Made by a program: the position numbers and the translations under genes
Virus record (IMG/VR): IMGVR_UViG_3300028027_000060
Coordinates: 6,062-70,061 of that record
DNA length: 64,000 nucleotides
Strand: one strand, 5' to 3'
DNA from: a virus
Part shown: piece by piece, positions 1-64,000 of the stretch
Layout of the letters: each line of letters begins with the position of its first letter
Numbering within the stretch: position 1 is the stretch's first letter
Notes under the pieces: generated by a model
What the model was told of the DNA's origin: nothing
Seen by the model: the letters and a program-made list of their open reading frames with translations, nothing else
The model's database searches: none

Positions 1-273
1 GAGGATGGTAAGTTCAAGAAGAACTTCGGCATCGAATACTCCAACTACCTCAAATTCCTGTACGACTTCGAAGAGCCACGCGACTATGCCGATTCGGTTA
101 AGTCACAGGTTGCCCGATGGACTCGCGTGGTTGCTCGATACGCCAAGGGTGACAAGATTACCCCAAAGAACGCAGAGGTACGCGCCGAGATCGAGGCAGC
201 CGGATACAACTTCAATCAGATAGTAGAACAAGCCAACAAGTTTGGCGTAACAGAAGAAGAAGAAGAAATTTAA
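1..273 (+). CDS. 5'-truncated hypothetical protein (C-terminal part, acidic tail)
   Basis: Frame 1 is open from base 1 (EDGKFKKNFGIEY...VTEEEEEI*) with phage-like codon usage; absent from the ORF track because there is no start in the window. Confidence 0.75.
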   Translation, partial: EDGKFKKNFGIEYSNYLKFLYDFEEPRDYADSVKSQVARWTRVVARYAKGDKITPKNAEVRAEIEAAGYNFNQIVEQANKFGVTEEEEEI

Positions 274-284
274 TAACAAACCAA

Positions 285-506
285 ATGATAATCGAAACAC
301 TTTACAACGTGGGGGATATGGTATATTTCCTACACAACAACAAGATGATGCACATCGCAATCTACAAGCAAGACATCAACCTGTACGAAGACCGCATCAG
401 CACCTACCTAATCTTCAAGGATGGGGACGACATCATCGTCAAGCCGCAAGATCAAGTCTACACGACACAAGAAGAATTAATCCAATCAATAACTCAAGCA
501 GCATGA
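285..506 (+). CDS. hypothetical protein (IET.YNVGD.VY family)
   Basis: A-rich leader; ATGA overlap with the next gene. Confidence 0.75.
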   Translation: MIIETLYNVGDMVYFLHNNKMMHIAIYKQDINLYEDRISTYLIFKDGDDIIVKPQDQVYTTQEELIQSITQAA

Positions 507-739
507 GAATCCAAATTGAAACGGGTGTACCCGTACCAACAACAACAACACGAAAGTCAAAGTACCCGTTCCGCGACATGGAGGTAGGAAACTCCTTCTT
601 TGTCAACGAGAAGCTAGACGTCAAGCGTATGCAACAGAAGCTAGCGGCTGCGGCCTCCATGTTCTGTAGAAAGAATCCAGACCACAAGTTCAAGACGCAG
701 GCGTTCCCCGCAGGCGTCCGCTTATGGAGGGTTGCATGA
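503..739 (+). CDS. small basic phage protein (KYPF..M.VG.SF family)
   Basis: Motifs SKYPFRDMEVGNSFFV and GVRLWRV; coupled at both ends. Confidence 0.75.
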   Translation: MRIQIETGVPVPTTTTRKSKYPFRDMEVGNSFFVNEKLDVKRMQQKLAAAASMFCRKNPDHKFKTQAFPAGVRLWRVA

Positions 740-1167
740 AGCACAACGCAGTGATCACACCACAGGGGGCGTTACGAATCTACGACCGCCCCCTCTTCGA
801 AGAGCAAGTCAGAGCCATGTCCCGTGATAAGGACTTGGCTGTGACCATCGAAGTCAAACTGAAGAAACGCTTCCGCTCTGATGTGCAGAACGCTTACTAT
901 TGGGGAGTTGTTATTGCGATGATAGTGGAAAGGCTACGGGAGCTTGGGCATGACATCGACCGCGACCTTGCCCATGAGTTCCTCAAAGGCCGTTTCCTTT
1001 ATTCTGAGTTGACCGACCCGAACTCCGGAGAGGTGATGAAGATTCCACGCAAAACGTCGGAACTTGCAACGGAGGAATTTATTGAGTACATGGAACACGT
1101 CAAGCAGTTTGCTGCTGAGACGCTCGACATTTACATTCCCGACCCGAACGAACAACTTGAGATATGA
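736..1167 (+). CDS. NinB/YbcN-like recombination protein
   Basis: RSDVQNAYYW and TSEL..EEF.EY.E motifs; start placed at the ATGA overlap (736). Confidence 0.75.
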   Translation: MKHNAVITPQGALRIYDRPLFEEQVRAMSRDKDLAVTIEVKLKKRFRSDVQNAYYWGVVIAMIVERLRELGHDIDRDLAHEFLKGRFLYSELTDPNSGEVMKIPRKTSELATEEFIEYMEHVKQFAAETLDIYIPDPNEQLEI

Positions 1168-1400
1168 GGTACGAGATAGACAAGCAGATGCGCATCAGTT
1201 TTTGGCAGCAGGTAGCCGAATTTTACGCTGAAGACAAGGGTTGGGATGTTAGGTTCATCACGCCATATCAGATACGTTTAACGGGCGCTAATGCAAGGGT
1301 TGATTTGTACCCTGTGGGACAAAAGGTAAACCTAGTAGGGACTCTTGAATACACGGTGATTGAAGATATCGAGGCTTTTATCAATAACCTCTCTCTTTAG
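1164..1400 (+). CDS. hypothetical protein
   Basis: ATGA coupling to the NinB-like gene. Confidence 0.65.
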   Translation: MRYEIDKQMRISFWQQVAEFYAEDKGWDVRFITPYQIRLTGANARVDLYPVGQKVNLVGTLEYTVIEDIEAFINNLSL

Positions 1401-1496
1401 GGCACACCCCCCTTCTTACCGCCTGAAATAACCCTTGCTCAGAGTTAGATCAAAGACGATTTTCCCCAACTTCAAGCAAGGTGGGTACGAGCCAAT

Positions 1497-1751
1497 TCAA
1501 CTTATCCGCTTACCGCAACGGAATCCAAAGCCATTTGGGTTTACTTTCAGTATGGTGTTAGTTGTCGGGGGTGGGGACAGAGCTAAATTGTCCATCGTTA
1601 GATGGTGGCTTGGATTGATCTCCCCTGCTTGGTCAAGTCCTGTAAAGGCAAGTTTCAAGTGGGGCTTGTGTTGGATGACAATGAATCTTTCATTCTCCGA
1701 CAGAGACTGCTTGGGCGGAACGGGTGAAACACTTTTAAGACCGTGGTACAT
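1497..1751 (-). CDS. possible hypothetical protein downstream of a kissing-loop leader
   Basis: ATG follows the terminator U-tract as in the leader at 53790-53902; the protein is not recognisable. Confidence 0.3.
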   Translation of the reverse strand: MYHGLKSVSPVPPKQSLSENERFIVIQHKPHLKLAFTGLDQAGEINPSHHLTMDNLALSPPPTTNTILKVNPNGFGFRCGKRIS

Positions 1752-1852
1752 AAATAAAAAAAGCCCTCGTTGGAGAGACCGAGGGCAATTTTTATAAGAA
1801 GTATTTTCTTACTCCCCATATTGCGCCGCTCTCCAACACCGCAATACGAGGA
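1752..1852 (-). ncRNA. structured leader/attenuator with kissing-loop terminator (copy 1)
   Basis: Hairpin TATTGCG/CGCAATA with TTGGAGAG in its loop; middle hairpin TAAGAA/TTCTTA; terminator GCCCTCG/CGAGGGC-T7 with CTCTCCAA in its loop. Confidence 0.65.
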
Positions 1853-1857
1853 TGAGA

Positions 1858-1865
1858 CAAATGTA
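1858..1865 (-). promoter_or_regulatory. Bacteroidota -7 promoter element TACATTTG
   Basis: Matches TAnnTTTG; divergent from the element at 1922. Confidence 0.7.
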
Positions 1866-1921
1866 TGGCGACCGCAACACGGAAGTCAAAAAAAATAATT
1901 GCATTAACAACACACACAAGT

Positions 1922-1929
1922 TATCTTTG
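1922..1929 (+). promoter_or_regulatory. Bacteroidota -7 promoter element TATCTTTG (near-leaderless transcript)
   Basis: TAnnTTTG with TTGC about 20 nt upstream; ATG at 1934. Confidence 0.7.
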
Positions 1930-1933
1930 TAAA

Positions 1934-2311
1934 ATGAAACAACAAATCGAACAACTAAAGCAGTGGAACAACGCCACGGGCATTGCAACACCGAACAAGA
2001 TTAGCGCACTAAACGATGAGCGCATGACCCTTAGATTCGCCCTGATGGAGGAGGAGAACCTTGAGTACATGAGGGCGAGGAGCTACACGGACATAGCCGA
2101 CGCGCTGGGCGATATGCTCTACGTCCTTGTGGGGACGATTGTGGAGCATGGCCTTTCGGACAAGATAGAGGCCGTCTTCGACGAGATACACCGAAGCAAC
2201 ATGACCAAGGTCGTGGACGGCAAGGTGAAGAGACGAGAAGATGGGAAGATACTCAAGCCCGAAGGATATGAGAAGCCAAACCTTAAACCAATACTGGAGG
2301 ACTCGATATGA
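1934..2311 (+). CDS. MazG-like (DR2231/PRA-PH type) NTP pyrophosphohydrolase
   Basis: EE..E, DALGD.LYV..G, EIHRSNMTK and R.DGKILKP motifs; start reassigned from 1865 to 1934. Confidence 0.85.
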   Translation: MKQQIEQLKQWNNATGIATPNKISALNDERMTLRFALMEEENLEYMRARSYTDIADALGDMLYVLVGTIVEHGLSDKIEAVFDEIHRSNMTKVVDGKVKRREDGKILKPEGYEKPNLKPILEDSI

Positions 2312-2538
2312 AAAAACAAACAGCAGTAGAATTTTTAGGACACGAATTAAATGTCAAACTATTTTATGACATCAGTCCTGAATTATGGGAGCAAGTCAAT
2401 GAGATTTTCAAGCAAGCCAAAGCAATGGAGAAGGAGCAGATGATTGTTTTTTATTGGGGAGGATATGATAATGGGTATATAGATAATGGTAAGTTAGGAG
2501 AAGAATACTACAACGAAACATACGGAGGTGACAAATGA
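2308..2538 (+). CDS. hypothetical protein (QTAVE.L...AKAMEKEQ...YYNETY family)
   Basis: Paralog of 2987-3259. Confidence 0.75.
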   Translation: MKKQTAVEFLGHELNVKLFYDISPELWEQVNEIFKQAKAMEKEQMIVFYWGGYDNGYIDNGKLGEEYYNETYGGDK

Positions 2539-2762
2539 CAATAGCACAGCGGTTAAACATCAAAGATTTTCCCTTTGTTGTCAGAGACAGCGGGGACAGA
2601 ATTATTTATTACGAAAACAGCGACCATTTTTGGGAGATAAACGAATACGAACAAAGTGGAAAGCAGATCTATTACGAAAACAGCGAGGGGTTAATTGAAG
2701 ACTACCGCCCCAAGCCCGAAGCCAATATACTAGGCCACTGGCATAAAGGAGTTGACAAATGA
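2535..2762 (+). CDS. hypothetical protein with IYYENS repeats
   Basis: Two IYYENS units; ATGA coupling. Confidence 0.7.
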   Translation: MTIAQRLNIKDFPFVVRDSGDRIIYYENSDHFWEINEYEQSGKQIYYENSEGLIEDYRPKPEANILGHWHKGVDK

Positions 2763-2980
2763 AAAAGAAAGTAGACTTTTACCAAGTTCCCAAGAACGAA
2801 TGGCAGATGCCAATCGAGAAGGGATACAAGATGGCCTGTTGCGACTGCGGACTTGTCCACGTCATGGACTTCAAGGTGATTGACCCAGACACCAACAAGG
2901 TAATCAAGAACGCACGGACGATCCTCAGAGCAAGAAGGCATGAGACGTTGACCAAGCAGCTCAGAAAAAACAAATACTGA
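2759..2980 (+). CDS. hypothetical metal-binding protein
   Basis: CCDCGLVH motif. Confidence 0.7.
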   Translation: MKKKVDFYQVPKNEWQMPIEKGYKMACCDCGLVHVMDFKVIDPDTNKVIKNARTILRARRHETLTKQLRKNKY

Positions 2981-2986
2981 AAGAAT

Positions 2987-3259
2987 ATGAATGAACAAAC
3001 AGCAATAGAATGGCTAGTGGAGCAGGTCAACAGCGACTGCCTAAACTCCGCGTTTATCAGACCAGAACTGATTAGGAAGGCCAAGGCAATGGAACGCGAG
3101 CAAATTGAAGCCGCGTTCAATTCAGGGACTAACTTTGACGCATACAGGCTAGACTGCCCCGCAGGGTATGCCTATTACGAGACGATGTACGAGAAGCGTA
3201 AGGTCATGATGGGTGACCTGAAGGACTTCTTTAACTTCAGCAAATACAAAAAAAAATAA
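2987..3259 (+). CDS. hypothetical protein (QTAIEWL...AKAMEREQ family)
   Basis: Paralog of 2308-2538. Confidence 0.75.
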   Translation: MNEQTAIEWLVEQVNSDCLNSAFIRPELIRKAKAMEREQIEAAFNSGTNFDAYRLDCPAGYAYYETMYEKRKVMMGDLKDFFNFSKYKKK

Positions 3260-3267
3260 CTTAAACT

Positions 3268-3546
3268 ATGATCAAGATTTCAGACAAGCCGACCAAGCAG
3301 GTCGAACACTTCGCAGGGACAATCACGATGTGCTTCCCTGGTGTTAAGAATAAGGAATGGACGTTTACGGTCTTGCGTACAACGAACGGAGTCACTACCT
3401 TTGACGTAGAAATCAACGACAAACAATTCGGTGAACACTTTGAAGAGTACAAGGACTCGATCCCTTTCTGTATCGAAACGCTCAAGGAGACCGTCAAGGC
3501 GAACTTGGCTAAGGAACAGGCAGAGTGGAAACCCGCAGGAAAATAA
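3268..3546 (+). CDS. hypothetical protein
   Basis: A-rich leader and codon usage. Confidence 0.65.
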   Translation: MIKISDKPTKQVEHFAGTITMCFPGVKNKEWTFTVLRTTNGVTTFDVEINDKQFGEHFEEYKDSIPFCIETLKETVKANLAKEQAEWKPAGK

Positions 3547-3554
3547 CACAGCCC

Positions 3555-4094
3555 ATGAAGGAGAGGAGTAAGAAGTGCAGAATCTGTAGACAGGAGTTCA
3601 TTCCTAAGTACAGCACCATGCAAGCAACGTGTGAGAACATCGAGTGCATGATCGCATACTCCTCCAAGCAGAAGGACAAGAAGGTTAGGCGAGAACTCAA
3701 GGAGGTCAAGGAGCGCAACAAGTCCGTGTCCCAATGGCGGAAAGAACTACAGCAGGTGTTCAACCAATTCATTAGGCTCAGAGACCAAGGCAAGGGGTGC
3801 ATCAGCTGCGGCAAACAACTACAGGGCAAGTATGACGCAGGTCATTTTTATTCCGTGGGATCGTACCCTAACCTCCGGTTCCACGAGTCGAATGTTTTCG
3901 GACAGTGTGTGGGCTGTAACCAGCACAAGCATGGCAACCTCCTTGAGTACGCCATAGGCATTGAGAGGCGCATAGGCAAGACCAAGCTAGAGGAATTGAA
4001 GTCGTTACGCAACGACCGCCTTAGCCTACCGCTCGACAAGATAAAGGAATTGATATACTACTACAAAGACAAGGTAAAAGAACTAAAAAAATGA
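3555..4094 (+). CDS. NinG/Rap-like endonuclease
   Basis: FN.FIRLRD..CISCG, DAGHF, LRFHE.N..QC..CN..GN motifs; N-terminal CxxC. Confidence 0.9.
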   Translation: MKERSKKCRICRQEFIPKYSTMQATCENIECMIAYSSKQKDKKVRRELKEVKERNKSVSQWRKELQQVFNQFIRLRDQGKGCISCGKQLQGKYDAGHFYSVGSYPNLRFHESNVFGQCVGCNQHKHGNLLEYAIGIERRIGKTKLEELKSLRNDRLSLPLDKIKELIYYYKDKVKELKK

Positions 4095-4141
4095 TCGAAT
4101 CACCAACCTGGGAAGACCTGGGTTACGCTAACTTTGAATAA
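4091..4141 (+). CDS. 16-aa microprotein MIESPTWEDLGYANFE
   Basis: ATGA overlap with the NinG stop and TAATG overlap with the next start. Confidence 0.55.
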   Translation: MIESPTWEDLGYANFE

Positions 4142-4539
4142 TGGACAAGACCAAAAACATTTACACCCTGATCGTACTCGCGCTCTCCGTGGTAATACTC
4201 TGCGGCATATTCTTCATGGTCTTCCACATGGGAAGCATCGAGAAGAGTTCAGAGAACGAGTCCGTAGCCATCGAAAGGCTACACCAACTTAACGAGAAGT
4301 ACCAGTCTCAGATGGACTCCAACCTCGTGATCATAAGCGCCACCAAGGAAGCCCTTGACTCGTTTATCGTACAAGACCAGCAGCAGTTCGTCATGGAGCA
4401 GGAACGCATCGACAAGGCACAAAAAATTGTTTCACGAATACCAAAAATGTCAAATGACTCACTTAAAACACTTTACGTTAACTCTTGGAATTATCTTCTT
4501 AACGAGTATCGTACAGGGCGTCTACGCCCAGCCAACTAG
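4141..4539 (+). CDS. membrane-anchored coiled-coil protein, i-spanin-like
   Basis: N-terminal TM segment then heptad coil; overlaps the next gene. Confidence 0.55.
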   Translation: MDKTKNIYTLIVLALSVVILCGIFFMVFHMGSIEKSSENESVAIERLHQLNEKYQSQMDSNLVIISATKEALDSFIVQDQQQFVMEQERIDKAQKIVSRIPKMSNDSLKTLYVNSWNYLLNEYRTGRLRPAN

Positions 4540-4867
4540 CCCACAGCTTCCACGAGAGGCACAGGAGGTAATATCCTCAGCGGCCGAGACCATCCGTCAG
4601 GACAAGATAACCATCGAGTCCCGGTCAGTCCGCATACAGCAGATGCGTGAGCAGCTGACCACCGCACAGCAGGCGTTAGACCTCGCCATAAAGAACGGAG
4701 AACTGTGCGAGGAGGTACGCAAGAACCAACAGGCAGAGATTAAGTTCCTTGAGATGTCTTACAACGACATGAAGCACGAGATGAAGAAGGAACGCCGTAG
4801 AAAAATATTTTGGAAATGTACATCGGTAGCCTTGGTAGGCCTATCGTTGTATTCATTGTTGTTATAG
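4454..4867 (+). CDS. secreted coiled-coil protein with C-terminal TM, spanin-partner-like
   Basis: Signal peptide ending VYA-Q from ATG 4454, coiled coil, hydrophobic C-terminus. Confidence 0.55.
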   Translation: MTHLKHFTLTLGIIFLTSIVQGVYAQPTSPQLPREAQEVISSAAETIRQDKITIESRSVRIQQMREQLTTAQQALDLAIKNGELCEEVRKNQQAEIKFLEMSYNDMKHEMKKERRRKIFWKCTSVALVGLSLYSLLL

Positions 4868-4882
4868 TTGTTATAGTTGTTT

Positions 4883-4918
4883 AAGGGGGGTGGCCTAGCG
4901 TGGCTGCCCCTTTTTTTT
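4883..4918 (+). terminator. intrinsic terminator
   Basis: GGGGTGGCC/GGCTGCCCC stem followed by T8. Confidence 0.75.
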
Positions 4919-4951
4919 GTAAATTAGCATCGCGAATTAATAAATAATCAA

Positions 4952-6019
4952 ATGTCAAACATTCAGAAAGCACTAGAGGTGTTAGACCTCCCACAGGAAT
5001 TTGCACAATATGATGGGCAAATCCAGACCCGTACCCAACGCCAGGCGTGGATCTACGAGGTAACAGACATCACATCATCACCAACCCGCGTGTACTACAC
5101 GATGGAGATTGCTCCAGACAAGAACGAACTCTTTGGTATGTACCCGCTCAACTACCTTGCAAACGTCATCCATCAGATGGGATTCGTGTACGAGGGACAG
5201 GACGATAACGGCGTGGCAATTATGACCAAGCCAGCCGCATTCGTAAAACATGAGGCTCCAAGCGGACTTGCAGGGCAGACCGTCTACTACGTGTGGACTC
5301 AAGTCAAGGCAAGCGAAGAAGGCATAGACTTTATTGCCGAGCCATATGAAACGACTTGGAAGGGCGTGGCCGACGACATGAAAGACCCGATGATCCGTAT
5401 TGGATACAAGGCACGTCTGGTGAAGAAAGGATCAGACGGAAAGCCGATGGTGGCGTGGACGTCTAAGTACGCAATTAATCCAAAGCGCCGCATCCGTCGT
5501 GCTGAGTTCATGCAGATGATTAATATGTCTATGGAGGACTTTATGTACCAGACCCGATGGACTTGGAACCGTGTCGCTACAGACCCTGCAACCCACATCA
5601 ACAACATCGCAATGGACGTGGAGCCATTGGAGGGCGGCAAGTTGAAGAGCGTGTTCTACATCAACGGACAGGACGCACAGACCTTCGACTACAAGAAGCT
5701 CATCACATCGTTCAACAAGACCTACAGCGGATACATCTGGATGTGGCGCCTGTACAACGGCGTAGACCCAAAGATTGCGGACAACGCATACGGAAGCACG
5801 TTGAACATTGGCATCGACCCTATGGCCGACTCCACCATCACGCTTGTTTCTGGCAAGACCAACGGATGGGACGCCAAGACCAAGACTTTGACGTACAACC
5901 CAGACCTCACCACCGAGGCGCAGATCCTCGCATACATGGAGTTCCTTCCCGCAACAGGAAAGAACGAATGTGTCGGGCGGATGTACAGCCTCGAACAAGA
6001 CCACGAGTTTATATGGTAA
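4952..6019 (+). CDS. hypothetical 355-aa stand-alone (moron-like) protein
   Basis: Long ORF with strong codon bias, promoter-like TAAATTAG (4920-4927) and its own terminator. Confidence 0.8.
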   Translation: MSNIQKALEVLDLPQEFAQYDGQIQTRTQRQAWIYEVTDITSSPTRVYYTMEIAPDKNELFGMYPLNYLANVIHQMGFVYEGQDDNGVAIMTKPAAFVKHEAPSGLAGQTVYYVWTQVKASEEGIDFIAEPYETTWKGVADDMKDPMIRIGYKARLVKKGSDGKPMVAWTSKYAINPKRRIRRAEFMQMINMSMEDFMYQTRWTWNRVATDPATHINNIAMDVEPLEGGKLKSVFYINGQDAQTFDYKKLITSFNKTYSGYIWMWRLYNGVDPKIADNAYGSTLNIGIDPMADSTITLVSGKTNGWDAKTKTLTYNPDLTTEAQILAYMEFLPATGKNECVGRMYSLEQDHEFIW

Positions 6020-6025
6020 CAAAAT

Positions 6026-6048
6026 GGGGGCAATCGCCCCCTTTTTTT
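6026..6048 (+). terminator. intrinsic terminator between convergent genes
   Basis: GGGGGC-AATC-GCCCCC-T7. Confidence 0.75.
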
Positions 6049-6631
6049 ATCTAAACTTTTCTGACTTCTTCCACCTCGTGATGTGGGTGTTCTTAGATAG
6101 CGGACGGATCTTGATATAGACGCCATCCCGTGACCGTGAGTCGCGCATCCCCTGCTCGTTGGTGTTGCCCTCTATTACTCGAATAGAATGCTCTCCAATG
6201 CGATCTATGATGCCGGTGTGGCCGATGCCTTTGTATCTTGACTTCTTGAAATTTGAGTATGTGTATGTGGCAACAAGGACATCGCCATCACGAAAGCTCT
6301 GATAAAATCTCCCATCTGTATAGATCACGTCTTTTTTGTTGTACGCGCTAGGACTCCAGCCCGTAATGGTATTCTCGATCCCACACTCGTCAAGGATTGC
6401 ACGAACGAAGAAGGCGCACCACGCGTAGCCGGGTCTCCAGCCCACGTTGTACATCATCTTCTGGAGTTCTTTGTCTCCGAATGCTTGGTTGTTACCTCCC
6501 TTCTCCCTTACACCTACAAAGGAAGCGGCAGTGGCGCGGACGCAGTAGCCGTCATTATCAGCCACAGTATAAACAGGAATGCTAAGAGCAAACCAAAGTA
6601 GACACAGATGTATAATACGATTCTTTGCCAC
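6047..6631 (-). CDS. CHAP-domain endolysin with N-terminal signal/TM segment
   Basis: AWCAFFV (catalytic Cys), GHTGI (His) and IEGNT motifs; hydrophobic N-terminus; GTG start. Confidence 0.85.
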   Translation of the reverse strand: MAKNRIIHLCLLWFALSIPVYTVADNDGYCVRATAASFVGVREKGGNNQAFGDKELQKMMYNVGWRPGYAWCAFFVRAILDECGIENTITGWSPSAYNKKDVIYTDGRFYQSFRDGDVLVATYTYSNFKKSRYKGIGHTGIIDRIGEHSIRVIEGNTNEQGMRDSRSRDGVYIKIRPLSKNTHITRWKKSEKFR

Positions 6632-6906
6632 GGTGATGAGTTATATTCTAGTTCCTCCTTAGCATACTTCGAGTAGAAGTAGTTCTGTAAACCACGGAAG
6701 TTAAAGAACCCGCCAAGGAACACCACAAAGTTAGCGAAAATCATGACAAGTGCGGCAAGAATTACCTGCTGAATGTACTCGATTGAGATCAGCCCGTCGC
6801 CAAAGTACTCGGCGCTGTATGACCCTGCGAGCAGGAATAGGAAGAACGCGACTGGGATAGACCACAAGCCGTCGAAGAGTTGGAGTTTGCGTAGTATCTT
6901 TTTCAT
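6514..6906 (-). CDS. holin-like membrane protein (3 TM)
   Basis: Three hydrophobic segments; directly upstream of and overlapping the endolysin. Confidence 0.6.
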   Translation of the reverse strand: MKKILRKLQLFDGLWSIPVAFFLFLLAGSYSAEYFGDGLISIEYIQQVILAALVMIFANFVVFLGGFFNFRGLQNYFYSKYAKEELEYNSSPWQRIVLYICVYFGLLLAFLFILWLIMTATASAPLPLPL

Positions 6907-6910
6907 GTAA

Positions 6911-6918
6911 CAAATATA
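6911..6918 (-). promoter_or_regulatory. -7 promoter element TATATTTG for the lysis genes (leaderless)
   Basis: TAnnTTTG 4 nt before ATG 6906. Confidence 0.65.
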
Positions 6919-6920
6919 AA

Positions 6921-7541
6921 CTATCCGAACGATATGCCGCTAACTGTTGGAGGCTGAGTTGCCATAACGTACCAGTTGTTACAGTTACTTACCGTGCCTT
7001 TGTAAGTCCACGCGGTTAGCCCTGCCGCCCCATTGATGTCCGTCACGTCGAGGTAGTCAATGTCCTGGTCGGTAACCCCGTTATTGAGCAGCGTGAATGT
7101 GCGCTGCGTCCCTGGGACCGAGGACCGCATGATTATAGATCCGGAAGGAGTTCCCTGAGAGGTCAACCCCTTGGACAAGACCCAAGTGTCGGCTATTTGA
7201 ATTGTTGTGCTAACGGTTATAAACCTGAGATTGACACCAAGCGTATGCCCTGCGGCGGTAAGCGTGGCGTTTGCGGACACGTCTAGGTTTCCCGTTCCTG
7301 TTGTGGTCATGCCACTTGACATGGTTATATTTCCAGCAACTATGAGGTTGGCATTTATCGTCAAGGTGTTGACATATCCCGTGCAGGTTAGGCTGAGTAA
7401 TGCATTTGTATTAGCACCCACCGTACACGCAGCAGAAGCGGCGTTGAATACGACATCATCCCCAGCAGCAGGCACACCTGCTGGAGTCCAGCTACCTGCT
7501 GTAGCCCATGTGCCAGTTCCTGTCCAAGTCTTAGTTGCCAT
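6921..7541 (-). CDS. beta-solenoid virion/tail-tip protein (short paralog)
   Basis: W.G...W.TA..W N-terminus; Gly/Thr/Ala rich; shares both termini with 7545-9320. Confidence 0.65.
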   Translation of the reverse strand: MATKTWTGTGTWATAGSWTPAGVPAAGDDVVFNAASAACTVGANTNALLSLTCTGYVNTLTINANLIVAGNITMSSGMTTTGTGNLDVSANATLTAAGHTLGVNLRFITVSTTIQIADTWVLSKGLTSQGTPSGSIIMRSSVPGTQRTFTLLNNGVTDQDIDYLDVTDINGAAGLTAWTYKGTVSNCNNWYVMATQPPTVSGISFG

Positions 7542-7544
7542 GCC

Positions 7545-9320
7545 TTAGTTTGTAAATGTTGAGAACCTTGTCTTTGGGTACGTCCAAAGGCTCCAATTAA
7601 TAGTGTTTGTAAGCAAGCCCTTTCTGCTCCATACGGTCTGCCCCGCGCTGCTGTCCACGTTAGTTCCTCCCATGTAAAACACGTCCTGACTAGCCCCAGG
7701 CACGAGCGTAAATATAGCCCGTGTCGCTGCCCCCGTATTCTTTGACACGTTACTCCTTGGGACAATGCTGTTCCACGCCCTAAGCGTCAGACTTGTGTTA
7801 ATCTTGTAAACTATGCTAGCCTCCGCAACCAGCCCTATGTCACAGCCCCCAGCGGTTGACGTCTGTTGGTAATAAAGGGTGTTACACGTCCAACCCGCCG
7901 TGCCTAAGTATTTGTGGGCGTTAGTTGTCGAGAACCCATCGAAACTGAGTGTACCTATAACAAAAGGCGCAGAATCGTTTATGGTTATGGCCGACAGCGT
8001 TGTAAGGATCGTACCTCCACTGCTATGATACACGGTCTCGACTGGTATGCCGCCAGATCCAAAGCCATTCACCGTAGCACCCAGCAATCTAAATCCGAAA
8101 CCGGTGGTGACAAGTGAACCTGCCGTGTACGTTATGGAGTTAGACCTTATGCCAACAAAACTTGTCAGCGTTATTGTTCCCGTTGTGTTTATAACAATTG
8201 GGGTTCCAGATCCAAAGTTTGTTGATGCACTTGATAGCGTTAAGCTCTCAGACCAGCTACCTGTCCCCTGTAACCTTATTATGGTTGTTGACGCGCTTGT
8301 AATGTATCCGTTAAGCGCAAAGCTCTTGTTTGCGTATAGAGTACTCCCCGTCAACAAAACAGCGGACTTTGTACCAGAGGTTGTCGTTACAGACAAGTCA
8401 TTTACCACGCATATTGGGCTTGAAAATGTGCAGTTGTTGGGGGCTGTGGCGGCGGCTGTTTTTAACGAAAGGTTGCTAAAGTTTACGCCCGTAGTACTTG
8501 TCGTTGTAGCCGATGGCGACGTGCTGCCGTTTATGTTTACGGTGTAGGCTGTGCCAGACTGGCTAAAGTTTAGGTGAAACGTGCCTGTGCAAGTCACGGT
8601 TCCTGCAACATAAGTAAACGCGCTAGTTGCCTGAGTTCCGTAACCTCCCCAACTTGCGCCATCCGCTAAAGTGACGGTGTTTCCTGGGGCATTGATGGTT
8701 AGGTTTACCCCAACAGATGCAGCGTTTGCAGTGTAAGTTGAATTACCAGCAAGCACTATGGTGGAAAGGGCTGCCGTTGAGTTAAGTACAGAGTTTTGCG
8801 CCACACCTGCGTTTATCGTAAGGTTGGCATTGCACGTCAAACTAAATGATCCTCCTAAAGTTAAGCTACTAGCGCCCGTGCCTATAATAACATTTCCAGA
8901 GACAACCCAATTGCTCGCCAGCGTGATGGTGCTGTTTGTGGCAACCGTTATCGTGTTTATGCTAAAGGCGTTTGGCCACGTCTTGCCATTACTTGTAAGG
9001 GTTGTTATCCCGTTAGCCCTCGTTATCAAGGCGCTAGTTCCCGCCACAACAAACGATGGAGACGCCGAAAGCGTGACCGAATGGTTTGCGCTAGCGGCAC
9101 TCGAACTGCCAACGGTTATAGTGTTGTTCATGGTTATGGTGTTGGCATAACCAGTGAAGTTTAGATTACGACAAACACCAGCCACGTTAACAGTACAGGC
9201 AGGAGATGCCGCGTCAAATATCGCATCAGTTCCAGCCAGCGTTGCGCTTGGTAGAACTCCCGTGTCCCAATTAGTGGCAGTTCCCCAGTTAGAATTTGTT
9301 GTACCTCTCCAAATTGGCAT
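7545..9320 (-). CDS. beta-solenoid adhesin-like receptor-binding/tail protein
   Basis: WRG..NSNW.TATNW N-terminus; T/S/G/A-rich beta repeats. Confidence 0.65.
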   Translation of the reverse strand: MPIWRGTTNSNWGTATNWDTGVLPSATLAGTDAIFDAASPACTVNVAGVCRNLNFTGYANTITMNNTITVGSSSAASANHSVTLSASPSFVVAGTSALITRANGITTLTSNGKTWPNAFSINTITVATNSTITLASNWVVSGNVIIGTGASSLTLGGSFSLTCNANLTINAGVAQNSVLNSTAALSTIVLAGNSTYTANAASVGVNLTINAPGNTVTLADGASWGGYGTQATSAFTYVAGTVTCTGTFHLNFSQSGTAYTVNINGSTSPSATTTSTTGVNFSNLSLKTAAATAPNNCTFSSPICVVNDLSVTTTSGTKSAVLLTGSTLYANKSFALNGYITSASTTIIRLQGTGSWSESLTLSSASTNFGSGTPIVINTTGTITLTSFVGIRSNSITYTAGSLVTTGFGFRLLGATVNGFGSGGIPVETVYHSSGGTILTTLSAITINDSAPFVIGTLSFDGFSTTNAHKYLGTAGWTCNTLYYQQTSTAGGCDIGLVAEASIVYKINTSLTLRAWNSIVPRSNVSKNTGAATRAIFTLVPGASQDVFYMGGTNVDSSAGQTVWSRKGLLTNTINWSLWTYPKTRFSTFTN

Positions 9321-9322
9321 AG

Positions 9323-9559
9323 TTACAGATTTTCAATTAACACATCAATCTTCTGTTGGGCTAATATTTTTTCCCTCTCGGTTACAATCCTGTTCTCAAT
9401 ATTGGCATCTATCTCCTCCACCGTCTCTGGGCGAAAGTGGTACACGTTAGTTTCCACGGTAGCCGTGATGTCTCCCGTGAACTCAATTGTGATGTCGGTA
9501 ATAAGCAGGTCGTCCTGGCGATACTTGTTTGTAATCGTAAATGATGATGTAATTGCCAT
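9323..9559 (-). CDS. small acidic protein, possible fibre chaperone
   Basis: Position within the fibre cluster. Confidence 0.6.
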   Translation of the reverse strand: MAITSSFTITNKYRQDDLLITDITIEFTGDITATVETNVYHFRPETVEEIDANIENRIVTEREKILAQQKIDVLIENL

Positions 9560-9564
9560 TTCTA

Positions 9565-10302
9565 TTATGTTCTAGTTACTGTTAATTGAACGACTGCCCA
9601 AGACACTGTGGTTGCAGAGTCTACGTTGAATGCCAGCATATCGTTGGCCGCAATTGCTGTAGACGTCCAACCTGTCGGGGCCGCTGAGTTTGTCTGAGCG
9701 GTGCTTAAAAGAGGTTTGTTTCCACCGCCGCCAATCAAAGATACGGTAGGTATAGTTCCAGACGTAGCCCTGAAGATGTCAAACTGAATACTGCCGACCG
9801 CGTTTGCTATAACCCTCCAACTTGTTATTGTACAGGCGTATGGTATCTGAACGTAACCCTTTACCCCGATTGTGATTGTCCCGCCCGATCCGTCAACCGT
9901 CGCGCCGATCGACTGTGTTGAGCTAGACGCAATCGTCCAAGATCTATCCGCCGATAGGTCATAACTTGTCCCGTTGATTGTTAAAGTTCTAGTAGACGGA
10001 ACCTTGCCAATAAAATCTAAGTACTGAGCTGCCGTGATTACGCCAGGCCGTCCACCGTCCGCATAAGGAATGTAAATGGTATGGTTGCCACCAATTGTGT
10101 TTATCGTAGGTGTCGACTCGCCCGTGCCGCCAAACTGAATAAAAAACTCTTGTACCGGCTCGGTTGCTGCGTTAATGGTTGTAACCGCGTTGTTTGCAAC
10201 GTAATCCCTTACAGCGCTCTGAGACGGAACAACGATGTCGCTATCAAGCGACATGGTTGGGTCTGTGTCTATGGGTAATCCCCTTGTAAATCCTTGTGCC
10301 AT
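9565..10302 (-). CDS. tail fibre-associated structural protein
   Basis: VPSQSAV, RTLTING..YDLSADRSW and PYACTITSW motifs typical of fibre modules. Confidence 0.65.
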   Translation of the reverse strand: MAQGFTRGLPIDTDPTMSLDSDIVVPSQSAVRDYVANNAVTTINAATEPVQEFFIQFGGTGESTPTINTIGGNHTIYIPYADGGRPGVITAAQYLDFIGKVPSTRTLTINGTSYDLSADRSWTIASSSTQSIGATVDGSGGTITIGVKGYVQIPYACTITSWRVIANAVGSIQFDIFRATSGTIPTVSLIGGGGNKPLLSTAQTNSAAPTGWTSTAIAANDMLAFNVDSATTVSWAVVQLTVTRT

Positions 10303-10303
10303 G

Positions 10304-11557
10304 TTATCTGCTTATTTCTTCCCAGTCCATTGATGCGAGAACGTCACCGCCTGCATTATTGGTAGCTACCACAACAGTGAGTTCGTATGGGGTTGAAGTT
10401 AATCCGTTTCTTTCAAGCTGTGTCTTAAAGAGCGCCTCCTTGAGTATGTCAACCTGGGTTGATCCCTGGTTTGATACGCTAAAGTAACCGCTTGCAAGTA
10501 TTCTTCCACTACCTGTAGAAAAACTAGTACCTGTTATGTTGTAATCTACAGAAGACCCCCCTGGCGAAGGCAACCAACTACCCCCCGTTGTGGTTCCGCT
10601 TGCTATTACCTGCCAGTTATAATCTCCCGCACTAGTGGCTATTACAGAAATTGCGGTTGATATTACTATGGCATCTAGTCGATCAGGAGATGTTTTAAGG
10701 CGTATACTTACTATAGGGTAAAATGTACCCGCTACCGCTAAATTTATTGGAGCAGTTACAGGAATGCCGATTGCTTGTTGTAGTCCGTTGAGTTGATATC
10801 CTCCTTCAGATAATACAGTAGAGCATATCTGCTTCAGTGTGCTTGCTCCGCTTGTGGCTCCCGTGTTTGTTACCTCATACCTCAATGGCAAAGATGCCGT
10901 CGTGATATACGTAGAGGTAATCAAGTTGGCGTGATGGAACTTATGGCAAACGTAGAAGTTTCCATTAATTACAAATCCCATTCTAACTGTACCTACCCCT
11001 AGCCATTCCAAGTCCATGAACAGGATCTGTGCCTTTGTTAGGTCAAGGGTGATTCCACTAGGTCCTGAGCCGTCCATCGGATCAACATTCCAGCTTGCCT
11101 GTGCAACTGGTGTGTTTACTAATGAACCTGAAACAGAAGTTCTTTCAACAAAACTTACTGTGGTATTGTTAAGTTCTAGATAATAACCATTAGCTGCTCC
11201 ATAGTATCCAACCCTTTGTCTAAGGTTAGTCTTAGCAACATTCATTACAAATGTGCTGAGTACCAACAAGCTCTTTCCAGGCTGGTAGGCAAACACTTTA
11301 GTAGTCTCCCTAACAACCTCAGACCCCGATGCTGCGGTTACAGCCAGGTCTACCAATCCTTGAGCAGAGTTAAACGTGGCCGTACCGCCTGTTGCAGTAC
11401 TCGTTGACCACAGCTTGTTATCGTCAAACCTGTGGCTTGAGTCGAAGAGTGTAAACGGGTTGCTTACCCTAAGTCTTCCGAAGGCGTCTATGTTAGGAGT
11501 ATTTGCAAACGAAATCTCGCTACTAATTATGTTGTATGATGAGTATCCCTGTGCCAT
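10304..11557 (-). CDS. virion structural protein (DAFGRLRVSNPFTLFDS family)
   Basis: DAFGRLRVS, YQPGKS, EWLGVG and C-terminal DWEEI motifs of a family widespread in aquatic phages. Confidence 0.7.
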   Translation of the reverse strand: MAQGYSSYNIISSEISFANTPNIDAFGRLRVSNPFTLFDSSHRFDDNKLWSTSTATGGTATFNSAQGLVDLAVTAASGSEVVRETTKVFAYQPGKSLLVLSTFVMNVAKTNLRQRVGYYGAANGYYLELNNTTVSFVERTSVSGSLVNTPVAQASWNVDPMDGSGPSGITLDLTKAQILFMDLEWLGVGTVRMGFVINGNFYVCHKFHHANLITSTYITTASLPLRYEVTNTGATSGASTLKQICSTVLSEGGYQLNGLQQAIGIPVTAPINLAVAGTFYPIVSIRLKTSPDRLDAIVISTAISVIATSAGDYNWQVIASGTTTGGSWLPSPGGSSVDYNITGTSFSTGSGRILASGYFSVSNQGSTQVDILKEALFKTQLERNGLTSTPYELTVVVATNNAGGDVLASMDWEEISR

Positions 11558-11558
11558 G

Positions 11559-11888
11559 TTAGCTTATTTCAGATCCGTAAAGTTGAAAAGATAAGTTTGT
11601 GTTGGACGCATAAACCCTTACAACGTCCGTGGTCGCTAAGGTAATACCTACCGTCGCAATAAAGGTATCGTTTGATCCTATTTGAAGATCGTAGTAAATA
11701 TAGTCCTTATTCGTTGTTGCAGCACCCGCCGCAGACACGCTCACTCGGAACGATGCCGTAGACGTGCCTCGATTTGCTACAATCAATGAACTCCCAACAG
11801 CCGATGTGGCCGCTGGGACGGTGTATAAATTCGTTGGCGTAGTTGCCGCTGGGCTTGACTGCCCTAATATTTTATAAGTAGTTGCCAT
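11559..11888 (-). CDS. small virion protein (YK.LGQ..P.ATT family)
   Basis: Typical partner of fibres ending L(L/M)LMGA. Confidence 0.7.
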   Translation of the reverse strand: MATTYKILGQSSPAATTPTNLYTVPAATSAVGSSLIVANRGTSTASFRVSVSAAGAATTNKDYIYYDLQIGSNDTFIATVGITLATTDVVRVYASNTNLSFQLYGSEIS

Positions 11889-11899
11889 ATTTTATTTTA

Positions 11900-14800
11900 T
11901 TATGCTCCCATTAACATTAGTATCGCCTCAAGCCCTACGCTCGATGCTGTTGCCGTACCCCACTCGGCCTCTCCCGTTGTTGGATTTACCAACTTTAATA
12001 CATCTCCAGCAGCCTTGGTTGCGTATAGCGGAGTCTTGATTTGAATCTCTGTAGATTTAGTCGTTATTGAAGTCGTAGCGCCACCAGAGGCTGTGCCTGT
12101 CATGGTAACGGCTCCACTAGCAGTCAAGGTGTCTACCAGTATGCTTGCTACCGACCCAGACGACCCAGTTGAAGTCATCTGACTATACCCCGTTGTGTTA
12201 ACGTCTACCTTGTAGTTGTTATCAAACGTCAAATTAAATCCACCGCCATCTATAGTATTGCTTGCGGTCAACACGGGGTCTTGGGTAATCACGTCCTGAA
12301 GGCCAGGCGTTGTGCCGCTCGGAGCTACAATCCATTTCAAGCCTGTAGCTTCCGCGCTGTCCGCAGAGAGGATGTAACCGTTTGTACCTACAGGAAGTCT
12401 TGCATCTGCCGTGTCGTATGTGTAAAGGTCGCCCTTAGTTGTGAGGGGGGATGACCCCGTGCCTCCGCTTCCAACAAATACGTTACCTGCATTATCTACA
12501 TTCAACACGCCTACAGAAGAGCCAGAAGAACTAGCAAATGCGGTTGACGTAATGTATGCATTGAGTTTAAGTTGACCAGAGGATGCGATTTCCATCCTCG
12601 TATTATCAATGTTGTTTTCTACAACGCTTACATGATATTTAGCATCTTGACTGGCGTTAGTAGGATCCGTAAATGAATAACTTATTCTACCCGCGATTAT
12701 ACCGCTTGATCCGTTAGTGCTGTTTCCATTGTAAAATGCTATAGAATTTTTTATTCCAGCGGATGCAGCAGAGGATGATATTTTTGAAAGTTTTAATACA
12801 TCATCATTACCCGAAGAGCTTCCTGTTTTAGTAGCATCTATAGCGGCTATTGATGGACTATTAGATACCGTTGTAATAGCACTTAATCCGTTACTAGCAT
12901 ATGAACGAACAACTATTCCTTGAGCGCTTGTTGACGTTACGTCGACACCTGTTCCATTAACCGTGTTACATAGAATACCATATGGACCTCCAATAGCGGT
13001 GATTTTTAACACCCCTCCAAATGAGGTTGCATCTATTCCAGACTGAAGCGATAAGGCATATGCTTGGTTTGACCCTGTATAAGTATTTACTATTCTTAAT
13101 GGAGCCGATGAAGTCGTTCCGTTAGCTATACCAGACAATAACAATTGTTTATCGCCTGTATTTATAAATCTATTAGCTGTAAAATCAGATGTTCCAGAAA
13201 GGGTCTCAGCACCCAATTGAAAATTATAAGTCGGATTTTGAATAAGACCATTATTAGCCGTATAAACAGGAAGTGTTTGAAGATTTCCTGTTCCGTCAAG
13301 ATATTGCGTAGATAAACCGCCAAGAGAAACACCAATTGTCCCATTGGCCGTAAGCGGAGAGTTTGTTACCGTAAACGCTGTAGGCATTGTAAGGCCAACA
13401 GATGTAAGACCTCCCCCGCCTCCGCCGCTTGCCGCAATCGTGAAGTTCGGATATGCACCCGTAATGGTCACGTTAGATCCTGCCGTCAACGAAACTACTT
13501 GATCGGGAGCCGAGTTGGTAATCGTAAAGTTTGGATACGTTCCGCTTGTCGATATGCCTGTTCCAGCAGTAAGCGAAACAATTTGATCAGGCGCCGTGTT
13601 GGTTATTGTAATTACAGGGGTTGTCGTCGGGTTGGCAACGCTTGCGGAAATACCCGTACCAGCAGTAACGCCAACAGAGATTACCGTCCCCGTGCCAGCC
13701 GTGGCCTTCCACACCTTGCCCGTGTTGTCCACGCCGATAAAGTAGGCGAGGGTCGTGCTGATGTTTGTAGTACCGTCAGAAAATGTAGACGTCGCATACT
13801 CAGGCAACTCAAGCTGCCCCTTGCCTTGCACCACCAACTTGTCGGCACGAGATCCGCCGTCGAACAGTTCTATCTTGAACTTGGACTGCTCGTCACCCTG
13901 CGTGTAACTCGTGACCTCCGTGGTCAAACGACCGCCGATGAAGTAATCTGGAGAAACACCGTCGTTGATGAACTCATAGTCAATGGATGTGGCGGCGAGC
14001 GATGGCTCACCCTGATACTTCAAACGAAGCATTGCTATTCTGTCATCCAATGGGCCTCCTGCCGGGAGGTTGCCCTCCATCCTGAGTTCGAGCAGCGGCT
14101 GGAAAAGATCCACGTCGCCCACAACCTCAACCGACGGGTTTGGCCTAAAGCCTGACCCGTAGTCCTGGAACGTGGCAACGCCGCCTATGCCCAGGTTAGC
14201 CACCCCAAAAGGAAACTGAGTGTCCTGGGCGGCAGTGCCCGCAACAGAGAACTGGTACTGGTTAAGCCCGTCCGTGGTGGTTATGGTCGTGTCTTCTATA
14301 AGCGTTCCGCCCAGGTGAAACACGTAATCGCTTGCTGGATCCTCCTGCGTGTGCAAGCCATTGGCTACAGTGTAGGCAGGAAACGTGGCGAGTTCGCCAA
14401 GGCCGTTAATGTACTCGGTAACCAAGCCATCCACGGTAACGGTAAACGTGCCGTTGCTTGTCAACGGGTTCGGGTCGCTAACCGTAAAGGCTGGTGGCAT
14501 CACAAGCTCAATAGAGCTTATAGTCCCCGTACCTGCCTCGGTGTATTCGACATGTCCGCCCGCATCCAGCGCGAGAACCATGCCCGTGGTAGCGGATGCG
14601 TAAAGCGGCGTGATTATGTCAACATATCCGCCAGTTACAAAAACCCGCTGAGCGCCAGCATTAAGCGAAGCACCGTCTGCATCAGTCTCAACAGAGCCAC
14701 CAGCAGAGTTAATAACGAAAGAAGCGTTATTGTCAAAAGTAAAGTTGTAACCCGCGCCATCTACCGTATTGTCCTTATCAAGGGTTGAGTTAATATCCAA

Positions 14801-15469
14801 CGTATCCTGCCACCCCTGAACCAATGAGCCACCAACGCTTGTAAAGTCTACACAGAACTGAGTACCCTCAACAAACGGAACACCGTTAGCGTTGAGTTCT
14901 ATAGCATCGAACTTGCAGTATGTGCCGTTGTCTACAAAGTTTGACAACTGAACTACCACGTATACCGTAGGGTCTGTCTTGCTAAACACAAACACCCACG
15001 ACCCGTCTTGTACAATTGGGAAGAACCCTGTGAAGTCCTGGTTGTTGCCTGTTACATAATTAAACAGAATAGAACTCCCATCATATTGAAACCTTCCCAA
15101 GGTCATAACGTCACCTGCCGTATACTGTATCGAGCATTCGGGCATTGTGTCCCCGCACTCGCAGCACCCCTTGAAGATGCTGGTAACCAGCAACTTGTAG
15201 ATGTCCGTGGTCTTCTTCTGTATGACCGCTGGGGCGTCCTTGAGACCCAAAACAGCGAATGCATTGCCGCCAACGTCCGTGATCGTGTACACCGTAAAGC
15301 TAAACGCCTCACCCCCCACCTGGGAGATGGTGATGGTGTCGTAACGGTATGAGATGTAGGTAGGACTCTGCGGCAGGATCTGACTCATGCTGCGGATGTA
15401 CGTCGTGTCGTCAAGGAATGACACCACGTCGTTGTTCTCTACCTGTACTTTGGATATTATTTGACTCAT
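11900..15469 (-). CDS. mosaic long tail fibre
   Basis: AGTGIS..GTYPNFTITN.APDQ repeats, TTKGDL..RLPVG.NG..L.ADS module, C-terminus LMLMGA. Confidence 0.8.
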   Translation of the reverse strand: MSQIISKVQVENNDVVSFLDDTTYIRSMSQILPQSPTYISYRYDTITISQVGGEAFSFTVYTITDVGGNAFAVLGLKDAPAVIQKKTTDIYKLLVTSIFKGCCECGDTMPECSIQYTAGDVMTLGRFQYDGSSILFNYVTGNNQDFTGFFPIVQDGSWVFVFSKTDPTVYVVVQLSNFVDNGTYCKFDAIELNANGVPFVEGTQFCVDFTSVGGSLVQGWQDTLDINSTLDKDNTVDGAGYNFTFDNNASFVINSAGGSVETDADGASLNAGAQRVFVTGGYVDIITPLYASATTGMVLALDAGGHVEYTEAGTGTISSIELVMPPAFTVSDPNPLTSNGTFTVTVDGLVTEYINGLGELATFPAYTVANGLHTQEDPASDYVFHLGGTLIEDTTITTTDGLNQYQFSVAGTAAQDTQFPFGVANLGIGGVATFQDYGSGFRPNPSVEVVGDVDLFQPLLELRMEGNLPAGGPLDDRIAMLRLKYQGEPSLAATSIDYEFINDGVSPDYFIGGRLTTEVTSYTQGDEQSKFKIELFDGGSRADKLVVQGKGQLELPEYATSTFSDGTTNISTTLAYFIGVDNTGKVWKATAGTGTVISVGVTAGTGISASVANPTTTPVITITNTAPDQIVSLTAGTGISTSGTYPNFTITNSAPDQVVSLTAGSNVTITGAYPNFTIAASGGGGGGLTSVGLTMPTAFTVTNSPLTANGTIGVSLGGLSTQYLDGTGNLQTLPVYTANNGLIQNPTYNFQLGAETLSGTSDFTANRFINTGDKQLLLSGIANGTTSSAPLRIVNTYTGSNQAYALSLQSGIDATSFGGVLKITAIGGPYGILCNTVNGTGVDVTSTSAQGIVVRSYASNGLSAITTVSNSPSIAAIDATKTGSSSGNDDVLKLSKISSSAASAGIKNSIAFYNGNSTNGSSGIIAGRISYSFTDPTNASQDAKYHVSVVENNIDNTRMEIASSGQLKLNAYITSTAFASSSGSSVGVLNVDNAGNVFVGSGGTGSSPLTTKGDLYTYDTADARLPVGTNGYILSADSAEATGLKWIVAPSGTTPGLQDVITQDPVLTASNTIDGGGFNLTFDNNYKVDVNTTGYSQMTSTGSSGSVASILVDTLTASGAVTMTGTASGGATTSITTKSTEIQIKTPLYATKAAGDVLKLVNPTTGEAEWGTATASSVGLEAILMLMGA

Positions 15470-16116
15470 TGCTTACACTCTTCTTCTGTGGCGAAGGTAC
15501 AAAATTCGTCGAGACTTTTGTACATTTTCGCATACTTAGAAGAGGGAAACTTTTCGCGCCACTCCATCTTGACCCGCGCCCACTCTGGACCCGTCCGTAC
15601 AGGCTGCGCCCGCCTTTCTTCCCTGGCGCCCGAAAAGATAAAATCGATGACCGACTTCTTGCTTGGACGGCCGCCATTCTTGCGCTTGCTCTCTATCATG
15701 ACCTTCACATCGCCGAGCTTTTCGTGGTTCGCATCTTCGAGCAGTTCCACCAGCTGGCGCAGGGAAACGCAGCCGTCTAGCTTGCCACGGGTTATCGTAA
15801 CCTTCTCACGAACGATTGGATCGCTGTCAAGGAACTTGATATCAAACCCAAGTTCACGCATAGCGAAGGTAAGGGAGAGAATGTCCGCCTTGAGCTGCGC
15901 GGTTCCCCTGTTGGGAACTGAGGGGTAGATGGCGAAGTGTATCGCTGTGTGCTTGTCATCGTCTATCCATATTGATGTGCCGCTTATGGCGTAGTCACCA
16001 TCGCCACGGTCCACCATGAGGTGCGCCTCTGGGAACTTGTCCTTCAGTTCGCTAATTAATAGTCTATATTCACCTAATTCATGCGGTGTAGGGTCCGCCA
16101 GTTTCAATTCAATCAT
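15466..16116 (-). CDS. hypothetical protein
   Basis: Own promoter at 16133-16140; ATGA-coupled to the fibre gene. Confidence 0.7.
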   Translation of the reverse strand: MIELKLADPTPHELGEYRLLISELKDKFPEAHLMVDRGDGDYAISGTSIWIDDDKHTAIHFAIYPSVPNRGTAQLKADILSLTFAMRELGFDIKFLDSDPIVREKVTITRGKLDGCVSLRQLVELLEDANHEKLGDVKVMIESKRKNGGRPSKKSVIDFIFSGAREERRAQPVRTGPEWARVKMEWREKFPSSKYAKMYKSLDEFCTFATEEECKQ

Positions 16117-16132
16117 AACTTCGTTTGTCGTG

Positions 16133-16140
16133 CAAATATA
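16133..16140 (-). promoter_or_regulatory. -7 promoter element TATATTTG
   Basis: TAnnTTTG consensus. Confidence 0.65.
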
Positions 16141-16144
16141 AACG

Positions 16145-16233
16145 AAAACCCCCAGCCATTGCCAGGGGTTTCCTTAATCATCTTTAAATCACTAAACCTA
16201 AAACTATAATCACTATAAACACACACATAAAAT
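16145..16233 (-). ncRNA. candidate GU-rich small RNA
   Basis: Promoter variant TATATTCG (16239-16246), about 60 nt of G/U-rich body, terminator hairpin 16145-16171; no credible ORF. Confidence 0.45.
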
Positions 16234-16297
16234 CGGGGCGAATATATACGCAGATCTTGCATACGCCAAATTATTTTGCATTAATTAAGATTTGTTG

Positions 16298-16305
16298 TAT
16301 ATTTG
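16298..16305 (+). promoter_or_regulatory. -7 promoter element TATATTTG
   Basis: Consensus with upstream TTGC; no downstream ORF. Confidence 0.65.
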
Positions 16306-16309
16306 CGGT

Positions 16310-16385
16310 GCAAGTTCGCGTACAATCTGTACAGTCGGGAGACGAGAACTTTGAGGGCGGGCTGATCACCGCCCTCTATGTTTTC
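16310..16385 (+). ncRNA. candidate structured small RNA
   Basis: AAGTTC/GAACTT stem enclosing GTACA/TGTAC and GTC/GAC hairpins, then GAGGGCGG/CCGCCCTC hairpin and a T-rich tail. Confidence 0.45.
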
Positions 16386-16419
16386 TAGAAGGTATACAAA
16401 AAAATAGTCGGGAAAACTC

Positions 16420-16629
16420 TTACTTAGTGCGCTTGGCCTTGGACTTCTTGTAGTGGCCGTAAAGGATTACAACAGAAACGGTGCAGGCTAACAATAGGGA
16501 CGAGATTCTGAACAGCCATTCGGTCTGCTCTTGCCATGAAACAACTGCGGCAAATGTTGTTAATAAAACCGAAGCCGCCCCATCTACATACCCGTGACCT
16601 GTCATATCCGTGTGATTAATGTCTTGCAT
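16420..16629 (-). CDS. small 2-TM holin-like membrane protein
   Basis: Two hydrophobic segments, basic C-terminus; promoter TATATTTG at 16638-16645. Confidence 0.6.
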   Translation of the reverse strand: MQDINHTDMTGHGYVDGAASVLLTTFAAVVSWQEQTEWLFRISSLLLACTVSVVILYGHYKKSKAKRTK

Positions 16630-16650
16630 TGTCCCTACAAATATAGATTA

Positions 16651-19600
16651 CTACTTCTTATTTTCTTGAAGTTTTTTTAGTTTTTTGTTGTAGTCCTCGA
16701 CCGCGTCTTTCAAGGTTACGGGTACCGTCTTGCCGATAGATGCGAAGTATTCCGCCGCAGCAGCCTCCCTGGCGAGTGTAGCCAGTTCGCCGATGTCGGA
16801 GGATATCTTCTCGCGCTTCTTGGTCTCAATGGCGATGGTCTTCCCCTCCTTCTCCAGGTCTGCCTCTGGCACGCCCTTCTTCATGGCCTTCACCTTGCCC
16901 TCTTCCAGCTGGTTGTCGGTAACGGTGACCTCCTTTGGGAACAGCTCCTTGCTCTCGAGCGATGGCGCCCTTGACGCATAGATGTCGAGCAGCGGTGCCG
17001 CCTTGTCTCTGTACCTGGCGTTCAGCTCGATAAGCTGTTCGTCCGTAAGCGCAACCGCAAACGTGTCCTTCTTGATGTCTGGTATGCCCTTGGGCTTGAA
17101 CTCCTTTATCACGGTGGATGTGGCTGGGTTGGTGTACTTTGGTGTAACCTTCTTGTCCTTGTAGACGTTGATGCTGGACCCTAGGAACGCATATGCAGAA
17201 AGGAATGCACCCTTCATGTTTGGCTCCTCTTTAAATATCTCGTTTATTGTACTGAAGATCATAGGCGTGGTGCGCTCTAAGACCTGGTCAGACCATATCC
17301 ATTCCTCGCCGTATGGGTTGATACGCTTACCCTCTTCCTCGTGTGTGGTAAGGTAACCGACAAAATAACTCATCGTTGGGTGAAACTTGTTCTGGGCAAA
17401 CTCTGCAATAAGACCACCCCTAGTAGGCGTGTTGTAGTCCCCAAGTTTTCTTTCCTCTCCGCCACGTACCAGCGCCTCTGAATACAGGCGTGCCTGTAAA
17501 ACAATGTGTTGAATAAATCCGCCCCATGGGTCCACGTATATGTCCCCGATACGAATCTTACCAAACTTAGAGCTGAGTGGGTCTAGGTCAACCTCAAACT
17601 CGTCCTCGTCATCCTCGTTAGCCTTGGCGGCTATCATGGAAACTATACCAGCCGTGGTTGTAAACCAGACTATGAAGTCACGGGCCGCCATCTTCTGTGC
17701 GACAGATGGCTTAAATGTGCCCTGGTCCTTTAATGTAAGCAAAAATATTGGGAAGCCTACAGTTGAAGTCTTAAGCTGAGACGCCCAGTTCTTTGGCGAG
17801 TAGAATATCTTAGACAGCGGGCCAGATATGGAATTGAGTGGTCCCAATGATGCGCGGCCAGTAAAGGTGTTCACCATCTCGGCCACGTTTTCGTATGACT
17901 TTGGATCGGTCTCAAACGTCTTGCCCTGCTTTTCCAACATGGCCTTGCCGTCCAGGTAACGAAGCACACGCATTGTGTTGAGGTACCCGATACCAGCACG
18001 CTCAAATGCCTTGAATGGGTTGAGCATTAGTGTCTTTTGGTACGCCCCTTCGCCAAAAAGTTTCATCGGCTTGGCAAGAAAGTCAAATATAGAGTTACCC
18101 ACGCCGCCAAGGAATCCCTCCTCCTTCTCAGAAAGGGAAGCATCATACTCAGAAAGCGAAAGACCTGCCTTCATCATCTCCTCGTAATATGGCTGTGCCT
18201 TAATAAATTCACCCCACTTGCGGGCCTTCTTTTCGCTTGTAAAGTGCTCAAAGGTCTTAGCAAACGAACGGGCTGCGTGTATTGGGTGTGACACGGTCAG
18301 TTTAAGACCCTGTACCAGCACCATTGAAAGGTCAAAGGTGGCCTGTAACAGTCGGGACACCTCCCAAAAGCCACTAAGCCCATCTAAAAACTTGCTAGGG
18401 CTGTTCTGCTTCTTGATCTTGTCCACCTCCTTGTCGAACTGGTTCTGTAAGGTCTGGCGTTCTGCACGCAGCTCGCGCAACTCGTCGTCTTCCAGTACCT
18501 GTTTGCGCTCCTTGGGGGCAAAGTCGCCCTCTGCAAGCCTGCGTTCCAGCTCGGTGATACGCTTCTGGGCGTTCCGCTTGGCGTTTATAAGCCTCTGCGC
18601 GTCGGCAATGCCTGCCGCCTCGTATGCGTCCTGTATATCATACGTGAGTTGTTCTTCCCTGTCGGTAAGTTTTGCCCTCTCCTGGGGGGTCTTGGCCTTG
18701 ACTATCCCCCTTCGGATGTCCTCAAGTCGAGACTCCATGCGCCCGATGTTGCGGAGCCTTCCGATCTCCTTCTGCATGTCGTCGCGGGTCAACGAACGCT
18801 CACGGCCATAGCCGCTTATCGCGTCGCGTATCTGACGGTCTGTGGCGTTGGGATACTTCTGGGACATGCGCTGCCTTACCTGGGTGACAAGGTCATTCAT
18901 GTCCACCACGCCGTTCTCTACGATCTCACGGATCAAGGAGGACGGGATAGATATCTTGCCAGGGGTCACGCTCTGGAACTGTGCGCGTATCTGGTCCTCT
19001 ACAGCCCTCTTGTCCGCGTCAGACAACGCCTGGAAGAATGGCTCGGCACGTACCGCAGCCAGTGCCGCGTCGAGTGCTGCGTTTGATGCGGCACCAGACA
19101 GGCTGGACTTGGACACGATAGACGGCTTGTTCTTTATGTTCCTCACGGCCTCTGCTGCCGCGTCTACTATCTTGGACCACGTGCCCTTGGGCATGTTAAT
19201 CGGCTTGCCGTTTGAGTCCTTGAACGTGACCGACTTGGACTTAAACTTGGACACCTCTGCGGCGGCCGCGTCGGTATCCTTGAGGTCGATGTTTGCGAGC
19301 TTGTCCTCAGCCGCTGCCCTCTCTATCTCTGCAAGGTTCCGAGCATCCTCGGCCTCTTGTGCGCGTTGCTCGGCCTCTGCTATTCTCTTGTTCAGTTCCT
19401 TAATCTGCTCGTCTAACTTCTCGAACTTGGCCTGTACCTCTGGGGATATGTAGTTGAAGTTTGCCTTCTTGTACTCGTTGATCTGGTTGTCTACGGTGTA
19501 GTTGAACAGAGAGTTGCGGTAGATGTCCTTGAGGGCGTTGTTGAACTGACCACCTGCGGTTGCCGCGCCAGAGAACTCCTTAATCATCCTGGCCTGCAAT

Positions 19601-20145
19601 TCAAGCAACTCGTTCTGTGCGTCTACGTACTCTTGTGGACTGAGCGAACTGTCCTCCAGGTTGGTGAACTTTGCCGTCTCCAGCCTGTCAATGAGGTCCG
19701 CGTAAACGTATGCGGCCACAGCATCGTTCAGCTTGCGGTCCATCACGGCCTGGTATGCCGCATCGAAACCCACCATCTCTACAAACTCCTTTGCCCTAGC
19801 CCTGGCCTCGGTGAGCTTCTGTACGCCACGGTCTAGTCCCGTCTTGCGTAGGGCCTCTGCCAGCTGCTCGTCGGTAGTCCCCGCGTATGCCCTGGCAAGC
19901 AGGGTCCTGAGTGCCTTCCCCTTACCAGCAAGTGACTTGAGGTCAAGTCTTTTGACTGGCTCTGGCTCGGCCGCAATGAACGGGTTCTCACCCTTCATAC
20001 GCCCCTCGTCCAATAGGCCCTGGTTTATAAGGTCCATCAGCTTGTTCTCATCCTTGAGCATCTGCATGAACTCGTCATACGAATACTTTACAGGATCCTC
20101 ACCCTTAGTGTTCTTAAAGAATAGAATGCAGGGATTTTTGGCCAT
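16651..20145 (-). CDS. large helical internal virion (ejected) protein
   Basis: 1164 aa, coiled coils, DP.SS.FGKIRIG motif, position in the cargo cluster. Confidence 0.7.
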   Translation of the reverse strand: MAKNPCILFFKNTKGEDPVKYSYDEFMQMLKDENKLMDLINQGLLDEGRMKGENPFIAAEPEPVKRLDLKSLAGKGKALRTLLARAYAGTTDEQLAEALRKTGLDRGVQKLTEARARAKEFVEMVGFDAAYQAVMDRKLNDAVAAYVYADLIDRLETAKFTNLEDSSLSPQEYVDAQNELLELQARMIKEFSGAATAGGQFNNALKDIYRNSLFNYTVDNQINEYKKANFNYISPEVQAKFEKLDEQIKELNKRIAEAEQRAQEAEDARNLAEIERAAAEDKLANIDLKDTDAAAAEVSKFKSKSVTFKDSNGKPINMPKGTWSKIVDAAAEAVRNIKNKPSIVSKSSLSGAASNAALDAALAAVRAEPFFQALSDADKRAVEDQIRAQFQSVTPGKISIPSSLIREIVENGVVDMNDLVTQVRQRMSQKYPNATDRQIRDAISGYGRERSLTRDDMQKEIGRLRNIGRMESRLEDIRRGIVKAKTPQERAKLTDREEQLTYDIQDAYEAAGIADAQRLINAKRNAQKRITELERRLAEGDFAPKERKQVLEDDELRELRAERQTLQNQFDKEVDKIKKQNSPSKFLDGLSGFWEVSRLLQATFDLSMVLVQGLKLTVSHPIHAARSFAKTFEHFTSEKKARKWGEFIKAQPYYEEMMKAGLSLSEYDASLSEKEEGFLGGVGNSIFDFLAKPMKLFGEGAYQKTLMLNPFKAFERAGIGYLNTMRVLRYLDGKAMLEKQGKTFETDPKSYENVAEMVNTFTGRASLGPLNSISGPLSKIFYSPKNWASQLKTSTVGFPIFLLTLKDQGTFKPSVAQKMAARDFIVWFTTTAGIVSMIAAKANEDDEDEFEVDLDPLSSKFGKIRIGDIYVDPWGGFIQHIVLQARLYSEALVRGGEERKLGDYNTPTRGGLIAEFAQNKFHPTMSYFVGYLTTHEEEGKRINPYGEEWIWSDQVLERTTPMIFSTINEIFKEEPNMKGAFLSAYAFLGSSINVYKDKKVTPKYTNPATSTVIKEFKPKGIPDIKKDTFAVALTDEQLIELNARYRDKAAPLLDIYASRAPSLESKELFPKEVTVTDNQLEEGKVKAMKKGVPEADLEKEGKTIAIETKKREKISSDIGELATLAREAAAAEYFASIGKTVPVTLKDAVEDYNKKLKKLQENKK

Positions 20146-20148
20146 GCC

Positions 20149-20640
20149 TTAGAATAGTTTTTTCTCCAACAGGAGCATGTTGAACTTGTCCTTCGCGTCT
20201 ACGCCCTCGAGCATGTTGAGCTTGTCGCTATACTCGGCCACTGAGTCCTTCTGGATCTTGCGGAACTCCTGTAGGAAGTCGAACACGCACAAGTCCTTCT
20301 TGAACACCTCCATTGACGTGCCCTCGTAGTCCTCGTACAGCGCATACTCGATGAGGTACGCGTTCTCGATGACGTCGATGAGTCCGCCGAAGGTGATCTG
20401 CGGGCGGTCTACGGTAGGAAGCTCTGGGCTGATGTTCCAGTCCACGAGGTAGTCCTCAATCTTCTTTGCATGCGTCAGCTCGTCTGCCGACTCCTTGGCG
20501 AAGAACTCGGCCGCCTTGAAGTAGCTCACGTTCTGGCACCAGTTGCTGGCTGCGCGGTAAAAATAAAACGCGTTGTACTCGTCCTTGAGGCGAGGCAACA
20601 GCAGGTCTACGACCTCTTTATCTAACTTATTTGGTGTCAT
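20149..20640 (-). CDS. ferritin (non-heme FtnA-like)
   Basis: E..A..FY...S.WC, FF..ES.DE..HA, IE, FLQEF..IQ: four-helix ferroxidase pattern, 163 aa. Confidence 0.85.
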   Translation of the reverse strand: MTPNKLDKEVVDLLLPRLKDEYNAFYFYRAASNWCQNVSYFKAAEFFAKESADELTHAKKIEDYLVDWNISPELPTVDRPQITFGGLIDVIENAYLIEYALYEDYEGTSMEVFKKDLCVFDFLQEFRKIQKDSVAEYSDKLNMLEGVDAKDKFNMLLLEKKLF

Positions 20641-23600
20641 GGACAGTTACCTGATTTCGTTAAAAGTTGAGCGTCCTCGAGCATTCGAGTGATCTCCTTA
20701 AAGTTGTTGTAAATATAGGACAGTTTAGGGTCTCCGTCCAAAATAGCGTTTATCTTCTGGCGCTCAGACCATCCGCCACCCTCACGCATCTTGGCGTATA
20801 GGTCGGCTACCTCCTTGGCGTTGTTGTCCGCGAGCTGGGCCTTGGACTTGATTTCTGGCTTAATTCCTAAATCAACTTCAAGCCTTTTTACGGCTTGTTG
20901 TTTCATTATTTCTTCGGCTGAGTCATATCCGTTTTCGTCAAAAGACTTGGTGTTGAATTTATCGTAAGCATTATAGGTGTCAAACGATCCAAGTTTGTTT
21001 TCTATAGTGTTTCTGTCTCCACCATCGTAAATGAAAAACACAACATCCGGACGACCGTTATTAAAACGCTTATAGGTCTCGTAATCCCAGTCTTTTATAG
21101 TGTTTCCATTGCTGACCTGTGGTCTGTACTCGTCATTGAATGATGTGCGAGATACCGCCTTAAAGCCAAACAATGAATAGTAATCTGGAAGAATAGTGTC
21201 AAACGCTTCGGCTGTTGTGGCGCCTTCTTTTATCCCAAGCACCATGAGCTGGGCTAGGTTTTGCGGTCTGTTAGCTGATGGATTCGAGAATGCGCCACCC
21301 AGAAACCCTTCTTTATTAAGAGTAACCCCTGTCGATCCGTCTTCGGTAACAAACATACGCATCTTGCCAAAGTCTTCTTCGGAATGAATCGTAACAGAGG
21401 CTGCAAATGGGTTGTCCTTTAAAGACTCCATCATCATCTGACGGTATGCCTTAGGGTCAGTTACTTCGTAAATCTTTTGAACTCCCTTGAATTTAGGGAA
21501 TGCATTTATGATACCGGAATTTATCTTGTCGTCAAGACTGTATTCGGCAGATACTGCTACGTCAAGTGATCCAACGCGCTTAGTTCCTTGTACACTTTTT
21601 CTGGTGATTCCCCTTGTTCCATTGCTTTTTGAAGAGTAGCTCTCCAGTAAACTGGATAATTCTCCAGGGTCTTTTTCTGGTCTGCTGTCAATTCTTTCTT
21701 GTTCATTGATTCTTCTTTTTGTTTCATCGGATAAGTTCTCTAGGCTAGATTTTGATTTAACACCTTTTGGCGATTTACCTACAGCTTTTCCAGCTCTTGC
21801 GCCCACTGTGGGAAGTCCGCCGCTAACTGCCCCTTCTGTTCGTTGTCCAGCGGCAGGCTTATTCCCGCTAGAGAGAGGTAATTCTTTAAGGTATGTGGCT
21901 GTTTTATTTTCGTCAAGGATTTCATCAACATATCCTCCCCAGTCTGTGATTGATAAGTCTTTTCCATATGATTTTATATTGTTTTGAGCTTCTTGTAAGG
22001 TTATTTTACCCGCACTGTAATCGGCCCAAATATCTTTAACTTTTTGTTTTTGTTTTTCGCTTTTTTGATTAGCCGGGAATATAGCTCTTGCACCTTCCCA
22101 AGTAATACTTTGCATTTCCCTAGCAAGCACGTTGCGCTTCTTTGCTGCTTCTCTATACGCATCTGCAAAAAACGAGTATGTGCCTTCGTCAAATTTAACC
22201 TCTGCGCTTGTGCTGCCTAAAGGCAACATATACGAAACAGCTATGGCATGAGTGTCAATAGTCACCTCACCGTCCGTTTGAGGGGCTGCAATATTATTGT
22301 AAAAATTCCTTACTTTATAAGCGTTACCAATATTTGCAGATATATTTTCTTTGGATCCATCTTGTATAATGGAAACCGCCTTTGCAATAGTATCGTATCC
22401 AGAAAAAGAAGATGGGGACTTTATTTTAGCATCTACTATCGTCCCTGTAGGTATTCGTAATGGTGCGTTTCTTTCATAGTTTTGATCAAATCTAGCACGC
22501 GTCATTGCGGATTTATCATACCCACTTAGTTCAGAAAACGGCTTGCCTATGGCCTTTTGTAACTCTGGAAGATACGCTATTTGTTTAGGGTAAGGCTTGC
22601 CTGTGCCATCTACTGTTTTTGACTTGTAATAATCGTAATCACTTTGTTCAAATATCGTGTTTTGATTATTAGCGTAAAAATCCAATATGAAATGCGCCAA
22701 ATGCACATTATCAAACCATGGCTTCTGTGGTGATTGAGTTGCTATTACAGCTGATGCTTGCTCTAACGTGACATTATATTTATCAGCCATTTCTTGAGCA
22801 ATGATGTTTGCTCCGTCATACCACAATTTGGATATGTTACGAACATCTGGAGTTATGTTATCGTACACAAAAAGCAAGTTAGATACCACGGTTTCTTTCG
22901 CTTTTGAATACACCTTGTCAGCCCATTTTATTTTTTCTTCTGAAGTTAAAGTTTTAGAAAACTCACCTACATCCCCCTTTACCAAATGTGTTTTTGATAA
23001 TTCAACAGCCCTTGAAACATACATGTCAGGCTTGTTTTCTTTCAAGGCCTCAATGCTTGCTGGTCCAGAATATGTGATAACTTCTTTTTTGTCTCTCTTA
23101 GCCGTCAGCTGCATACTCGGTTGAACTTCTCCAGCTTTTGTTTTAGCCTCTGTTCTTTCTGCAATTTGTTGAGAAGTAAGAGAAGATTTAGACTTAATTC
23201 CTTTCAAACTAAATTCTGCTCTTTTGCCAACAAACGCGTCCTCTACTGCTGTACCCGCTTTGATACTCTGAGCAATCGTGTTGAAAAACTCAAGTGTGTC
23301 CTTCTGGTCCTGTAGATCCTGGAACGGCTGGAACCTATCGAACGTAACCGTTGACACGAGCTTGTTAATAAGTTCAGCTATCTTACGGACGATGCCGTAT
23401 TCCAACGGGGTCTGCTTGTCGGACAGCATGCCCGCAAGTTCTGCTAAGTACTCCTCGGCCTGGCCAATCTCTTCCACCCCAATCTCTTTGTACTGGTCTG
23501 CAAAGTCTGAGAGCCTTTTGTTTCCCGAGGCAGAGATTATCTTCTCGATATTTTTACGGAAGTCAAGGAACACGGCAGAGTTGTCTCCAAACGTCTTGAG

Positions 23601-24518
23601 GAGTATCGCGTGAGTAACCTCGTGTACCACCGTCTTTGGCGTGGCGTTGCTGAGGTTGATGTCAATACGCCCCACGATAGTGCCGTCGTTTGACGTGGTG
23701 TAGCTGAAGTTACCCGAAGAGTTTATCTGGCCCTTGAGGCCGTTCATTGCGGCGGCGTACTGCTTAGAGTCCTCGTGTACGTGGATGTCCATCGATGGGA
23801 ACACGGACTTGAGAGTGCGAGCGGCCTTCTTTACCATCGCTATTACCGACTTCTTAGTTGCGTTGTCTGAGTGCTTACGCTCCAGGGCGTCGATTGATGC
23901 CTTGTTGCTTGCGCGTGTCCCCATTGGCACGCCTTCCACCTCCAGCGTCTCGTTGGTCTCAATGCCTTCAGCCAGGCTTGGCTTGGACTTCATCTGTTCC
24001 TGCAACGCAACCGCGTTCTCTACGGCCGCAACGAGTTCTGGCTCCACGCCATTCTCTACCGCGTTGTGGTAAGCCTCGGCTATCTGCTGTGATGCAGGCT
24101 TGCCGATGGACAGCTTTACCTGCTTAACGAGCGATTCGTATACCGAAGGGAGCACCTTCGACAGGTTCATGATGGCCGCGGTCGTGTTGTCTACGGACTT
24201 CAGTGCCGACTTGACAACGTCTGTAACTGGGGCCTTTGGGAACTCCTTCTTGGCTGTCGGCTTCTTCTCTGTCGGCTTCTTAGTAGGCTCAGTCTTCTTG
24301 GTTGTAGGCTTGGCTGCCGCTGCCTTTATATACCCGTTGTCGGTGAGCCACTTGGTCACGCTGTCCACGTCCATCTTGCCGTCAGCCTTCTGGTACTTGG
24401 CCATCATGTCCGCCAGCGCTGGGGTGTAGTTCATGTGGGCGGCAAGGGTCTCCTTTGATCCGAACACCTTACCAGCATCCTTGCCCGTCTTGGGTATATA
24501 TACGCAGCCTTTTGCCAT
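20637..24518 (-). CDS. polyvalent virion protein: zincin-like metallopeptidase + VTIDTHA (DUF7178-like) domain + GNAT-like domain
   Basis: HEVTH (23610-23624); LWYDGA, KVRNFYNNI, VTIDTHA, MQSITW; AFDTILPDYY..FGF and GRPDVVFF. Confidence 0.7.
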   Translation of the reverse strand: MAKGCVYIPKTGKDAGKVFGSKETLAAHMNYTPALADMMAKYQKADGKMDVDSVTKWLTDNGYIKAAAAKPTTKKTEPTKKPTEKKPTAKKEFPKAPVTDVVKSALKSVDNTTAAIMNLSKVLPSVYESLVKQVKLSIGKPASQQIAEAYHNAVENGVEPELVAAVENAVALQEQMKSKPSLAEGIETNETLEVEGVPMGTRASNKASIDALERKHSDNATKKSVIAMVKKAARTLKSVFPSMDIHVHEDSKQYAAAMNGLKGQINSSGNFSYTTSNDGTIVGRIDINLSNATPKTVVHEVTHAILLKTFGDNSAVFLDFRKNIEKIISASGNKRLSDFADQYKEIGVEEIGQAEEYLAELAGMLSDKQTPLEYGIVRKIAELINKLVSTVTFDRFQPFQDLQDQKDTLEFFNTIAQSIKAGTAVEDAFVGKRAEFSLKGIKSKSSLTSQQIAERTEAKTKAGEVQPSMQLTAKRDKKEVITYSGPASIEALKENKPDMYVSRAVELSKTHLVKGDVGEFSKTLTSEEKIKWADKVYSKAKETVVSNLLFVYDNITPDVRNISKLWYDGANIIAQEMADKYNVTLEQASAVIATQSPQKPWFDNVHLAHFILDFYANNQNTIFEQSDYDYYKSKTVDGTGKPYPKQIAYLPELQKAIGKPFSELSGYDKSAMTRARFDQNYERNAPLRIPTGTIVDAKIKSPSSFSGYDTIAKAVSIIQDGSKENISANIGNAYKVRNFYNNIAAPQTDGEVTIDTHAIAVSYMLPLGSTSAEVKFDEGTYSFFADAYREAAKKRNVLAREMQSITWEGARAIFPANQKSEKQKQKVKDIWADYSAGKITLQEAQNNIKSYGKDLSITDWGGYVDEILDENKTATYLKELPLSSGNKPAAGQRTEGAVSGGLPTVGARAGKAVGKSPKGVKSKSSLENLSDETKRRINEQERIDSRPEKDPGELSSLLESYSSKSNGTRGITRKSVQGTKRVGSLDVAVSAEYSLDDKINSGIINAFPKFKGVQKIYEVTDPKAYRQMMMESLKDNPFAASVTIHSEEDFGKMRMFVTEDGSTGVTLNKEGFLGGAFSNPSANRPQNLAQLMVLGIKEGATTAEAFDTILPDYYSLFGFKAVSRTSFNDEYRPQVSNGNTIKDWDYETYKRFNNGRPDVVFFIYDGGDRNTIENKLGSFDTYNAYDKFNTKSFDENGYDSAEEIMKQQAVKRLEVDLGIKPEIKSKAQLADNNAKEVADLYAKMREGGGWSERQKINAILDGDPKLSYIYNNFKEITRMLEDAQLLTKSGNCP
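21557..21706 (-). CDS. overprinted (+1 frame) small helical protein MNKKELTADQ...ELSALDHLT
   Basis: 49 aa (56 aa from in-frame ATG 21727), amphipathic; the host frame is low-complexity linker here; lies just before the GNAT domain. Confidence 0.6.
   Translation of the reverse strand: MNKKELTADQKKTLENYPVYWRATLQKAMEQGESPEKVYKELSALDHLT
21779..21931 (-). CDS. overprinted (+1 frame) small protein M(LM)KSLTKIKQPHTLKNYLSLAG...QELEKL
   Basis: Part of track ORF 21779-21967; P.T..NYL.LA motif recalls small stand-alone phage proteins; lies just after the VTIDTHA domain. Confidence 0.6.
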   Translation of the reverse strand: MLMKSLTKIKQPHTLKNYLSLAGISLPLDNEQKGQLAADFPQWAQELEKL

Positions 24519-24520
24519 GC

Positions 24521-25222
24521 TTACTTTTTAATTTTATTTTTTTCAGAAGAGTTTTCACCTTTGTTAACAGGGCCGTATAGCTCCTCTGTACCAAAAAGGT
24601 TTACTATCTGTTGCCATGGAATGCTTTTCATAACAGGCTTTGCCAAGTTTGATCCTTGTGATAAATATGCATACTTACCATACTTACCAAGCCCAGGAAC
24701 TGCGCTAAACATGTCCAAACCTTCTTGCAATGTCGGTGTTACCCTTCCAGATGCCTTCCAAACCTCGTAAGCTCTCTTGGCGTCGTCATGAGAAAACGTA
24801 CCAGTGGGATCCACTAATTCCATTATATTTTCCAAGGTAGAGTCTGGCAATCTCCATTGCTCGTTATCATAAACGGCCTTCTCCTCGTTTGTCATCGGCC
24901 TAAGTGCCGAGTTAGCCTTTGACGGCACCTGCATGCTTGTAGGCTTTGCGTATTGTCCCTGGCCGTTAATCCAGGGAAGATTTGCTGGCGGTGTCCCTGT
25001 AACTGGCGGATCAGTCTCTAACATTACTCCATCTGCCGCCTTCTGGCCCTGCTGGTCAAAGTTGGGTAGGCTCTCCACCAGCGCGTCGATGCACTCGTGG
25101 CAGCCCTCGTTCAGCTTCTTCTTGACCCAGTTCACCTTGTTTTTAGGAATGATGGCCATCACCCCCTTGCTGGAGAATATAGCCATCTCGTCGCCTTCGA
25201 CCTCTAACAGTTTCTTTTCCAT
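24521..25222 (-). CDS. internal virion (cargo) protein
   Basis: EVEGDE and KAADG motifs of crAss-like cargo proteins. Confidence 0.65.
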   Translation of the reverse strand: MEKKLLEVEGDEMAIFSSKGVMAIIPKNKVNWVKKKLNEGCHECIDALVESLPNFDQQGQKAADGVMLETDPPVTGTPPANLPWINGQGQYAKPTSMQVPSKANSALRPMTNEEKAVYDNEQWRLPDSTLENIMELVDPTGTFSHDDAKRAYEVWKASGRVTPTLQEGLDMFSAVPGLGKYGKYAYLSQGSNLAKPVMKSIPWQQIVNLFGTEELYGPVNKGENSSEKNKIKK

Positions 25223-28200
25223 TACCTTACGGGGATTAAGTTGCCATACTGATCAGGGGCGTAATTTACACCATTTATCGTTATGATTGGGTTCCCGTTT
25301 GGAGAAACTTGCTGCTGCGGCTGTTGTACGGGCTGTTGTGCTGGCTGTTGAGGCGTGATGCCGCCTACCACCTTGTTGGCCGTGCCTAGTCCCCTGTTGA
25401 TCGCGCTCATCTGCATGGACATCTTCTGTGCCGCGCTGAGTTTATTCCCCGCAGCGAATGCCTTAGACGCGTTGTTTGCCACGCCTGCCCCAACGAACAT
25501 AGAGGCCACGTTGCCTAAGCCGTTTACCACGTCCCCGACCTGGTCAAGTTTGCCCGTGTGCTGAGATGCGTCGTAGTTCTTGGCGTCGATCTGTCCGACC
25601 TGGTTGACGATGTTACCCACGCCGCCTACAGCCGAGGCTATGGGTGCGGTTACTGGAATGACCTTGAGCGCCGTACCCGCGAGCTTGCCAGCAAAGTTTG
25701 CCCCAGTGTCGAACCTGTCGTTGTTGTACTGGTCCTCGTCCACTATGTCCTGCATGGACTTGATGCCAGCAACACTGCCGACGGCCCCGAGTGCGGTGTC
25801 GGCTATCCCGTAGCCCACGTCGCCAAGTGCGTTCCAGAACCCGCCCTGCTTTGCCTTGAGCTTTGGGTTTTTGCCTGTGTACTTTATCTTGCCGCCAGCG
25901 ATCTCTACGTCGATGCCGCCCTGTGCATGGCTCTTGCCCTTGAACTCCTTGATAACCTCCCACTTGCCGCCTGGCTTGAAGTCGAACGACATGCCGTCCT
26001 TGGCCTTCTTCTGGCCTGGGGGACACTTCACCTCGACCTTGTTTTCGCGGACCATCTTGTCCACGTCCTGCATGGTGACAACCTTTTCGCCAAGCGCCTT
26101 CTTCATTGCCAGCTCTGCCTCGGTAAGGCCGCCCTGCTTCTGTTGCTTCTTGGCATCGGCCAGCTTTGCCTGGGCTGCGGACAACTCCTCGAGAGACAGC
26201 GTGCCCTGGCCCGTGGCCTGCTCGCTGACAAGGTGGTCGTGTATCATCTGCTCCAAGGCGTTTACGGCGGCTATGCGCTGCTGTCCAGCCGTTGGGATCT
26301 CTGGCATCTTTGGAGGTCCTGCCTTCTTGCGCTTCTCTGGCTCCTGCTTCTGGCCCTCCTGCTTGGTCTTGTTGACCTCCTCCTGTAACGCGGCGTACTG
26401 CTTGCCGTCTGCGGTGTTTTTCCACTCAGCCTCGGTGACCTCGTATGCCTGGTCTGGGGTCATGCCCTGTGCTATCAACTCCTTGACACGGCCCTGGCTT
26501 TCCTGCACACCCTTCTCCATCAGGTCCATCATCTCCTGCTCCTTCTGGGCGACGGTTGCCTCTGGGGTACGTGTCTTGCCCTGCTTCTTGCCCTTGGATG
26601 GCTTCTTGCCCCCCTTGGTCTCCTCTGCCGCAAGTTTGTTCTTCCAGTAGTCCACGTCGGAGTCTGCAAATCTCTTAGCGTCATCGTCGGACATACCCTC
26701 CACGTCGTAGCCGTTCTCCGCAAGGAACTCCTTGGCGGTCTTCTTGCCGTCGATGTAGTCAAACGCTGCCCGTGCCTCCTTACGTGCCCTGTCGGCCGCC
26801 TGTTGTTTTGCCGCGTCGTTAGACTTGATGCGCTCAATGTCGGACGTGGTTATGGCTGGGGCGTTGTCGATGTGGTCCTGCTCGGTCACGGCCTGTAGCA
26901 CGCGCTCGCGAGGGTCCTCAGATACTACTTCTTCTTGTGCTTGAAGTACTCCACCTGCTGGAGTCGTTTCTGTGCCTGCGCCTTCGACAGGTTGGGTTGT
27001 GATAGGTTCTTGCCCGACTCCGACTTCACCTGGTACCCCTTGGATGTTTTCTTGATCATTTTTTTTACCGTTTAATATGTCGTAAATACTCTGCTCATTT
27101 GCCGCGATCTGCTCCTTAGCCTTTCCATACTCGTTGGACTCGGCTGGGTTGTCTGCCATTGACTGGCGGTGCGCCCTGTTCTGGTTGGCTATGGACTTGA
27201 TTGCGTTCCTTTGCGTCTGGTCCAACTTGGACCATAACGGGTTGCTTACAACCGATGTCAAAAAGTCGTCAGCCATCTTGGTGGCCTCGACCAGGTCTGC
27301 GGTGTTGTTGTAAGCCTGTTCCGACCCCGCCTGCTGGGCCTGTAGGTCTTCAGCGCTTGGCTTCTTCTTGTCCTCAATCTCTACCTGCCTTGGTGCGAAC
27401 ACGGCCTTTGCTATGCCGCTTATGTTCTCAGACATTGACTTCCATGCACCCTTGGTCTTGTGGTCGTTTACCTGTTTCTGCAAATCGTCTAGGATAGGCT
27501 TGGTGTTGCCAAAGCCCTCAACGCTAACACGCTCCTTGGCCAACATGGTCAAGAAGTCCTTGTTGGTGCCAAGATTCCTTGCATCCTCTGGGGTCATCAT
27601 CATGACCGTGCCGTCGGCATAGGTCAGAGTGAGCATGTCTGGAGACTTGCCCTGTAGGTACTCGGCGCCCGTGCGCTCGTAGTCCGACTGCTGTTGGCGA
27701 TACATCTTGGACAGGATCGGGTCCTGGTCGTGCTTGTCTGCGTTCCTTCTCGCCTCGTCTGCGCGTGCCGTAAAGAATCCGTACACGTTGCGCTGTGCGT
27801 TGTTTAACTTAGCATCGTCAGCAGACTTCTTAATGGTCTCTGCATGCGTTATCTGCTCCTGCATCACCGCCGCTTCATCCTTGTCAACCTGCCCGCTGGC
27901 AAACATTGCAGACACGACAGAACGTGCGTACTTCTCATCTTTATCGAACACAAGTTTCTGTAGGTACTGCCTGCGCTGGTCCTCAAAGCCTCCCACCAAC
28001 GTGGCCTTGTCTTGGAAAGCCTTGGCGTCGTCTACGGCCTGTCCCTGGCGAGACTTTGTCCTGGCACCTCCAACAAATCCTAACAGACCTATTGGGGCCA
28101 CGCCTACAAGGGTCTCCTGGATGCGCTTTGCTGAGTACATCTCGCCAAAGTTTGCGGTAGGCGAAACCTCGTTTATGATGTTCTCCTCGAATATGTTCTG

Positions 28201-30714
28201 CGGTATCTCCTGTAAAAACGTCTCGACCCCTACCTCAATGCCTGCACCCACTGTGCCCCTGGTCACACGCCCTGCTATGTCCGCGCCTAAACCCCTTCCA
28301 TAGCTGGGGATCATTCGGTATGCGCCCTTGGTGAGGGGAAGCCCGTCCAGTGCGTATGTTAAAAACAGTGCCTGTTGCGTGTCGATGCTGCGGTCTATGG
28401 CCTGCTGTGAGCGTCTAACGTCGCCAGTCTTGTCAAAAACCTCCTGCCCGTTCTGGCCAGCTATAGACATGGTGTCCGTTGCCCATCCACTCAACCATCC
28501 AGCCATGAGGGTTATAGCCTCTGGCGCGGCGGCTCCGCCTGTTGCATATGTGGCAAGGGCCGTTGTTAAAAGACCTGGCGTCATGTTACCCGCGAGGCTA
28601 CCCCCGAGGTTCTGCATGTTGTAGTACAGGTCGTCAGTGTTAAAGCCAAGGTCGCTGACCTTTGGCGCGGCCATGCTCCACTCGTTCTGCATAGCCTCCC
28701 CGAACACCTTCGTGTTGTTGCTGCCAAAGAAGCTGCCCACGCTCTTTATGTACGAGCCTACGCCGTTCATGAACGAGCGACGGGCCATGTAAAGGGGAAT
28801 GATTGACTCCTGGCTGGCGAGCTTTAGCTGCCTAAACAGTTCGTTGTTTTTCTCGGTAAACGCCTCGCCGTATGCCTCCGAGTATGCCGTGTTTATCTTC
28901 TCTAGGTCTGCCGCTGGTATTCCGCCGCTCAACTTCTGTAGTTCGGCATCCGTTGACTTGATTATGTTAGCCCTCTGTGTCTCAAACTTGGCGTTGTACC
29001 TGGAGTATATCTTGTTGGTCTCGGCTAGGATGTCCTCCTCTTTCGGCATCTGGTCCTGCATGGCCTTGCCTAGCGCGTCGAACTGGTCGTTGATCTTGCC
29101 GAACTCGCTCTGGTAGGTCATCTCGTCGATCTGGCCGTTCTGCATGGCGTCGTTCAGCTGCTGACCCTGCTGCTTTAGAGCCTCTATCTGTTCGCTGTAT
29201 TGCTGAGATATCTCATCTGCCTGCTTCTTTGCCGCGCCAATTATGATGTCGGCCTCGTCGCTTGCCTGTGACTGGTAGTCGTTGTATATGCCGTCTATCT
29301 GTGAGACAAACTTGGCGTTGATCTCCTCCTGGAACTTGCCGCTCTGGTACTTCTTACGCAGCTCATATTCCTCTGGGTGGTTTTCCTTGAAGTTCTCCTC
29401 GACGTTGTACATGTCCGACTCGGACTTTATAGCCGCCGCCGCCTTTGCGTACAGGGCCTCTGCGGCCAAGCCGTCGGGGTCCATGCCGTAGTGCTGGACA
29501 ATCTCCTTCACCTGCTTGTTGAGCTTGAAGGCGTCAACGGTAGGCTGGCTGATGGTATCATCCGCCTCGGTTAAAAAGTGTGCGTATGTCTTGCTGTTGA
29601 AGTTTTCCTCGACAAGTTTGTCCATTGGCAACGAACCCATTGCAGAGTTTTGCTCGTCGTTGACCGTGCGCAGCTGCTTTAGGATCCTGTTCTTTACCTC
29701 CTCGTGTGTTGCCTTGCGCTTGTTTGGGTTAGGCTCGTAGTACTCGCCTGGCCACGGGATGTCTGTGCCCACGTACTTCTGCCAAAGCTCTTTGCTTGCC
29801 GCTACCTTGTCGTAGTTAACCGTGATGTCGTCAATAGAGACGTCTCCGTTGGGAGCCACGCTGAGCATCACGTTGTCTGTCAGGCTCTTGGCGTCTAAAT
29901 AGTCCTTTGAAGTGTCCTCGTAGCGAATAAGCCTTGACTTTACCTCGTCGTACTTGTCTGGGGCAAACATCTCCTCCTGCGGCTTCTGCACCATCTCGGC
30001 CAGTGAGAACTCACCAATGCCACGCTGCGGTCCTGTGGGCTTCTCTGCAACCTTGATCTTTGGTGCGCCACCCTTTGGCCTGTTTACCTGTCGGCCAGAC
30101 AGTATGCCCTCGATCTCCTTTACGTTGTTGTCGAACCAGTCCTGGTTGCCCCTGTCCTCAGCGTAAAGGTTTTCCTCGTCGCTAAAGTAACTTAACGGGG
30201 AGTCACGCTGTGCGATAATATTGTTCTTGGTGTTGCCAACGGCAGCACGCATTCCCGATGACCACTTACGGACATTGTCGCCGCCGAGGGTATCGAGTTC
30301 GTCAAGTATCTGGTTGAGGTATGCCTGCTTGTCGGAGAAGTGCTTGGTGGTGTATCCCACGTCCCATCCGTCGTCAAGGGCCTGTTTTGCCTCGGTCTTT
30401 ATGCTCTTGTGTACATCCTTTGCCTTGGCAAGCAGGGTCATCTGCTTTTCTATAGACGCCTGGTCAACCGCGCCACTCTCTGTAGAAGGCTGCGCAGGCT
30501 CTCCTGAACCTGGTGTAGTACCCCCTTTTTTTTTTACACCTAAAAGACCTTCAAATTCATTATAATCGGTAAAACCGAGATCCTTGTTTGACTCGTCAAA
30601 AAACAACTTGCGGTTGGCGTCATTTTCCATGAGGCCCTTAAACTCATTATAGTCGGCAAATCCCTGTGACTTGCCGTAGTTGTCGTATAAGAACTTTAAC
30701 TGATTCTCGTTCAT
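25222..30714 (-). CDS. large internal virion/ejection protein
   Basis: 1830 aa; GFxDYNEF twice at the N-terminus; glycine-zipper segments; SHAQGG, KAKDG and KAKQGG motifs. Confidence 0.75.
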   Translation of the reverse strand: MNENQLKFLYDNYGKSQGFADYNEFKGLMENDANRKLFFDESNKDLGFTDYNEFEGLLGVKKKGGTTPGSGEPAQPSTESGAVDQASIEKQMTLLAKAKDVHKSIKTEAKQALDDGWDVGYTTKHFSDKQAYLNQILDELDTLGGDNVRKWSSGMRAAVGNTKNNIIAQRDSPLSYFSDEENLYAEDRGNQDWFDNNVKEIEGILSGRQVNRPKGGAPKIKVAEKPTGPQRGIGEFSLAEMVQKPQEEMFAPDKYDEVKSRLIRYEDTSKDYLDAKSLTDNVMLSVAPNGDVSIDDITVNYDKVAASKELWQKYVGTDIPWPGEYYEPNPNKRKATHEEVKNRILKQLRTVNDEQNSAMGSLPMDKLVEENFNSKTYAHFLTEADDTISQPTVDAFKLNKQVKEIVQHYGMDPDGLAAEALYAKAAAAIKSESDMYNVEENFKENHPEEYELRKKYQSGKFQEEINAKFVSQIDGIYNDYQSQASDEADIIIGAAKKQADEISQQYSEQIEALKQQGQQLNDAMQNGQIDEMTYQSEFGKINDQFDALGKAMQDQMPKEEDILAETNKIYSRYNAKFETQRANIIKSTDAELQKLSGGIPAADLEKINTAYSEAYGEAFTEKNNELFRQLKLASQESIIPLYMARRSFMNGVGSYIKSVGSFFGSNNTKVFGEAMQNEWSMAAPKVSDLGFNTDDLYYNMQNLGGSLAGNMTPGLLTTALATYATGGAAAPEAITLMAGWLSGWATDTMSIAGQNGQEVFDKTGDVRRSQQAIDRSIDTQQALFLTYALDGLPLTKGAYRMIPSYGRGLGADIAGRVTRGTVGAGIEVGVETFLQEIPQNIFEENIINEVSPTANFGEMYSAKRIQETLVGVAPIGLLGFVGGARTKSRQGQAVDDAKAFQDKATLVGGFEDQRRQYLQKLVFDKDEKYARSVVSAMFASGQVDKDEAAVMQEQITHAETIKKSADDAKLNNAQRNVYGFFTARADEARRNADKHDQDPILSKMYRQQQSDYERTGAEYLQGKSPDMLTLTYADGTVMMMTPEDARNLGTNKDFLTMLAKERVSVEGFGNTKPILDDLQKQVNDHKTKGAWKSMSENISGIAKAVFAPRQVEIEDKKKPSAEDLQAQQAGSEQAYNNTADLVEATKMADDFLTSVVSNPLWSKLDQTQRNAIKSIANQNRAHRQSMADNPAESNEYGKAKEQIAANEQSIYDILNGKKNDQENIQGVPGEVGVGQEPITTQPVEGAGTETTPAGGVLQAQEEVVSEDPRERVLQAVTEQDHIDNAPAITTSDIERIKSNDAAKQQAADRARKEARAAFDYIDGKKTAKEFLAENGYDVEGMSDDDAKRFADSDVDYWKNKLAAEETKGGKKPSKGKKQGKTRTPEATVAQKEQEMMDLMEKGVQESQGRVKELIAQGMTPDQAYEVTEAEWKNTADGKQYAALQEEVNKTKQEGQKQEPEKRKKAGPPKMPEIPTAGQQRIAAVNALEQMIHDHLVSEQATGQGTLSLEELSAAQAKLADAKKQQKQGGLTEAELAMKKALGEKVVTMQDVDKMVRENKVEVKCPPGQKKAKDGMSFDFKPGGKWEVIKEFKGKSHAQGGIDVEIAGGKIKYTGKNPKLKAKQGGFWNALGDVGYGIADTALGAVGSVAGIKSMQDIVDEDQYNNDRFDTGANFAGKLAGTALKVIPVTAPIASAVGGVGNIVNQVGQIDAKNYDASQHTGKLDQVGDVVNGLGNVASMFVGAGVANNASKAFAAGNKLSAAQKMSMQMSAINRGLGTANKVVGGITPQQPAQQPVQQPQQQVSPNGNPIITINGVNYAPDQYGNLIPVR
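26925..27059 (-). CDS. overprinted (+1 frame) 44-aa basic protein MIKKTSKGYQVKSESGKNL...KRLQQVEYFKHKKK
   Basis: A7 run before ATG; matches the small phage protein pattern GY.V.S..GKNL...A.KRL.QVEYFKH recalled from stand-alone genes. Confidence 0.7.
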   Translation of the reverse strand: MIKKTSKGYQVKSESGKNLSQPNLSKAQAQKRLQQVEYFKHKKK

Positions 30715-30732
30715 GCAATTATTTTTTTATCG

Positions 30733-32649
30733 TCAAAAGGAGTAGTCGTTCCACATGTCGGTCCTTACAAGCCAGTTCTTTGATAAATTATCTGGATCTA
30801 AATCTGGGCTTGCTGACTTTGTTGTCTTGTAAACCTCCTTTTTAGCGGCGTCAATCTTTTTAGCAAAGTTAGGATCTTTTAATTGATTTTGATCAAATTT
30901 TGCCCATGCATCCTTTAACTCTTTGCCTACGCCAGGTCTTGTATTTTCATCAGCATTTATCTGATTTATGTCTATGAGACCAGCAGCAAGCAAGATCAAG
31001 TCCCTTGTATTCCTGCCCGTATTAAAGCGGTAGTCAACAAGCCTAACCTTGGTCTGATCTGGTAACGAATCAAAGTCTGGTACCTGAGACCTTACTGGCT
31101 TGATGTACTCGTCTTCCATGCGCTGAGCATTCTTGCCTGTATAATTTTCATTAGCGTATTTACCAGTGGTTCCAAAACCACTTCCGCCAGGGGCACCATA
31201 CTTCTGCTCGTGTTCCAATATCTTCAACGTCCAATCATCACTCCAGCCTTTATTAGTAGAACCCTTTTGTGAAGACGAGGCGGGCGCTTGTGCTGATGTG
31301 CCTCCTGTGTTAGTGCTAACTGAACCTGCTGTTGTGGTTGGAGCTGCTGTTGTGGTTGAACCTGCTGTTGTGGCTGGAGTCTGAGCAGTGCTAACTACTT
31401 TTTTTTTTTCGCCAGTGCTAACACCTGCGTTTGCCCTCATTCGTTCAGCCATTGTACCGCCTCCACTGGATGTTTTTGCTCCAGCGCTTGATCCAGCATT
31501 TGCTCCAGCATTTGCCGTGTTCTTGTTCTTGAACTCCATGAACATGTCTGGGTATCCCTCGACGTCAAACTGGTCCTTGTTGTTGCCGTAGTTTACGGTA
31601 AGCTCAACCTCAACTCCATCCTCCTTCTTTCCAGTACCCACCACCTCTACGTGGCCGTCTGGGCGTATCTTAAACCCGCCAGATGGTACGAAGTTAGATA
31701 TGCGGTTGCCTTCGTCATCGTTAACATACACGGGCTTGGTGTTCTGTAGAAGTATCTTGTTGATGCCTAGGTTTTGATCGTACTTAGCCTCGGGATCCTT
31801 AGTGGCCACCTTTATTGTGGGCGGCTTTGTCTTGGTCCCGCTTCCAGTACTAGACTTGCGCGTGCCAGTTGAGCCTGTCTGTAAGTCCTCCTCGGCTGGC
31901 CATCGGCTCTGTCCCATCTTAGCTACACGCTCCGCAAACGCGGCCTCGTCCTCTCCTGGCAACTTTAACGCCTCGTACTTCTCTTTTGTTTCTGGATCGT
32001 TCATTATAAGATCCAGCACAACTGACTTGTGTTCCTCTGGGTTCCTAGACTTTACCTTCTTCTTTCCCGTGTCTGTTACGCCTGGCTTTGGTATGGTCTC
32101 GTCAACAAACTTAATCATTGAGTAGTTTATCTTGACGGGGCTTTCCTCGTTACGCATCTTTGCACGCTCCTCGGGGGTCAGCTTTGGGTCTGAATACCTT
32201 TTCATCCACTCCGTAGTATGGTCCTTGTTGTACTTGGCCTCCTTGTCTCCGTTCATCAGCTTGTAGATGTCGTTGGAGTAAGCCTCGTTATCCTTTGCAA
32301 GCGATGCAGCTCTAGCCACCTTGTTCTCAAGCTCCCTCATCTTACGGGTAACCTGCGGGTCCATGTCGTTAGGATCGATGCCCTTTGAGCGTAAATCTAT
32401 AACATAGTCGTTGTAATCGTTCAGCGCCTTGTTTACGTGCTCGTAGTCGGCCTGCCACACGTCGGGCATCTCCGCCATATACGTGTTCCATGTGGCGTTC
32501 TGTTTCTTCTTCTCCTCCTCCTGCTTCTTTTGCTCGGCGATGATATCCTTCTGCATCGTGTACATCTGGTTGTAGAACGCAGACGTGTCGATCACCGTGG
32601 CCTCGCCAGGTGCGCCGCTCGCTACTCTTGCTTCGCTTGGTACTGCCAT
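30733..32649 (-). CDS. ejection protein with C-terminal lysozyme-like domain
   Basis: ILEHE and FDSLP...VRLVDYRFNTG after an S/T/A-rich linker. Confidence 0.6.
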   Translation of the reverse strand: MAVPSEARVASGAPGEATVIDTSAFYNQMYTMQKDIIAEQKKQEEEKKKQNATWNTYMAEMPDVWQADYEHVNKALNDYNDYVIDLRSKGIDPNDMDPQVTRKMRELENKVARAASLAKDNEAYSNDIYKLMNGDKEAKYNKDHTTEWMKRYSDPKLTPEERAKMRNEESPVKINYSMIKFVDETIPKPGVTDTGKKKVKSRNPEEHKSVVLDLIMNDPETKEKYEALKLPGEDEAAFAERVAKMGQSRWPAEEDLQTGSTGTRKSSTGSGTKTKPPTIKVATKDPEAKYDQNLGINKILLQNTKPVYVNDDEGNRISNFVPSGGFKIRPDGHVEVVGTGKKEDGVEVELTVNYGNNKDQFDVEGYPDMFMEFKNKNTANAGANAGSSAGAKTSSGGGTMAERMRANAGVSTGEKKKVVSTAQTPATTAGSTTTAAPTTTAGSVSTNTGGTSAQAPASSSQKGSTNKGWSDDWTLKILEHEQKYGAPGGSGFGTTGKYANENYTGKNAQRMEDEYIKPVRSQVPDFDSLPDQTKVRLVDYRFNTGRNTRDLILLAAGLIDINQINADENTRPGVGKELKDAWAKFDQNQLKDPNFAKKIDAAKKEVYKTTKSASPDLDPDNLSKNWLVRTDMWNDYSF

Positions 32650-34002
32650 TTAATTAAAATTTGAAAAATTTACCGAGTTTAATGCGTTCATCATATCGAA
32701 TAGCGAAGATGGCGTCTGTCCCCACATTCCTGATTGATATGGATTGCCACCTTGTGGAACCTGTTGTCCCGACTGAAGCGATTGTCCCCCCATAATATTA
32801 CCATAGTTAGACGTGCCCTGGTTGCCCATTGACAATGGTAGCTGTTTAAATTGCCCCATCTGTGCGGCCATTTGATCTTGAAACATCTGAGCTATAGCCG
32901 CATCAGAGGAACCGTTTGGTGGTACTGCAACACCGCCTGGTAGGCTTCCCGTTATGGACCCCTGTTGGGACGGCATACCAGAGGGCATGTTGACCTGCAT
33001 GTTTGGTGGAACGGTGTAAGACGGTGAAGGCTGTGATCCAAATCCATTATACGGGTTATTTCCCGTCATGGGGACCTGTGGCCCACCTGGTAGATTTCCT
33101 GTTACAGATCCAGGCGTGTAAAAAGATGTCGTTGGTTGGTTTACCGATATACTTGGCGGAACCATGTACGGCTGAGTTCCCGTGGCCCACACGCCTGCGC
33201 CTGGGGCGTTGGATGTAGGAACCTGGTTTCCGCCTGGTAGTTGCCCAGTAGTATTGCCGTAGTTTGATGGACTGGCGTTGGTGGTTGACAATGGTAGCTG
33301 TCTAAACTGGCCCATTTGAGCGGCTGTTTGATTTTGAAAACCTTGGTTTATAATCGCGTCGGCGGCCTCTTGGTTTCTGCTGTTTTGACCTATGCTGTTT
33401 ACAAATTTCTGTCCCGCTGGTGAACCTAAGAATTGAACCATTGACTGACTAAGACCTTGCAAAGCACCTGCTTTGTTTTGTATGCCAGCACCAGTTAAAC
33501 CTGCCGCTGCTGCTGCGTCGGCTTGAAATTTAGCTTGTTTGTCCCATTCCCACTTGTTCATCTCCTGCTGGCCCATGGTGCCATAGGCACTAGCCAAGGT
33601 GGCCTGTCTCTGGTTCCAGTCCGTAAGGGCCGTGTTACCAATAGACATGCTCTGGTCCATCTTCTTCTTTTCGAGTTCGGTCAAGCCGCCGAGTATCCCC
33701 GCGGCGCTGCCGCCCCTGCCTATCATATTACCGACGCCTTCTGCAACGTCGGTGTCGAGTCTGTTCTCTAAGTTCTTCTGGCCACTGAAGTATCGCGACT
33801 GGGCGTTGTTCTGCGCCATGCTGAGCTGCTTCTGGTAGCCCTGTGCAATGGGCATGTCTGGACGCACAAGGTTTTGCTTCAAAGCGTTCGCCTCCTTGGT
33901 CTGCTTTGCACCAAGCAACCCCTGGGATATGCCAGGACCCATCTGCACAAGCATGGATATCATCTGTGGAGTTAAACTACTTGTACCTGTTTCTGCTGCC
34001 AT
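32650..34002 (-). CDS. pilot/ejection protein with Q/G/P-rich repeats
   Basis: Follows the stabilization gene; AQMGQF.QLPLS...SNYGN twice; ATG at 34002. Confidence 0.65.
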   Translation of the reverse strand: MAAETGTSSLTPQMISMLVQMGPGISQGLLGAKQTKEANALKQNLVRPDMPIAQGYQKQLSMAQNNAQSRYFSGQKNLENRLDTDVAEGVGNMIGRGGSAAGILGGLTELEKKKMDQSMSIGNTALTDWNQRQATLASAYGTMGQQEMNKWEWDKQAKFQADAAAAAGLTGAGIQNKAGALQGLSQSMVQFLGSPAGQKFVNSIGQNSRNQEAADAIINQGFQNQTAAQMGQFRQLPLSTTNASPSNYGNTTGQLPGGNQVPTSNAPGAGVWATGTQPYMVPPSISVNQPTTSFYTPGSVTGNLPGGPQVPMTGNNPYNGFGSQPSPSYTVPPNMQVNMPSGMPSQQGSITGSLPGGVAVPPNGSSDAAIAQMFQDQMAAQMGQFKQLPLSMGNQGTSNYGNIMGGQSLQSGQQVPQGGNPYQSGMWGQTPSSLFDMMNALNSVNFSNFN

Positions 34003-34013
34003 AGCTTGCAAAT

Positions 34014-37000
34014 TTAAGATAAAACACCCTTAATTCCAACCGTAAAAAGTAACGACCCAGAGTCAACTGGTACGTACTCAACCGTGTGAGTCAAGGCGTT
34101 GGCCCTCACGTCCTCACCGTTTAACATTGCTATATCGCTGTAGTACCAGAATCCAGTCACGCCGTTGCTGCTGGGGGCTTGCCCATCTAGCGTCACAAGG
34201 CTCTCGTCGAGAATGTCGTCGTAGCTAACCGTCAACATCTTGCCCGTAAATATACTGCCGTCTACTTGAATTATCGTAATTAGCGCGTCAATGTTTGACG
34301 TCTGGTCCTTCGGGATAATCCATCCGTTTACTGGCTGCGTTGGCGGGTCATAACTAGAAGTCGTTGTGCTGCCGTTAGAATAAAAACGTGGATCGTACAG
34401 GTTCTTTCTGTAATAAACCTTTGAGTATCCCTCGTAGTTGTTCTGTATGGCGACAGGCATCGTCGTGCGCATACCGATAGGGTAGCTGCGGTTTGGTTCC
34501 GAATATGCCGTCACCGAGAACGGATAGTCCGAAACAAACGCAATGTCCTGGTAGCGCTTGAGCAATAGCGGCTGGTCATTAGACACGAAGGTTACCTTCT
34601 GTGTAAACGGCTGCCCGTGGAACTCAAACGAATTGTCCTGGTTGTGCAGATACAGCTGGCTGTTAGTGCCCCAGCCGACAAGTGTCTGGCCGAAGTTACA
34701 GAACAGCTTGAAGTTGTAGTCGTATGTAGACCTCCAGCGCATGTTGACGTAGTCAAACACCACGTGGTCGTACTCAAAGCCGCTGGTCGTGTAGTACGTG
34801 CCTGGCTTTTGGTAGTCTGCAACGTCTGGGGTAACGCCTGTAAGCGTTATCAATGTAAAGTCGTAGAACTCAAGATATGTAGCCACGCCTACGTTGCCCT
34901 GGTAAGAGTTTCCGCTCTCTGGGAACGTGATGACCATGTCGTATCCATACAGGTTGGTATGGTCTCCGAGTATAATGAAAGCCTCTGTTGGCTGAGACGG
35001 TGGATTGAATCCCCCAAATGCTGTGCCCGTGTACTGGGTGCCGAATCGGAACGCAAACCCTACCTCTCCCATCACCTCGTTCACGTATGTGCTCACAATG
35101 GCAGAGTCGTCTGCGTTGTACTTTGCAGCAAGCTCCTTGGTCTTCGCCCTGAACTTATAGTCCTTGCCCGTTTCTGGGTCTATCTCGCTCACCACGATCT
35201 GTCCGTTTGCGGAGGAATAGATGAACATACCAGCGTTGTTGTCGAAGTACATTGCCGTGCCAGATGGCAGGATGGCTGTAGCCCCAGCGTTGGTACACCC
35301 GTACAGGCTGCGGTAGTCGAACCATGACGAGAACGTCTTTCCAGATACACGGACGGTTGAGTCCGAGCCTACCTCGTTGGGGTAGTACTGGATGTATATC
35401 GAGTTTTCCTTCTTCTCCTGTATGCACTTAAGAGTCTTACCCTCGCGGCCTGAATTGTAAATCCTTACAATCTTGCCGTAAATAGGGTTCAGCTCCTGTA
35501 TGTTGTCGTTGGACAACGAGAAGTTTGAAAGACCGTTTATCTCCGTGCCGAACACATATGCGGCGGAGTGTATGGCAACCGCCTGCCTGTCTACCATCTT
35601 GGCGTTGGGGTCCTCTAACCTAAAACGCCCAAGCTGATGTATGTCACTCAGCCAGTAGTCGGAGTAGTGTGGGTCCTCTATCCAGTAGTAATACACGGCA
35701 CTTTCGCTAATAAGACCAGTGCCATAGTTTCGCTGTTTTATATAAACGTCACCGTACTGTAAGTTTAACTGAGCTGGCTGTACCTGTGAACCGCCAGTAT
35801 ACTCCTGCACCTGGTTTTGCGTAAGTAGTATCCTAAGACTATCAGAACCACCAGTTGATGGAAGGCTAGTGCTAAGAAGCGTTATGTTTTGGTCTGGGGA
35901 ATAGTTTGCGTTGATTATGTTTACCGTGCCCTGCGAAACAATTGTGTTATACACGTTAAGTTGTTGGTAGTCCCATGTGGTACCCGCAAGTTCGGATGTA
36001 TCCCCCCATGTGTATTTGTACCAACTCTCTGCCTCTGCATTGTATGCATAATGTATTGTATACGAGTCGTATACTATCCCGTGTGACCTGTCCTCTGTGT
36101 GGGCGTTGTCGATCGGAAGTGCTGGAGTAATGTCCTTCCACTCTGAGACAAACAAGCCATTGTTGTCGTCCGTAGCTGGGCGTGGGGTGTATATCTCTAT
36201 GAGCTGACCGAACAGATTGCCATTGCTCATGTTAAAGTCATCCTCTATCGAACCTTCATTAAACAAGGTTACATATATCTCCTGCCTGTTTGGCCTTGCA
36301 GTATCCGCTGTTCCGCCTACTGGGTTGTACTCTAAAACTTCAAGCTCCAAATACGGTATGTACTCAAATGTAGTGGCATCTGTCTGCACGCCTTCTGGGC
36401 GCTGTCTGATAAATCGTACACGGTCGCCTACCTGTATCTGGTGGTTTATTGAAGCGCCCTTGTTCTGACTCGTGTAGTAGTTATCAATCTGCATCCTGTA
36501 ACGATTATTGGACGCGCTCTCCAATGTAATCGCTGAGTTGTAATTGTTTCCGTTTGCGTCAGCGGCCGACGTTACAGTGTACTGGCCAAAGCTCAATATC
36601 TCTGTAGCAGGCTTTGCGACAATCCAGTACTTGTCCGCCCATACGGGAGGCTGGTGATTTATTGTAAGCCTAGCGCCTACAGTAAAAGGATTTTGTGGGT
36701 TGGATAGCCCAGTCCTGTTTATGTCGTAAAACCATGGGACAAATACGCTCATAGTATTCTGCGTAAGAACCGTGCCGTCTCTATAGGCCCTATCCCCGTA
36801 TACTATACCAAACTGGTGCGTGGCGCCTACCTTTAGTGAAGGCGTAGGAAGCGTCTGCCTTGTGGTCCTAACACGAGGATCGGCTATGCCGTCTATGTTA
36901 GCCCCAGCCGTAAATGAATACGTAACAGAAGCCCCTGTAGGGGCGGCTACACCATATGCATAGCCAAGCTGATCCATGAAGTTGTCACAAATTGCTTGCA

Positions 37001-38324
37001 TGATGTATATGTTCCAATCCATTGGGTTAGGACCAGATGCCAATGCGCTGTTTATAACCGACTGACTCAATTGGTAAGTCATCTGACCAAGGGGAACGCT
37101 GGTAGGTGCTGGACCCCAAAAAACTGTACCCGCAGAAAACGGGAACGTAGTAATTGCATTAAAATCGGTAGCGTCGGTCTTTATAAACGACGAACCAAAT
37201 GCATACGTTATATCAAAGTCTATAGCGCCAAAAGGATTCCATTTAATCTCGCTAAGCGTGTAGTCCATGCCCACATCCAATTCGATCTTGTCGTATGACT
37301 CACGAAAGTTGGCGTATACCAACTGGTTTGTAGGTAGATATTCCTGGCAGTCCGAAGTGATGGGCAGCCTGTCGTAGTTCTTGAGCGCGTCTATTGCGCC
37401 CTTGGTTGCCACGTTGCCGTAAAACTTTACCGTCCAGTAAAAATTATCTGGCATGCCGTCCACTGTCTTGTCAAGCTCCAAAAACACACCAAACGGGGTT
37501 ATTGCCCCGCCCGTGGTCTGGTCGAACTCCTGCACCGCTAGATTGAACTTCCTTACAACCTTTGGCCCCGTGTTAAAAGAAACTGTGACGCAGTTGTCGT
37601 TGTTGAGGCCGATAAAGTTCGTGCCCGTTACAAGTTCAGACTGGGTAGGGAGTGCCAGGTTTGAGTACATAGACCACACGCCTATTTCTCCATTCTCGTA
37701 GATCGGTTGAACGATAAACTTGAACAGCTTCTTGCGGAGCTTGTTGTCGTTGCGCGTGATGTCCGTAGTAAACTCAGAAATTGGCGGCTCTAATGGCCAC
37801 TTGATGGCGTCGATCGCCTGTAGGTCTATTGACGTGTAGTATACGTCCAGGGCCTTCTGTAGGTTGATCTGGAACGGAGGGTTGAAAAGTCTCACGCCAT
37901 CGGCGTCGTACATCTCTGGGTCCCAGCGGCCGTCGGTCCACTTCAACAGGTCGTCAACCACGTTGGCGTGGTATACTGGCCAGTCTGGGCTGAAGTTAAA
38001 CTGCTCGGTGGATATAACCGTCTCGTGTGTCTTGCTGTCGATGTAGTACACGCATATCGAGTCCGCGCCTACTGGGCGGTAAACGAAATAAACGATTGCA
38101 CGCTTTTTAAGCCATATTGTGGCGCCCACCACCTGGTCCTGAAACTCGATGGATGGGTTGTTAATTTCTATGGTACCAAGTGAGGTCTCTACGGCAAAGC
38201 CGTTACCAGAATTGTATCCAAGGCGACAATAAGAAAAGTCGCGGTAGTCACCCTTGGGAAATCCCTGTGGGGTGTCGTCGGTGTTTATACCGCCAGTAAA
38301 ACTTATGGTCTCGTTAAATTCCAT
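34014..38324 (-). CDS. tail stabilization/nozzle protein (crAss-like, P22 gp10-like role)
   Basis: F.GGINTD N-terminus, SLK.GA..QFGIVY.D...R, INGLSNF. Confidence 0.75.
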   Translation of the reverse strand: MEFNETISFTGGINTDDTPQGFPKGDYRDFSYCRLGYNSGNGFAVETSLGTIEINNPSIEFQDQVVGATIWLKKRAIVYFVYRPVGADSICVYYIDSKTHETVISTEQFNFSPDWPVYHANVVDDLLKWTDGRWDPEMYDADGVRLFNPPFQINLQKALDVYYTSIDLQAIDAIKWPLEPPISEFTTDITRNDNKLRKKLFKFIVQPIYENGEIGVWSMYSNLALPTQSELVTGTNFIGLNNDNCVTVSFNTGPKVVRKFNLAVQEFDQTTGGAITPFGVFLELDKTVDGMPDNFYWTVKFYGNVATKGAIDALKNYDRLPITSDCQEYLPTNQLVYANFRESYDKIELDVGMDYTLSEIKWNPFGAIDFDITYAFGSSFIKTDATDFNAITTFPFSAGTVFWGPAPTSVPLGQMTYQLSQSVINSALASGPNPMDWNIYIMQAICDNFMDQLGYAYGVAAPTGASVTYSFTAGANIDGIADPRVRTTRQTLPTPSLKVGATHQFGIVYGDRAYRDGTVLTQNTMSVFVPWFYDINRTGLSNPQNPFTVGARLTINHQPPVWADKYWIVAKPATEILSFGQYTVTSAADANGNNYNSAITLESASNNRYRMQIDNYYTSQNKGASINHQIQVGDRVRFIRQRPEGVQTDATTFEYIPYLELEVLEYNPVGGTADTARPNRQEIYVTLFNEGSIEDDFNMSNGNLFGQLIEIYTPRPATDDNNGLFVSEWKDITPALPIDNAHTEDRSHGIVYDSYTIHYAYNAEAESWYKYTWGDTSELAGTTWDYQQLNVYNTIVSQGTVNIINANYSPDQNITLLSTSLPSTGGSDSLRILLTQNQVQEYTGGSQVQPAQLNLQYGDVYIKQRNYGTGLISESAVYYYWIEDPHYSDYWLSDIHQLGRFRLEDPNAKMVDRQAVAIHSAAYVFGTEINGLSNFSLSNDNIQELNPIYGKIVRIYNSGREGKTLKCIQEKKENSIYIQYYPNEVGSDSTVRVSGKTFSSWFDYRSLYGCTNAGATAILPSGTAMYFDNNAGMFIYSSANGQIVVSEIDPETGKDYKFRAKTKELAAKYNADDSAIVSTYVNEVMGEVGFAFRFGTQYTGTAFGGFNPPSQPTEAFIILGDHTNLYGYDMVITFPESGNSYQGNVGVATYLEFYDFTLITLTGVTPDVADYQKPGTYYTTSGFEYDHVVFDYVNMRWRSTYDYNFKLFCNFGQTLVGWGTNSQLYLHNQDNSFEFHGQPFTQKVTFVSNDQPLLLKRYQDIAFVSDYPFSVTAYSEPNRSYPIGMRTTMPVAIQNNYEGYSKVYYRKNLYDPRFYSNGSTTTSSYDPPTQPVNGWIIPKDQTSNIDALITIIQVDGSIFTGKMLTVSYDDILDESLVTLDGQAPSSNGVTGFWYYSDIAMLNGEDVRANALTHTVEYVPVDSGSLLFTVGIKGVLS

Positions 38325-39055
38325 TATCCTAGATTAAATTCTGACGCCTGTGCAAGCGCGTCGATCATCTCACTGAGGCGTGGCGCCTTAACCAGCAGGT
38401 TGGCGCTCCATTGGGCCGCCTCGTACTGCATCTGAAGTTCTTTGTATTTGCTCATGTCCCCCTGGCTTCCCCTGTGGAAACAATACTCGCTCATCAGGTA
38501 CAGACGGAATGGCTCCGCGTATGCGACATCAATCATGGTGTTCTCGTTGACCTCTGATCCGTTTGAGAAGTACTCAATGATCAGCTTTCCGTCTGGGATG
38601 TTGTGGTCAAAGATGATGTTGTTGCCATCGATGCGGTAGTAGTTCTCGTTACGGCCACCGCCCATGGTGTAGTTCGGGTAGTTGTAGAAGTACCCAAAGT
38701 ATCCCGTTGGAAAGAATCCGTCGGCTATAACCGAGTCATCCTTGTCGCTCTCGCACTGGAAGAACTCCTCTGGGTAAGTAAGCGAGTTGTCTGGCGTAAG
38801 CGTCCATATACGACGGCCAGACCTTAGTCCCACCTTTGAAATGCGGATGCAGTCCGACGGCATGGTGAACACACGGGCACCAGTGTCGATGCTTGCGTTC
38901 ACGGTCTTGAGGGACACGTTGCCGTCGAGCGGACTCTTCTCGCTCAAGTAGTCGATGGCTACCTGCGTCATCCACGTAAGCTCACGACCTGTAGGGTTTT
39001 TGCCCAGGCGGTATAGAGCCGATGTGGCAATGTATTTTATGTTCTTAATTGTCAT
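38324..39055 (-). CDS. tail ring/adaptor protein
   Basis: Size, position and MP.D.IRI.KVG motif. Confidence 0.65.
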   Translation of the reverse strand: MTIKNIKYIATSALYRLGKNPTGRELTWMTQVAIDYLSEKSPLDGNVSLKTVNASIDTGARVFTMPSDCIRISKVGLRSGRRIWTLTPDNSLTYPEEFFQCESDKDDSVIADGFFPTGYFGYFYNYPNYTMGGGRNENYYRIDGNNIIFDHNIPDGKLIIEYFSNGSEVNENTMIDVAYAEPFRLYLMSEYCFHRGSQGDMSKYKELQMQYEAAQWSANLLVKAPRLSEMIDALAQASEFNLG

Positions 39056-39651
39056 CCTTGAGTCCTTTGAGATTGAGCGTCAACACCGTCGTTATTCAAA
39101 TCGTCTTGGAACCCTTGCGTAGAAAGCAGCTGCATGCACGTCTGGAACAGCATGGTTTCACCCTTGCCTGTCTCATCGCTTGGCACAATCAACACGTCGT
39201 CGTCTCCCATCTGGTACACGTTAGGAACCATGGTAACCGTTACGTCGCCCGTAGGCTTCTTGTTGAAACGCAGCTTGTCTTTGAACAATATAGCGGCAGA
39301 GTTGTTTCCCCCACGCAGCACATTGAGCGCGTTTGATTCCGCCTTGGTCTGAATCGAGTAGGAATTAAATCCCGACGACTCGTCCTCTACACTAAAAATG
39401 GCAAGAGTCCCCGCGATTGGCTGTGGACTCAGTGTTACATAGTAACCGTTTGCATCTGATGCTGGTGTGAAGACATAGGGGACCGACATGTCGCTGGCCT
39501 CATATGGGTCTCGGCTCACAATGTCGGCAAGTGCCAAATTGAGTATGCGCGAGATAATCGACCGAGGATACAGGCGGCGCAAGTCCTCTGGGACGTCGCC
39601 ACCAGTCAGCCTGTGCTGTATTAGTTCTATGGCCTGGCGTTTCGTAATCAT
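39052..39651 (-). CDS. tail ring/adaptor protein
   Basis: Position; L.GGD N-terminal motif. Confidence 0.6.
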   Translation of the reverse strand: MITKRQAIELIQHRLTGGDVPEDLRRLYPRSIISRILNLALADIVSRDPYEASDMSVPYVFTPASDANGYYVTLSPQPIAGTLAIFSVEDESSGFNSYSIQTKAESNALNVLRGGNNSAAILFKDKLRFNKKPTGDVTVTMVPNVYQMGDDDVLIVPSDETGKGETMLFQTCMQLLSTQGFQDDLNNDGVDAQSQRTQG

Positions 39652-40400
39652 ACTTTACTTGGCATTTGAGTTTGAATGTCCCACTGATCTTGGTTTCCAA
39701 TTCCAACGTAGGTCTTGAGCATATCAATCAAATGGTCAACACAGCTTTCTGGGTACTCAAATTCAACACTTAAACTCGGCTGTCCGAAGTTCGGGCCAGG
39801 CGTGGTGTGAACCGATCCTGGTGGTAAATATACGGGAATCCCGTTAACAATGTCGTAGTCAAAGTAAGGAACTTCTGGAGTTCTTATGTATGTAAACGTG
39901 ATTCTTGGCAGGTAGGGATAGATGAAATACTTGTCGTTACGGGTAACGATGATTGGGTCATTCTCCTGCGGATTGTCCACGGGGCTTGTAATCGAGTTAC
40001 GCATCTTGGCGTCGAACTCGTGCTGACTTACAAACTCTACACTCCTGTAATTAGTCTCGTAACCGCAGTCCACGTTCAAAATCTCAAGGTAACTTGAACT
40101 TGCCTGGTACCACATATCCAATGGAATCGTGGCATAACCGCCGCGTTCTGGCCGTCCCTGCAACACAGGTGTGAACGACATTGCTGGGTATTGTGGTGAA
40201 CCTAAAGTCTTAATGAACGTCTGCAAGTCACTTGTAACCTCTCGGTCCTTTTCAAACACGTCAACCAAACGGTTCAGATACCTCTGATTAACCGTGTTGA
40301 TTGCCTTATTGAAGGTATCGGGCGTGATGTAACCACCCCTTAGGTCTTTACCAGCCCTAAAGAGTAAGTCATCATATATTTGACCGAGGTTAGTAGTCAT
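39648..40400 (-). CDS. tail ring/tubular protein
   Basis: GYITP..FN, IYP...TYIR.P motifs. Confidence 0.65.
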   Translation of the reverse strand: MTTNLGQIYDDLLFRAGKDLRGGYITPDTFNKAINTVNQRYLNRLVDVFEKDREVTSDLQTFIKTLGSPQYPAMSFTPVLQGRPERGGYATIPLDMWYQASSSYLEILNVDCGYETNYRSVEFVSQHEFDAKMRNSITSPVDNPQENDPIIVTRNDKYFIYPYLPRITFTYIRTPEVPYFDYDIVNGIPVYLPPGSVHTTPGPNFGQPSLSVEFEYPESCVDHLIDMLKTYVGIGNQDQWDIQTQMPSKV

Positions 40401-42823
40401 TATGGGTAGATCTCGATTTTAACAATAGCCCCGTTAATTAATCCGTTAGTGAATCCGCCAAGGCCAAAAGCATTTGATGATGTTACAGTAAATTCAGTTG
40501 TACTTGCAATACCCGCCATCATTATATATGCACCAGAAGAGCTAGGTGTGACGTAAACCGCTGTCTTATCAGTAGTCAAAACAGCTGAAGATGCTGTAGC
40601 CCTATAAATTCCAGAGACTATAATACTCCATGTGAACGTAGCCCCAGTTGTATTAGCAATAACGGTTGCGGTTGGTACTGATGATCCAGTTTGAGTTATC
40701 CTAGCAATATAAACTAATGGACCAGAAGACAATGGGGTCTCTATTATTGCTCCAAATGAATCTACAGACAAACTGTAGGTTGGTGTACGCATTGTTATTG
40801 CGGGAGTGAAATCCCCATCACCATAATTAGGGGCAATTACAAGTCCATCCCCCGCTAGGGTCAATGCGGTTGCCAATGTTCCGTTTGACGTTTTAAAGTC
40901 TATCTTTGACTCTAAGCCTCCCGCATTTACCCATTTTGTTACTATTGAGCTTGCGGTGTACTCACCTGCTGAATTAGCGCTAAGTCTTGTATCAATAGTT
41001 CCGCCGTAGCCATTACCTCCACCGCTTGTCTTTTCTCCAGTAATTTGTAACAGAGTGTATTCGGTGTTAGACCCAGCACCCGTAACGCGTCTTGACTCAA
41101 ATGGGATTGAATTAGAAGCAACCTTTAAGGGAAGAAAGCCTGTGGTTGATGTAACCGATAATGAGTGGCCGTTTGCATCTATCACAGTGTCCCCCGTCAA
41201 TTGTCCGCCAAGTTCAACATTGTTGGCGGTTTCTGTCAAACCGTTAGATGCGCTTACTATAGCGTCGGCTTGTAGCGCAGATACGTCACCTTGAAGGGCG
41301 ATAATATCAGAGTCGTAGTCAATGTTTTTCAACTGCTGTAAGGCAAGCTGAGTGGCCGCCTGTGTGAGCTGACCCTGTACATTGTTTGCCGTAAGTGGTG
41401 CAAGTGGATCGGCTGAAACGTCTGCCGCCGTGGTCACGACCTGGTAGTCGAAGAACTTAACCCAAACAGCTGACCCTGCTGTGTTGTCTGTACACAGGTA
41501 GAGGATGTTTGTGTTGGTGTCCTCCCAAATGGCTCCATTCTCCACGCCCTGAGTGCTGTCCTCGTTTTCGGCTGGTATGCCGTCAAACAAACGGAACTGA
41601 ATGGCGTTGATGAGCGTATCGATTGTAGATGCAGCATTGTTGTCCACCCACTGGAAGGTGTCTGGGTCGCAGCATCCGCAATCACAACCCGAAGCATCAA
41701 GTTGGGCCTCGATAAGCGCAAGTGTGCTGCGATACTTTTCAATGTCACCGCAAGAGCGATAGTTTTGAGCTTGTGTGTAGTAAAGCAACACGTTGTCTAC
41801 AAACACCTGGTACTTAGAGATACGGTTACGCTGAAGTTCTGCGGCGTGGGCATTGCGAAGGCTTTCCATGCAGGGGATTAGTCCGCAAAGAGATCCAACA
41901 CAGCTAACCACGAACTCTTGAGTCCCTGAAGACGTGTACTGAAGGATCAAGCCATCGGTCTGGGTCTTCTGAATAACCTGGCTCAACGACACGCCAAATG
42001 TTCCAGTAGCAAGCACGTTGTTGCTGTATGGAAGCGTGTTCGTTACAATCTGAGAGTTGAACGTAGGGGTTAAGCTGGTCCAGGCTGGGTAGTTAATTGT
42101 AGCGTTTAGGCTTGCAATTGTTTGGCCGTTCAATACCGTTGAGTTGGCTACCGCAAATGTTCCGTTTGTGCCGACCTCGCAGTCGTATGTAAACGTGATG
42201 TCCGTGGTCGCCTGTACACATCCAGAATAAGAATATACAGCGTCAAGCTGTACGTTGGTGATGTCAAAGTTTACATTGATGTCTACGTCGTTGTCCAAAC
42301 CTGTCGTGACAATCGTCATGATGTCTCCAGCAAGGTTTAGTGATGCAGAAACAACGGTTGCGTTTGTGCTGCTAGGCAACATAAGCAACTGGTTTCCTGC
42401 CTCAAAGAAGTTTACGTATCCAAGACCAGTAGTTGACTGTATGTCGTTAGGGAAGTTGATGCCCACGTCAAGTATCGCCCCAGCTAAACGAAGAGAATAA
42501 GTGAACGTATAAACCCCATTTGCCGCGTTTCCGTTGGTGTCAAGGGTCAACGGAAAGGTGTAAACTGGGGTCTGCCCTGGATTGAGCGTACCCCAGTTTT
42601 CTAAATCTATCAAAGGATCTTCGTCCGTGTTCTTGTCCACGATGATGTCCCCGTTAAAAGTGATTATACCCTTCCCCTTTGCCTGGTTTGTCAAAAGGTC
42701 TATTCCCAACCCCCCAGGTCCTGAGTAATTGGTTGAGTCTGTTACGATACCTCTCGGCTCTAACGCGCCCGTTGTAGGGTTTGTGTACGTTAGGTCAAAC
42801 GTAAGGGTTACGGTACTGATCAT
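40400..42823 (-). CDS. virion structural (collar/head-fibre-like) protein
   Basis: GCDCGCC motif, NGL....VELGG.L, C-terminal Y.A.ITQTG...P and IEIYP module. Confidence 0.65.
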   Translation of the reverse strand: MISTVTLTFDLTYTNPTTGALEPRGIVTDSTNYSGPGGLGIDLLTNQAKGKGIITFNGDIIVDKNTDEDPLIDLENWGTLNPGQTPVYTFPLTLDTNGNAANGVYTFTYSLRLAGAILDVGINFPNDIQSTTGLGYVNFFEAGNQLLMLPSSTNATVVSASLNLAGDIMTIVTTGLDNDVDINVNFDITNVQLDAVYSYSGCVQATTDITFTYDCEVGTNGTFAVANSTVLNGQTIASLNATINYPAWTSLTPTFNSQIVTNTLPYSNNVLATGTFGVSLSQVIQKTQTDGLILQYTSSGTQEFVVSCVGSLCGLIPCMESLRNAHAAELQRNRISKYQVFVDNVLLYYTQAQNYRSCGDIEKYRSTLALIEAQLDASGCDCGCCDPDTFQWVDNNAASTIDTLINAIQFRLFDGIPAENEDSTQGVENGAIWEDTNTNILYLCTDNTAGSAVWVKFFDYQVVTTAADVSADPLAPLTANNVQGQLTQAATQLALQQLKNIDYDSDIIALQGDVSALQADAIVSASNGLTETANNVELGGQLTGDTVIDANGHSLSVTSTTGFLPLKVASNSIPFESRRVTGAGSNTEYTLLQITGEKTSGGGNGYGGTIDTRLSANSAGEYTASSIVTKWVNAGGLESKIDFKTSNGTLATALTLAGDGLVIAPNYGDGDFTPAITMRTPTYSLSVDSFGAIIETPLSSGPLVYIARITQTGSSVPTATVIANTTGATFTWSIIVSGIYRATASSAVLTTDKTAVYVTPSSSGAYIMMAGIASTTEFTVTSSNAFGLGGFTNGLINGAIVKIEIYP

Positions 42824-42826
42824 CTT

Positions 42827-43753
42827 TTATAGTTTTCTTAATTTACCTAATAATTCTTCATTCACTTTGAGGTGGTCAATCAAGGCAAACGCAGCCTCGC
42901 TGCCAGCTGCGGACTCAAAAAATGGCGTCTTTAGCCATTTGGTTCCGTCACCTCTACGGTCGCGAATATACCACAAACCGTCCTCATTTTTGATAAAATT
43001 TTCACCCAAAAGTCTGTTTACCAGCTCGTGTACTGACTCTTCATCTGAAGACTTTGTCTGCTTTGGGGTTGCCGATTCAATAATTTCAAACGCGTTCTTC
43101 TTAAATGTTTCAGTTCCATTCTTGATTGCGTCATGAAGCATTACACGAGTCTCATCATCGGTGTGCAGTGGCGTCAATCCAAGGCCGTCTACAACCTTCA
43201 AGACAACCGCATAATCCAATGTGAAGTAAATAAGGTCCTCAAGCTGACGAGCCGACTTAGCGGTTTCAATCTTGCTTCTAGCCTCAACGTGCTTCATTTC
43301 AAATTCGTACATCTGATCCATTGACTTATAAATGGACTTATTTCCATTTACAATTGGACACATATATTGAATGTAGAATAATAAATCCTTTTGATGTGGT
43401 TGAATTTTAAATCCATCACCAATCTCAATTCGAGAATTTTGATAGTTTACGCTTCCGTTTATTTGAGTTGGGGACACACTGGTATAAATCAATGTGTATT
43501 CTGACTCAGTTTCTTTATCGTAAAAGTTAGCCTTTGTCTTTATAGACGAAGCTCCTGGCGCTTGAACAAACAGTCTAGGATCTGCGTCAGGATTATTACT
43601 AGGAACCTTGTGGGTTTTTAGTTTATACTGGTCTCTAACTCTTAAAACAACAGCACGTTTGTTGTTGAAAAATTCAGGAAAATCATTTCTTAACTCTTGT
43701 TCTGCCCATTTAGGAATTTCTACAGGCTTGTTGTCGCTTAAATCGAATATCAT
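42827..43753 (-). CDS. conserved protein downstream of the major capsid gene
   Basis: Position and codon usage. Confidence 0.7.
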   Translation of the reverse strand: MIFDLSDNKPVEIPKWAEQELRNDFPEFFNNKRAVVLRVRDQYKLKTHKVPSNNPDADPRLFVQAPGASSIKTKANFYDKETESEYTLIYTSVSPTQINGSVNYQNSRIEIGDGFKIQPHQKDLLFYIQYMCPIVNGNKSIYKSMDQMYEFEMKHVEARSKIETAKSARQLEDLIYFTLDYAVVLKVVDGLGLTPLHTDDETRVMLHDAIKNGTETFKKNAFEIIESATPKQTKSSDEESVHELVNRLLGENFIKNEDGLWYIRDRRGDGTKWLKTPFFESAAGSEAAFALIDHLKVNEELLGKLRKL

Positions 43754-43770
43754 TTTGTTTTATTTTATAT

Positions 43771-43802
43771 AAAACAGGGAGAGGTTGCCCCCTCCCCGTT
43801 TT
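43771..43802 (-). terminator. terminator after the major capsid gene
   Basis: GC-rich imperfect stem with T tract. Confidence 0.6.
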
Positions 43803-43817
43803 GAGTTTACATTAAAA

Positions 43818-45284
43818 TTATGCAGTGAACAAGCCGTACTTGTTTGCGTTAACAAACTTGTAACCGACTTCAGATACAATGTGAACGCCAAGTTCCCAGT
43901 TCTCTGTCTTGTTAGCAGCCGCACGGCCACCAGTTTGCCACATGTTCATGAACGCACCTGGCTTGTGGCACATACGGATGTATTTACCCATGTTACCAAT
44001 ACCGTCGTCAACACCTCCGTTAGTACTAAGAGGGATGAAGAATGCAAGGTTTTTCCAAGTATTTTGTGTGTTAGTAGAACCAACACCAAACATGGTTGGG
44101 TTGTCAAAGATACCCATACGAACAAATCCGAAGTTCTTGTTGTTGAACACCAAATTGTTGAATGAGAAAGTCTTGCTCATCAAGTCAGCGTAAGCGCCCT
44201 CGCCCCAGAAGGTTTTCTCCATCTGAACCTTATTAATAGCGATGTTAAGGTTTAACGGGTTTTGAGCTGTTGTTACACCTGTTCCTGTGAACAAACCTTG
44301 TTCCATCAACGCCTGCATGTAACCGCTTGCCCACACCATGTAGTTCTTTACAGAACCGTCCTGTGAAGTCAAGGCAGCTTCCATTGCGTAGAAGTCAGTT
44401 GGATCAACTCCAGCTACAGAAGCGGCAACTGAAACAATAGTGCTAATACCACCTCCATTTGAACCAGAGCCATTGTTTTGAATTGCATTAAGCAATCCCT
44501 GTGTGGTTTGGAATGATGAAGTTGATGGCAATTGATAGTTAGTGCTTCCTGTTGGAACACCCGCAAAGAAGGTGTTTACCAATGCAACTTGATGCTCACG
44601 CTGCAAGTAGATGATGTCGCGTGAGTTAGAGTATGGAGTTTGAACCCCGTTCTCCAACTGTGAGTACCAAAGTTGGTTGTAAAGCGCCTCAGAGCTAGAC
44701 TTGGTGTCGTTACGGAAAGTTTGCAAGTAAGAGGTGTGAACCGTGTCAAATGTAAACTTAGAGTCAAAAGCACCGCTGTTTTCTTTAGCTGAATTACCTA
44801 CATAGTAGTAGTAGCTATCAGCACCTGGATCAGTTGATGTGCTTAGCAAAGGCAAAAGCGTAACGGATGGGGTTGCTGGAGTAGTAGCCGTAACTTGAAA
44901 AAGTGCGCCAGTTTTAGCGCTCTTCCAAATATCACCTACAGTTGGGAACATATACGGAGTTCCACCAACGGTAGTTACGCTCGCAGCAGTAACGGTTACT
45001 ACAAATCCAGCTGCTGCTGAACCTGTTGCCGCGCCTACCTGTTGGATAGGGGCCTCCATACGAGTCATCTCAAACCAACGAACCTTAGGGTTCTTTGCAA
45101 TTTCGCGGTTACCTACCGCGTTCATGATCTGGTTCATAGCGTCCCAGTATTCGTCACCGAATGGGAGGTATGCTACCGCGTCAAAATCTTCCATCAAGGC
45201 GTCCCAGTTGTTCTGGATCCCGCCATAGGTCATCGAACCCGTACTAATAGGAGGGGCGATGGCTGGGCTTTGTGAAAATGCCAT
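43818..45284 (-). CDS. major capsid protein
   Basis: 488 aa after portal and scaffold; WFE, YLQTFR, TTQGL and SEVG....NAN patterns; high-expression codon bias; terminator follows. Confidence 0.8.
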   Translation of the reverse strand: MAFSQSPAIAPPISTGSMTYGGIQNNWDALMEDFDAVAYLPFGDEYWDAMNQIMNAVGNREIAKNPKVRWFEMTRMEAPIQQVGAATGSAAAGFVVTVTAASVTTVGGTPYMFPTVGDIWKSAKTGALFQVTATTPATPSVTLLPLLSTSTDPGADSYYYYVGNSAKENSGAFDSKFTFDTVHTSYLQTFRNDTKSSSEALYNQLWYSQLENGVQTPYSNSRDIIYLQREHQVALVNTFFAGVPTGSTNYQLPSTSSFQTTQGLLNAIQNNGSGSNGGGISTIVSVAASVAGVDPTDFYAMEAALTSQDGSVKNYMVWASGYMQALMEQGLFTGTGVTTAQNPLNLNIAINKVQMEKTFWGEGAYADLMSKTFSFNNLVFNNKNFGFVRMGIFDNPTMFGVGSTNTQNTWKNLAFFIPLSTNGGVDDGIGNMGKYIRMCHKPGAFMNMWQTGGRAAANKTENWELGVHIVSEVGYKFVNANKYGLFTA

Positions 45285-45309
45285 TTTATTAAATTTTTTT
45301 AACTGTTAA

Positions 45310-46371
45310 TTATGATTTTATCGTCTGTGAAGGCAACGGAATACCACGCTCCATCAAATCTCTTTGAGCTGGCGTAAGATTCTTGTTGTCCACAGACGTT
45401 TTGCCTACACGATTCGGCGTTTTAGGCTGACCGTTGTAGACCTCGCGCACTACCCTTTTTTCGGCTTGGGCAGAAAGTGATTTAGCAATTTGAACCCCGA
45501 TGTCCCCAGACTGAACCTTATGAATGAGGACTTGGTTCGCCAACCAATCACGTACCGCTTGCTTGCCTTCCTTTGTGGTAGCATCAAAGGCTTGACCTAA
45601 ATAACCAGCATACTGCGACTTCAAAATCGATTCGACCTCTTCGTTTGAAACTTGTAACGAAACTTCCGTATCGCCGAATTTGTAGGGAACCTCCTTTAGC
45701 TGTTTGGCGTAGGACTCTGCCTCGCCAAATGCTATAGTCTGTCTTTCCGCAATATATCTTTGATTCTGGCTCTTTAGCTCTTTAGCAAAGGTAAAAGGAT
45801 TTTTAACATCCTCAACCTCTTTTTTAGTTTTATTTATCAGATCAATCGCGTCGATTGCGTCTGACTTCATGAGTGCGGTGGCATAGTATTCACCGTCTCC
45901 AATATTGTACTTTTCACGAATTGCTTCCTCAATAGTGTCCTGGCCAAGCTGCTTGAACTTGTTGGGGTTCTTTACAGCCTCAGCAATTACAAGGGCCTTC
46001 AACGGGTCCTGCATCATGTTTGACTCGTCCATAGAGACGATTTGGTTTGCAATAGACGAGCTGATACCCTTCTTGTTAAACGCAACAATTGTCTTGATAT
46101 CGTCATTCCCCGCAAATGGATCGTCGGCCTCTTGCAACAGGGCTAACCCCTCTTGGACTTCGCGTTCCTTCTCCGCAAGAGATGCGGCCAAGCCCTTGTA
46201 TGACTTCAGCTCCTCAAACTCGTTTTTAAACGTGTCCTCGTTGTCGTAGCCATACGCAGCAAACCACGGCATATCTGCTGGGTCAATCTGCGTTTCTGCT
46301 TGTCCTTCTACTTGTTCGTTAACTTGATCGTTTACAAGTTCGTCTTGGTTTTCAAATTCGTTGTTTTCCAT
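45310..46371 (-). CDS. capsid scaffolding-like protein
   Basis: Acidic N-terminus, helical, between portal and capsid genes. Confidence 0.6.
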   Translation of the reverse strand: MENNEFENQDELVNDQVNEQVEGQAETQIDPADMPWFAAYGYDNEDTFKNEFEELKSYKGLAASLAEKEREVQEGLALLQEADDPFAGNDDIKTIVAFNKKGISSSIANQIVSMDESNMMQDPLKALVIAEAVKNPNKFKQLGQDTIEEAIREKYNIGDGEYYATALMKSDAIDAIDLINKTKKEVEDVKNPFTFAKELKSQNQRYIAERQTIAFGEAESYAKQLKEVPYKFGDTEVSLQVSNEEVESILKSQYAGYLGQAFDATTKEGKQAVRDWLANQVLIHKVQSGDIGVQIAKSLSAQAEKRVVREVYNGQPKTPNRVGKTSVDNKNLTPAQRDLMERGIPLPSQTIKS

Positions 46372-46376
46372 AATGT

Positions 46377-48773
46377 TTATACTCTACCTGTTATTTCGTT
46401 TCCGTATTGAGCCTCGAGTGTTGCCTCTAGCTGTATCTCGTCTAGTGTTTGTTTTCCTTTTAATAGCTGCACCTGGTATGCGGCATCTGCCTTCATCTTC
46501 TGGAGTTCCTGTTCCTTCATGAGGTCCATGTTGGCCATCTCTCTGTGTTTGGCAATCTCCATCTGGGCCTTCTGCATCATTGTCTGACGCTTAGCCTCCT
46601 CGGTCATCATAGCGGACTGCTGCTGGCCCTGGATGGTCTGCTGCATCATCTGCTGTGCATACTGCTCCTCACGCTGGCGTGCCTCTGTCTCCTCTGTTGC
46701 CATGTACCAAAGCGCCTCGTCTACGTCGCCGTTCTTCAAGAGTTGGGCTACACGTTCTACGCTCGACGGGCGGAGGAGGACGGAGCCATCTTTTGTGGGG
46801 ATCTGCGACATGCCGATCGCCCTTTGAAGGATCGCGCTCTTTTCCTTTTCGTTTGGAAGAACCTTGCAACTAATAGCAAGATGGTCCAAAGACAGGCCCT
46901 CAATATCATCAAGAGCTTCAATAAGATTCTCTCCAATGATTGACTTATAGAAATCACGAATTTCGGTGTCATATTCAATGTCTATACGGGCCTGGTGAAT
47001 CATTCGCTCACCCAGCTTCTGTTTGAATTGACGCTCTGACTCGCGAAGCGGCCAGTTGGCGTGGTTACCCGCGACATAGTCTCCCTCCATTACACCAACC
47101 AATCTTTCGGCTGACTGATCAGGACTTGCAGCCATCGCGTCTGGTATACCCATGATGTCCTTGATCATCATCTGTAGGTTGGCAATCTGGGACATCCATT
47201 CCTGTCCCTGTGGACCTAAACCGTTGTCCATCTCGGTCAATGGCTGTGAAACATACTTGCCCGTTGCTGCGTTAAACTTGGTGGCAACGATCTGAATACC
47301 GTTCTGACGGTGGACGTGCATGAGGTCGAACAGGTCGTACTCTACACCCCCAATCTTGATGTTAGCAGCCTCGCCGACATCAATTCTATATCCCTTTGGA
47401 GCGGCAGCCCATACAGCCGCACGTAATTTCAACACCGCAAACATCAAATCATCAAGCAACCCCTTCACGCTACGTGTGGGTGACTGACCGTTAATACGAT
47501 GAATTACATACGAACTCATCGGAGACAAGCCCTTCTGCATCTGGTTTGGCTTCTTCTTCCATTCGTAGATGCGATCTTGTCCAGTTCCAGAGATGATGTA
47601 TGAACCCTCGTACCAATAGTTACAAGAAATCTCGTCGTAGGTATCGCTTGAGTTTTTTTTCTTCTCGTCTACTGGCTTATTGTTTCTGAGGTATGTGCCA
47701 TACCCCTGCTTGTTTGTGCGCTCTACATACTGCTTATAGTCTGTAGATAAATACTCAAACTTCAACACATATATTTTAAAGTCCATCCAAACCCAACGGT
47801 TTGTCGTGGAGTCCTTACGCTCAAATGCCCACTGCGGGATTGTGGATACGTTGGTCTGATACGGAACGTAAGACTTGGCCATTGCCTGGATCTGAGCCTC
47901 GTTAAAGCCAGCGTCAATCAACTTGGTGTACATCGACTGAACTGTTTCAGCCTCAATGTGTCCAATAGCAACAGGTTCGTCCTGGTTGTCCTCGTTCCAG
48001 AGCATAACCATACGGGCAGGGTCAATGTAATTGAATTTAACCTGACCTGTAATTGGGTCATTGTAAACCTTTGCCGCACGGAAGTGGAAGTCGATTGCGT
48101 CACGGTTAAACTCCATGCGCTGACCAGCCCAGTTAGAAGAACGGAATCCAGCCTCGGCTAGTTTCTCTAACGCCACTTCGTATCGTGTCTTGAAGAATCC
48201 AAGCCTGTCCGCCATCTCAAGCATTGTCTCGTCCTTGGGAACAAATGGCAATTTAAACTCTGGCAACCCTAGCTTTTTAGCCAATGGATTGGTAAAGTTT
48301 GCCTTGGCGTATAAGTCGTGTTTCTTGCGCTTCTTTTTTGTGATAATGTTTTTATCTAAGGAAACGCAATCTAACTTGTAGTCATTGTCTGAAAGTACTG
48401 AAAGCAATACGTTTGTCAACTTACGCATTGGAGAGAATATGTCGTAGCTAACATTAGCCATAGCCTTTCTTTGGGCCTTAGACATACCACTCGTGCTTGT
48501 AGATGCCTGTCCCTGGGAAATAGCCTTATTGCCGATTGGAGACCCGTTTGTAAACCAGTTTCTATACTTCTCTTGTGACTGGTTACCAGCACCGTAGTTT
48601 CTAGTCTCTTGCATCTCAGGAAGTTGCGTGTACGTAAAGTATGTACCTCCCGCGCAAAAACGAGTATATAAGGCACGCGCACATCGCAGGCCGTACTCTG
48701 GCTTTAATTTATCTACCTCTGGAATGTTGTCGTTGGGGAACAACATGCTACCAACCAACTGTGGTAATATCAT
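46377..48773 (-). CDS. portal protein
   Basis: 798 aa downstream of the terminase; K...EYGL, YIDPA, Q-rich C-terminal coil. Confidence 0.8.
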   Translation of the reverse strand: MILPQLVGSMLFPNDNIPEVDKLKPEYGLRCARALYTRFCAGGTYFTYTQLPEMQETRNYGAGNQSQEKYRNWFTNGSPIGNKAISQGQASTSTSGMSKAQRKAMANVSYDIFSPMRKLTNVLLSVLSDNDYKLDCVSLDKNIITKKKRKKHDLYAKANFTNPLAKKLGLPEFKLPFVPKDETMLEMADRLGFFKTRYEVALEKLAEAGFRSSNWAGQRMEFNRDAIDFHFRAAKVYNDPITGQVKFNYIDPARMVMLWNEDNQDEPVAIGHIEAETVQSMYTKLIDAGFNEAQIQAMAKSYVPYQTNVSTIPQWAFERKDSTTNRWVWMDFKIYVLKFEYLSTDYKQYVERTNKQGYGTYLRNNKPVDEKKKNSSDTYDEISCNYWYEGSYIISGTGQDRIYEWKKKPNQMQKGLSPMSSYVIHRINGQSPTRSVKGLLDDLMFAVLKLRAAVWAAAPKGYRIDVGEAANIKIGGVEYDLFDLMHVHRQNGIQIVATKFNAATGKYVSQPLTEMDNGLGPQGQEWMSQIANLQMMIKDIMGIPDAMAASPDQSAERLVGVMEGDYVAGNHANWPLRESERQFKQKLGERMIHQARIDIEYDTEIRDFYKSIIGENLIEALDDIEGLSLDHLAISCKVLPNEKEKSAILQRAIGMSQIPTKDGSVLLRPSSVERVAQLLKNGDVDEALWYMATEETEARQREEQYAQQMMQQTIQGQQQSAMMTEEAKRQTMMQKAQMEIAKHREMANMDLMKEQELQKMKADAAYQVQLLKGKQTLDEIQLEATLEAQYGNEITGRV

Positions 48774-48779
48774 ATCTTA

Positions 48780-48806
48780 CAAATTTAGTTGACCACGACA
48801 AATGTA
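48780..48806 (-). promoter_or_regulatory. tandem -7 elements TAAATTTG (48780-48787) and TACATTTG (48799-48806)
   Basis: TAnnTTTG consensus upstream of the portal gene. Confidence 0.6.
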
Positions 48807-48836
48807 GTAAATTTTTTATTAAATAGTTGAAAACAA

Positions 48837-51299
48837 TCAATCTACATCAAACATTGCAAAACTTCCCTTTATCTCAATTGGCTGATATATTTCCTTGTAA
48901 AGGTCTGGCATCCTGCTTTTTATAGCCCTCATACACCAGCCTGTTGCTGCACACAAGTCATGGTTTGTGAGGTCGTCTATTCCCCTCATCTGACTCCATT
49001 CCTCAATTATCTCCCACATCTTAACGTACTTAACATTGTTGTTGAAGTAGGTCATGATGTCCCCAGCCATTTCATTTTTCTCTGCCTCACCTGCCCAAAC
49101 ACCCGCCCTAGCATCCTGCTTGCCGTCCGATCCTAAGTCCTTCAATAGGTAGCCATCGAATCCGTTGTCCCTAAAGTATTCGACCAAAGCCTCTCCATCG
49201 GGCCACTCTGGGTATACATATGCACCAAGGAATACAGCAGCCTTTAACCACTCCTCGTGATACTCGGACTTATCCTCTGTCTGTCTGTTGTAAATAAGAA
49301 TCCAGTCGTTACTCACCCACTCATTGCGCGGCTTGGTGTCTGGATCGGCCTGACTGTCTCTTTTATAAAACACAGCCGCTGCCGCGTTTGACTTCTTCTT
49401 ACCCACGGTGTTTCGTCTGTGAAACTTTACTGGGTCACAGCAAAGAAAAAACTTGTTCATCACCGAAGGATCGGGTGCGTATATCGGACCACGTTCCTTG
49501 GGGGGTATGTACCCCTCGTCTGGGGTAACTACAGTCTTTCTGTTCCTATGCTCCTGAGGGGGTAGGTAACTCATTGTCCAACTACCCTTGGGGTCGTTTT
49601 CTACAAACACATCCCCTCCAAACTTGTCGCCTACCCACTTGAAGTTAACCTTTGTAGTGATTGGGGTGCGAGAAAACTTGAGTTCAGATATGCGGTCACG
49701 CATCTTCTCGATAGGCATACCCATATCCTTGGGAATTACAGCGAATGCCTGTTTCCAAGTCATTGGAAAGTTCTGCTGCAACTTAATAAGTTTCTGCCAC
49801 TCTCGTTTACGCTCAAAGTAATCAGCTTGGTTTAGCAAGTATGACTTGGCGCCTTTGGTGATCCACTTGCCCTCGTTGGACATGATTGGTTCCTTGGGGT
49901 CATCGATAATGCTTGCCCCATACTCGTCGATGTATCCCTCCACGGCGTAGTATCCAGGCAGGAAGAAGTTGATAAGTCCCGATGGCGTTGTTCCGTTCTC
50001 GTTGCGGTCAGAGAAGTGCGAGTCGTTGGCAATGTCAAAGAACTGCGCACCACCACCCGTGTCCATGTCACCCACTGTAGAAGGCATGATGCAAAAGCCT
50101 CGAATATTCTCCCCGCGCTCGATAGCGGGCTTCATCGTGTTGTACCACCACGTCGGGATGTTTTGGTCCGCCGCCTTCGCATCCGTCTTCTTCGCTGGCT
50201 CATCACGGTAGACAAAAGCGATCTCCGCCTCCCCGTCCGCAGCCTTCTCCGCCGACGATAGTGGTGTAATGAAGCACTCCATCTGTTCGGGAATGATTCC
50301 TGCCCTTGCGGCTGACGCGATTGATCCTTCATATTGGAAACGTAAACCCTCCTTGGCCTCAATCCTTCCACGATAGTATGGGCGGAAGAAGAATAGAAGT
50401 TTACTTACTGGAGTTTGTATCTGCTTGATAAATATCTTGTTAACCGCTTGGTCTTCGTTCATCGCCTGGATGATAAAGGTCTGGTCAGGCATATTAAGTG
50501 TCCCCCATGTGCAGAAGCAACAAGCAATTGCGGTCTTGGCAATGCGTCGTCCAGACACAAAGTTGATTCCGTGTACGGTGCGCTTACCCTTGCTAACGCT
50601 TATGTTTACGTTTGGCTCCATAAAATACTCCACACCCATCTCGTTCATTTCTTCCACCACATTTTTTACATCCTGGTTGGAATACTTTGTTTTGACAACG
50701 CCATCCTCTCTGTAAATTATCTTATGCTTGTAGAAGGCGTCCTCTGTGGTGTAGGCGTACATGAACAGGTGAAACATCTTGCGCTGATAGTCGCGGTAGT
50801 CTGGACGGTTGTTGTTCTTACCAAAGTTTTTTACTGTCCAAAAGTTTAAAAAGAAGTAGTTAGCCCCGTTTAGATATACGGGTTTCCCTTTAATGAAACA
50901 CCAGTAACCAACGTATCTGCGCTTAATTTGGAGTTTGATCCATTCAATCTCCATTGCGTAATACTTCTGATTGGATTCTATCTCTTCATAGATGTCCTCA
51001 AGCCTAACGTCGCCCATCTCCTTGTACTTGGACTTGTTAGCTATGTGTTTTTTATTAAACACAACCTCGTAGATGAGCTTTATTTTTTCAGGAACTTCCT
51101 GGTATGGGAACCTTTGTTCCTTTGGATCAATACCATACCCTTCAACGTAAGTGAGCGCCTCTTCCCTTGTAACCTCACGCTTCAAATGGCGTGAGTACCA
51201 CTCCTCAAGACGGGGTAGTGGGATACGGATTGTATCCAACTCATCGTCATCCTCATGGAATGAAACGTACTTATCTTCCTCTTCGTATTCGTAACTCAT
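48837..51299 (-). CDS. terL: terminase large subunit
   Basis: G.NYF.LN, RDYQR, Walker A-like RRIAKT, Walker B YRDE, PST, RNase H-like CCDP and HDLC. Confidence 0.85.
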   Translation of the reverse strand: MSYEYEEEDKYVSFHEDDDELDTIRIPLPRLEEWYSRHLKREVTREEALTYVEGYGIDPKEQRFPYQEVPEKIKLIYEVVFNKKHIANKSKYKEMGDVRLEDIYEEIESNQKYYAMEIEWIKLQIKRRYVGYWCFIKGKPVYLNGANYFFLNFWTVKNFGKNNNRPDYRDYQRKMFHLFMYAYTTEDAFYKHKIIYREDGVVKTKYSNQDVKNVVEEMNEMGVEYFMEPNVNISVSKGKRTVHGINFVSGRRIAKTAIACCFCTWGTLNMPDQTFIIQAMNEDQAVNKIFIKQIQTPVSKLLFFFRPYYRGRIEAKEGLRFQYEGSIASAARAGIIPEQMECFITPLSSAEKAADGEAEIAFVYRDEPAKKTDAKAADQNIPTWWYNTMKPAIERGENIRGFCIMPSTVGDMDTGGGAQFFDIANDSHFSDRNENGTTPSGLINFFLPGYYAVEGYIDEYGASIIDDPKEPIMSNEGKWITKGAKSYLLNQADYFERKREWQKLIKLQQNFPMTWKQAFAVIPKDMGMPIEKMRDRISELKFSRTPITTKVNFKWVGDKFGGDVFVENDPKGSWTMSYLPPQEHRNRKTVVTPDEGYIPPKERGPIYAPDPSVMNKFFLCCDPVKFHRRNTVGKKKSNAAAAVFYKRDSQADPDTKPRNEWVSNDWILIYNRQTEDKSEYHEEWLKAAVFLGAYVYPEWPDGEALVEYFRDNGFDGYLLKDLGSDGKQDARAGVWAGEAEKNEMAGDIMTYFNNNVKYVKMWEIIEEWSQMRGIDDLTNHDLCAATGWCMRAIKSRMPDLYKEIYQPIEIKGSFAMFDVD

Positions 51300-51949
51300 G
51301 GTATAATCTCAGGGAATATCTCTTTCTTCTCACGCCATATGCGCGAATAGTGTTCTGGCTGTATGCCTAAATTTTCTGAACGCACGGAGAACGTGATTGC
51401 CTTCTGCAAGGTAATGCTTGCCTCGTCGTTCATGATGCGTGTACGGGCATCTACTAGCGTCTGCCTCCAACTCTCAAGACCTGCCTGGAAGTTCTTGTCG
51501 TCGTTAGACCTATCTACGGGCTGTGTCAACAGCGCTCTCTGCAATGCTGCAATACGGATATCAGCCGTACACATGATTGAATAGTCCTCCGAGCATTGTA
51601 GGCGGGTGAAGACGATGTATCGCTCCACCGCCCAGTCCACATTCATCATGCAGAGCTGGGCGTAGCCGTTGTCAGGATCCGTGTCATCAACCTGGATATT
51701 CAGCTTGTTTAGCGTGTACCTTTTTCGTTGGTTGATGTCTGGATACGCATCCTTTACAGGCGTTCCTGGAGCAAACATATATATGAGATAGCGTACAACC
51801 TTGTCCGCGCTAACCCCTTCAGGAAGGTCGTCAGACCTGTCGAGAATATGGGCTTGACTGGCCAGGTCCGAGAAACGGTATATCACCGACTCGTCATCCT
51901 GGATGCCTTCAATGTTGTACGATATTTTTGTAAAGTCTAGTTTTATCAT
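51296..51949 (-). CDS. hypothetical protein, candidate terminase small subunit
   Basis: Directly upstream of and coupled to terL. Confidence 0.45.
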   Translation of the reverse strand: MIKLDFTKISYNIEGIQDDESVIYRFSDLASQAHILDRSDDLPEGVSADKVVRYLIYMFAPGTPVKDAYPDINQRKRYTLNKLNIQVDDTDPDNGYAQLCMMNVDWAVERYIVFTRLQCSEDYSIMCTADIRIAALQRALLTQPVDRSNDDKNFQAGLESWRQTLVDARTRIMNDEASITLQKAITFSVRSENLGIQPEHYSRIWREKKEIFPEIIP

Positions 51950-52749
51950 TTGATGTGCGCCATTATAACTCGCGGCTGAAAGCGAACATAGTCTGTTGTT
52001 TTAGCAAGCGTTGGATCAAGTTTTGTTGCATATATATTTCTAACACAAACCACGTCTCCAACCTTCACCTCAGTATTACACCACAAATCTGGACGCGTGT
52101 ATGTTGGTAACTTTGCTGGAGCAACTACAACCTCCACCCTTTGAATGTCATTGTCTGGGATATAAACAGACCCATGCATTCTTTCGTTCCCGAGAAGTTT
52201 TCCTATGATATAGCCATTTAAACTAATAATTTCATTACCGCGTTTTGCTGCGTGTATTGATCGTTTTGCGATCATCAAATAAATCTTACCGTCTACTATA
52301 CACCCTCCCTCTCCTTCGGTAATCATTTCACGTGTAAATGTTGCGTCAAACCAGACCTCATCCCCAATAACCGCATCAAATTCGCAGTCATAATCCCAAC
52401 CCCCATAACTTAACTCAGCTTCTGCAATTTTTACTATTTTTCCACGTCTAACAGCCTGTTTGTCTTGAATGTTTTCCCTCTCCATGTCCGCCTCTCTATG
52501 TGCCTCATTCGCCATTTTACTATACTCACTAAGAAGCGCTTTGTCTTTATAACCTGATTTTTTCAGAGCTTTTACAACTAAAACCATTTCGTTATCATCA
52601 ATATCAGAAATATAGTTTTTTACTTTATTGACGATTTTCAGTTTTCCACCATTGAAATCAATCTCATCCTCAGTAAGCGAATGAAGTTCTACAATGCATT
52701 CGCCGTTTATCAGTCTTAACTTGTCTAGGTCTATTCCGTTCAAATTCAT
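51946..52749 (-). CDS. GroES-like co-chaperonin-fold protein (two domains)
   Basis: RG.IV...IGDEVWF and VEVV...VKVGDVV repeats. Confidence 0.6.
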   Translation of the reverse strand: MNLNGIDLDKLRLINGECIVELHSLTEDEIDFNGGKLKIVNKVKNYISDIDDNEMVLVVKALKKSGYKDKALLSEYSKMANEAHREADMERENIQDKQAVRRGKIVKIAEAELSYGGWDYDCEFDAVIGDEVWFDATFTREMITEGEGGCIVDGKIYLMIAKRSIHAAKRGNEIISLNGYIIGKLLGNERMHGSVYIPDNDIQRVEVVVAPAKLPTYTRPDLWCNTEVKVGDVVCVRNIYATKLDPTLAKTTDYVRFQPRVIMAHIK

Positions 52750-53003
52750 TTGTTTGCTATTTTTTGTTCGTAAATCTCTAGTACTCGTTTCTGTTTGTCA
52801 AAGTTTTTCTTTCCGATTGGAATCTTTTTCTTCAGCTTATTCACGCACCTGCGTAAAGAAGAGTAGCTGCCAAAAACTTTTACCGCGTCCCATTCGGACA
52901 TCAACCCTTCGACCTTAACGGGATCTACGGTTTCCCTGCGGATGTAGTACTCGTATACCTCTATGATTTTGAGGTAATTATTTTTTGTCTTTGTTCTTAT
53001 CAT
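52746..53003 (-). CDS. hypothetical basic protein
   Basis: Coupled within the operon. Confidence 0.6.
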   Translation of the reverse strand: MIRTKTKNNYLKIIEVYEYYIRRETVDPVKVEGLMSEWDAVKVFGSYSSLRRCVNKLKKKIPIGKKNFDKQKRVLEIYEQKIANK

Positions 53004-53280
53004 AGTGTTCTTGAAGTGTTTTAAAGAACGTAGATTTAGTTACACGTGTCTCAACCTTTGTTTGAGATATGTCATACATTGTGTCTTTGTATTTTTTTAT
53101 TGCCAGCTCTACCTGGTCTAGATCCTCTGACGTAATATCTGGATCGCAATACAAAAGTTTTCTCCTAGACTTGGTTGCCATTGGCGTGAATATTTTCATA
53201 ACCTCGTATATCTCAACCTTCTCCTCAATCATGATGTTAAGGATAGAAATAGCTCTGTTCCAGTTTTGTTGATTACTCAT
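52978..53280 (-). CDS. hypothetical protein
   Basis: Track ORF 52978-53337; likely start MSNQQ at 53280. Confidence 0.55.
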   Translation of the reverse strand: MSNQQNWNRAISILNIMIEEKVEIYEVMKIFTPMATKSRRKLLYCDPDITSEDLDQVELAIKKYKDTMYDISQTKVETRVTKSTFFKTLQEHYDKNKDKK

Positions 53281-53488
53281 ATATAAATTGAATATATCGC
53301 TCATGTACACAGTATTCTGTAACATCTTGCAGTTCAACCCTGTCTAATTTTCCAACAATACAAATTCTTTGTCCTACCTCTAATTCACAAAAGTTACCAA
53401 CTCTTGTTATTACGGCATCGATCTGTTTTTCTGTTTGGTTTTCTATTTGAATAAATACCCTATGGTCGGGTGGAAATAAGTTACTCAT
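53273..53488 (-). CDS. short GroES-like protein
   Basis: P.DHRVFI, AVITRVG, LEVGQRI and VHER.I pattern. Confidence 0.55.
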   Translation of the reverse strand: MSNLFPPDHRVFIQIENQTEKQIDAVITRVGNFCELEVGQRICIVGKLDRVELQDVTEYCVHERYIQFIYE

Positions 53489-53492
53489 GCTG

Positions 53493-53560
53493 CAAATATA
53501 CGAATAAATAACACAGTGTCAAGTTCTTGCTTGCAAACAACACTATTTTGCATAAATTTG
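53493..53560. promoter_or_regulatory. divergent promoters at the structural/replication junction
   Basis: TATATTTG (minus, 53493-53500) and TAAATTTG (plus, 53553-53560), each 4 nt from an ATG. Confidence 0.75.
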
Positions 53561-53564
53561 CACT

Positions 53565-53756
53565 ATGTTTATTGTTTCAATACTAGCCGTTTTATCCTCA
53601 CTTGTTTTTATGATGAAGAACTCCATATATGGCTGTGGAAAAAGGTGTTACAAGACCCGAAAGGAGGCCGAGCAGCTATGCGACGGAGATCAAAAGGCGT
53701 ATATGTGCTGGGAGTGCGAAACGTGGCATATAAAAAATAATGAAGAAAATCCTTGA
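53565..53756 (+). CDS. small membrane-anchored zinc-finger protein
   Basis: N-terminal hydrophobic stretch, CGK.CY and Y.C..C..WH motifs. Confidence 0.6.
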   Translation: MFIVSILAVLSSLVFMMKNSIYGCGKRCYKTRKEAEQLCDGDQKAYMCWECETWHIKNNEENP

Positions 53757-53789
53757 CAACCTCGCGTGGTTGTTTTATGTTTGCCCAAT

Positions 53790-53902
53790 ATTTCACTCCT
53801 CGTTTGCTACGAACCACAGTAAACTAGGGTTGGAAGTTAAGTAAAGTTACTTATCAACCTAAAAGCTCGCAAAGTGGTTCTTGCGAGCTTTTTTATTTTA
53901 CT
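53790..53902 (+). ncRNA. structured leader/attenuator with kissing-loop terminator (copy 2)
   Basis: Promoter TATGTTTG 53776-53783; hairpin GTTTGCT/AGTAAAC with GAACCAC in its loop; terminator AAAAGCTCGCAA/TTGCGAGCTTTT with GTGGTTC in its loop. Confidence 0.7.
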
Positions 53903-54619
53903 ATGCATAATCAATATTCAATCATTCCTGCAAGCGTGTTGCTGAGTAAGGAGTTGTCGTCTACAGAGAAGTTGCTTATAGGCGTTATTTCAAATCTATC
54001 AAACATTAAGGGTTACTGCTTCGCGTCAAACCACTACCTTGGCGAATGCCTTGGCATATCCAAGCACAGTGTGAGGCGAGTTATTGCTGACTTGGAACAA
54101 AAAGGTGTTTTGGGTAGAGTCGTAAAATTAAACAGCAGAAACGAGGTTGAAATTAGATGCCTTACCATAAACCCAGATGCGGACATTTTGAGTAGAACAG
54201 CCGCTCCAGAAATGCCAATATCTGATAATGAAGAGGATGAGTTTTTTAATCATACCCCTGCTCAAAAACCTGCATACCCCCTGCTCAAAAATGAGCATAC
54301 CCCTGCTCAGGAATGCTCACATAATAAAAAGAATAAAGTAAAAGAAGAAAGTAAGTATAATTTCGAGCAGTTTTGGTTGGCTTACGACAAGAAGGTGGAC
54401 AAGAAACAAACTCAAGCTGTATGGGACAAACTTTCTGCTGAGGACCGTACACTTGCTGTAGAAGGCGTGGGTAACCACAAGTCGGGTCGCGAGCGCAAAT
54501 ACTGGAAAGACCCAGTTCGATATCTTCGAGACAGGAGATGGGAGGACGAGTCAACAACAACGAACGTAAAACAAACAAATTATAACTATGACGAAAATGA
54601 CCCAAGGAATAAATGGTAA
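53903..54619 (+). CDS. phage replication initiator (HTH, lambda O-like organisation)
   Basis: LS..EKLL...GYCFASN.YL...L N-terminal HTH; FEQFW.AY.KK..K and P.RYL...RWEDE C-terminal domain. Confidence 0.85.
   Translation: MHNQYSIIPASVLLSKELSSTEKLLIGVISNLSNIKGYCFASNHYLGECLGISKHSVRRVIADLEQKGVLGRVVKLNSRNEVEIRCLTINPDADILSRTAAPEMPISDNEEDEFFNHTPAQKPAYPLLKNEHTPAQECSHNKKNKVKEESKYNFEQFWLAYDKKVDKKQTQAVWDKLSAEDRTLAVEGVGNHKSGRERKYWKDPVRYLRDRRWEDESTTTNVKQTNYNYDENDPRNKW
54251..54360 (+). repeat. iterons (3 x CATACCCC(C)TGCTCA) plus A-rich tract, putative origin
   Basis: Copies at 54251, 54273 and 54296 inside the initiator gene. Confidence 0.75.
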
Positions 54620-56540
54620 GGTATCAATCTACAAAGACTTCAACGACCTGCAAGGACACACAATTAGTGTACTGGGCGCACTTGAACGAATTAGGACTGG
54701 AAAATCAAAGACACTTGTTGAGCAGACGCGGGAAGCCAAAACCAAGAAGGAGGCGGACGAGTTAAAAAAGAAACTCCCTGCGGTTTGCTTTAGTGGTGTT
54801 TTTTCCAAGAGAAAGGACTCAGAGCTGCTTGAGCATTCGGGATACATCGTTTTGGACTTCGATAACGTGGCGGAAATGGCCCAAAAACGAAACGAATTGT
54901 GTTCTGTAAGGTATATTACCGCGGTGTGGGTTTCACCCTCAGGAAAGGGCTTAAAAGCGCTCGTTGAAATTGAGTGGAAAACCAAGCATAAGGAACACTT
55001 TGATTCCCTGATGGAAGAAATGCCCGACATCGACAAGACGGGGCGCAATGTTTCTCGCCTATGCTTTGAGTCATATGATCCTCAAATTTGGTATAACCCA
55101 AACGCTGAGGTGTACACCAAGCTACCCACAAAGAAAGAGGACAGGAGGTTGCCCCAACAGACAACTACCGAAACCGTCAACGACGACGATACAATATTCC
55201 AGAACCTGCTTGCGTGGATGACGTCAAAGGGTGACGCATTCCGTGAGGGGGAGAGGAACCACTTCGTGTTTAAGCTGGCCGCAAGCTGCTGTAGGTTTGG
55301 TATGATGGAGGAGACTTGTTACAGCCTGATGATGATGCACGTTGTTCCCGACGCTAGTTTTAGTCAGAGGGAGTGCAAACAGGCAGTCCGTAGCGCCTAT
55401 CGCGCCAACATGAACCAATGGAACACGGCTGAGTTTACCAAGGACCAACTGGTTACAAAGAGTAACCACAAGGAGATTGACATCGTAATCACAGCAGAAG
55501 ATGCGGAGAATATTGCGGCGAATGACGTGATTTATGCGGAGGAAGTAATTGAACAGGCGTCCGAGATTTATCTGAAGGGATACCAGGCCGCAATGCCCCT
55601 TGGCGTTCCTTTGCTCGACAAGCACTTCAAGAGGGTCAAGGGTGAATTAACAATTGTTTCGGGTATCGGTAACTACGGTAAGTCATCGTTTATGAAGTGG
55701 GAGATGGTATTTCGTATTGTGAAGTTTGGCGAGAAGGTGGCCATCTTTACCCCAGAGGAGTTGCCAGCGGAGCAGTTCTACCATGACCTGGTAGAGATCT
55801 ACTTTGGTAAGGACTGCACACCCAACAACCCCAACCGACCATCCTACGATATGTACATGAAGGTGTACAAGATGATTGGCGAACACATCTTTATGGTTTA
55901 CCCAAAGAATGTAAGCCCTACGCCAGACTATGTGAAGGAGGTGTTCCTTTCCGTGATAATTAAACACGGGGTTGACCGCGTGGTAATCGACCCATTCAAT
56001 CAGATGGCAAACGATTACACCAAGGGTGGGGGACGCAGCGACAAGTACCTTGAGACGTTCCTTTCAGACTGCACAAGGTTTGCACGGAAGAATAACGTGT
56101 ACTTCGACATCGTGGTACACCCACACAAGATGAGAAAGGCCGACGACGGCAACTATCCATGCCCAGAGGTGTTTGACCTGGCAGACGGAGCGATGTGGAA
56201 CAACAAGGCCGACAACATCATCATCTACCACCGTCCGCTTGCCCAGACGGCTCCCGAAAGCCCTGTGTGTGAGTTCCACTCCAAGAAGATCCGACGTCAG
56301 AAGATTGTGGGCATGAAGGGATTCTTTGACTTTGAACTTGTAAGGAGCACTCGCAGGTTCACGTTTAACGGTACAGATTACTTGCAACAGGCAATTGACG
56401 GAAAATACGTGCAGGCTGAGATAGAGCAACCAAAGCCATCAGCGATGAAGCCGAACAAGAGTTGGACGGACTCCAAGGAAGTAAAGGAATGGAACGAGGA
56501 GGTTGGACATCCGAACGGATACAAAGAAGATTGGGAATAA
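54588..56540 (+). CDS. primase-helicase (BT4734/VirE-N-like + PriCT + DnaB-like SF4 helicase)
   Basis: LP.VCFSG.F, LDFD, SPSG.GLK, EGERN, Walker A GIGNYGKS, VIDPFN, HP.K. Confidence 0.85.
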   Translation: MTKMTQGINGKVSIYKDFNDLQGHTISVLGALERIRTGKSKTLVEQTREAKTKKEADELKKKLPAVCFSGVFSKRKDSELLEHSGYIVLDFDNVAEMAQKRNELCSVRYITAVWVSPSGKGLKALVEIEWKTKHKEHFDSLMEEMPDIDKTGRNVSRLCFESYDPQIWYNPNAEVYTKLPTKKEDRRLPQQTTTETVNDDDTIFQNLLAWMTSKGDAFREGERNHFVFKLAASCCRFGMMEETCYSLMMMHVVPDASFSQRECKQAVRSAYRANMNQWNTAEFTKDQLVTKSNHKEIDIVITAEDAENIAANDVIYAEEVIEQASEIYLKGYQAAMPLGVPLLDKHFKRVKGELTIVSGIGNYGKSSFMKWEMVFRIVKFGEKVAIFTPEELPAEQFYHDLVEIYFGKDCTPNNPNRPSYDMYMKVYKMIGEHIFMVYPKNVSPTPDYVKEVFLSVIIKHGVDRVVIDPFNQMANDYTKGGGRSDKYLETFLSDCTRFARKNNVYFDIVVHPHKMRKADDGNYPCPEVFDLADGAMWNNKADNIIIYHRPLAQTAPESPVCEFHSKKIRRQKIVGMKGFFDFELVRSTRRFTFNGTDYLQQAIDGKYVQAEIEQPKPSAMKPNKSWTDSKEVKEWNEEVGHPNGYKEDWE

Positions 56541-56621
56541 AAATTAACAGTTTTTTTCTTGCACAAAAGCAACATATATGATACATTTGCGAATATAACC
56601 AATAAATTAATCATAAAAATT

Positions 56622-57245
56622 ATGGGATTAAATCAAGGTGGTTCCTCAAGCCGTACTTACCTCAGCATATCTGACGGTAAAATTGCAAAACGTGTAGAAG
56701 AAGGCTCAGCTGGAGCGATTAAGTGTACATCCAAGGATGGATCTCGCACCTGGTACGAACAGCGCTTCTCTAGCGTGTCTGGTAAAATTACAGACGTTTT
56801 TAAGCGTGACTCAGACAAGGGTTACGGGTCACAACTATGTATTGTCCTTGACGACAAAGGCGAAGAGTTTCAGGTACAGATGCCATGGAGTTCACGCTAC
56901 TCATCGGGATTCTTTGTTTGCATGCCGAACATTGATCCATCTAAGGTCATCACGCTTTCTCCTTGGATGAAAGAGATTGATGGCACAAAAAAGACCATGC
57001 TGTACCTAAAGCAGGATGGTCAGGATAACGTGGATTGGGCGTGGACAAGGGACAACCCAGGCAACATGCCAGACATGAAGCAGATCAAGGTAAAGGGCCA
57101 GACCGTGTGGGACGACACCGAACGCCAGGAGTTCTTTGAGAGTTATCTTAACGACATGTTCCTTCCCAAAATAAAGGGCGCGAGCGCTATTGAAAAACTA
57201 GACTCGCTTGCCGACGACCAGGAAGATACTGGATTGCCATTTTAA
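56622..57245 (+). CDS. single-stranded DNA-binding-like protein
   Basis: Acidic C-terminus ending DTGLPF; promoter TACATTTG 56582-56589; start reassigned to ATG 56622. Confidence 0.6.
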   Translation: MGLNQGGSSSRTYLSISDGKIAKRVEEGSAGAIKCTSKDGSRTWYEQRFSSVSGKITDVFKRDSDKGYGSQLCIVLDDKGEEFQVQMPWSSRYSSGFFVCMPNIDPSKVITLSPWMKEIDGTKKTMLYLKQDGQDNVDWAWTRDNPGNMPDMKQIKVKGQTVWDDTERQEFFESYLNDMFLPKIKGASAIEKLDSLADDQEDTGLPF

Positions 57246-57252
57246 CCTTAAC

Positions 57253-57297
57253 AAAGTCGTGGCGGGGGATGAATGCAAGCTAACTCGCCACGGCTTT
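57253..57297 (+). terminator. hairpin/terminator
   Basis: AAAGTCGTGGCG/CGCCACGGCTTT inverted repeat. Confidence 0.55.
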
Positions 57298-57310
57298 AAC
57301 CTAAACAAAC

Positions 57311-57805
57311 ATGAGATATACATTCAAGGATTTAGTAGACATGGTCGCCTCGCATAGACGGGCGGAGTTTACAAAGGTATACGACTACCTGCACAAGGTG
57401 GAAAAGCCAGAGTATAACGACATAATTCAAATTGTAAGCAAGCACTTTAACATTCCTGTAATTGACATCAAGAGCGATAAGAAGTATGCTGAGATTGCAT
57501 TTGCAAGGCAGCTTTACATGACTGCGATAAAGGTTTGCTCTACAAAAACATTAGCTGAGGTTTCTCGCACCGTGAACAAGCACCACTCTACCGTATGCCA
57601 CGCCATACACACGATTAGAAAGGATTACGAGTTTTGCGCAATTAGACGTCACAAGATTCGTGGATTCATATCTAACTTAAATCAAACACAACAAGAACTT
57701 TTATTAGACTTTTTAAATGAACGGGACCCAAATATCATTGCCTCCTACGCCGTGGATGCAAACAGAGTTGCAACACCTGCGGACACTCAGACACACTATG
57801 CTTGA
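57311..57805 (+). CDS. DnaA C-terminal-like HTH protein
   Basis: I..V..HF.I...DI.S......ARQ..M......TL.E......HSTV.HA motif. Confidence 0.75.
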   Translation: MRYTFKDLVDMVASHRRAEFTKVYDYLHKVEKPEYNDIIQIVSKHFNIPVIDIKSDKKYAEIAFARQLYMTAIKVCSTKTLAEVSRTVNKHHSTVCHAIHTIRKDYEFCAIRRHKIRGFISNLNQTQQELLLDFLNERDPNIIASYAVDANRVATPADTQTHYA

Positions 57806-57983
57806 GAAGGACGTGCTTTACTCAAAGATAGGTAAACACAAGCCGCAGAACGATTACAAAAAAGACATCCGCATGATGCGTAAAATAAACGTAAGACTTT
57901 ATGAACTAACGGGTAATGATATGTACCTTTGGCTTGGCGGACACTTTAACGAACTTAAAAAAATAGAAGATGGGCAGAATTGA
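57717..57983 (+). CDS. hypothetical protein
   Basis: Overlaps both neighbours; RLYELTG..MY motif; start uncertain (57717 or 57798). Confidence 0.6.
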   Translation: MNGTQISLPPTPWMQTELQHLRTLRHTMLEKDVLYSKIGKHKPQNDYKKDIRMMRKINVRLYELTGNDMYLWLGGHFNELKKIEDGQN

Positions 57984-58260
57984 AATAAAAGACGCAAAGC
58001 GCACAATTGACGGGAAGAAGGTGTTTGCCTTCCGAGTCAAGACCATTGGCGAGAACAACGAGGTGCTCCAGACATCCGAGGTGTTGAACACAATAGACTC
58101 CGTCAAGACACATCTCAAGGCAATGGCTTTGGCGTGGAACAGTCAGGGAGACATTGAGGTGTTAGACTGCACGTACCGCGGCAAGTTTGATGGTAAGGTG
58201 ATCAGCCTTGACGAGTTTGACAAGCTCAAGATCCAAGAGGATGAAGTTGATAGAGGGTGA
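57970..58260 (+). CDS. YegP/DUF1508-like small protein
   Basis: FRV...ENNEVLQTSE motif. Confidence 0.55.
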   Translation: MGRIEIKDAKRTIDGKKVFAFRVKTIGENNEVLQTSEVLNTIDSVKTHLKAMALAWNSQGDIEVLDCTYRGKFDGKVISLDEFDKLKIQEDEVDRG

Positions 58261-58407
58261 GGCGTTTGCCAAGTATGCCTTTTGCAGGGGCGGAAATAGT
58301 AAATATTTTTACATTTGTACGCCCGTTACTATAGTCACAATAGATTCAGAAAAGATAACCCAATCAAACTTTATATTTTGGAACTAATCAAATCGTTTAT
58401 TAAGCAC

Positions 58408-58623
58408 ATGTTGGAGCTTCCAAACATCACGCTTACCGCCTTCATTATCGCGTTTACTATAGCAGTTGGGGTGTCTGTATGGATACTGGACTGGACCAGC
58501 GCGTTTGCGTGCCTCTTGACCGTATCTAGCCTGCTAGGTGTCAAGTTTTACGCCTGGAAAAAACAACTTGGCGTGACTAAGCCCGAAAAGGGGCAGAAAG
58601 TCATCGTAATTAAAAGAAAATGA
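58408..58623 (+). CDS. small 2-TM membrane protein
   Basis: Hydrophobic segments; promoter TACATTTG 58310-58317. Confidence 0.55.
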   Translation: MLELPNITLTAFIIAFTIAVGVSVWILDWTSAFACLLTVSSLLGVKFYAWKKQLGVTKPEKGQKVIVIKRK

Positions 58624-58657
58624 ACAAACTAAAAAAGTTTGTGGATACATTTGCTGA

Positions 58658-58734
58658 GGTGCGTGTTTTCACGCAATTTCAGTTTGTTTTATTCATTTCG
58701 TTCGTAAAACCGCTCCTTTTTAGGGGCGGTTTTC
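58658..58734 (+). ncRNA. candidate small RNA
   Basis: Promoter TACATTTG 58646-58653, hairpin TGCGTG/CACGCA, U-rich body, terminator AAAACCGCTCCT/AGGGGCGGTTTT. Confidence 0.5.
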
Positions 58735-58770
58735 GCTGATACTTATTACATTTGCAAATAACTGATTGAG

Positions 58771-59793
58771 ATGAAGAATAAGGTAACGAACTATCGCAAC
58801 ATCCTCAACGATACGAGGGGTGTTAGTCTAAACGAGAAGATCAAGGAAGAGTGGGGGAAGATGGACTCGTCCATTAGTCTAGCATCCTTCCAAAGAATGT
58901 TCTACGGGTGGAAGAAGAACAACAAGCCCAAGGCGAGTCCTAAGGCCGTAAAAGAAATAGCGGTCAAGGTCAAGAGTGCCTTCTCAGAGCTTGTGCAGGA
59001 GCTTATACCAGACTCAAACCCCCTTGAACTTCCAGAGTCCAAGGAGAAGGAATACAAGCCGTACAAACTACCAACCAACCACAATGATATCCTTTTTCTT
59101 ACCGACATTCACGTACCATACCACAACATTCCTGCGCTCACGGCGGCCCTCAAGTACGGCCTCGAAAACGAAGTCAACACCATCTACATCAACGGGGACC
59201 TCGTTGATTTTTATGCCATCAGCCGCTTTCAAAAGGATCCTCGCAAAAGGGACCTGGCGTCGGAGGTTTACATGGCACGGGAGTTCCTCTACACACTACG
59301 TAAGCTCTTTCCCACACAGGCCATCTACTTCAAGGCAGGAAACCACGACATCCGCTGGGACCACTACCTCATCAACAACGCCTCGGACCTAATCGGGCTT
59401 GAGGAGTTCTCATTGGAATCTATCCTGCACCTGGACAAGCTCAACATCACGTTTATACCAGACAAGCAGTTGGTTAGCATGGGCAAACTGACGGCCCTGC
59501 ACGGACACGAGTTTGGATCGAGTATGTTCAGTCCCGTGAACATTGCGCGTGGTCTTTACCTCAGAGCAAAGGATAACGCAATCTGCGGACACCACCACCA
59601 GACCTCGGAGCATACCGAGCCAAACATAAACGGTCGAGTTACAACCTGCTGGTCAGTAGCCTGCCTATGTGAATTGCATCCAGACTATATGCCAATTAAC
59701 AAGTTTACACACGGCTTTGCTCACGTAAAAGTGTTTGATAACCAAGAATTTGAGGTTTCAAACTACCGAATCGTGGACGGTAAGATTAAATAA
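58771..59793 (+). CDS. calcineurin-like metallophosphoesterase
   Basis: DIH, GDLVD, GNHD, HGH and GHHH motifs; promoter TACATTTG 58747-58754. Confidence 0.85.
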   Translation: MKNKVTNYRNILNDTRGVSLNEKIKEEWGKMDSSISLASFQRMFYGWKKNNKPKASPKAVKEIAVKVKSAFSELVQELIPDSNPLELPESKEKEYKPYKLPTNHNDILFLTDIHVPYHNIPALTAALKYGLENEVNTIYINGDLVDFYAISRFQKDPRKRDLASEVYMAREFLYTLRKLFPTQAIYFKAGNHDIRWDHYLINNASDLIGLEEFSLESILHLDKLNITFIPDKQLVSMGKLTALHGHEFGSSMFSPVNIARGLYLRAKDNAICGHHHQTSEHTEPNINGRVTTCWSVACLCELHPDYMPINKFTHGFAHVKVFDNQEFEVSNYRIVDGKIK

Positions 59794-59859
59794 CGGCCGT
59801 AACATTTTTATGCCCGTTTTTGTTACGAGGTTCTAAGAAATTTTTCCTTATTTTGCTAT

Positions 59860-60102
59860 ATGGAAAACCTGGTCGTAAAGGAGAGGAAGTTAGGGAAGGA
59901 AAAGGCTCGCGGCCTTTACCACGACCACGGCCTCATCGAGATCGACCCAAGGCTTCCAGCCAAGGAGTACTTAGAGGTGCTAGTCCACGAGTTTCTGCAC
60001 CACGAGTTCAAGCACTGGGAGGAGGAGTATGTTAGAGACTACGGGATAAAAATATCCGACTTTCTGTGGGACATGGGGTATAGGAAAGTAAATTTGGAGT
60101 AA
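59860..60102 (+). CDS. minimal zincin-like protein
   Basis: IEID...LVHEFLH...EE. Confidence 0.7.
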   Translation: MENLVVKERKLGKEKARGLYHDHGLIEIDPRLPAKEYLEVLVHEFLHHEFKHWEEEYVRDYGIKISDFLWDMGYRKVNLE

Positions 60103-60103
60103 C

Positions 60104-60358
60104 ATGATTAGGGTAATACTTCCAATAGTCATAGAGAACGAGGAGAAGAAGATCGCCGAGTTGACTGGATCTACTCCCGACAGGTTCCAGTGCGAGCCTG
60201 CCATATTCTATTCAATCGACAACGTCAGGCCATACCACGACTACACAAACCTCTGCGTGATAGACTCTGGGGGCTGCGAATACATTGTAGGACTTTCTAT
60301 GGAGGAGGTGGACCAGATGATCATGGGCGACGTAACCTTTGCATTTAGCGCCAACTGA
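60104..60358 (+). CDS. hypothetical protein
   Basis: Operon context. Confidence 0.65.
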   Translation: MIRVILPIVIENEEKKIAELTGSTPDRFQCEPAIFYSIDNVRPYHDYTNLCVIDSGGCEYIVGLSMEEVDQMIMGDVTFAFSAN

Positions 60359-60522
60359 TGGGACTCTGTGGACAACATCTGCCAGACATACCAAGAGAGT
60401 CGGGGCCGCCTAAGTTCCACAAGTACGCAGAGTGCGGCGTGTGCAAGAAGGTTACACTGTTTGCTCCTCGCCCAGACTGGTGGCTGTGCGTTAAGTGCGG
60501 CAGTATGGCCAACAAAAGTTAA
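60358..60522 (+). CDS. 54-aa zinc-ribbon protein (not in ORF track)
   Basis: TGATG coupling; CGVC...CVKCG. Confidence 0.65.
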   Translation: MGLCGQHLPDIPRESGPPKFHKYAECGVCKKVTLFAPRPDWWLCVKCGSMANKS

Positions 60523-60574
60523 AAATTTTTGTATTTGACACACGTGTTGTATATTCGCCACATAAATAAACGAA

Positions 60575-61054
60575 ATGGACGAATTAGAAAGAAAAAAACG
60601 ATTGATTGTGACCGCTTTGGCCGCCCAACAGATCTACGCGCAGTGCCACGACGAGTGCATTGACCTAAACTTCTTTAGGAACGACCTCAAGATGTTCTCA
60701 AAGAACCTTGTAACCAAGCTGGAACGTGAACTGATGCCCATATTTGGGGTGCTAGGCAACGTAGAGGGCGGAGAGGCTTATGTGAACGCTATTAGGGTGA
60801 TGGAGATCACCTTGCAGAACCTTGCAACACTGCCCGTTGAGTACTGGGCGCTAATAAACATGGGAGTAAACGACATAAAACGACAAATTGATGAAAAGGA
60901 CCAAGCAGGGGCTGACGGAGTACCTAGCGGAACAGCTGAAAATAGCTCATCCGAGCAAGAAGATGGAGGTGATGCAGATAATAATGAAGAACCTTCCGAC
61001 GCTGCGAAGCATGAGGCAGGAGGAGATACAGCAGTTACTGAACAATTGCAATGA
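60575..61054 (+). CDS. hypothetical protein
   Basis: Promoter variant TATATTCG 60550-60557; ATGA-coupled to the next gene. Confidence 0.7.
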   Translation: MDELERKKRLIVTALAAQQIYAQCHDECIDLNFFRNDLKMFSKNLVTKLERELMPIFGVLGNVEGGEAYVNAIRVMEITLQNLATLPVEYWALINMGVNDIKRQIDEKDQAGADGVPSGTAENSSSEQEDGGDADNNEEPSDAAKHEAGGDTAVTEQLQ

Positions 61055-61100
61055 TGACCTTCGCTCCACACCCGATACCAGTAAAGACACCCCTGGGTGA
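60891..61100 (+). CDS. overlapping (+1 frame) helical protein MKRTKQGLTEYL...
   Basis: Amphipathic; the host frame becomes low-complexity acidic over the overlap. Confidence 0.5.
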   Translation: MKRTKQGLTEYLAEQLKIAHPSKKMEVMQIIMKNLPTLRSMRQEEIQQLLNNCNDDLRSTPDTSKDTPG

Positions 61101-61245
61101 CGGGTACATACTCTACATCACCCCTGGGGGCATGTTTGAGAACGACGAGATAACCGTCGTGCTGCTAAACGGCGGCGAAATCAAGCACTTTAACAGCGAC
61201 CAGGTGCGTGTATGGAAAAATTCAACCTACGAGATACATGAATAA
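61051..61245 (+). CDS. hypothetical protein (PIPV.TPLG.G family)
   Basis: Operon context. Confidence 0.7.
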   Translation: MMTFAPHPIPVKTPLGDGYILYITPGGMFENDEITVVLLNGGEIKHFNSDQVRVWKNSTYEIHE

Positions 61246-61426
61246 CTACGTAATCACGATTTGGGACGGCGACACGCTAGTCCATAACGCCAAGGCACGG
61301 GCTAAGAGTCCTGAGATGGCTAAGACCAAGGCCCTGGCAGACTGCTGGAAGCTCGACAAGTTAATGGGAACGGAACGAAACTGGCAAAGTTACAGATGGG
61401 ACATACAAGCGACAATAAGCCGATAA
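61238..61426 (+). CDS. hypothetical protein
   Basis: ATG at 61238 within the track ORF. Confidence 0.55.
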   Translation: MNNYVITIWDGDTLVHNAKARAKSPEMAKTKALADCWKLDKLMGTERNWQSYRWDIQATISR

Positions 61427-61698
61427 AACACGCATCAGACCTACTGAACGAGGTGGTCACGGACATGGTAATGCGTGAGAAGAAGGGTTTTTCTGAGTAC
61501 AGGCAGACTATGGACCGCACGGACCTGACCAAGGACGAGTGGATTCAACACGCATATGAGGAGGCGCTTGACCTTGCGCTGTATCTAAAGAAGATCATGA
61601 AGGTTCAAGATGTGCCTTCAATCGGTGTGACGAGTGGTACACCAATTTCTACAGTCCTGACGGGTGGGACCCCAATTTCTACAGTTACAAACAAGTAA
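61396..61698 (+). CDS. small all-alpha NTP-pyrophosphatase-like protein
   Basis: R...G..EY..TMDR.DL...EW..HA.EE..D..LY. Confidence 0.6.
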   Translation: MGHTSDNKPIKHASDLLNEVVTDMVMREKKGFSEYRQTMDRTDLTKDEWIQHAYEEALDLALYLKKIMKVQDVPSIGVTSGTPISTVLTGGTPISTVTNK

Positions 61699-61712
61699 AA
61701 ATCAAAACAAGT

Positions 61713-61931
61713 ATGGAAAATTCATTTTACGAAAGACTTCTGATTGAAGCACAAGAATTGGCAACAAAAACAAACGCATTAAATGATTTTATGCATACAC
61801 AGGCCTTCATTGATTTAGACCGCCAAAACAAAGATTTGCTTTACAAGCAATCAAGATTGATGAACGAGTACCTACAGGTATTAGGTCAGAGATTAGAAGT
61901 TTTAGGTGAAAAGTTTTCATTTAAAGGCTAA
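61713..61931 (+). CDS. crAss001_48-like small helical protein
   Basis: RL..E..EL......L..F....F..L......LL..Q...M..Y...L..R. Confidence 0.65.
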   Translation: MENSFYERLLIEAQELATKTNALNDFMHTQAFIDLDRQNKDLLYKQSRLMNEYLQVLGQRLEVLGEKFSFKG

Positions 61932-61938
61932 AAAAGGA

Positions 61939-62047
61939 AGTCAGGTGGCGGAATGGTAGACGCAACCACAGAGCGTGATGGGAGTTAAGCTGAATGTAAG
62001 ACCCATCGTTGGTTCAGCAATTACAGGTTCGAGTCCTGTTCTGACTA
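61939..62047 (+). ncRNA. tRNA-like RNA (Leu-type D arm, non-canonical centre)
   Basis: Acceptor AGTCAGG/TCTGACT, D arm GCGGAATGGTAGACGC, T arm ACAGG-TTCGAGT-CCTGT; about 58 nt central region without a 5-bp/7-nt anticodon arm; no encoded CCA. Confidence 0.7.
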
Positions 62048-62055
62048 CAAAACAA

Positions 62056-62352
62056 ATGAATATGAAAAAGAAGACAACCTACACAATCTTTGCCTACGAG
62101 CCAGGCACGGAAGTCTACGCCATCTCGCTGTGGCATGACAAAAATCAGCCAACAGATCACCTTGCAATCTACAAGGCTAAGGTGTCCTCATGGAGCTTTG
62201 ACGCCGAGGAGAAGGACGTGATGTACTACCTCGAGAGCCCCAAGGAAGGAAAGTGGTGGGGACAGTCCATCAAGGGCGAGTACGTGTCAGAATCGTTTGA
62301 CGAGTTGTTACAACAGGCAAAAGAAATCTGGAGAAATGAAGAAAAGATATAA
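62056..62352 (+). CDS. hypothetical protein
   Basis: A-rich leader after the tRNA-like element; start reassigned. Confidence 0.65.
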   Translation: MNMKKKTTYTIFAYEPGTEVYAISLWHDKNQPTDHLAIYKAKVSSWSFDAEEKDVMYYLESPKEGKWWGQSIKGEYVSESFDELLQQAKEIWRNEEKI

Positions 62353-62446
62353 CCCCTTTAACAGCCAGGAGTTTGAAAACCTCATCCCATACCTGGTGTG
62401 GCTGGCAATCTACGCAATAATCATCCTAATACTTTTTTCACTATGA
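62336..62446 (+). CDS. 36-aa single-TM microprotein (not in ORF track)
   Basis: MKKRYNPF...YLVWLAIYAIIILILFSL; ATGA overlap with the next gene. Confidence 0.55.
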   Translation: MKKRYNPFNSQEFENLIPYLVWLAIYAIIILILFSL

Positions 62447-62721
62447 ACGAGCCAAAAGAATACAAGAACTACCTAGAGTTACTGCTTGACCTTTACCCAG
62501 ACGACGAGTTCCTAATCGCGGACGGTTTTGACGACGCCGTGATAGGTGTGGACTACGCGTCATCACGCCTGATTTACTCGTGCGACAAGTGCCTACAGAT
62601 CCTCATCGAGGTGGAGGGCATGGACCCACAGGACGCTATCGAACACTTTGAGTACAACGTCGCTGGAGGTTACGTGGGTGAGAAGACGCCCATATGGTGC
62701 CAGGACAGCTACGAGCTATAA
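62443..62721 (+). CDS. conserved phage protein (ADGFDDA.IG...FEYN..G.YVGE.TP family)
   Basis: Motif recognition. Confidence 0.75.
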   Translation: MNEPKEYKNYLELLLDLYPDDEFLIADGFDDAVIGVDYASSRLIYSCDKCLQILIEVEGMDPQDAIEHFEYNVAGGYVGEKTPIWCQDSYEL

Positions 62722-62789
62722 AAAAACCGACCATTTCTGATCGGCTTTAATCGTAAATATAACGGGTGCCACTACACAACCCGTGCATC

Positions 62790-62909
62790 TTAACCCTGCC
62801 CCTTGTTGGGCTTGGTGTTCTTATCCTTGGGGGACTTGCGCTTAACGTGCAGTCCCTCTTTTCTTTTGCCAAACGTCTGCTTGACGCCGTTGCCCATTGC
62901 CTTTGCCAT
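62790..62909 (-). CDS. 39-aa basic peptide ending NKGQG (not in ORF track)
   Basis: MAKAMGNGVKQTFGKRKEGLHVKRKSPKDKNTKPNKGQG; hairpin downstream at 62762-62784. Confidence 0.65.
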   Translation of the reverse strand: MAKAMGNGVKQTFGKRKEGLHVKRKSPKDKNTKPNKGQG

Positions 62910-62912
62910 GGC

Positions 62913-63284
62913 TTATTTTTTAGGCGCTGGTGGACCCATTGCCGATTGTGCCTTCATCTGATTCTTTGTCAGCTTGTTCATCGGTGCTGCGTTTTTCTTT
63001 ACCTCGCCAATCTTTTTACCCCATTTTTCAGCCTCTTTCGGACTCAAAACCTCATTAGGCTTGCCGCCACCAACGCCTCCGCCAGCAACAGCACCCTTGC
63101 CCTCGTCTATAGAGCCGCCACGTCTTGTCTCGTTACGGTCGTCAGAACAGGTGTGGCCACTATCCTCGCGGGAACACGTTACAGTCTCCTTGGCCTCCTC
63201 CTCCTTCTTCTTCTTCTTCAAGAACTGTTTTACACTGCTCATGCCGTATGCGTTGTCTCTATAGTCCTGTGATGCGTATTTCAT
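62913..63284 (-). CDS. basic low-complexity protein
   Basis: Promoter TATATTTG 63298-63305; start reassigned to ATG 63284. Confidence 0.6.
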   Translation of the reverse strand: MKYASQDYRDNAYGMSSVKQFLKKKKKEEEAKETVTCSREDSGHTCSDDRNETRRGGSIDEGKGAVAGGGVGGGKPNEVLSPKEAEKWGKKIGEVKKNAAPMNKLTKNQMKAQSAMGPPAPKK

Positions 63285-63433
63285 GGCCTTTTTTTTACAA
63301 ATATATGCAACATCGTCAATTATCCAAATCCTAGACATTTCTTAAACTAACTATGGTTGGGGTCCCCCCCTAGTCCCCCCCAAGCGACCGCAACTTCCGA
63401 AACGCGTTTGGCAGGGGGGGTGGGGTCGTTTCC

Positions 63434-63449
63434 TGTTCCACGTGGAACA
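63434..63449. promoter_or_regulatory. parS-type palindrome TGTTCCACGTGGAACA
   Basis: Perfect 16-bp palindrome matching the chromosomal ParB/Spo0J parS consensus. Confidence 0.75.
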
Positions 63450-63596
63450 TATGGTTATGTATTAGTGTCACCTCGGCGGGGATAGGGGGACACAATCTGT
63501 TATGTAAGGATACAATGCACCACCATACAACATGTGCGGGGCCATATCAAACCATAATGCCGCCACTCTTGGTCTCCCACCCGTGGAGAAAGTAGA

Positions 63597-64000
63597 CTAA
63601 CCCACTGATAACCAACCACATGCCGCTAAACACTCTTGTAGTGCTACGTTTATGCATGGCCTTTTCTAGGGTAATCCCGCCCCCAATCCTAGTATTTTAA
63701 CACTTTTAACATTTCGCTCACAGGGCGTCTAGCACAGCCCCGAGGCGGGCATTCTTGGACTCCTAGCAGCCATGCCTGCGTGCCTATCCCCCTGCATATC
63801 AGCGCGTTAGGCCCAGAAACTGCTTGGATTTACCCCTTATTTAGACACATTCTCAATAGCATTCTGAGGGGGCATAGGGCCACTATCTCGGGCGCGGTGG
63901 TATATAGATATCACCCATGCAGCGAACGTCGATTTAAAGCGTTTTCCGCATGTTTACAGGGGTTTCGGGAGGGGGGCTTGGTTGGTTATCAGTGGGTTAG
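63597..64000. repeat. 22-bp perfect inverted repeat (63597-63618 / 63979-64000)
   Basis: CTAACCCACTGATAACCAACCA and its reverse complement; partial third copy ATCAGCGCGTTAG at 63798-63810. Confidence 0.8.

Follow-up and report, generated by a model that had tools for sequence, protein, structure and literature searches.

Two diverged paralogues of a promoter-linked phage RNA module with a covarying helix between a hairpin loop and the loop of an intrinsic terminator

Introduction

In several phages, a short leader RNA is complementary to part of the same transcript, as described for P4 CI, P1/P7 c4, N15 CA RNA (Rfam C4 family) and IsrK in the parts of the literature drawn on here. In P1/P7, differences between alleles give specificity. 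The CI RNA of P4 is derived from a leader, its seqB pairs with seqA and seqC, and transcription is terminated before the replication genes (PMC4825925). For Gifsy-1 IsrK, the same article describes a terminated short form whose target in trans is the read-through form of the same RNA (PMC4825925). The rep attenuators of the plasmids pT181, pIP501 and pAMbeta1 feature a terminator leader directly before a replication-initiator gene and recognition by loop–loop kissing. Attenuators of the pT181 type rely on a counter-transcript of the opposite strand together with leader folds that exclude each other. Orthogonality is set by the loop sequence, and swapping of loops yields orthogonal attenuators, as reported in the source consulted (PMC3753616).

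Contacts between loops are additionally found within and between structured RNAs of other function. Internal tertiary loop contacts usually comprise 2–6 bp, as in the purine and lysine riboswitches and pRNA; the loops of the latter, grouped around a three-way junction, connect different molecules by ~4 nt of pairing and work for the packaging motor. According to the sections of the literature considered here, kissing of two leader hairpins decides on the function of an intrinsic terminator in the guanidine-IV (mepA) riboswitch (PMC11611296), and the phage RNAs of the phi29 pRNA family carry two mutually complementary loops which covary among relatives (PMC4201828).

In this study, we analysed a 64,000-nt window, comprising bases 6062–70061 of a 70,061-bp IMG/VR virus record that is rated complete by CheckV, for which an initial annotation had proposed two kissing-loop terminator leaders. 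The element is an uncatalogued folded RNA of ~100 bases, and each phage genome carries two diverged paralogues of this promoter-linked module of ~97–107 nt. As read from the comparison of relatives, a Watson–Crick helix of 7–9 bp between the loop of the first hairpin (L1) and a segment of the terminator loop (L3) is kept by selection while its sequence changes fast. No comparable kissing-loop terminator from phages or Bacteroidetes was found among the papers which the literature searches listed.

Results

Copy 1 resides on the minus strand (1889–1756). Its promoter is followed by three hairpins, the first of 15 bp, the second a small A/U one and the third that of an intrinsic terminator; the elements are as follows (positions are those of the window):

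1889–1860, minus strand: promoter-like site TTGACT-18-TACATT, kept in 19/19 distinct family-1 sequences
1865–1858, minus strand: Bacteroidota-style box TACATTTG, inside the promoter-like site
1852–1813, minus strand: hairpin 1, with a 13-bp lower stem, a G·G mismatch that is invariant in family 1, and a 2-bp apical stem
1836–1829, minus strand: loop L1 UUGGAGAG (DNA TTGGAGAG), 5' partner of the loop–loop helix
1811–1795, minus strand: middle A/U hairpin (H2), UAAGAA/UUCUUA, read from the sequence
1786–1763, minus strand: terminator GCCCUCG-GUCUCUCCAA-CGAGGGC (DNA arms GCCCTCG/CGAGGGC) with a 10-nt loop
1777–1770, minus strand: terminator-loop segment L3 CUCUCCAA (DNA CTCTCCAA), exact complement of L1
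1762–1756, minus strand: U-run, U7 (T7), at which conservation with relatives ends

The elements that the initial annotation had placed on the minus strand could all be recovered, and their coordinates were correct throughout. H2 is absent from the minimum-energy fold and variable among relatives, and an A-rich linker lies between it and the terminator. With a 7-bp stem followed by U7, the latter is of the intrinsic (Rho-independent) type; AUUUAUG is located directly 3' of the U-run, with the ATG at 1751. The region 1745–1860 folds with -46.9 kcal/mol (z -5.7), a value that none of 200 shuffles reached.

A second copy had been proposed at 53790–53902, and the same layout is indeed present there, with the correction that it is carried by the plus strand:

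53753–53783, plus strand: promoter TTGACA-17-TATGTT(TG), with TTGACA to TATGTT at 53753–53781
53776–53783, plus strand: promoter box TATGTTTG
53792–53834, plus strand: hairpin 1 (core 53797–53829, extended by RNAalifold)
53811–53817, plus strand: loop L1 GAACCAC
53839–53852, plus strand: middle hairpin (H2), AAGUAA/UUACUU, read from the sequence
53865–53888, plus strand: terminator GCUCGCAA-AGUGGUUC-UUGCGAGC (53861–53892 with the A/U extension)
53874–53880, plus strand: terminator-loop segment L3 GUGGUUC (DNA GTGGTTC), complement of L1
53889–53894, plus strand: U-run, U6 (T6), 8 nt 5' of the start codon
53903–54619, plus strand: gene of a 238-aa HTH_36 protein, the first behind copy 2, with its ATG 8 nt after the U-run
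54588–56540: gene of a 650-aa primase with BT4734-like_N and PriCT_1 domains, after the HTH_36 gene

The spacer of this promoter contains the palindrome ACAACC-N6-GGTTGT. H2 of copy 2 does not appear in the computed folds and is very variable among relatives, and the terminator, whose stem of 8 bp grows to 12 bp if the A/U extension is counted and is followed by U6, is again intrinsic (Rho-independent). The fold reached a z-score of -4.3, with 0 of 200 shuffles as good. A covariance model built solely from family-1 sequences scored copy 1 with 108.5 bits and ranked copy 2 second in the 64-kb window, matched over its full length and on the plus strand (18.7 bits; E ~0.008, from a rough E-value calibration). 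Because of this match, the two copies can be considered diverged paralogues rather than mere look-alikes, which bears out the proposal that they represent one RNA family.

Family 1 was first met beside MazG-like genes (7 of 45 loci), and a 22-nt promoter-proximal pattern yielded 24 viral stretches, giving, together with the window, 25 instances with 19 distinct sequences. A contiguous L1–L3 helix of 7–9 bp is found in all 19, entirely Watson–Crick in 16 and with one G·U pair in 3. These sequences fall into nine L1/L3 alleles:

Alleles 1–3: UUGGAGAG/CUCUCCAA; UCUGGCUGG/CCAGCCAGA; UCUGGUAG/CUACCAGA
Alleles 4–6: UUUGGCGG/CCGCCAGA; UCUGGUAC/GUACCAGA; UCUGGCCGG/CCGGCCAGA
Alleles 7–9: UGUGAGAG/CUCUCACA; UCUGACGG/CCGUCAGA; CUGGCAC/GUGCCAG

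A tenth family-1 allele, UCUGGUACG/CGUACCAGA, is present in locus L358. Family 2 was reached via the HTH_36 protein (59 loci), from which 33 distinct leaders with three alleles (GAACCAC/GUGGUUC, GAGCAAC/GUUGCUC and GUAAGGC/GCCUUAC) were obtained; a metagenome scan contained 14 real family-2 leaders among 28 distinct matches and no new allele. The view that independent complementary loop pairs amount to covariation, put forward on the basis of the two copies, is thereby extended to 10 + 3 allele pairs, with a loop–loop helix of 7–9 bp in every distinct sequence examined. It should be noted that alleles do not equal independent events: no fewer than eight or nine changes are required for family 1, and the three alleles of family 2 may go back to only two or three events.

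Counted over the 19 distinct family-1 sequences, 99.4% of pair cells are standard compared to 94.3% upon shuffling, with 0 of 500 shuffles as good, and controls with slid partners gave 39–48% standard pairs; this count comprises the two stems and only five universally aligned kissing pairs, since MAFFT placed loop indels inconsistently. The 15 pairs of family-1 hairpin 1 are paired in 99.3% of cells, with changes on both sides in 4 pairs, and the 7 pairs of the terminator stem in 100%. For the 33 distinct family-2 leaders, 97.4% of cells are paired vs. 89.5% in shuffles, a level again matched by none of 500 shuffles. Within the family-2 kissing helix, 98.3% of cells are paired. The 4 missing cells, spread over 4 of the 7 pairs, fit the misalignment of L057 by one column; direct reading gives a 7-bp helix for this sequence. 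Two double compensatory changes are carried by 14 family-2 sequences, and hairpin 1 and the terminator were recovered independently by RNAalifold from the family-2 alignment.

Within family 1, 31 pair cells are G·U and only 3 are non-standard. Since the G·U cells would be C·A mismatches on the other strand, the fold can be assigned to RNA from the strand on which promoter and U-run lie. No part of the family-1 RNA changes faster than the variable half of the loop–loop helix, where the mean pairwise difference per column is 0.57 (0.574 for the 3' half of L1 and 0.571 for the 5' half of L3); the corresponding values are 0.41 for the linkers and H2 and, for the stems, 0.14 in hairpin 1 and 0.04 in the terminator. 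An excess of fast loop changes was not seen in family 2 (0.145). Cognate loop duplexes were computed at -9.4 to -18.3 kcal/mol (mean -12.7) and non-cognate ones at a mean of -4.6 kcal/mol. A few near-cognate family-1 pairs cross-react through G·U pairs, down to -16.1 kcal/mol, and copies 1 and 2 of the window do not cross-pair (+0.8 and -0.2 kcal/mol).

The specificity of this design was assessed with a model-free descriptor. It demands a terminator with 6 bp or more of stem without mismatch, a 6–14-nt loop and at least five T's; in addition, 7 nt or more of the terminator loop must find their perfect complement in the loop of a hairpin 8–110 nt upstream. In the whole 70-kb genome (24 terminator-like hairpins) it found exactly copies 1 and 2, with none in 20 shuffles. 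In 1.66 Mb of loci (389 terminator-like hairpins), 80 of 80 matches belong to the two families, and the unrelated MazG-bearing phages and chance genome loci within this set gave no match. A further 1.0 Mb (321 terminator-like hairpins), i.e. 107 new loci from a scan with the copy-1 terminator arms, mostly unrelated phages sharing those arms, gave 5 matches, all of them family 1. Among ~700 terminator-like hairpins, only two families thus emerged with this descriptor. By blastn, neither the two copies nor the first 6 kb matched any of 50,697 cultured phage records. For a 16-nt promoter pattern, which is too short, the 120 matches listed in genome contigs correspond to chance, and none of them passed the descriptor. 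DNA runs containing the element sequence are subsurface and freshwater metagenomes; no RNA sequencing runs containing it were found. An Rfam hit had been named as the outcome that would remove novelty: Rfam 15 gave 0 matches at gathering scores over the whole window, and searches in E-value mode (to E = 10) around both copies showed no C4, IsrK or mepA, the matches being generic terminator-bearing sRNAs and leaders far below thresholds.

The description of copy 1 as a leader could not be upheld, as its downstream 84-aa ORF lacks a coding signature and 19 of 23 distinct relatives carry a different, gene-less flank. The ORF (1751–1497, minus strand) was rejected as a gene: it has no Pfam match and no third-position bias, and, compared to L108, shows 11, 9 and 5 differences at codon positions 1, 2 and 3 in addition to frame-breaking indels. 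Similarity to relatives spans from the start codon of the divergent gene to the copy 1 U-run and then stops. In the 23 distinct RNA-plus-flank instances, the terminator is followed by a gene-less, very conserved stretch of ~200 nt in 19, by the ATTTATG flank in 3, the window included, and by a third flank in 1; a convergent NinB-like gene follows within 400 nt of the terminator in 14. Most relatives have no same-strand gene after copy 1, and no fold signal was detected in 1401–1755 on either strand (z +0.9 and +0.1). Upstream, the window carries a box in divergent orientation:

1922–1936, plus strand: divergent box TATCTTTG, with the MazG-like gene's ATG 4 nt after it

The copy 1 RNA promoter and a TAnnTTTG box 4–20 nt before varying first genes together make up a conserved two-way cassette, with MazG-like genes, several 70–90-aa ORFs and proteins of 278 and 284 aa as first genes. 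Each of five near-complete relatives carries one family-1 copy. As read from this context, copy 1 is a stand-alone small-RNA gene at an operon boundary, divergent from the conserved promoter cassette. With no conserved downstream gene, a short RNA must be its product, which favours a reading in which the small RNA comes first.

Copy 2 differs in this respect, since a same-strand, conserved linkage from promoter to start codon is found for copy 2 and not for copy 1. The ATG follows the U-run at a distance of 3–11 nt in all 33 distinct family-2 leaders, and the leader is kept (77% mean column identity) while the first gene diverges to 37–46% identity. In the window, the 238-aa HTH_36 protein encoded by this gene shows 26–29% identity over 89–98% of its length to cultured-phage proteins annotated as replication initiation protein or DnaD, and the gene of a DnaA_C-domain protein comes next after the primase. 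No promoter motif fits between the copy 2 terminator and the ATG, where there is no room for one, and expression of the replication initiator and the primase must consequently cross the terminator. The terminator must be read through and is therefore an attenuator, and copy 2 is a true 5' leader. Its position thus shows copy 2 to be the attenuating leader of the replication operon.

A TAnnTTTG box on the opposite strand was found inside 0 of 40 leaders and downstream in 13 of 40 contexts, and a sigma-70-type scan revealed no opposite-strand promoter within the copy 2 leader. A cis-antisense counter-transcript as a general feature was rejected, there being no opposite-strand box inside the leaders. 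Minimum-energy and centroid folds of both copies contain hairpin 1 and the terminator and no alternative or competing helix; since no alternative antiterminator fold is seen, there is no obvious switch.

The host is probably a member of the Bacteroidota, as suggested by the TAnnTTTG boxes, starts without Shine–Dalgarno sequence and the BT4734-like primase domain. The boxes, which we take to represent the Bacteroidota promoter consensus, occur 57 times in the window, where 41.8 +/- 7.1 are expected, a count attained in 3 of 100 shuffles. The phage genome was found to contain neither a tyrosine or serine recombinase nor an integrase, and a role in prophage immunity as in P4 is unlikely because the genome is without an integrase.

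Discussion

The comparison with P4 CI and P1 c4, drawn in the initial annotation, is a fair functional analogy. By position, the copy 2 terminator, 8 nt before the ATG of the replication initiator, would fit the P4 arrangement. Unlike in P4 CI and IsrK, however, both partners are loops of one primary transcript of ~100 nt, one of which belongs to the terminator itself; a further copy of either loop motif, corresponding to seqA/seqC of P4 CI or to orf45 of IsrK, is not present within ~1 kb downstream. In further contrast to P4 CI, C4 and IsrK, no processing is implied, no Rfam match and no integrase are present, and the host is probably from the Bacteroidota and not an enterobacterium. Copy 2 resembles the plasmid rep attenuators in the placement of a terminator leader directly before a replication-initiator gene and in loop–loop recognition, but differs from the pT181 type, since no leader contains an opposite-strand box, no alternative fold is seen and the complement is located inside the sense RNA. 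In the guanidine-IV riboswitch, as far as described in the source consulted (PMC11611296), the loops are conserved for ligand binding and kissing opposes the terminator, whereas here the partner is the terminator's own loop; neither copy has an Rfam match to this riboswitch. A ligand pocket is unlikely for the element described here, as its loops are the most variable part. The pRNA is of similar size, but the present RNA differs from it by its helix of 7–9 bp, by three hairpins in series, by its terminator end and by its location in the replication/early region.

We propose, at about even chances of being right, a model in which the terminated RNA with its L1–L3 contact tunes termination in cis and/or in trans and thereby feeds back on the replication genes. 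The covariation of L1 and L3 fits pairing in cis and in trans alike. In cis, the contact would lock or pre-organise the terminator hairpin and so make the terminator controllable. Possible spacers for such a helix are the 2–3 nucleotides left unpaired before L3 and, under L1, the weak apical stem and its G·G mismatch; we assume that a helix of 8–9 bp using all L1 nucleotides needs this apical stem to be open. Docking in trans would be possible because the terminated RNA carries both L1 and L3: if abundant, it could dock on nascent leaders of the same allele and act as its own antisense RNA. Read-through into the replication genes would then be under a feedback that responds to dose and is specific for the allele, similar to P4 CI or IsrK and without a counter-transcript; the absence of opposite-strand boxes inside the leaders would fit a complement that is built into the sense RNA. 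Pairing could raise or lower termination, as the sequence does not give the sign. In a more specific form, which we put forward tentatively as a possible but not a probable reading, the element would be a 'self-addressed' attenuator, in which the terminated leader RNA is the trans regulator of nascent transcripts from its own promoter, with two orthogonal channels at the replication operon and at the boundary of a nin-like operon. Equally tentative is the corresponding view of recognition, which would be provided by a fast-evolving loop 'address' of 7–9 nt, written twice as L1 and L3. No trans targets in the genome were identified: loop motifs of 7–8 nt occur at about chance level and their 9–10-nt versions only in the two copies.

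Other explanations can account for parts of these data. The RNA could be a stand-alone structured sRNA, in which L1–L3 is an internal tertiary lock that gives a compact, nuclease-resistant fold and in which the job of the RNA, on a protein or another target, is unrelated to termination; the replication genes would then rely on a constitutive leak through the strong terminator of copy 2. Copy 1, with no conserved gene downstream, its end exactly at the U-run with three different flanks behind it, and its single occurrence in each of the near-complete relatives, speaks for such a lock, as do the strong conserved promoters of both copies, a predicted 5' end directly in hairpin 1, and the fact that no alternative fold was found. 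A GC-rich Watson–Crick helix of 7–9 bp is, however, longer than the usual internal tertiary loop contacts, and a helix that evolves faster than the unpaired linkers would be odd for a purely structural contact. The fixed distance of 3–11 nt between copy 2 and the start codon in 33/33 leaders additionally points to coupling with the operon, and we regard a purely structural lock as rather unlikely. The same loop pair could alternatively connect molecules, L1 pairing with L3 of another one hand in hand as in phi29 pRNA, so that dimers or rings would serve as a scaffold and the paralogues as two orthogonal assemblies. Two covarying complementary loops in one RNA are the defining pattern of pRNA self-association in the part of the literature considered (PMC4201828), the two paralogues within one genome are orthogonal, and by a rough geometric estimate the short linker would be strained if ~30 bp were stacked coaxially in the kissing complex, which favours intermolecular pairing. 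This self-assembly is nonetheless improbable, given that the window has no Rfam match at gathering scores, hence none to the pRNA models of this release, that no three-way junction is present, and that the RNA has a terminator end and lies before replication genes and not near packaging genes.

Taken as DNA, L1 and L3 form an inverted repeat of 8–9 bp, 52–60 bp apart, and could belong to a recombinase or inversion site or to an origin or cruciform element with incidental hairpins. Inverted repeats also evolve in concert, and a highly conserved non-coding stretch adjoins copy 1 in most relatives. Against this, G·U pairs are frequent on the promoter strand only, and three sequences have a U·G within their kissing helix. 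The repeat is placed exactly in two hairpin loops with a promoter before and a U-run after them, the genome has neither a tyrosine nor a serine recombinase, and the repeats enclose a very short segment for an inversion. An inverton or recombinase site was rejected on the strand-specific G·U pairs and the lack of a recombinase, and we regard a DNA-level function altogether as very improbable.

Conclusions

If the loop–loop contact controls termination, the element would be a compact, RNA-only regulator of replication genes that works without a counter-transcript or a ligand. It would then also provide at least 13 natural orthogonal 'address' pairs on a common scaffold, sets of a kind that synthetic biologists had to engineer from pT181. 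Should the self-addressed reading be true, co-infecting relatives would be insulated or interfere according to their alleles, and lytic Bacteroidota-type phages would possess an RNA-only sensor of copy number or timing with a specificity similar to heteroimmunity. Regulation of this type would add a principle to the biology of uncultured freshwater and subsurface phages of the Bacteroidota type, whose gene regulation is little known.

Possible regulatory elements flanking the two kissing-loop RNAs

The following features of the window flank copy 1, the stand-alone minus-strand RNA of family 1, and copy 2, the plus-strand leader of the replication-initiator gene (family 2):

1866-1884, short palindrome within the spacer of the copy-1 promoter
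1922-1936, TAnnTTTG promoter box and ATG of the MazG-like gene
53493-53560, minus and plus strands, back-to-back promoter pair
53553-53567, TAnnTTTG box and ATG of a 63-aa ORF
53565-53756, plus strand, 63-aa Cys-rich ORF (C-x3-C ... C-x2-C), ending at the copy-2 promoter
53756-53773, short palindrome within the spacer of the copy-2 promoter
53991-53998, minus strand, TAGATTTG box

Both promoters carry a short palindrome in the spacer that separates their two boxes, and it differs among relatives through matched changes. The copy-2 palindrome reads ACAACC-N6-GGTTGT and becomes ACAAAC/GTTTGT in the related phage locus L073; the copy-1 palindrome is CCG..CGG, with GGAG..CTCC or CTACA..TGTAG in relatives. 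The palindromes may serve as operators for a DNA-binding protein.

Directly 3′ of the family-1 terminator, 19 of the 23 distinct relatives (loci L106-L129) share a non-coding stretch of ~200 nt, which is more strongly conserved than the family-1 RNA itself. This stretch is C-rich at its start, contains a GC hairpin (GCCCC..GGGGC) as well as a long polypyrimidine tract, and is a possible origin or other regulatory element. A convergent NinB-like gene lies at most 400 nt past the terminator in 14/23 instances. The conserved stretch is not present in the window, where, as in the related loci L108 and L355, it is substituted by another flank (window 1401-1755), with ~95% identity to L108 across the first 155 nt. 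This flank was found to be non-coding, and a coding assignment was rejected; a fold signal, sought on both strands, was not seen.

On the copy-2 side, the minus-strand box at 53991-53998 lies 88 nt into the replication-initiator gene and is directed back toward the leader. Its position is conserved in 10 of 14 distinct contexts with this type of replication-initiator gene (the window included), and no corresponding box was found in contexts with other gene types. The box could drive a lineage-specific counter-transcript.

Upstream of copy 2, the 63-aa ORF had no match in Pfam. Its 3′ end is kept in nearly all family-2 loci, and its product might be a small zinc-ribbon regulator. A TAnnTTTG box precedes the ATG of this ORF, and likewise that of the MazG-like gene, by just 4 nt, which suggests leaderless or near-leaderless mRNAs for both. 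In the promoter pair at 53493-53560, the minus strand carries TTGACA-16-TATATT (11/12 matches) and the plus strand TAAATTTG. This region is probably the divergent control region, separating the leftward structural arm from the rightward early arm.

What the first reader, a model, noticed from the sequence alone, without database searches (positions are those of the whole stretch)
26925..27066. Complete small basic phage gene nested in the +1 frame of the 1830-aa protein
Seen: an A7 leader then MIKKTSKGYQVKSESGKNLSQPNLSKAQAQKRLQQVEYFKHKKK*; the host frame over it is an E/G/P/Q linker. From memory the GY.V.S..GKNL...KRL.QVEYFKH pattern exists as stand-alone phage genes. This third +1 nested gene suggests linkers of these giant proteins are routinely made by read-through over small genes.
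Basis: partly seen in the sequence, partly recalled or inferred. Interest (0 to 1): 0.72.

Follow-up and report, generated by a model that had tools for sequence, protein, structure and literature searches.

The report
Small gene hidden inside giant gene
A 44-residue basic protein gene, which many phages carry as a separate gene, lies whole and out of frame inside the flexible linker of a giant phage virion protein gene, so one stretch of DNA appears to be kept by selection for two proteins at once.

Summary
The ORF is real, but it lies on the minus strand (27059..26925). It is 44 aa, starts at ATG after seven A's, and sits in the +1 frame of the 1830-aa ORF (30714..25222).

An ORF this short is not unusual. 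Its conservation is. There are 439 database clusters of about 44-58 aa and 424 viral contigs that encode a relative. Of the 80 loci fetched, 45 carry it nested in an 800-3100-aa ORF, always in the same relative frame, and 35 carry it stand-alone.

In nested copies the variation sits at the small frame's third codon positions. 65% of codon differences are synonymous in the small frame, against 3% in the host frame. T at those positions is almost absent (3% against 44% elsewhere in the giant ORFs), which keeps the host frame open and hydrophilic.

The start codon, an unstructured A-rich or SD-bearing leader, and stop codons right before the ATG all point to internal initiation rather than frameshifting. 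The host frame over it is predicted to be a disordered linker.

Stand-alone copies lie by terminase or capsid genes. Fused copies head prohead proteases. Function is untested.

This is a new variant of a known kind (embedded genes such as lambda Rz1).

The parts
26925..27059 (-). Embedded small gene: 44 codons plus stop (ATG 27059..27057, TAG 26927..26925). It encodes a basic beta-hairpin plus helix mini-protein.
   Evidence: for the ORF. for the family. for the codon-position signature. AlphaFold2 pLDDT 91.4, strands 2-5 and 8-12, helix 26-42; it is the only copy in the 70,061-bp genome.
27060..27084 (-). Leader / translation initiation region of the embedded gene. It is A-rich (A7 at 27066..27060), G-poor and predicted structure-free, and has no Shine-Dalgarno motif, like the other genes of this phage.
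   Evidence: window genes lack SD and have A/T-rich leaders. A 0.60 and G 0.10 in the 20 nt before the ATG, at the top percentile of the host ORF; folding energy of -25..+15 is 0.0 kcal/mol, against a mean of -7.1 for 40-nt windows of the host ORF.
26923..27066 (-). Host-frame linker: residues about 1217-1264 of the 1830-aa protein, read from the same DNA one base out of register. It is rich in G/E/Q/V/P/A/T and predicted disordered.
   Evidence: for sequence and composition; residues 118-165 of the folded segment (host aa 1217-1264) have pLDDT below 50 and form coil, between helical blocks at pLDDT 70-89. T is avoided at the host's first codon position.
25222..30714 (-). Host gene: a 1830-aa giant protein in the structural operon downstream of terminase, portal and other virion genes.
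   Evidence: No Pfam domain was found in the window's copy. By BLASTP single linkage it groups with giant ORFs of other loci, some of which carry polyvalent-protein domains: ddrB-ParB in L016 and InPase in L062 and L064.

Best explanation
The window holds a real, separately translated gene for a 44-aa basic mini-protein (beta-hairpin plus helix). It lies entirely inside the +1 frame of a giant virion-protein gene of a Bacteroidota-type podophage.

How it most likely works:
- Ribosomes start at the internal ATG on the late structural mRNA. They are attracted by an unstructured, A-rich leader, the kind of start signal hosts without Shine-Dalgarno use.
- The same DNA, read one base out of register, forms a disordered hydrophilic linker between the N-terminal and C-terminal modules of the giant protein.
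- Selection acts mainly on the small protein's sequence. On the host frame it acts only to keep the frame open and free of T-first codons (stops, Phe, Tyr, Trp, Cys).

The small protein belongs to a large unnamed phage family that is tied to head and packaging modules. Its likely role (inferred, not shown) is a small nucleic-acid- or head-component-binding accessory of capsid assembly or DNA packaging.

What is shown: the gene's existence, family membership, dual-coding signature, conserved start and initiation-type leader. What is inferred: internal initiation in vivo, and the function.
For: 1. Family.
- 439 of 439 candidate clusters of 24-77 aa match at E<=10. The 120 listed have E 9e-17 to 8e-13 and 75-93% identity.
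- A profile search finds 1515 representatives at E<=1e-3 and 310 at E<=1e-10.
- 424 of 555 candidate viral stretches were confirmed by tblastn.

2. Architecture. Of the 80 loci kept, 45 have the ORF inside an ORF of 804-3116 codons, in every case at frame offset +2 from the small frame. The other 35 are stand-alone.

3. Frame under selection, in 36 unique nested copies.
- Entropy at small-frame positions 1/2/3 is 0.47/0.32/1.00 bits.
- 65% of codon differences are synonymous in the small frame, against 8% and 3% in the other two sense frames.
- Along the giant ORF of the window and 4 relatives, host third-position identity rises to 0.83-0.97 only at host aa 1211-1265, plus one other island. 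The background is 0.3-0.6.

4. The host frame is also constrained.
- T at the small frame's third position occurs at 0 of 491 stop-creating sites and 23 of 949 other sites. In stand-alone copies the figures are 81 of 457 and 116 of 783.
- T3 among codons that could end in T is 26/852 (3.1%) in nested copies, 20461/46523 (44%) in the same giant ORFs outside the overlap, and 205/784 (26%) in stand-alone copies.

5. Own initiation.
- A start codon opens the conserved N-terminus in the nested loci. It is ATG in most, GTG in four (L010-L013), and an ATG one to three codons upstream in L041, L051 and L070.
- The in-frame stop lies 0 or 1 codon before the start in 6 of 37 unique nested loci.
- Leaders are A-rich and G-poor (A 0.52 against 0.34, G 0.12 against 0.25; median 96th percentile) and unstructured (-1.2 against -5.3 kcal/mol).
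- The 6 nested loci with an SD-like motif before the nested ATG come from loci whose other ORFs use SD more (0.41 against 0.11).
- Window genes lack SD. Bacteroidetes initiate without SD, tuned by structure and upstream A's (PMC6847099, abstract).

6. It is the only copy in a genome rated 100% complete.

7. Head-module link.
- The terminase large subunit lies directly downstream in L022, L047, L052, L071 and L073, after a short opposite-strand ORF in L076, and one gene away in L038. It is upstream in L030. A major head protein follows 2-3 genes on in L056 and L067.
- The first 44 residues of the annotated prohead protease of Yersinia phage P400 and of its Vibrio phage pYD38-A counterpart align end to end with the family (hhalign probability 96%, E 2e-9 and 3e-9).

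8. The host stretch is predicted disordered.
Against: - There is no expression evidence of any kind. No RNA run is listed for this DNA (uninformative) and no proteomics was available.
- An internal start inside a translated ORF must compete with elongating ribosomes.
- Third positions vary less in nested than in stand-alone copies (1.00 against 1.51 bits). Part of the conservation therefore comes from the overlap itself, or from a DNA-level role.
- The 80 loci are the best-scoring of 424, so they are enriched for relatives of the window and related to each other. The counts are not independent events.
- Function is inferred from gene neighbourhood in loci that I picked by ORF sizes. L037 and L053 have an aminotransferase next door, and 4 scanned neighbour proteins (in L026, L056 and L067) had no hit.
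- No solved structure or named family matches.
- The window's own giant protein has no recognised domain.
Confidence: 0.8

Rival explanations
1. Frameshift tail. The small frame is not initiated on its own. It is reached from the giant ORF by +1/-2 ribosomal frameshifting, or by loss of one A during transcription of the A-run. The product would be a truncated roughly 1217-aa protein ending in the basic 44-aa domain.
For: In the window, eight A's (seven plus the A of ATG) directly precede the ORF. A transcript with one A fewer would join host frame and small frame (read). In-frame C-terminal fusions of the domain to other proteins do exist, for example a 395-aa protein with the domain at 354-394.
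Against: - The A-run is not conserved. Most nested loci have unrelated leaders.
- A start codon is kept in the nested loci: ATG in most, GTG in four (L010-L013), and an ATG one to three codons upstream in three.
- A small-frame stop lies 0-1 codon before the start in 6 of 37 unique nested loci and 2-7 codons before it in 16 more. That leaves no room for a shared shift site.
- SD-like motifs sit at initiation spacing in the SD-using lineages.
Confidence: 0.06
2. Relic or DNA-level element. The stretch is conserved as DNA, for example as a homology patch for recombination between giant-gene modules or as some other cis signal. The small ORF in nested loci is then an untranslated leftover of a once separate gene.
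For: - The ORF is an island of nucleotide similarity. Among 34 nested loci with full flanks, 485 of 561 pairs share a blastn match over it. The match ends within 20 nt of the start codon in 395 of 485 pairs, within 20 nt of the stop in 362, and at both in 296.
- The flanks are mosaic. L005 and L074 share 552 nt downstream but nothing upstream. L002 and L005 share upstream only. Insertions sit right after the stop in L006, L007, L012 and L036.
Against: - A pure DNA element would not place its variation on the third positions of one frame, nor keep 65% of codon changes synonymous in that frame.
- It would not keep the start codon, the stop and an initiation-type leader.
- This is the only copy of a widely kept family in a complete genome.
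- The two readings can both be true: a coding gene that is also a crossover point.
Confidence: 0.08
3. Wrong strand or wrong frame. The conserved signal belongs to the antisense ORF 26935..27075 (+ strand, 46 aa, TTG start), whose third positions coincide with those of the small ORF, or to the host frame itself.
For: The antisense ORF exists in the window. It shares wobble positions with the small ORF, so third-position variation alone cannot separate the two.
Against: - That antisense frame is open in only 12 of 36 nested and 0 of 31 stand-alone copies, and only 37% of its codon differences are synonymous.
- In the host frame 3% are synonymous.
- Stand-alone copies lie in same-strand operons with terminase.
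- The sense peptide folds at pLDDT 91.
Confidence: 0.01

Closest known systems
Lambda Rz/Rz1 and other 'embedded' two-component spanin genes (Kongari et al. 2018, PMC6139136; passages read)
   Same: A small complete gene with its own start lies wholly inside a larger gene in the +1 frame. The family also occurs in non-embedded arrangements. Gene callers routinely miss the embedded partner.
   Different: - The small protein has no Cys, so no lipobox, and it is not a lysis protein.
- The host gene is a giant virion protein and not a functional partner of similar size.
- Here one family, at 75-95% identity, is both embedded and stand-alone. That paper found no spanin family combining the embedded architecture with another.
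- The overlapped host part is an internal linker.
Classical overprinted phage genes (phiX174 B in A, E in D; T7 18.7 in 18.5). These are recalled from knowledge, not from a call. A review of viral overlapping genes (PMC8227390) was seen only in a search listing.
   Same: Two proteins are read from one DNA stretch in different frames. One frame is ordered and conserved, the other disordered and tolerant.
   Different: In the classical cases the embedded gene is usually the young, disordered one. Here the embedded gene is the old, folded and widely distributed one, and the host frame is the passenger.
Polyvalent proteins of phages (Iyer et al. 2017, PMC5512222; abstract start and passages read)
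   Same: Related host ORFs are giant multi-module proteins in virion gene clusters and carry that paper's domains: ddrB-ParB in L016, and InPase in L062 and L064, which also give a DarB-like PHROG hit. Their modules are shuffled between lineages.
   Different: The window's own 1830-aa protein has no recognised polyvalent domain. The passages found for 'reading frame' and 'embedded', with 'linker' and 'frameshift' absent from the text, do not describe an out-of-frame gene inside such proteins.
N-terminal domain of prohead protease-like proteins of Yersinia phage vB_YenS_P400 and Vibrio phage pYD38-A
   Same: Same mini-domain over residues 1-44 (hhalign probability 96%), again at the head of a capsid-gene cluster.
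   Different: There it is fused in frame to a roughly 467-aa protein. Here it is a free 44-aa product read out of frame.
DUF1508/YegP-like small domains (PDB 3bid, NMB1088). The DUF1508/YegP label for 3bid is recalled; the call lists only the entry title.
   Same: Small beta-hairpin plus helix fold. It is the best PDB match.
   Different: Foldseek E = 2, TM 0.48 and 19% identity. There is no sequence match. This is not a member.

Membership tests
Unnamed small phage protein family (M-I-x-K-T..G-Y-Q-V-K-S-E-S-G-K-N-L-S..K-R-L-x-Q-V-E-Y-F-K-H) | Full-length sequence similarity to many independent members | tested here: met
   the 120 listed hits have 75-93% identity and 89-100% coverage; 310 representatives at E<=1e-10; 13 invariant columns among 30 sequences.
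Unnamed small phage protein family | Compact fold shared with the family's viral models | tested here: met
   pLDDT 91.4; best BFVD match has TM 0.90, rmsd 1.0 and 40% identity to a 46-aa uncharacterised phage protein. All Foldseek E-values are 0.02 or higher because the domain is short.
Embedded (fully nested, out-of-frame) phage gene, Rz1-like architecture | Whole ORF inside a longer same-strand ORF in another frame, conserved across relatives | tested here: met
   45 of 80 loci, always the same relative frame.
Embedded phage gene, Rz1-like architecture | Own start codon and ribosome-loading signal | tested here: met
   This is sequence-level evidence only; translation itself was not observed.
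Spanin (o-spanin) | Lipoprotein signal with a lipobox Cys | tested here: not met
   The peptide has no Cys and no hydrophobic N-terminus.
Programmed frameshift site | Slippery sequence conserved at the frame junction | tested here: not met
   the A-run is confined to the window and its nearest relatives; stops abut the start codon in several loci.
Polyvalent protein (host ORF) | Several conflict-related domains in one virion-associated polypeptide | tested here: inconclusive
   No domain was found in the window's protein. Related host ORFs carry ddrB-ParB or InPase. The link is by BLASTP single linkage.
Small terminase subunit | Gene directly upstream of the large terminase plus a recognisable TerS fold or family | tested here: inconclusive
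   The position is met in L022, L047, L052, L071 and L073, and nearly so in L076, where a short opposite-strand ORF intervenes. There is no TerS family hit, and 44 aa is far below known TerS sizes (the size comparison is recalled). In the window the gene is not next to the terminase.

The most novel reading that the evidence does not exclude
The embedded gene is a 'junction cassette'. It is a protein-coding island that supplies the phage's only copy of a head-module mini-protein. Because it is the one stretch conserved between otherwise unalignable giant genes, it would also serve as the homology patch at which N- and C-terminal modules of injected polyvalent proteins are swapped between phages.

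A conserved A10 slippery tract near the 5' end of the same giant genes would divert ribosomes early. That would leave the internal start site free. One gene would then carry three layers of recoding and overlap that together set the dosage of a giant protein, a short N-terminal product and the small protein.
Probability: 0.2. Interest if true: 0.85.

Novelty: new variant of a known kind. Interest (0 to 1): 0.68.

Why it matters
Fully embedded out-of-frame genes are textbook rarities in phages, and gene callers skip them. Here one is supported by comparative evidence at unusual depth: hundreds of contigs and a clear signature of selection on both frames.

The polarity is also unusual. The embedded gene is the old, folded one. 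The reading that passes over it is the younger-looking, disordered linker of a giant virion protein.

This gives a concrete, testable case of three things:
- how giant modular phage proteins may be stitched together across a pre-existing gene;
- how hosts without Shine-Dalgarno allow internal starts;
- how a conserved coding island marks the module boundaries of mosaic genes.

It also adds an unannotated but widespread head-module mini-protein family to the list of phage genes worth a functional test.

Full-text searches and term look-ups in the polyvalent-protein paper turned up no report of such a gene inside these proteins. Those searches cover open-access text only, and supplements were closed.

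Tried and rejected
- Pfam and PHROGs on the peptide: no Pfam hit. Three PHROG hits at E about 0.1, all of unknown function.
- PDB by sequence profile: one chance-level hit, E = 1.
- PDB by fold: nothing at E<=0.001.
- ESM Atlas: only 'hypothetical protein' clusters.
- Phylogeny of nested against stand-alone copies: 41 columns, no branch with strong support, 14 changes on the tree. One origin is neither shown nor excluded.
- Expression: no RNA holder is listed for this DNA. This says nothing either way.
- Contigs of X2 and X6 cover the region only partly.
- Synonymous-site scan of the neighbouring 1293-aa gene: not possible. Relatives align only over residues 1-64 and 98-452, not over the nested candidates.
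- Other nested candidates: 21727..21557 has 2 near-identical hits on contigs under 600 bp. 21967..21779 has 1 hit at 61% identity on a 599-bp contig. 22162..22001 overlaps a real DUF7178 domain of the host frame. They are not accepted as genes.
- Antisense ORF 26935..27075: rejected.
- Frameshift tail: rejected as the main route.
- Threshold note. 'Nested' means a host-frame ORF of at least 300 codons. Five GC-rich loci counted as stand-alone have host-frame ORFs of 116-257 codons over or into the small ORF (L048, L055, L068, L072, L081).
- Neighbour genes scanned were chosen by ORF size from 17 of the 31 unique stand-alone loci, so the head-module association is not an unbiased rate.
Full report
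THE OBSERVATION

The ATG is at 27059, the stop at 26927..26925, and seven A's precede the ATG. It lies in the +1 frame of an 1830-aa ORF on the same strand (30714..25222).

A 44-codon ORF in an alternative frame is not remarkable by itself. 58 ORFs of at least 30 aa overlap 24000..31000.

Contigs from two other sequencing runs of different studies bridge the ORF and the A-run with no indel: X3 with no differences and X5 with 12 differences. The frame relation is therefore real. The two X5 differences inside the ORF fall on third positions of the small frame.

THE PHAGE

The window is most of a 70,061-bp virus record rated 100% complete. It has a long minus-strand structural operon with terminase and portal.

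The nearest cultured relatives are Cellulophaga and Flavobacterium podophages, at about 22% portal identity. The window's genes have no Shine-Dalgarno motif and have A/T-rich leaders. This fits hosts such as Bacteroidetes, which initiate without SD (PMC6847099, abstract).

THE FAMILY

- The peptide has 439 cluster-level relatives of 24-77 aa. The 120 listed are 42-58 aa long and 75-93% identical.
- A profile search of 1.8 billion representatives gives 1515 hits at E<=1e-3 and 310 at E<=1e-10. Most of the 150 listed are 45-110 aa, with the domain at the N- or C-terminus.
- 424 viral contigs encode a relative.
- Among cultured phages only Aeromonas phage 1233 has a clear copy (58% identity, E 1e-8). 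It is unannotated and stand-alone, at the end of an operon.
- No Pfam family, no solved structure and no named Atlas cluster matches.
- AlphaFold2 gives a confident beta-hairpin plus helix (pLDDT 91.4). The model matches many small uncharacterised phage proteins, and domains in longer ones.

NESTED OR STAND-ALONE

Of the 80 best loci, 45 have the small ORF inside an ORF of 804-3116 codons. In every one the host frame is at the same offset. The other 35 are stand-alone. These 80 are the top scorers, so they are biased toward the window's relatives.

The nested loci span GC contents from 0.32 to 0.64. The window's genome has no other copy of the family.

WHICH FRAME IS SELECTED

I compared 36 unique nested copies with 31 unique stand-alone copies.

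- Variation sits on the small frame's third positions: entropy 0.47/0.32/1.00 bits in nested copies and 0.73/0.62/1.51 in stand-alone copies.
- In nested copies 65% of codon differences are synonymous in the small frame, against 8% and 3% in the other two sense frames.
- A scan along the giant ORF of the window and four relatives (about 60% protein identity) shows host third-position identity jumping to 0.83-0.97 at host residues 1211-1265. This is exactly over the small ORF. The background is 0.3-0.6.
- The antisense ORF that shares wobble positions is open in only 12 of 36 nested and 0 of 31 stand-alone copies, and is rejected.

THE HOST FRAME IS NOT FREE EITHER

- T at the small frame's third position, which is the host's first position, occurs at 0 of 491 sites where it would make a host stop and at only 23 of 949 other sites. 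Stand-alone copies have 81 of 457 and 116 of 783.
- Among codons that could end in T, the fraction that do is 3.1% in nested copies, 44% in the same giant ORFs outside the overlap, and 26% in stand-alone copies.
- The host linker is therefore kept open and free of Phe, Tyr, Trp and Cys.
- Its composition is G/E/Q/V/P/A/T-rich.
- A model of host residues 1100-1400 shows coil at pLDDT below 50 exactly at residues 1217-1264, between helical blocks at pLDDT 70-89.

HOW THE SMALL PROTEIN IS MADE

- A start codon opens the conserved N-terminus in the nested loci. It is ATG in most, GTG in four (L010-L013), and an ATG one to three codons upstream in three others.
- The A-run of the window is not conserved.
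- A small-frame stop lies 0-1 codon before the start in 6 of 37 unique nested loci. This leaves no room for a shared frameshift site.
- The 20 nt before the start are A-rich and G-poor relative to the host ORF (A 0.52 against 0.34, G 0.12 against 0.25; median 96th percentile).
- The region -25..+15 is nearly structure-free (-1.2 against -5.3 kcal/mol; in the window 0.0 against -7.1).
- Six nested loci have an SD-like motif at initiation spacing inside the giant ORF. Other ORFs in those loci use SD more often (0.41 against 0.11).

I read this as internal initiation matched to each host's start signals. Translation itself was not observed.

WHAT THE SMALL PROTEIN MIGHT DO

- In stand-alone loci the terminase large subunit lies directly downstream in L022, L047, L052, L071 and L073. 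It follows a short opposite-strand ORF in L076, is one gene away in L038, and is upstream in L030.
- A major head protein follows 2-3 genes on in L056 and L067.
- L037 and L053 have an aminotransferase instead, and some neighbours gave no hit. I chose these loci by ORF size.
- In Yersinia phage P400 and Vibrio phage pYD38-A the domain forms residues 1-44 of a roughly 467-aa protein, annotated as prohead protease in P400, just upstream of the capsid genes.

The family is thus tied to head and packaging modules. A role as a small basic binder of nucleic acid or of a head component is my inference.

THE HOST GENE AND MOSAICISM

By BLASTP single linkage, 31 of 46 N-terminal parts form one cluster. 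The C-terminal parts fall mainly into two clusters of 31 and 8, and the window is in the smaller one.

Related host ORFs carry ddrB-ParB (L016) or InPase (L062, L064). L062 and L064 also give DarB-like and minor-head-protein PHROG hits. These are domains of the virion-packaged 'polyvalent proteins' (PMC5512222, passages). The window's own protein has no recognised domain.

Flanks are mosaic around the small ORF:
- the same upstream with different downstream (L002 and L005);
- the same downstream with different upstream (L005 and L074);
- insertions right after the stop (L006, L007, L012, L036).

In an all-pairs test of 34 loci, 485 of 561 pairs share a blastn match over the small ORF. The match ends within 20 nt of the start in 395 pairs, within 20 nt of the stop in 362, and at both in 296. 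The small gene is thus an island of conservation at a module boundary. Whether it also promotes the exchanges is open.

I listed all ATG-started nested ORFs in the window's large genes. I then tested the two most gene-like +1 candidates in the 1293-aa gene. They have 2 and 1 relatives, on tiny contigs, and no family hit. A third overlaps a genuine DUF7178 domain of its host. 'Routinely' is therefore not supported.

The direction of evolution is unresolved. Read-through over an older gene is plausible, because the family is much wider than the nested clade and 4 of 31 stand-alone copies already have the host frame open.

COMPARISON WITH WHAT IS KNOWN

The architecture works like lambda Rz1 inside Rz (PMC6139136, passages). 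But this is not a spanin, as the peptide has no Cys. The host is a giant unrelated protein. One family is both embedded and stand-alone. The embedded partner is the folded, older one.

My full-text searches and look-ups in the polyvalent-protein paper found no report of such a gene. They cover open-access text only, and supplements were closed.

VERDICT

This is a real embedded gene with a dual-coding signature: a new variant of a known kind. Interest 0.68.

Noticed in passing
window 30526..30535 (minus strand), host codons about 60-64 of the 1830-aa ORF; also L002-L077: An exact A10 run lies 32-83 codons into the giant ORF in 30 of 39 unique nested loci. It is always in the same phase (NNA AAA AAA AAA G, read X-K-K-K). 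The -1 frame after it stays open for about 22-40 codons, with a recurrent motif (R.Y/W..RF...AF.AE.W) and then a stop. All three codon positions are about 0.83 identical over host aa 51-80 in the window's close relatives. This looks like a conserved slippery site (dnaX-like -1 frameshift or transcriptional slippage; the comparison is recalled) that gives a short N-terminal product.
   Followed up: partly
window 21557..22162 (minus strand), inside the 1293-aa gene 20637..24518: There are three consecutive +1-frame ATG ORFs of 53, 62 and 56 aa. The 56-aa and 62-aa ones read like proteins but have only 2 and 1 database relatives. The 53-aa one overlaps the host's DUF7178 domain.
   Followed up: partly
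L027 about 6647..6705 against L015 6077..6135: The 3' half of the small ORF seems to be present twice in L027. A 274-nt match at 94% starts inside the small ORF of L015 and lands 570 nt further downstream in L027. Shorter duplications of the ORF's last 10-20 nt flank insertions in L006, L012 and L036. These look like footprints of recombination at the ORF's 3' end.
   Followed up: no
window 25558..26650, both strands: Long ORFs of 264-276 aa are open in three further frames over the C-terminal part of the giant gene, in a GC-rich, strongly A-over-T-skewed stretch. This is probably a composition effect. It was not tested.
   Followed up: no
window about 31409 (inside the 638-aa gene 30733..32649) and about 3256: Further homopolymer runs of 11 and 9 bases.
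   Followed up: no
L001 8001..8132 (Aeromonas phage 1233, OR359403.1): A clear stand-alone member of the family (58% identity) is not annotated in the GenBank record. Only 28 features are annotated in the 67-kb genome.
   Followed up: partly
runs X1-X12: DNA nearly identical to the giant gene occurs in subsurface and freshwater metagenome runs from several studies. Shares of 0.39-1.0 are seen in six runs, one of which may be the source.
   Followed up: no
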